A stretch of 7,322 nt of DNA from a virus (taxonomy: Duplodnaviria; Heunggongvirae; Uroviricota; Caudoviricetes). A model generated the notes under the pieces. The model searched no databases. It had not been told where the DNA came from and was given only the letters and a program-made list of their open reading frames with translations. A program made the translations under genes and the position numbers. The stretch is taken from the IMG/VR virus record IMGVR_UViG_2579778968_000003, one strand, 5' to 3'. This document shows, one piece after another, positions 1 to 7,322 of this stretch (position 1 is the first letter of the stretch; every line of letters starts with the position of its first letter).

Positions 1-1
1 G

Positions 2-187
2 GTGGACACCACTTTGTCTAATTCATCAGATTCTGACCAGACGGTTCAGGCTGTACGCTTACCAATAGAAAAACACGAAAGAAGCACTAAGGATTTGGTG
101 AAAGCAGCAGTATCGGGATGGCTGGGCACTGCGCTTGAATTTATGGATTTCAAGAGTCATACGTGTCAACTATTTGATAAATATTAA
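2..187 (+). CDS. 3' end of an unidentified ORF, 5'-truncated by the window edge; convergent with the integrase and possibly a chromosomal gene at the prophage attachment site
   Basis: Frame is open from the window start to TAA at 185-187. That stop lies 1 nt from the integrase stop (191-189 on the minus strand). No family-diagnostic motif recognised in the 61 residues. Confidence 0.3.
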   Translation: MDTTLSNSSDSDQTVQAVRLPIEKHERSTKDLVKAAVSGWLGTALEFMDFKSHTCQLFDKY

Positions 188-188
188 A

Positions 189-1484
189 TTAATTTTTCAT
201 TGCTTCGTTATGGGGCATGGTTGGGGCAAACTCGCTTAACTGTGTATTTAACAAAGCTACCTGTGCATTATTGTTTTCAGACATCCATTTTCCGTATACC
301 TGAAATACCATTTGCGCATCTGCATGGCCCATCTGGTTTGCTATAAATGCCGGGTTAGCACCAGCTGTCAGCGACCAGCAGGCATAAGTATGTCTCGACT
401 GATATGATTTTCGATGGCGGAGTCCGGCACGTTTTATCGCTGCGTCCCACATCTGCCTTATTGAGTCAACGGTAAAATGGTCACCATAATTTTTTACTCT
501 CGCTGACACTTCAGGTTGAAAAACAAAGGTGCATTTTTGTTTTTCTGTTCTGCCATACTCTCTGAGGTGAACATCAATGATATGCTCTTTGCTCAGTCTC
601 GTTAATGTCATCTGACTCCGGAGAGCGTCGATTGCTGGCTTAATAAGATGAATGACCCGATTGGTTCCCGCCTGTGTTTTTGGTACCGTGAAACGGTCTT
701 TTGCTAAATTTCTCCTGATCATCATTGTTCCATTTTTCAGATCTATGTCCTCCCATCCAAGTGCACACAGCTCACCAGGGCGAACGCCAGTATAAACAGA
801 AACACACCATAAATTTTTTGCTTGCTGATTTCTGCACGCATCGATAAGACGGATAAATTCCTCCCGCGAAAGAGGATCCGGAATGGTTCTTGATTCCTTT
901 AATGGCGAGATCCCCTTAAACGGATTATCTGGCAGGTAACCGTTATCAACACCAAACTGGAACACGGCGTTAAGATTTGTCATGTAATTATTTACAGTTA
1001 CAGCCGATCTCCCTGGTTGTGTAACAATATAGTTACTTTTGGGGATCTGGTATCCAGTCAGTAGCTCTTTACGAACCTCCAGTAATTTTTCTTTATTAAT
1101 CGATGAGGCAAGATTTTTTTCACCGATTATGCTCAGGATATTTTTGATGACGGCACGGTATGTGTTGAGTGATGTTTTGGCGACTTCAGTTTCTTTCAGT
1201 GCCAGAAATTTTTCAGCCAGTTCTTTTATGGTTAAATCTTGTCGGGCCTCACCAAATTTTTCCAGATTGCGTGAGGAGGGAAACTGTTTTGCATAGTCGA
1301 AAACACCAGTTTTTATTGCGTAACAAACAGAGGAGCGTAGTTCACCTGCAACGCGCCTGTTTTTTGCTGTGTCAGGAACCCCCAGATTTTCCCTGACTCT
1401 TACGCCTTTATAAACAAACCAGATACGTAATTTCCCTCCATGGTTTTCCACGCCTGTCGGATATTTCATTTCAACTTCTCTCAT
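189..1484 (-). CDS. int: Phage integrase, tyrosine site-specific recombinase (lambdoid Int family)
   Basis: 431-codon ORF. N-terminal region ...MKYPTGVENHGGKLRIWF... and C-terminal region ...RHRKSYQSRHTYACW...GHADAQMVFQVYGKW fit the conserved Arg/His/Tyr catalytic region of tyrosine recombinases. It is the last gene of the leftward operon, directly after the excisionase-like ORF. Start is ambiguous: ATG at 1484 has no Shine-Dalgarno, while ATG at 1469 (giving MKYPTG...) is preceded by GAGAGAAG. Confidence 0.9.
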   Translation of the reverse strand: MREVEMKYPTGVENHGGKLRIWFVYKGVRVRENLGVPDTAKNRRVAGELRSSVCYAIKTGVFDYAKQFPSSRNLEKFGEARQDLTIKELAEKFLALKETEVAKTSLNTYRAVIKNILSIIGEKNLASSINKEKLLEVRKELLTGYQIPKSNYIVTQPGRSAVTVNNYMTNLNAVFQFGVDNGYLPDNPFKGISPLKESRTIPDPLSREEFIRLIDACRNQQAKNLWCVSVYTGVRPGELCALGWEDIDLKNGTMMIRRNLAKDRFTVPKTQAGTNRVIHLIKPAIDALRSQMTLTRLSKEHIIDVHLREYGRTEKQKCTFVFQPEVSARVKNYGDHFTVDSIRQMWDAAIKRAGLRHRKSYQSRHTYACWSLTAGANPAFIANQMGHADAQMVFQVYGKWMSENNNAQVALLNTQLSEFAPTMPHNEAMKN

Positions 1485-1503
1485 TAGTTAGTGTGGCTTT
1501 TAG

Positions 1504-1755
1504 TCAAGTAAGATGACGTCTTGGTCTCGCTGATGCCTGGCGCTCAATCCAGCGATCAATTTCTTCCAGGTTGTAAAAGCATGGACTGTTATCCCATGGC
1601 ATACTGTCATGAGCGACATGCTTATATTCCCTTCCTTCCATAAACGATTTTTCCCGGGCCTTTTTTAACGTACCTTTTTTTATTCCTTTCAGCGCAATTA
1701 ACTGCTCTTCGGATACCCATTTGCCGGGAGAGACAATCATGATTACTTCGCTCAT
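1504..1755 (-). CDS. xis: Excisionase-like small DNA-binding protein (Xis)
   Basis: 83-aa basic ORF immediately upstream of int on the same strand, with xis stop at 1504 and int start at 1469/1484. The ...KGTLKKAREKSFMEGREYKH... segment resembles excisionase-like proteins of enterobacterial prophages as I recall them; not verified by search. Confidence 0.6.
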   Translation of the reverse strand: MSEVIMIVSPGKWVSEEQLIALKGIKKGTLKKAREKSFMEGREYKHVAHDSMPWDNSPCFYNLEEIDRWIERQASARPRRHLT

Positions 1756-1827
1756 CGATTTCTTTATCTCTTACATCAGACGAGCGCCGGTTGCAGAATA
1801 CCAGTCACAACCGGCGACAGTTGAACA

Positions 1828-4299
1828 TTAAGAATCAGCCTGACTCGGGATCAGTTTTTGCCAGATAACTGAAACGTATTTTGCCTGGTAACGGGCGTCA
1901 TCAAGTGCATTATGGCGCTCACCTTCGAATGGAATAGCCGTTCTGGCATCGAAGTCTATGGCTTTCCCCAGCTCAACGATTGTGCGTACATCGCGATCGT
2001 TGTAGTAACGCCACGGGCAGGGGATCCCCTGCCGTTCGTATGAACGGCGCAAAATCGTGTTGTCGAAGTTGGCTCCATTTCCCCAAACCTGAACAAAAAA
2101 TTCACTGGAGTTTTCGTCGATAAATTCCCGCAATTGTAACAGTGCATCATCTAACGGGATTTCATCGGTCATAATGGCAGATTGCGCTTCGCGTGATTGC
2201 TTAAGCCACCATTTAATGGTGTCCCGATCAATGACTCCGCCAGCAGTTTCCAGATCGATAGTCTTACTAAATTCCGGTCCCATATCTCCGGTTTGCGGAT
2301 CGAAAAATATTGCACCTATTGAGATGATCGGGGCATCAGGATTTTTTCCCATGGTTTCAAGGTCGATCATTAGATGGTCACACGTCCTGCTGGTGGATGT
2401 GATTTCGTGATGACCGTTCACCTTAATTGAGTGATCTGCCGTCTCGCCAGTTTCATTATCGCTATTGTGATGCTGATTGCCGCCAGTGTTCTCCTTGTGT
2501 GGATGTTCAGCGCCTTCCATTTCCTCCGGATCATCTTCCTGAACTTCAACCTGATACTCTTCATCGAATGTTTCTTGGTATGTTGCGTCGCCCATCACCG
2601 CGCCACAATCAGGGCAGTTGCCGCCGCCGGTCTGACCGCAGGCGGTGCAGACTTTTTCCACTTCCTGTTGCGCCACTGGTTCAGGCTGTTTCGTTTCTGG
2701 CTCGTTTTGTAACGCATTTGTGCTGTTTTGTTCCGCTTTTTGGTAGTTCCGTTCCGATTCATGCTGGTTCTGGTTCACAGAATCGCGGGTCTGGATCCCC
2801 TTAACCCATTTCGGATCATTCGGGTCACTAATCCCTTCAACAAATTCACCACGTGATGCAGCAAGCAACTTATCGGCGTCAGGCTGGCTGATATTGGCTG
2901 CCTGCATAATTTTGTTTACTTCGTCAGCGGTAACTTTTATCGGCTCTGGTTGTTCTGAATCTTCAGCGGTATCTACATTTTGCGGTAAGCCCGTGTATGT
3001 GCCATTTTTTCGGGCAAAATATTCTTCTTTTGTGATTTCAGTGGCGCCAGCAGCCAGTGCCTTATCCAGACCAGAAAGTTTGTTTGCGCGACCGTATTTT
3101 TCTCCGTCCTTATCTGCGAAGAGGAAATAGAACGGCCCCTCACGCTCTACAGATGGTTCAGCTTCCGGCGCGGTTTCATTTTTTGGGATATCAGATACCT
3201 CAGTTTCCACTGCATCAGTTTGTGTTTCTGATGACTGGAGAACATCAACAGTGCCCAGGTCTGTTTCTTCATTCTCAAACACGCCCTTTGTCGTCAGGTA
3301 TTCGCAGATATATTTGTTCAGTGCTATGGGATCTTTGTGAATGTCGATCGGACGCTCACGGACAAGGCCAAAAATAGTCTGGCGGTCGTAGCGAAGGGCA
3401 TCAGGCTGTTTGCGCATTGATGCCGAGATACGCTTCCAGTCTTCGCGGTCGTTGTCGATAACTTCTTTTTTTGCCCAGCGATGGATGCTGCCGTCAATGT
3501 TTCCGGCATCCACATCACCAGGCCAGAGAGCGTAGGCCAGTTCGTCATCCAGTGTTTTCCATGTCTGCTTGTATTCGCGATGAATGGCAGCAATGACCGG
3601 GCTGATTTTTCCTGTTGAATTTTCAGTGTACTGTTGATTGGCTCTGGCGCGGGCGAGATCAACAACAGACGTGTATTTTCCGGTTTCCTTGCGTTCACCT
3701 TCGCGACGTTTTTTCCAGATGCGCATCTCTGCCTGAATTTCGGGCCATTTAGCACCAGGAATACATTTATGCTTAACCCACCCAATGGCGTGCAACTTAA
3801 GCTCCGGATACATGGCGTTAACTTCTGGCATTTTCATCAACGCTTCAACGATATGTCCGTCGAATGTTGCCATGTCTTCCTGCAACAATTCCTGTGCGCT
3901 AATAACCATATCAACGGTGATGTTTTCACATGTGTCGAACTTAACCATGACAGCGTTCTGTACTTCAGGGGCCAGCTTGTCAAAAGTGACGTTCATCGGA
4001 TCGGATTCAGTCTCAACCGGGACAAAAGAAGCAGACTCCTCATCCCAGCGGTTTTCCTGCATATATTCAGCATCCCATGAATCGAGGGCAGGGCGGGGTA
4101 TGCCAGGTTTATCCTCGCAGACAATAAATTTATAAGCGCAGTCCTGAGCAGCCGGATAATGTTCCAGGAACTGCCAGTGAAATTTTGCTCGAGCACGGCG
4201 TTCGTCGCCAGCTTCAATGGCTGTGGCTACAGCCACAGCGCCTTCTTCCCTTGTTGCCAGTTCGTCAGGAATAGCGGCGCAAATAAAGACTTTACTCAT
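1828..4299 (-). CDS. Large prophage protein with C-terminal DEDDh (DnaQ-like) 3'-5' exonuclease domain, in the recE/exo position; likely the intact counterpart of the K-12 Qin ydfE fragment
   Basis: 823-aa ORF with Shine-Dalgarno GAGG 8 nt before ATG at 4299. The C-terminal ~180 aa carry the three DEDDh exonuclease motifs: ...MIDLETMG..., ...WGNGANFDNTIL..., ...HNALDDARYQ.... A CxxC-x7-CxxC zinc ribbon (CTACGQTGGGNCPDCG) lies at about 2605-2649, and an acidic His-rich low-complexity linker separates it from the nuclease domain. Location between xis and ydfD/dicB matches the ydfE slot of Qin. Confidence 0.85.
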   Translation of the reverse strand: MSKVFICAAIPDELATREEGAVAVATAIEAGDERRARAKFHWQFLEHYPAAQDCAYKFIVCEDKPGIPRPALDSWDAEYMQENRWDEESASFVPVETESDPMNVTFDKLAPEVQNAVMVKFDTCENITVDMVISAQELLQEDMATFDGHIVEALMKMPEVNAMYPELKLHAIGWVKHKCIPGAKWPEIQAEMRIWKKRREGERKETGKYTSVVDLARARANQQYTENSTGKISPVIAAIHREYKQTWKTLDDELAYALWPGDVDAGNIDGSIHRWAKKEVIDNDREDWKRISASMRKQPDALRYDRQTIFGLVRERPIDIHKDPIALNKYICEYLTTKGVFENEETDLGTVDVLQSSETQTDAVETEVSDIPKNETAPEAEPSVEREGPFYFLFADKDGEKYGRANKLSGLDKALAAGATEITKEEYFARKNGTYTGLPQNVDTAEDSEQPEPIKVTADEVNKIMQAANISQPDADKLLAASRGEFVEGISDPNDPKWVKGIQTRDSVNQNQHESERNYQKAEQNSTNALQNEPETKQPEPVAQQEVEKVCTACGQTGGGNCPDCGAVMGDATYQETFDEEYQVEVQEDDPEEMEGAEHPHKENTGGNQHHNSDNETGETADHSIKVNGHHEITSTSRTCDHLMIDLETMGKNPDAPIISIGAIFFDPQTGDMGPEFSKTIDLETAGGVIDRDTIKWWLKQSREAQSAIMTDEIPLDDALLQLREFIDENSSEFFVQVWGNGANFDNTILRRSYERQGIPCPWRYYNDRDVRTIVELGKAIDFDARTAIPFEGERHNALDDARYQAKYVSVIWQKLIPSQADS

Positions 4300-4392
4300 T
4301 TTGTTTTAACCTCATGACAGATTTAAGGATGAACAAATCCCTGCCATTGCTGGCATATAAGAATGAAACCGGATATTTATTACGGAACTGTT

Positions 4393-4584
4393 TTAAAGAC
4401 CTGCCGGGATTTCGATATTATCCTGGTGAATAACTTTATCGACCGGGTAACAGTTACCGGGAATTTTCTGTTCGGTTGCTGCTGTCATACACTCCTGCAT
4501 TGTCCTGTGAACACTGACTGCAATATCAACTGGCTCTCCGGAAACAAGAAAAACTGTCAGAACAAGCGCAAATGCTGAATTCAT
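4393..4584 (-). CDS. ydfD: YdfD-like small protein with N-terminal hydrophobic (transmembrane or signal) segment
   Basis: 63 aa from ATG at 4584, with Shine-Dalgarno AGGA 8 nt upstream. Sequence MNSAFALVLTVFLVSGEP... has a hydrophobic N-terminus. The start overlaps the dicB stop as ATGA. Length and position match Qin YdfD (63 aa) as I recall it. The ORF track's longer 81-aa version starts further upstream without a Shine-Dalgarno. Confidence 0.6.
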   Translation of the reverse strand: MNSAFALVLTVFLVSGEPVDIAVSVHRTMQECMTAATEQKIPGNCYPVDKVIHQDNIEIPAGL

Positions 4585-4769
4585 TGTGCACATCCTTTTG
4601 GCATCAGACGTAAACGAGCCAGCATTGAAACAATGCATATTTTATTTAATAGCTCCCGTTCTTGTTTTCTCTTGTTAATGGCATCTTCAGTAAATACAGG
4701 GTTACTGATAGTGACACCAATTTCAAAACAACCTTCAGACGTATTAACGTTTGGTAATAACGTTTTCAT
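4581..4769 (-). CDS. dicB: DicB cell-division inhibitor (MinC-dependent FtsZ-ring inhibitor)
   Basis: 62 aa from ATG at 4769, with Shine-Dalgarno GAGGA 7 nt upstream. Translation MKTLLPNVNTSEGCFEIGVTISNPVFTEDAINKRKQERELLNKICIVSMLARLRLMPKGCAQ matches my recollection of E. coli DicB (62 aa). It lies about 175 nt downstream of DicF, as in Qin. The 97-aa version in the ORF track is an upstream extension. Confidence 0.8.
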   Translation of the reverse strand: MKTLLPNVNTSEGCFEIGVTISNPVFTEDAINKRKQERELLNKICIVSMLARLRLMPKGCAQ

Positions 4770-4939
4770 TATCGCGTCCTCAACAATGAATTTTGTGATG
4801 CAGTGCCTGGTGCCTCCAGGTGACGTTAACCAGTTAACAATTAACGCCGGATACAGAGAATCCACCCATAACACTGTTTTTGGTTTTAACTGTTCCGCGT
4901 GCGCTTAGCCGCATTCACCGCATCACAAAATTCACTTTA

Positions 4940-4996
4940 AAAACGGCGGCAGAGCAGTCACGGAGTAAAACTGATACCGCCAAACGTCACCAGAAA
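4940..4996 (-). ncRNA. dicF: DicF small regulatory RNA (Hfq-dependent; represses ftsZ and other targets); ends approximate
   Basis: Minus-strand sequence TTTCTGGTGACGTTTGGCGGTATCAGTTTTACTCCGTGACTGCTCTGCCGCCG followed by TTTTT matches the ~53-nt DicF sRNA as I recall it, including the 5' seed UUUCUGGUGACG. The 3' end has a GC-rich stem (GGCGG...CCGCC) followed by a U-run at 4943-4939, consistent with an intrinsic terminator. Confidence 0.8.
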
Positions 4997-5271
4997 ATTG
5001 ATAACAGAGGGCGTTGCAGCGGGGTTGTCACTTAAGCGTATGGTCAACCTGACAACTCGGTGTCCTCAACGGGGAAGGAATAACCCTGCCATACTTACCG
5101 CCGCGCCATTTCGCGGGTTGCCACAACCGGAAGCGCACGGTCGAATTAAATTTAACGACACCGTACAGTGAGACGAACTTCGCCGTGCGCTTTCGTGTTG
5201 TGTGCCTGCTTTTAACCACGTCAGGCGAGGTGGTATCCTTCTTATTCCGAATAACCAAGAAGGAAATCTAT

Positions 5272-5472
5272 ATGACTAAAGAAGAATTTGTCTCTTATAT
5301 TTTTGATAAAACGGTTGAAATGTATGCCGCTACTTACGGGTCCTGTAATCCTCTGAATAAACCAGAGGGGAAAGATGATTTCGACAAAATTTACCGCTTC
5401 TTGGAGGACCGCTATATCAAAAGGTTAGAGGACGCAGGGATCAAATCCCCAGTGAAGTCACCATTGTCCTGA
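5272..5472 (+). CDS. Hypothetical 66-aa protein encoded antisense to the dicB-operon leader (putative)
   Basis: ATG at 5272 is preceded by a strong Shine-Dalgarno AAGAAGGA with a 7-nt spacer. Product MTKEEFVSYIFDKTVEMYAATYGSCNPLNKPEGKDDFDKIYRFLEDRYIKRLEDAGIKSPVKSPLS is hydrophilic, charged and protein-like. A weak sigma70-like promoter candidate lies upstream: TTAACC (5212-5217), 16 nt, TGgTATCCT (5232-5239). The 3' end overlaps the convergent 121-aa ORF by 32 nt. No homolog recognised. Confidence 0.3.
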   Translation: MTKEEFVSYIFDKTVEMYAATYGSCNPLNKPEGKDDFDKIYRFLEDRYIKRLEDAGIKSPVKSPLS

Positions 5473-5806
5473 GAACTTGCAGGACGTCATGATCGTAACT
5501 TCCATCCAAACCGCGACAGCAAATTGCTTCTCGTATTACCGGAAGCAGTTCGCTGGAAATCTCGGTGCATATTTCACCTGATAATACGCCTGGCTCAAGT
5601 GAGAATATTGGTGAACTTACGGTCTTGGTCTCGACAGTTTCAGAGTCAGTGCCAACATTATAAAGCTCAACGAAAGCGGTCTTGATTTTCCGGGCCAGAT
5701 CTTTTGCTGGCTCGCTTGCAATATCTTTCCCGATTTCTCGCAGCACAGAATGCAATGTATGAGCTGCTGTTTTCTGTACATCAGACGGTAAATCTTTAAA
5801 TTCCAT
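5441..5806 (-). CDS. Hypothetical 121-aa protein in the ydfB/ydfC position of the dicB operon (possibly an unsplit YdfB-YdfC)
   Basis: ORF with ATG at 5806 (MEFKDLPSDVQK...) preceded by GAGG with a 6-nt spacer. An alternative ATG at 5818 overlaps the ydfA stop as TGATG. Position between ydfA and DicF matches ydfB (42 aa) plus ydfC (72 aa) of K-12 Qin, whose combined span is similar in my recollection. Confidence 0.6.
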   Translation of the reverse strand: MEFKDLPSDVQKTAAHTLHSVLREIGKDIASEPAKDLARKIKTAFVELYNVGTDSETVETKTVSSPIFSLEPGVLSGEICTEISSELLPVIREAICCRGLDGSYDHDVLQVLRTMVTSLGI

Positions 5807-5817
5807 CGTCAGCCTCA

Positions 5818-5970
5818 TCAGTCAGTGTTTCTGGCTAACCAGCAACGCGCGCCAGATTCGGTTTTAAACGTTTTGCTTTTGGTATATGTCATCGCGGTGA
5901 ACGTACCGTCCTGGTTGGGGAACACGCCACATACCAGAGATTCGCTGTTGCCAAGATCGATAGTATCCAT
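5818..5970 (-). CDS. ydfA: YdfA-like small protein, first gene of the dicB operon
   Basis: 50 aa from ATG at 5970, with GAGG 5 nt upstream. Translation MDTIDLGNSESLVCGVFPNQDGTFTAMTYTKSKTFKTESGARCWLARNTD matches my recollection of Qin YdfA (51 aa). It is the first ORF downstream of the operator-containing region that follows dicA. Confidence 0.7.
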   Translation of the reverse strand: MDTIDLGNSESLVCGVFPNQDGTFTAMTYTKSKTFKTESGARCWLARNTD

Positions 5971-6050
5971 GCTGACCTCATTTCCCCTTAACGCCGGGGT
6001 CGCGGAACTGTTTGCTGAGAACACCGTGCGGTGTCTTGATGGAAAGTAAT

Positions 6051-6106
6051 TTAGAATAACCTAACATGAGAGGCAAGTGTTTTTTGTTAGATTGATCTAA
6101 CAAAAA
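6051..6106. promoter_or_regulatory. dicB-operon promoter/operator region: near-perfect 26-bp palindrome plus a degenerate second site
   Basis: 6081-6106 is TTTTTGTTAGAT-TG-ATCTAACAAAAA with 12-bp arms. 6051-6064 is TTAG-aataac-CTAA. Both share the TTAG-N6-CTAA core with the sites in the dicA/dicC intergenic region. Located between the dicA 3' end and the ydfA start, where a repressor-controlled promoter for the dicB operon is expected. Confidence 0.6.
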
Positions 6107-6138
6107 GAGTGGGCGCAACTAATCACTTGAAAAGAATG

Positions 6139-6546
6139 TTATTTTATTGATTTATTTTTACGCGCTTTAAGCATTTCTTCGAAGAGTTTGTTGAAGTTTT
6201 CTACTCTTGCGCGCATTTCAGACAGCAAGGCTTCCTGCTCGGAAGATGGAAGAGCATCGAATAATTCGATCAATTCTTTGTGGTTGGGAGTTAGCTCTGT
6301 TTCCACATGAAGTTCTTGTGCAGGCACTGGTGCCTTGTCTTCGTCACCAAACATTAGCCATGTAGGTGAGCACTTCAGAGCATCCGCTAAAGCAAACAAT
6401 CGTTTTCCGACTGGCTGGGTTTCGTCTCTTTCCCATTGTGAAATTGTGACGTGAGCAACTCCAGCGAGGCGCGCAGCTTCTCGTTGTGTTAAGCGTAATT
6501 CTTTTCGTCGCGCCAGAACTCGCTGGCCTAGGGTTCTTGTATCCAT
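6139..6546 (-). CDS. dicA: DicA-like prophage repressor (XRE-family HTH; cI/C2 functional analog)
   Basis: 135 aa, the same length as K-12 DicA. N-terminal HTH ...LRLTQREAARLAGVAHVTISQWERDETQP...; the rest, ...KRLFALADALKCSPTWLMFGDEDK...EMRARVENFNKLFEEMLKARK, closely resembles DicA as I recall it. Divergent from a cro-like gene. Confidence 0.88.
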   Translation of the reverse strand: MDTRTLGQRVLARRKELRLTQREAARLAGVAHVTISQWERDETQPVGKRLFALADALKCSPTWLMFGDEDKAPVPAQELHVETELTPNHKELIELFDALPSSEQEALLSEMRARVENFNKLFEEMLKARKNKSIK

Positions 6547-6626
6547 AGTTAGGTAATTCTAATTTTTCTTGACTTAGGTATCCCGCGCACAATAATGTTA
6601 GAAAAGTCTAACAAGAGGGGGCTTTG
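6547..6626. promoter_or_regulatory. Divergent dicA/dicC promoter region with two operator-like palindromes
   Basis: A perfect palindrome TGTTAGA-AAAG-TCTAACA (6596-6613) overlaps a sigma70-like dicC promoter: TTGACT (6569-6574), 18 nt, TAATGT (6593-6598). A degenerate site GTTAGG-TAAT-TCTAA (6548-6562) overlaps a candidate dicA -10 element TAGAAT on the minus strand. dicA has essentially no Shine-Dalgarno and may be expressed from a short or leaderless transcript. Confidence 0.6.
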
Positions 6627-6854
6627 ATGCTTAAAGTTGACGCAATTACTTTTTTTGGCAGCAAAACAAAGCTTGCCAATGCCGCAGGAGTGAGACTGGC
6701 AAGTGTTGCTGCTTGGGGGATACTGGTTCCTGAAGGTCGCGCGATGCGTCTACAGGAGGCATCTGGCGGGGAGCTTCAGTATGATCCCAAAGTTTATGAC
6801 GAATATCGTAAGACGAAGCGGGCGGGGCGGTTGAACAATGAAAATCACTCCTGA
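6627..6854 (+). CDS. dicC: DicC-like Cro-type regulator (YdaS/DicC family)
   Basis: 76 aa from ATG at 6627, with Shine-Dalgarno AGAGGGGG 5 nt upstream. Translation ...FGSKTKLANAAGVRLASVAAW...PEGRAMRLQEASGGELQYDP... is a Cro/YdaS-type HTH. Divergent from dicA. Confidence 0.8.
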   Translation: MLKVDAITFFGSKTKLANAAGVRLASVAAWGILVPEGRAMRLQEASGGELQYDPKVYDEYRKTKRAGRLNNENHS

Positions 6855-7272
6855 ACAGGCTCGTGAGGCTCTGGATGCCTGGATATGTCGACCAGGAATG
6901 ACACAGGAGCAGGCGACGATATTAATCACTGAAGCATTCTGGGCTTTGAAAGAGCGCCCGAACATCGATGTTCAGCGTGTCACATATGAAGGTGGCGCGG
7001 TTGATCAGCGAGCGCTTAGCGTTAATCGAGTGAAGATATTCGAACGCTGGAAGGCTATCGACACCAGGGATAAGCGTGAAAAGTTCACAGCGCTAGTGCC
7101 TGCAATTATGGAGGCTATCCGGATTAGTGATTTCAGGTTGTATCGTGAGATCAGTGATGGAAAAAGTATTACGTACATGATCGCCGGGTTAAATAAAGAA
7201 TATGGCGATGTGGTGGAATCCGGACTGCTTTTTGCAGATCCTGCCGTTGTAGATCGTGAAAGGCTTTGTTGA
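6838..7272 (+). CDS. Hypothetical 144-aa protein in the cII / YdaT-like position downstream of the cro-like gene
   Basis: Complete ORF from ATG at 6838 to TGA at 7270-7272. Its start overlaps the dicC-like 3' end by 17 nt, suggesting translational coupling. No catalytic motif recognised. Position is analogous to ydaT in Rac or cII in lambda. Confidence 0.65.
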   Translation: MKITPEQAREALDAWICRPGMTQEQATILITEAFWALKERPNIDVQRVTYEGGAVDQRALSVNRVKIFERWKAIDTRDKREKFTALVPAIMEAIRISDFRLYREISDGKSITYMIAGLNKEYGDVVESGLLFADPAVVDRERLC

Positions 7273-7322
7273 ATAAATCGAACTTTTGCTGAGTTGAAGG
7301 ATCAGATCACGTATCTTCCCGA

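Follow-up and report, generated by a model that had tools for sequence, protein, structure and literature searches.

Comparative analysis places a probable small-protein gene, orf66, in the sieB slot upstream of DicF in a dicB operon of Qin layout

The open reading frame orf66, encoded opposite the dicB operon in the window (the whole stretch of 7,322 nucleotides analysed here), is very probably a real protein gene residing in the sieB slot. This slot lies opposite the early-left operon, between the repressor-side early-left gene or genes and the kil/sRNA module, here DicF-dicB, and in lambda, P22 and Rac it is occupied by the superinfection-exclusion gene sieB. As orf66 sits where lambda-like phages keep sieB, it is best regarded as accessory cargo of an ordinary kind, rather than as a concealed piece of the DicF leader. 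The fuller statement, namely that orf66 is an accessory (moron-type) gene of a lambdoid phage, with an uncharacterised function and located in the sieB slot, is favoured here with appreciable reserve when taken as a whole package.

The placement emerges from comparison of the window with Rac, e14, P22 and lambda: orf66 is situated on the opposite strand, is convergent with the first early-left gene or genes and lies upstream of the kil/sRNA module. In the Rac record, racR-ydaG-ydaF on the minus strand face sieB on the plus strand, followed by KilS-kilR on the minus strand, and in the e14 record ymfK-ymfJ (minus) face ymfI (plus) with an overlap of 63 nt. N (minus) abuts sieB (plus) in the lambda record, and gene 24 (minus) faces sieB (plus) in that of P22. 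A preceding reading of the DNA, made from the sequence alone, had described orf66 as convergent with and antisense to the early-left (dicB) operon, and the layout bears this out. The relevant features of the window are the following:

4944-4995, minus strand: DicF sRNA (Rfam RF00039, 72.5 bits, E 5.5e-15)
5000..5240, minus strand: conserved DicF upstream leader, common to Qin-like prophages (megablast and alignment with the K-12, O157-like and Ec1117 versions)
5204..5239, plus strand: conserved 36-nt element GCCTG-CTTTTA-ACCAC-GT-CAGGC-GAG-GTGGT-ATCCT with two interleaved inverted repeats
5204-5208/5222-5226 (S1) and 5215-5219/5230-5234 (S2), plus strand: the repeats of the 36-nt element
5211-5216 (TTTAAC) or 5212-5217 (TTAACC), plus strand: weak -35 candidates
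5231..5239, plus strand: putative extended -10, TGgTATCCT, with a predicted transcription start site (TSS) at ~5246 (own scoring)
5236..5243, plus strand: hairpin 5' arm TCCTTCTT, perfect complement of the Shine-Dalgarno sequence (SD), overlapping the putative -10 box
5257-5264, plus strand: SD AAGAAGGA, with a 7-nt spacer (AATCTAT) to the ATG, doubling as hairpin 3' arm
5272..5472, plus strand: orf66, 66-codon protein-coding gene (WP_000159335.1 / PHROG 34441), predicted two-helix hairpin protein
5441-5472, both strands: 3' overlap of the two convergent genes, 32 nt (plus strand ..PVKSPLS, stop; minus strand ..MVTSLGI, stop)
5441..5806, minus strand: convergent gene, 121 aa (PGAP), WP_001320327.1-like, PHROG 33007

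The open reading frame listing contains a plus-strand ORF of 95 aa starting from a GTG (5185..5472), inside which the ATG at 5272 is located; translation from this ATG yields the 66-aa product MTKEEFVSYIFDKTVEMYAATYGSCNPLNKPEGKDDFDKIYRFLEDRYIKRLEDAGIKSPVKSPLS. On the evidence of its homologues, the ATG at 5272 is the true start and not the GTG at 5185, because all of them open with MT(K/N)EE, PGAP sets the same start and the upstream in-frame stretch is the conserved non-coding element. The ATG, the good SD at 7-nt spacing and the 66 codons up to the stop at 5472 are directly visible, as the sequence-only reading had it, and the gene coordinates reproduce both the overlap of 32 nt with the 3' end of the upstream ORF (5441-5472) and the stretch of about 445 nt between the stop of the minus-strand gene (5441) and the 5' end of DicF (4995), which measures 445 nt. 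The accompanying claim that this stretch is conventionally treated as non-coding does not hold: PGAP calls orf66 as a CDS wherever the cassette occurs, including E. coli strain 104 and BL21-type strains, the record of phage mEp460 (mEp460_ev081) carries it, and it matches a PHROG of its own (34441, E 1.5e-50; function unknown). In RefSeq it figures as hypothetical protein WP_000159335.1, encoded by about 400 of the 5426 complete E. coli genomes (~7.5%), among them BL21, whose copy is located inside NC_012947.1 2187434-2188013, and the exact protein is found in at least 1000 contigs. As an ORF, orf66 is not new; it is already annotated and uncharacterised, and a literature search on WP_000159335 and ECs2282 returned no match.

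Judged by the conservation of its frame, orf66 is a genuine protein-coding gene and not only a leader or antisense RNA, since homologues down to 54% identity keep the full length, dN/dS is low and nucleotide differences are in excess at third codon positions. With 83 ORFs of at least 30 aa within the 7.3-kb window the size of orf66 alone is unremarkable, and it is conservation, not ORF length, that lifts it beyond chance. Full-length homologues (65-66 aa) were recovered at 89, 88, 86, 73, 57 and 54% identity, and a profile search yielded a distant relative of 73 aa, P0022 (E 1.3e-11). The dN/dS values lie at 0.11-0.28 for the whole ORF and at 0.07-0.24 for codons 1-55, where no other gene overlaps, and the differences by codon position amount, for example, to 20/13/34. 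A small protein was one of the options offered from the sequence alone, with frame conservation and the comparison of synonymous and non-synonymous substitutions suggested as a check; the frame turned out to be kept down to 54% identity with dN/dS of 0.07-0.28, and the intact frame, the amino-acid-level purifying selection and the good ribosome-binding site all speak for that option.

The AlphaFold2 model of orf66 consists of helices spanning residues 3-22 and 31-54 (pLDDT 81), and the protein is predicted to be a soluble two-helix hairpin. Searches against Pfam and NCBIfam gave no family match. With SieB it shares no Pfam, PHROG or NCBIfam match and no fold likeness. A Foldseek search of the model against the PDB and the viral BFVD produced nothing below E 0.6 and a PDB sequence-profile search nothing below E 0.7, while the PADLOC defence-system models matched neither orf66 nor the convergent 121-aa protein.

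The convergent gene, whose product comprises 125 aa if read from an upstream ATG at 5818, combines a conserved N-terminal domain (~residues 1-55) with a C-terminal domain (~71-121), and it is the latter that accompanies orf66. Its AlphaFold2 model reaches a pLDDT of 52 and is therefore unfit for fold searches. It is conceivable, though with a rather low likelihood, that orf66 and the C-terminal domain constitute a dedicated two-protein module, for instance an effector with an inhibitor or immunity partner in the manner of SieB/Esc or a toxin/antitoxin pair. Equally tentative is the variant in which the convergent overlap makes expression of the two genes mutually exclusive and orf66 mainly controls its partner, not the host or incoming phages. 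The pair co-occurs at every locus containing either gene, in all lineages down to 54% identity, although physical overlap confounds this observation, and the two proteins co-diverge, with identities for orf66/C-terminal domain of 100/99, 91/81, 88/74 and 73/57%. In Cedecea the cassette has moved to a position between cro and a cII-like gene, and there only the C-terminal domain has been retained, furnished with its own SD and ATG; this uncalled ORF matches PHROG 33007 at positions 71-121 (E 2e-15). Both parts are predicted to form two helices, and the low-confidence prediction for the C-terminal domain alone would fit folding on binding. The C-terminal domain displays purifying selection in distant comparisons (dN/dS 0.14-0.47), whereas close pairs give values of 0.5-1.1 on few substitutions. 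A physical overlap of 32-56 nt predicts co-inheritance anyway, however, and other ORFs found in the slot are likewise accompanied by a C-terminal segment of their own in the convergent gene, a pattern that points to a recombination junction but need not mean function. Furthermore, the partner of the distant homologue at locus L074 is not detectably related: its convergent gene of 63 aa was considered as a C-terminal domain homologue and rejected at an hhalign probability of 0.2%. The link between orf66 and the 121-aa protein could be mere physical linkage through overlap.

The window has the layout of the Qin dicB operon, and DicF and its proximal leader are 99-100% conserved. In 4316 E. coli genomes the leader query is matched by megablast only at positions 1-214 or 1-241, such that homology stops at window positions 5213-5240, and it is here that a mosaic junction separates the DicF leader from the orf66 cassette, the latter occurring in about 400 E. 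coli genomes (408) as compared to 4316 for the leader. Conversely, Rfam detected no DicF in the orf66-homologue loci L003-L006, and blastn with DicF from the window found no match in L010, L062-L066 or other loci, a set that did not include L074. In such DicF-less prophages a tRNA takes the DicF position or the homologue lies between cro and a cII-like gene. DicF prophages, in turn, hold other cargo or none at the orf66 position. K-12 Qin (ydfABC-dicF-dicB) shares the operon layout with the window, in which orf66 lies outside the conserved leader, but has the ydfB-ydfC module in place of the orf66 cassette and a degenerate element with a 12-nt deletion beside ydfC; Ec1117 contains a different ORF. 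With homologues found at DicF-less loci and the conserved leader extending no further than about 5240, orf66 is, as far as its distribution tells, not tied to DicF and no hidden part of the DicF RNA leader. The sequence-only reading had presented it as a feature of that leader and had raised a possible role in DicF/DicB control. The former idea is contradicted by the end of leader homology at 5213-5240 and by the DicF-less homologues, and from these observations together with the genome counts a dedicated DicF/DicB role likewise finds no comparative support. The sequence upstream of DicF is accordingly not one long non-coding precursor: about 240 nt are conserved leader and the remainder is an exchangeable cassette.

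It appears improbable, against this background, that the plus-strand unit mainly damps DicF/DicB by transcriptional interference or antisense pairing, the peptide being secondary, which was the second option of the sequence-only reading. The unit is indeed convergent with the operon and located between its promoter-proximal genes and DicF, and antisense control is documented in the slot, as the P22 sas RNA acts on sieB mRNA (PMC12197685, PMC7067206). Such a role is, however, at odds with the purifying selection on the protein in its non-overlapping part, with the homologues in prophages devoid of DicF or dicB and with the DicF prophages that contain other cargo or none at this position. Collision or antisense effects on the opposing operon are possible, as they are for any gene in the sieB slot. 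A reading of orf66 as an annotation artefact, or as a frame that is conserved without being functional and stays open through another constraint on the DNA such as RNA of the opposing operon, is highly improbable: the protein is known from sequence alone, the family is tiny (13 matches at E <=0.001 among 1.84 billion representative proteins in a profile search, of which the last three look spurious) and the tail (residues 55-66) is encoded on DNA common to the convergent gene, but amino acids are kept while synonymous divergence is near saturation, the frame survives a single codon-sized indel among homologues at 54-89% identity, SD and ATG are present in every lineage including P0022, and 5272-5440 is free of a long antisense ORF.

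The orf66 gene is preceded by the 36-nt element, which is kept even beside homologues of 54-57% protein identity. It conforms to the pattern GCCTG-N11-15-TCAGGC-N2-3-GGTGGTAT and turned up in no fewer than 120 viral contigs and 152 phage records, where both flanks vary; it precedes sieB in lambda, P22 and Rac and ymfI in e14. Its repeats S1 and S2 covary in Rac and L076. At least 12 different small ORFs, unrelated to one another, stand behind the element in viral contigs, their ATG at a fixed distance of +48 to +53. Rfam, searched at the gathering threshold and at E <=5 on 5000-5500, detected DicF only and had no match for the element. A nut-like plus-strand reading (boxA TGCTTTTAAC plus boxB hairpin) was dropped since the boxA-like part is not conserved in L003/L004, and CRP and LexA boxes were rejected by eye on account of unfitting half-sites. 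The element offers a sequence handle for listing unrelated small ORFs swapped into the slot, several of which are missed by current annotation.

Within the element lie the putative boxes of a candidate promoter. TATCCT with a weak -35 scores 8/12 before a bonus for the TG, and a consensus promoter scan of 4850-6150 returned no promoter upstream of orf66. The P22 record BK000583.1 annotates the sieB promoter at 29690-29720 and the RNA start at 29727, in a homologous leader; the -10 TAAACT overlaps the hairpin 5' arm and the TSS follows 7 nt downstream, in the loop. Since the geometry in the window matches that of the annotated P22 promoter and RNA start, we infer a sieB-type promoter, TGgTATCCT, with a TSS at ~5246. 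This predicted start coincides with the plus-strand TSS near 5246 that had been expected from the sequence alone. The transfer by homology is indirect because the mapped promoter of P22 and lambda lies in a duplicated leader copy, not in the copy adjoining the element. Supplements of Cappable-seq and SMRT-Cappable-seq studies contained no entry relevant to the orf66 TSS.

The pairing of the -10-proximal sequence with the SD is conserved and covaries across leaders. The hairpin formed by the SD and TCCTTCTT is predicted in the minimum-free-energy fold, and in a set of 21 distinct leaders, from which the arms were extracted and anchored by our own script, covariation amounted to 0.261 versus 0.148 for shuffles, with 0 of 500 shuffles reaching 0.261 and the maximum at zero slide; two further analyses of the hairpin were concordant. 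Alignment columns 13/24 pair as C-G, U-A, A-U and G-C. The annotated P22 sieB RNA start lies inside the homologous second hairpin. Regarding the strand on which the hairpin acts, G-U and A-C counts are 11 vs 16. For 28 of 36 leaders, a set whose members are not independent of each other, the minus-sense fold has slightly greater stability. A terminator scan of 4850-6150 found none, the region after orf66 included, and a hairpin at the orf66 stop (GTCCTG..CAGGAC, 5467-5486) was rejected as a shared terminator as it is not conserved in L003 or L074.

Taken together, a cassette of three parts can be put forward, in which the 36-nt element with its promoter/hairpin leader is followed by orf66 and this in turn by the 3' portion of the convergent gene. 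The sieB-type sigma-70 promoter (TGgTATCCT, TSS ~5246) would fire in the lysogen while the DicA-like repressor silences the opposing operon, and the resulting mRNA of ~225 nt would be translated from the strong SD into the soluble two-helix protein. This protein may serve the prophage as an accessory factor for exclusion or for regulation, a task in which the C-terminal domain of the convergent 121-aa protein probably takes part. Upon prophage induction, convergent early-left transcription through orf66 would shut off its expression by collision or antisense pairing, and the hairpin between the -10-proximal sequence and the SD may keep read-through plus-strand transcripts untranslatable in the style of IS10 fold-back. 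We lean towards this package as a whole; any specific function is much less certain.

Its assignment to the sieB slot makes a candidate prophage-state factor of what had been an anonymous hypothetical protein, be it for exclusion, defence or regulation of neighbouring early genes. About 7.5% of complete E. coli genomes encode orf66, and so does E. coli B/BL21, which laboratories use as their standard expression strain. A more far-reaching proposal, to which we assign a rather low likelihood, is that the element and the covarying -10/SD hairpin form a portable expression-and-insulation platform marking a hypervariable accessory hotspot, and that orf66 and the C-terminal domain are a new two-component exclusion/self-immunity module. 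Under the same doubtful proposal the hotspot would be common to lambda, P22, Rac, e14, Qin-like, SfV, HK620 and Stx phages, and, if true, the element could serve to collect an entire class of small prophage effectors that are as yet unknown.

A self-contained antisense gene inside a lytic operon is a context typical of prophage accessory loci (Owen et al. 2020, PMC7067206). Just as these moron-type loci, orf66 is self-contained and oppositely oriented inside a lytic operon; unlike them, it has no recognisable terminator, and the hairpin at its stop codon is not conserved in distant homologues.

A second parallel concerns the leader. In IS10/Tn10, translation of the transposase is subject to fold-back inhibition. 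The orf66 leader would resemble this system in that the ribosome-binding site is paired, through an inverted repeat, with sequence lying at the gene's own -10 and TSS or upstream of them, and the SD would then be free only on transcripts from the gene's own promoter. It differs in that the TSS of orf66 is a predicted one and that the hairpin might just as well operate in the early transcript of the minus strand.

The closest positional counterpart is sieB of lambda, P22 and Rac, which according to Susskind and to Ranade and Poteete is reportedly expressed from the prophage. The two have in common the slot, the orientation, the convergence with an abutting or overlapping gene in the N position, the kil module beyond, and the 36-nt element with a homologous leader segment. 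In P22 and lambda, by contrast, this leader segment is duplicated and the sieB start lies 50-75 nt further from the element. SieB comprises 162-192 aa in annotated records, with Esc arising from an internal start, compared to 66 aa for orf66, which has neither sequence nor fold similarity to SieB and is not known to confer exclusion. Other occupants of the slot, e14 ymfI (facing ymfJ) and further cargo (among others the ECs_2282 zinc-ribbon family, BssS-like proteins and the YmfI family), are unrelated to orf66 in their proteins and also without known function, but closely match it in arrangement: they lie on the plus strand 48-53 nt after TCAGGC, their SD pairs with -10-proximal sequence, and they are convergent with and overlap the first early-left gene.

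The 66-codon plus-strand frame orf66 is not new as an ORF. It is annotated by PGAP as hypothetical protein WP_000159335.1, corresponds to PHROG 34441 (function unknown), has a UniRef entry, and the exact protein is encoded on at least 1000 contigs. Of 5426 complete E. coli genomes, 408 have the cassette that carries it (window 5241-5820), with an identity of at least 99% in 405; both convergent genes, orf66 and its minus-strand neighbour for a 121-aa protein, are annotated in every sampled full-length cassette row except one. The window derives from a Qin/Rac-like lambdoid phage, of which it covers the left arm together with the immunity region. Phage mEp460_ev081 (LR597641.1) has a nearly identical locus, as does the prophage adjoining rspB in E. 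coli B/BL21 derivatives; testing of orf66 would be easy in BL21. Two contigs with this enterobacterial prophage cassette (L008, L010) have been assigned to Veillonella parvula and Geobacteraceae metagenome-assembled genomes, which probably reflects mis-binning or contamination.

Features of the window
189-1484, minus strand, integrase
1504-1755, minus strand, excisionase
1828-4299, minus strand, exonuclease, 823 aa
4393-4584, minus strand, ydfD
4581-4769, minus strand, dicB
4944-4995, minus strand, DicF (Rfam RF00039, 72.5 bits)
5272-5472, plus strand, orf66
5441-5806, minus strand, 121-aa hypothetical gene
5818-5970, minus strand, DUF1391 (ydfA-like) gene
6139-6546, minus strand, DicA-like repressor
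right of the DicA-like repressor, plus strand, cro/dicC-like and ydaT-like genes

The sequence-only reading had placed orf66 within the untranslated leader of DicF. Its observation of a well-initiated ORF overlapping the 121-aa gene by 32 nt stands, as does the distance of 445 nt between the latter and DicF, but orf66 is neither a new ORF nor part of that leader. With window 5000-5500 as megablast query, 4316 genomes matched only 5000-5213/5240, where the shared leader stops, and the ORF-bearing part was present in about 390-410 genomes. The place of orf66 is taken by ydfB-ydfC in K-12 Qin, by a different plus-strand ORF in strain Ec1117 and by the zinc-ribbon gene ECs_2282 together with higBA in an O157-like prophage. 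Homologues of orf66 occur without DicF in two loci with a tRNA at the equivalent position (L003, L004), without DicF and dicB in L010 and L062-L066, and between cro and a cII-like gene in Cedecea. That orf66 serves as a dedicated DicF regulator is therefore unlikely.

The start codon (ATG at 5272), the Shine-Dalgarno sequence AAGAAGGA (5257-5264, 7-nt spacer) and the stop ending at 5472 had been placed correctly. A search of 5.8 billion proteins returned full-length relatives at 89, 88, 86, 73 (Cedecea), 57 and 54% identity; among 1.84 billion representatives, a profile search picked up one more relative, a distant protein of 73 aa. In codon alignments dN/dS was 0.11-0.28 and differences between homologues were concentrated at third codon positions; for codons 1-55, which no other gene overlaps, dN/dS was 0.07-0.24 wherever dS was estimable. 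The substitution analysis that had been proposed earlier thus favours a protein, and orf66 is a genuine gene; a non-functional ORF is unlikely in view of this constraint and of the full-length homologues. A longer frame initiated by GTG at 5185 was rejected because all homologues begin with MT(K/N)EE and the upstream in-frame stretch is a conserved non-coding element. Structure prediction gives a hairpin of two helices (residues 3-22 and 31-54; pLDDT 81) with a tail of lower confidence, and no match was found in Pfam, NCBIfam, PADLOC, PDB or BFVD. In three loci (L067 from 3972, L068 from 4001, L069 from 1957) remnants of 16-22 codons follow an intact element, hairpin and Shine-Dalgarno sequence; these are recombination scars, and mosaic junctions can fall within orf66.

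The conserved element (5204-5239, plus strand) comprises 36 nt, GCCTG-CTTTTA-ACCAC-GT-CAGGC-GAG-GTGGT-ATCCT, and is kept even upstream of homologues with 54-57% protein identity. Two inverted repeats interleave within it, namely S1 (GCCTG/CAGGC) and S2 (ACCAC/GTGGT), both with compensated variants in Rac (S1 CCCGG/CCGGG) and L076 (S1 GCCGGG/CCCGGC, S2 GCCAT/ATGGT). An Rfam search gave no match; a pseudoknot, alternative hairpins, an operator and a terminator-like insulator are candidate readings. By BLAST against phage records the element matches 152 genomes, those of lambda, P22, SfV, HK620 and Stx phages among them, with sieB directly downstream in annotated records, and it extends to Rac, e14 and Klebsiella phages.

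Copies of the element and associated features
Lambda: element about 34395-34431; sieB 34482-35036, plus strand, abutting N, 35037-35438, minus strand
Lambda, L201: element 1398-1432; duplicated leader hairpin segment 1430-1490
P22: element 29650-29684; annotated sieB promoter 29690-29720, RNA start 29727, CDS from 29758
P22, L200: element 1504-1538; duplicated leader hairpin segment 1536-1600
Rac, L198: element about 8566-8600
e14, L199: element 5425-5459
L076: element about 3467-3600, reverse complement

In K-12 Rac a diverged copy precedes sieB, and the gene convergent with sieB is ydaF (DUF1391); there, the KilS sRNA and kilR occupy the place of DicF and dicB of the window. In K-12 e14 a canonical copy precedes ymfI, whose convergent overlap with ymfJ is 63 nt. 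Because the element fronts sieB in lambda, P22 and Rac and ymfI in e14, orf66 is an alternative cargo of the position held by sieB in classical phages, the sieB slot opposite the early-left operon. Between slot cargo and kil-type gene, different stable RNAs recur at one place of that operon: DicF, KilS in Rac (L198, 8406-8503, minus strand) and tRNA genes in two Logan contigs (L003, 4257-4329; L004, 3968-4040; both minus strand).

A pattern scan of viral contigs revealed at least 120 loci with the element, variable in both flanks. Downstream of it, at a constant spacing that puts the ATG at +48 to +53 relative to TCAGGC, lie no fewer than 12 unrelated ORFs, 65 to more than 100 codons long, among them an ECs_2282-family zinc ribbon, a BssS-like, a YmfI-family and a two-TM protein. 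The sieB slot acts like a cargo hotspot, and orf66 is an uncharacterised newcomer to a known class, the accessory genes of this slot. Such a regularity, a conserved leader in front of many exchanged cargos, is useful and may be under-appreciated. The viral loci (L079-L197, e.g. L174, L186, L172, L175, L092, L107, L112, L144) include a CxxC-containing family of 81/76 aa (MTFDEKELDNAINK..), a BssS-like protein of 83 aa and a YmfI-family protein of 95 aa. In Ec1117 (L071, 2775-3023, plus strand) an 82-aa two-TM ORF (MSQPPINPLKNMKIDYWYK...) left uncalled by PGAP lies behind element and hairpin; it had no PHROG, NCBIfam or PADLOC match, has a longer relative in L169, L090 and L093, and is likely a further real cargo gene. 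In Serratia L077/L078 (about 2435-2540, reverse complement) the element is followed by a 63/77-aa CxxC protein and a second small plus-orientation ORF of 81 aa, with the convergent gene beyond them; two genes in tandem can thus fit into the slot.

At the end of the element, TGgTATCCT (5231-5239) reads as a putative extended -10 box; its e14 counterpart, TGgTATGCT, keeps the T-A-T-n-n-T pattern. Running on from the -10, TCCTTCTT (5236-5243) is perfectly complementary to the Shine-Dalgarno sequence. In other leaders the arms change and complementarity is kept (TCCTTTTA/TAAAAGGA, TCCTCT/AGAGGA, ATCCTTAA/TTAAGGAT, TCCTTGC/GCAAGGA, TCCTTCA/TGAAGGA and, in L003, TCCTTTTAAGT/ACTTGAAAGGA), one pair being seen as C-G, U-A, A-U and G-C. 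Across 21 distinct leaders, with arms extracted by script and anchored and loops replaced by a fixed linker, covariation was 0.261 compared with 0.148 in shuffles, none of 500 of which reached this value, and the score peaked at zero slide. P22 and lambda carry two tandem copies of the hairpin segment (..ACCCCTACAGCGAGAA.. and ..ACCCCTACAGAGAGTAA..). The second copy has a 5' arm (CTCT) that overlaps with the annotated -10 (TAAACT), and its loop contains the annotated RNA start, 7 nt past the -10. The annotated sieB -35 falls within the loop of the first copy, which adjoins the element and has lost its -10 (TTCTCG). If this geometry is transferable, transcription of orf66 would start near 5246, as the sequence-only reading had guessed. 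The hairpin could instead act in the minus-strand early transcript: G-U and A-C counts (11 vs 16) and fold energies settle the strand in neither direction.

The convergent 121-aa protein is modular. orf66 travels with the ~50-residue C-terminal domain of the 121-aa protein (PHROG 33007), and the identities of orf66 and this protein drop in parallel (100/99, 91/81, 88/74, 73/57%). In L003/L004, where the convergent protein has 129 aa, only this domain is shared, and an uncalled ORF with its own good Shine-Dalgarno sequence on a contig of a Cedecea sp. metagenome-assembled genome (L005, about 3736-3900, minus strand) encodes it alone (MGKEQVILTGELTIEIAGEVLPVIREAIRRKGLEGDYDHYVMPVIRTMAISLGV...; PHROG 33007 positions 71-121, E 2e-15). 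This ORF has lost the usual stop and continues antisense through orf66. The N-terminal domain (~55 aa, conserved, with archaeal histones as weak matches at E 0.049 in NCBIfam and, for HMfB in PDB, E 0.029) is a separate module: comparison of proteins P0044-P0047 and loci L076 and L077 found it in other prophages fused to other C-termini, and opposite each of these lies another small convergent ORF (L076, 76 aa; L077, 81 aa). In L074, the most distant lineage, the convergent gene had no detectable relationship.

Most likely, orf66 is a moron-type accessory gene. While the DicA-like repressor holds the opposing operon off, orf66 would be transcribed from a sieB-type promoter and translated into a small helical protein; upon induction, convergent early-left transcription would silence it. 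Two ideas for its role have the best support: orf66 may serve in exclusion or regulation in the prophage state, and it may be a partner to the 121-aa protein's C-terminal domain. The architecture of the locus has classical precedents. With the hairpin acting in plus-strand RNA, the mRNA starting near 5246 would lack the 5' arm and expose its Shine-Dalgarno sequence, which would be paired in read-through RNA; we hypothesize the same logic as in IS10 fold-back inhibition of transposase translation. Genes antisense to prophage lytic genes have been described as typical of accessory loci (Owen et al. 2020, PMC7067206), and antisense control within the sieB slot itself is exemplified by sas/sieB of P22 (PMC12197685, PMC7067206).

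Follow-up and report, generated by a model that had tools for sequence, protein, structure and literature searches.

The operators of the dicA–dicC–dicB immunity region in the Qin prophage of Escherichia coli K-12 were reportedly described by Bejar et al. in 1986 and 1988. In the work of Yun et al. (2012) the Qin operators are Oc, Om and Oa: DicA binds Oc in vivo, a single A-to-C change in CTAACA abolishes that binding, and the protein represses dicC and is needed for transcription of dicA, which it activates from Oc; the dicC +1 was mapped by 5′RACE, and DicA bound neither Oa nor Om when each was placed alone in a reporter (‘data not shown’) (PMC3441716). Transcription of dicA has been mapped to a start 3 nt ahead of its ATG (PMC4681348, supplement). 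At the promoter of the dicB operon (dicBp), DicA represses 22-fold; it lacks a RecA-cleavage domain and is inactivated by the antirepressor Rem, and the system acts as a bistable switch (PMC10448788). ChIP-seq peaks of DicC flank dicA and share the core-only motif TT(A/C/T)G...C(G/A/T)AA, and DicC represses dicA 48- to 84-fold (PMC11430063). The 2020 Reg-Seq survey lists the DicA site for dicB as one of low evidence and unknown location, and the stretch around dicA that it mutagenised yielded no site for RNA polymerase; the main text of a ChIP-seq compendium (PMC12059191) mentions neither DicA nor DicC.

The window analysed here, that is, the whole stretch of 7,322 nucleotides, is a lambdoid prophage of E. 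coli that resembles Qin. It carries int, xis, an exonuclease gene, ydfD, dicB, DicF, ydfA, dicA-like, dicC-like and ydaT-like genes in a Qin-type layout, with the dicA-like and dicC-like genes divergent and a ydfA–DicF–dicB operon downstream of dicA (Table 1). An identical stretch is found in the genome of strain 104, where the prophage appears complete and not cryptic, and the Pfam families found in the operon are DUF1391, DicB and DUF1482. The DicA-like protein is 57% identical to K-12 DicA, with HTH_3 as the only Pfam match over its 135 residues, and residues 1–71 resemble the N-terminal domain of P22 c2 (E = 1 × 10−18; PDB 1adr, 2r1j and 3jxb). No LexA-like C-terminal domain of the kind that undergoes RecA-stimulated self-cleavage was found in it, as Pfam returned HTH families only and the PDB match ends at residue 71. 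The DicC-like protein is 86% identical to K-12 DicC and matches the structure of P22 Cro (PDB 1rzs, E = 1 × 10−6).

Table 1. Operators, promoter elements and genes of the switch region. Positions are those of the window; mismatches are counted against the family consensus TGTTAG-N6-CTAACA.
Feature	Position	Strand	Remarks
Oc, perfect 18-bp operator TGTTAG-AAAAGT-CTAACA	6596–6613		Aligns with K-12 Oc TTGTTAGTTATGACTAACAA; 0 mismatches
Oa, degenerate operator	6549–6562 (18-bp frame 6547–6564)		Orthologue of K-12 GTTAGCTAATGCTAAA; 3 mismatches
OL-distal, perfect 18-bp operator TGTTAG-ATTGAT-CTAACA	6085–6102		T5/A5 flanks give 26 bp, 6081–6106; 0 mismatches
OL-proximal, degenerate operator	6051–6064 (frame 6049–6066)		Orthologue of K-12 TGTTAGTCATGGCTAATC; 2 mismatches
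dicC promoter TTGACT, 16-bp spacer, AATAAT	6569–6596	+	Promoter scan, 10/12 matches; corresponds to the K-12 dicC promoter
dicA −10 TAGAAT	6556–6561	−	Within Oa; at −12 to −7 by the mapped K-12 start site
dicBp −35 TTGCCT (predicted)	6071–6076	−	Between both OL sites; sequence reading
dicBp −10 TAAATT (predicted)	6048–6053	−	Overlaps right half of OL-proximal; sequence reading
dicA-like repressor gene	6139–6546	−	135 aa with an N-terminal HTH like that of P22 c2; lacks a peptidase domain
dicC-like Cro gene	6627–6854	+	75 aa; Pfam P22_Cro
Operon downstream of dicBp	4393–5970	−	ydfA to ydfD; annotated in the identical stretch of strain 104
ydfA	5818–5970	−	dicBp operon
Hypothetical gene	5441–5818	−	dicBp operon
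DicF RNA	4944–4995	−	Rfam DicF, 72.5 bits
dicB	4581–4769	−	dicBp operon
ydfD	4393–4584	−	dicBp operon

The four sites of the initial annotation are confirmed: the core motif TTAG-N6-CTAA occurs at exactly four places in the window (6051–6064, 6087–6100, 6549–6562 and 6598–6611), against a mean of 0.06 and a maximum of 1 when the window is shuffled. The enrichment over the genome, which the annotation had proposed to check, holds too, with no match in 150 kb of the identical host genome, that of E. coli strain 104 (100 kb of chromosome and the adjoining 50 kb including the remainder of the prophage). The TTAG and CTAA frequencies predict 2.3 matches per Mb, which gives a Poisson probability of about 1 × 10−13 for at least four within 563 bp. 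The sites are real, and their number is far above chance expectation. Their centres are spaced by 49 bp on the dicA/dicC side and by 36 bp on the dicB-operon side, and the two clusters, 511 bp apart, enclose the dicA gene.

Only Oc and OL-distal match the 18-mer TGTTAGA-N4-TCTAACA. For the latter, the interval 6087–6100 given previously covers just the 14-bp core, whereas the palindrome itself stands and its extension to 26 bp has perfect 11-bp arms. The word ‘perfect’ applies to the arms, as the central 4 bp (TTGA in OL-distal, AAAG in Oc) are not self-complementary. Arms of 7 bp do not survive comparison either: position 7 (A/T) varies in relatives, which leaves a true arm of 6 bp.

Each of the four sites has a positional orthologue in K-12 Qin that aligns with it base for base, and the positions agree within 1–2 bp relative to the start and stop of dicA. 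Gene order and half-sites (TGTTAG/CTAACA) are the same, and the sites overlap the same promoter elements (dicC −10, dicA −10 and start site, dicBp spacer and −10). The earlier proposal that they are operators of a DicA/DicC immunity switch of the lambdoid type, at both the dicA/dicC and the dicB-operon promoters, is supported. The two alleles differ in the 6-bp spacers, in a DicA that is only 57% identical, in the distal dicBp site, which has lost a half-site core in K-12 (CATACA) and is a perfect palindrome here, and in the ‘Om’ palindrome ATGTTAACAAAAACAT, which is present in K-12 and absent from this allele. We considered a lone TTAG half-site at 6574–6577 as an Om-like third operator on the dicC side and rejected it; it has no partner at N6 and is fused to the dicC −35 as TTGACTTAG.

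Oc starts at the final base of the dicC −10 and covers about −7 to +11 of that promoter; its predicted use in dicC repression agrees with its orthology to K-12 Oc, an in vivo binding site of DicA (PMC3441716). The dicA and dicC promoters overlap back to back, with start sites roughly 54 bp apart, that of dicC being predicted near 6603. The consensus promoter scan reported no dicA promoter, and we located it with the help of the start site mapped in K-12; by orthology, transcription would start at 6549. Oa overlies the −10 and the start site of this near-leaderless mRNA and ends 2 nt ahead of the dicA ATG. The hexamer falls inside the site, which accords with the placing of this weak site over the dicA −10 in the initial annotation.

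The same scan did not report dicBp (8/12 matches), and its hexamers are our reading of the sequence; both are conserved across the alignment of homologues, and K-12 has TTGACC-17-TAATCT at this position. We placed the promoter with a check of the DicF numbering: counted from the implied start site, near 6041, the 3′ end of DicF falls at about +998 to +1003, in agreement with the published 190-nt DicF that starts at 813/814. On the minus strand OL-proximal reads TGTTAG-GTTATT-CTAAAT, fills the dicBp spacer and overlaps the −10 (−25 to −8), and OL-distal lies upstream of the −35 (−61 to −44). The geometry at dicBp is opposite to that implied by the initial annotation, with the weak site within the core promoter and the perfect site outside it. 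In K-12 and one further lineage (L099) the proximal site is superior to the distal one, which has lost a core, and a strong distal and a weak proximal site are therefore not a fixed arrangement in the family. A hairpin in the leader (6021–6034) folds no better than shuffled sequence.

Phylogenetic footprinting covered 29 unique homologous sequences for Oc and Oa and 50 for the OL sites. The TTAG/CTAA columns are invariant (8/8) at Oc, Oa and OL-proximal, whereas variation is seen in 70 to 85% of the remaining intergenic columns and in the spacer columns (6/6 at Oc, OL-distal and OL-proximal, 3/6 at Oa). Across 12 spacer variants the halves of Oc are invariant save for one last-base change. OL-distal has 18 spacer variants; its left half is TGTTAG in 49 sequences and CGTTAG in one, and its right half is CTAACA in 47 of the 50, having been lost in the K-12 group and L099.

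The recognition helix HV(T/S)(I/V)SQWER of DicA is kept in K-12, Citrobacter, L096, L099 and L103, and relatives with this helix have exact sites upstream of the dicA ATG, at −65/−66 and −16, and past the dicA stop at +70 to +79, most of them also at +39 to +44. With other DicA helices come other half-sites at the same positions (CCTTAG...CTAAGG, TGTTGAG-N4-TTAACA, TTGAG-N4-CTCAA and TAAC-N4-GTTA). At Oc, OL-distal and OL-proximal the outer bases follow the DicA class and change from TG to CC or the like (OL-proximal has the left half CCTTAG in L007 and TCTTAG in PPompW L187), whereas Oa remains AATTAG. Between L010/L015 and L012/L019/mEp460, both the DicA helix and Oc differ, but the Cro helix SAVSQW and the sequence ATTAAGATATCTAAA at the Oa position are identical. 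This suggests that Oa tracks Cro and not DicA, an association seen in a handful of lineages. For sampling specificity classes, a protein search of a phage collection served better than a scan of viral contigs seeded with another class, which returned near-identical copies only (96–100%), with no added diversity.

From these comparisons we consider it probable, at roughly 85%, that the four sites together form the operator set shared by the two repressors of a P22-type switch in a Qin-like lambdoid prophage. The DicA-like protein would bind TGTTAG-N6-CTAACA as a symmetric dimer, and the DicC-like Cro would recognise the common TTAG...CTAA core. In a lysogen-like state, DicA on Oc would block the dicC promoter at its −10/+1, and this block would presumably free or stimulate the weak, near-leaderless dicA promoter that overlaps it. 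DicA on OL-proximal and, in a role that we infer, on OL-distal would silence ydfA–DicF–dicB–ydfD. Upon inactivation of DicA, DicC would be made, bind Oa, shut off dicA and lock the switch. The weak sites would be weak because they share bases with the −10 hexamers TAGAAT (Oa) and TAAATT (OL-proximal). Activation by a contact between DicA at Oc and sigma, as made by lambda CI at OR2, is disfavoured; since Oc has its centre at −55.5 relative to the start of dicA transcription and not at about −42, relief of promoter competition seems the preferable explanation.

The alternatives concern mainly which protein uses Oa. A stricter form of this scheme, which we regard as tentative and rather less likely than not to hold in full, divides the labour completely, unlike lambda and P22: DicA would act on Oc and the two OL sites only, Oa would be a Cro-only (DicC) operator, and the ‘activation’ of dicA by its own product would amount to relief of occlusion by the strong dicC promoter. 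With such a division, the Oa sequence would evolve with the Cro helix and no contact between DicA and polymerase would occur at the dicA promoter. The Oc and OL clusters may also loop around the dicA gene.

Similarly doubtful is the model of the initial annotation, in which all four sites are DicA operators of graded affinity, DicA at high concentration represses itself through Oa in the manner of lambda CI at OR3, and dicC and the dicB operon are repressed by DicA through the perfect sites. Any occupant of Oa would repress dicA, given that the site covers its −10 and start site, and Oa retains a perfect core together with the near-consensus half CTAACT. Yet its outer bases ignore the DicA specificity class that the other three sites follow, and the 49 bp between the centres of Oa and Oc are not the 23–24 bp that separate adjacent lambda operators, where cooperativity is pairwise. 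In K-12, a high-copy DicA plasmid did cut dicA-promoter output from 73 to 36, which the authors attribute to insoluble protein, and the binding assay used isolated sites, which leaves room for cooperative or looped binding; against this, K-12 DicA bound neither Oa nor Om in vivo (PMC3441716). Autorepression through Oa is unsupported, because K-12 DicA activates dicA from Oc and fails to bind Oa alone. Since DicC binds the core motif to either side of dicA, a DicC-preferred, OR3-like role is more likely for Oa, although which protein uses it is inferred. Elsewhere in strain 104, the region upstream of cysJ, the second-strongest DicC ChIP region in K-12, holds no site with fewer than three mismatches.

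Conservation of Oa could alternatively be due only to the −10 hexamer and the leaderless start context, not to protein binding. Highly improbable is the broader claim that the two perfect palindromes are the only operators and that the degenerate copies are promoter elements that resemble the core by chance or common descent and bind no specific protein: both weak sites do overlap −10 hexamers, a −10-like hexamer occurs at the Oa position in every operator-specificity class, even those with quite different operators, and K-12 DicA does not bind Oa alone (PMC3441716), but every one of the 29 to 50 sequences keeps the exact TTAG-N6-CTAA geometry at both weak sites, conserved bases extend beyond the hexamers (the left TGTTAG of OL-proximal and CTAAC of Oa), the left half of OL-proximal changes in step with the DicA class, K-12 has its better dicBp site at the proximal position, and DicC binding by ChIP-seq flanks dicA with the core motif (PMC11430063).

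Read as a shared DicA/DicC operator set, the four sites are those of the already described switch in a variant allele, and finding them from the window was an essentially correct rediscovery that does not overturn the current understanding of this switch. What is new is their precise placement on the three promoters of this allele, including the location by sequence of the DicA sites at dicBp that the 2020 survey had left without a position, and the retention of one operator specificity by two DicA alleles of 57% identity, which should therefore be homo-immune and cross-regulate each other's prophages. In the DicA family, five or more operator specificities have evolved on a single scaffold of four fixed positions, and this diversity is a natural data set for the rules by which HTH proteins recognise DNA.

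The locus resembles P22 immC in the homology of its repressor N-terminal domain and Cro to c2 and Cro, in its 18-bp operators of two-fold symmetry with a variable centre, in the divergent repressor and cro genes and in a second operator cluster at the leftward early promoter. The half-sites differ, being TGTTAG in this allele and ATTTAAG in the P22 consensus, and so do positions 31, 32 and 34 of the recognition helix (AHVT here, SNVA in P22 c2). The repressor has 135 residues and lacks an S24 peptidase or RecA-cleavage domain, and each promoter has two recognisable sites (36 and 49 bp apart) in place of three closely spaced, cooperative ones. Derepression in K-12 goes through an antirepressor (PMC10448788).

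With lambda CI and Cro the system shares a bistable switch in which two proteins have opposite preferences on common operators, a (near-)leaderless repressor mRNA whose weak promoter needs repressor at a neighbouring site, and operator clusters on either side of the repressor gene, about 0.5 kb apart. The operator sequences are unrelated, and instead of the tripartite lambda array there are two full sites per side and, at 6574, the single TTAG half-site. The site to which the repressor binds as an activator has its centre near −55.5 and not at −42, and at the leftward promoter the site of highest symmetry is the promoter-distal one.

We found the TTAG-N6-CTAA core four times in the whole window, starting at 6051, 6087, 6549 and 6598, with no fifth match elsewhere, compared with a mean of 0.06 and a maximum of one in shuffled sequences. 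This agrees with the four operator-like sites with a common core, two perfect and two degenerate, proposed in the initial annotation. Their enrichment is borne out by the background, as 150 kb of sequence from the identical host genome contains zero matches compared to four in 563 bp; TTAG and CTAA are both uncommon tetramers in E. coli, which gives an expected density of 2.3 per Mb, and the Poisson probability of at least four core matches within 563 bp is roughly 1e-13. The perfect sites are 18-mers, TGTTAGA-N4-TCTAACA with an asymmetric central four bases, one on the dicC side (Oc) and one upstream of the dicB-operon promoter, dicBp (OL-distal). The latter extends to a 26-bp form (6081-6106) with perfect 11-bp arms; it had been reported at 6087-6100, a range that delimits only its 14-bp core, the 18-mer spanning 6085-6102.

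These four sites are the DicA/DicC operator set of Qin, the E. coli K-12 prophage with dicA-dicC-dicB, in a different allele. When both intergenic regions were aligned with Qin, every site had a K-12 counterpart: that of Oc is the published Oc sequence read from the opposite strand, that of Oa (the degenerate site at the dicA start) adjoins the dicA start and that of OL-distal lacks one half-site core. DicA binds K-12 Oc in vivo and no longer does so after one A-to-C substitution in CTAACA, the site overlaps the -10 of the dicC promoter, where the dicC +1 was mapped, and dicA transcription requires DicA (Yun et al., PMC3441716). DicA represses dicBp 22-fold, the bistable behaviour of the switch depends on DicC, and Rem is an antirepressor, in work that also restates operator sequences in both intergenic regions (Ragunathan et al., PMC10448788). 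The site for DicA at dicC was also recovered in a Reg-Seq survey, which rated the one for dicB as low-evidence, location unknown (PMC7567609).

The window belongs to a Qin-like lambdoid prophage, of which it is the immunity and early-left region; its DicA-like and DicC-like proteins are 57% and 86% identical to those of K-12. E. coli strain 104 (NZ_CP029164) matches the 1.1 kb around the operator sites at 100% identity, and parts of that stretch are matched in 3882 of 5426 complete E. coli genomes. In strain 104, the window-bearing prophage (3229597 to roughly 3273400, between rspB and ydfJ) encodes integrase, excisionase, full-length exonuclease, rem, a Q-like antiterminator, lysis genes, terminase, portal, capsid, tail and tail-fibre genes, and looks like a complete Qin-like lambdoid prophage, compared to the decayed Qin in K-12. 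TTGAACAATGAAAATCAC, which overlaps the ATG (6838) of the ydaT-like gene, resembles the YdaT-box TTGATT-N6-AATCAA (4/6 and 5/6 half-site matches); in Rac and CP-933P the ydaT start codon lies inside the spacer of this box, which is bound by the CII-like YdaT (PMC11879457).

Genes, promoter elements and operator sites in the window
Feature	Coordinates	Strand	Remarks
integrase	189-1484	-	
excisionase	1504-1755	-	
823-aa exonuclease	1828-4299	-	
ydfD	4393-4584	-	
dicB	4581-4769	-	
DicF RNA	4944-4995	-	Rfam 72.5 bits
hypothetical gene	5441-5818	-	
ydfA	5818-5970	-	
inverted repeat ACACCGTGCGGTGT	6021-6034		
dicBp -10 TAAATT	6048-6053	-	predicted
OL-proximal	6051-6064		degenerate; K-12 ATTAGCCATGACTAACAT
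dicBp -35 TTGCCT	6071-6076	-	predicted; 17-bp spacing to -10
OL-distal	6085-6102		perfect; K-12 TGTATGCTATAGCTAACA
dicA-like gene	6139-6546	-	
Oa	6549-6562		degenerate; K-12 GTTAGCTAATGCTAAA
dicA -10 TAGAAT	6556-6561	-	exactly -12 to -7; K-12 TAGCAT
dicC promoter	6569-6596		TTGACT, 16-bp spacer, AATAAT
Oc	6596-6613		perfect; K-12 TTGTTAGTTATGACTAACAA
dicC-like gene	6627-6854	+	
YdaT-box-like sequence TTGAACAATGAAAATCAC	6831-6848		
ydaT-like gene	6838-7272	+	

The first base of Oc is the last base of the dicC -10. The K-12 dicA start site, 3 nt 5' of the ATG (PMC4681348), transfers by alignment to 6549, which with the position of TAGAAT means that Oa covers +1 to -14 and, as first described, lies over the dicA -10. 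The K-12 equivalent of dicBp is TTGACC-17-TAATCT, both hexamers are kept among relatives, and the implied start, which places the K-12 DicF 3' end at roughly +998 to +1003, fits the published 190-nt DicF precursor starting at 813/814. Here the strong and weak sites had been misread: the weak OL-proximal lies inside the core promoter (-25 to -8), and the perfect OL-distal lies 5' of the -35 (-61 to -44), the reverse of what repression of the dicB operon through its strong site would imply. Both weak sites are degenerate because they share bases with -10 hexamers (TAGAAT and TAAATT), and Oa also with the transcription start. As -61 to -44 is where an UP element would lie, a repressor at OL-distal may compete with the polymerase alpha subunit. 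OL-distal is flanked by a T-tract (6081-6084) and an A-tract (6103-6106) that are conserved in relatives, even with different half-sites (for example, CTTTTGTTGAG...CACCAAAAAT in L010, a relative's locus). The inverted repeat ACACCGTGCGGTGT would fall at about +8 to +21 of the dicB-operon transcript predicted here; it recurs in phage mEp460 as well as in K-12 and the window group, and forms a 6-bp hairpin as RNA. The dicB-operon leader folds no better than shuffles (z = 0.36), and a 5' stabiliser or nut-like element are guesses at the role of the repeat. No terminator-like hairpin was found in 6102-6141, from the dicA stop (6139-6141) to dicBp, so transcription from dicA could possibly continue into the dicBp operator/promoter region.

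Genomes, phage records and viral contigs served as sources of DicA-family loci. Among the loci fetched, 90, from Escherichia, Citrobacter, Enterobacter, Rahnella, Symbiopectobacterium and metagenomic viral contigs, encode a full-length homologue with a recognition helix of the form HV(T/S)(I/V)SQWE(R/S). Representatives (window group, K-12 group, Citrobacter, L096, L099 and L103) carry exact TTAG-N6-CTAA at -65/-66 and -16 from the dicA ATG and at +70 to +79 past the stop, most with an additional exact core at +39 to +44. Across 29 distinct upstream and 50 distinct downstream sequences (divergent L007, L011 and L016 excluded), all eight core columns are invariant at Oc, Oa and OL-proximal, and core loss at OL-distal is confined to the K-12 group and L099. 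In the spacers, variation reaches all six columns at Oc, OL-distal and OL-proximal (12, 18 and 7 variants, respectively) and three of six at Oa (4 variants); 70 to 85% of the remaining intergenic columns also vary. Fetched after these 90, Stenotrophomonas phage vB_SmeS_BUCT709 (OM816835), recorded as infecting Stenotrophomonas, an unexpected host for this module, has the same DicA-like helix and enterobacterial TGTTAG-N6-CTAACA operators at the same positions.

In homologues with other helices, TTAG-N6-CTAA is absent from 3.4 kb, and different inverted repeats occupy the same four positions. Such covariation of helix and half-site would be expected of real operators, and the DicA family appears, from sequence comparison, to have split into five or more classes of operator specificity that keep a common four-position layout, a natural data set for a recognition code. 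Half-sites follow residues where helix 2 begins (TQR versus SQA) and in the recognition helix (L007, L010, L012, L014-L020, L187-L191).

Putative DicA-family specificity classes
DicA helix	Operator	Members
TQR + HV(T/S)(I/V)SQWE	TGTTAG-N6-CTAACA	window, K-12, Citrobacter
SQ(A/S) in place of TQR	CCTTAG-N6-CTAAGG	L007, PPompW, a Klebsiella phage
S(H/Y)A(T/S)ISLWES	TGTTGAG-N4-TTAACA	L010, L015
S(G/D)SSISLWES	TTGAG-N4-CTCAA	L012, L019, phage mEp460
SSVSVFKWEN	TAAC-N4-GTTA	L014, L017, phage phiES15

Over residues 1-71 the DicA-like protein, in which no peptidase domain was found, matches the N-terminal domain of P22 c2 (E = 1e-18), with the DNA complexes 2r1j and 3jxb among the structures matched. 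The match of the DicC-like protein is to P22 Cro (1rzs). These similarities point to a switch of the P22 type, in which a Cro and a dimeric HTH repressor would act through common 18-bp operators that have two-fold symmetry and a variable centre: DicA on Oc would block dicC, DicA on both OL sites would block the dicB operon, and DicC on Oa would shut off dicA. The reading as graded operators of the lambdoid type was right in general; DicA autorepression through Oa, also proposed, is unsupported by K-12 data, as neither Oa nor Om, two other sequence-predicted operators, bound DicA when tested alone (PMC3441716). This argues for assigning Oa to DicC, as does DicC ChIP-seq in K-12, where the strongest signal is at this locus, with sites inferred on both sides of dicA, the motif is the core only, TT(A/C/T)G...C(G/A/T)AA, and DicC induction lowers dicA 48- to 84-fold (PMC11430063). 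Moreover, the outer bases at Oc, OL-distal and OL-proximal follow the DicA class (TG in one; CC, TC or GC in the other), with Oa constant as AATTAG in both. Two classes with different DicA helices and Oc have a common Cro helix, SAVSQW, and the same sequence, ATTAAGATATCTAAA, at the Oa position, a hint that Oa may follow Cro rather than DicA, in a comparison of few lineages confounded by the -10 hexamer always at this position; for these two reasons we give the role split a probability of about 0.5 to 0.6. As for stimulation of dicA by DicA at Oc, the simplest explanation would be relief of promoter occlusion, since Oc is centred at -55.5 from the dicA start, whereas lambda CI sits at about -42, and, with the dicA and dicC start sites roughly 54 bp apart, a polymerase bound at the strong dicC promoter would overlie the dicA -10.

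The operator set itself is already known from Qin, and its novelty is low; the increments are the exact promoter placement for the window allele and the conserved four-position scaffold, together with the putative specificity classes and the hint on Oa. Compared with P22 immC, the window system has a half-site of its own, lacks a RecA-cleavable domain and, rather than a tight three-operator array, has sites 36 and 49 bp apart in two clusters separated by 511 bp, whereas both proteins, repressor and Cro, are related to those of P22 by descent.
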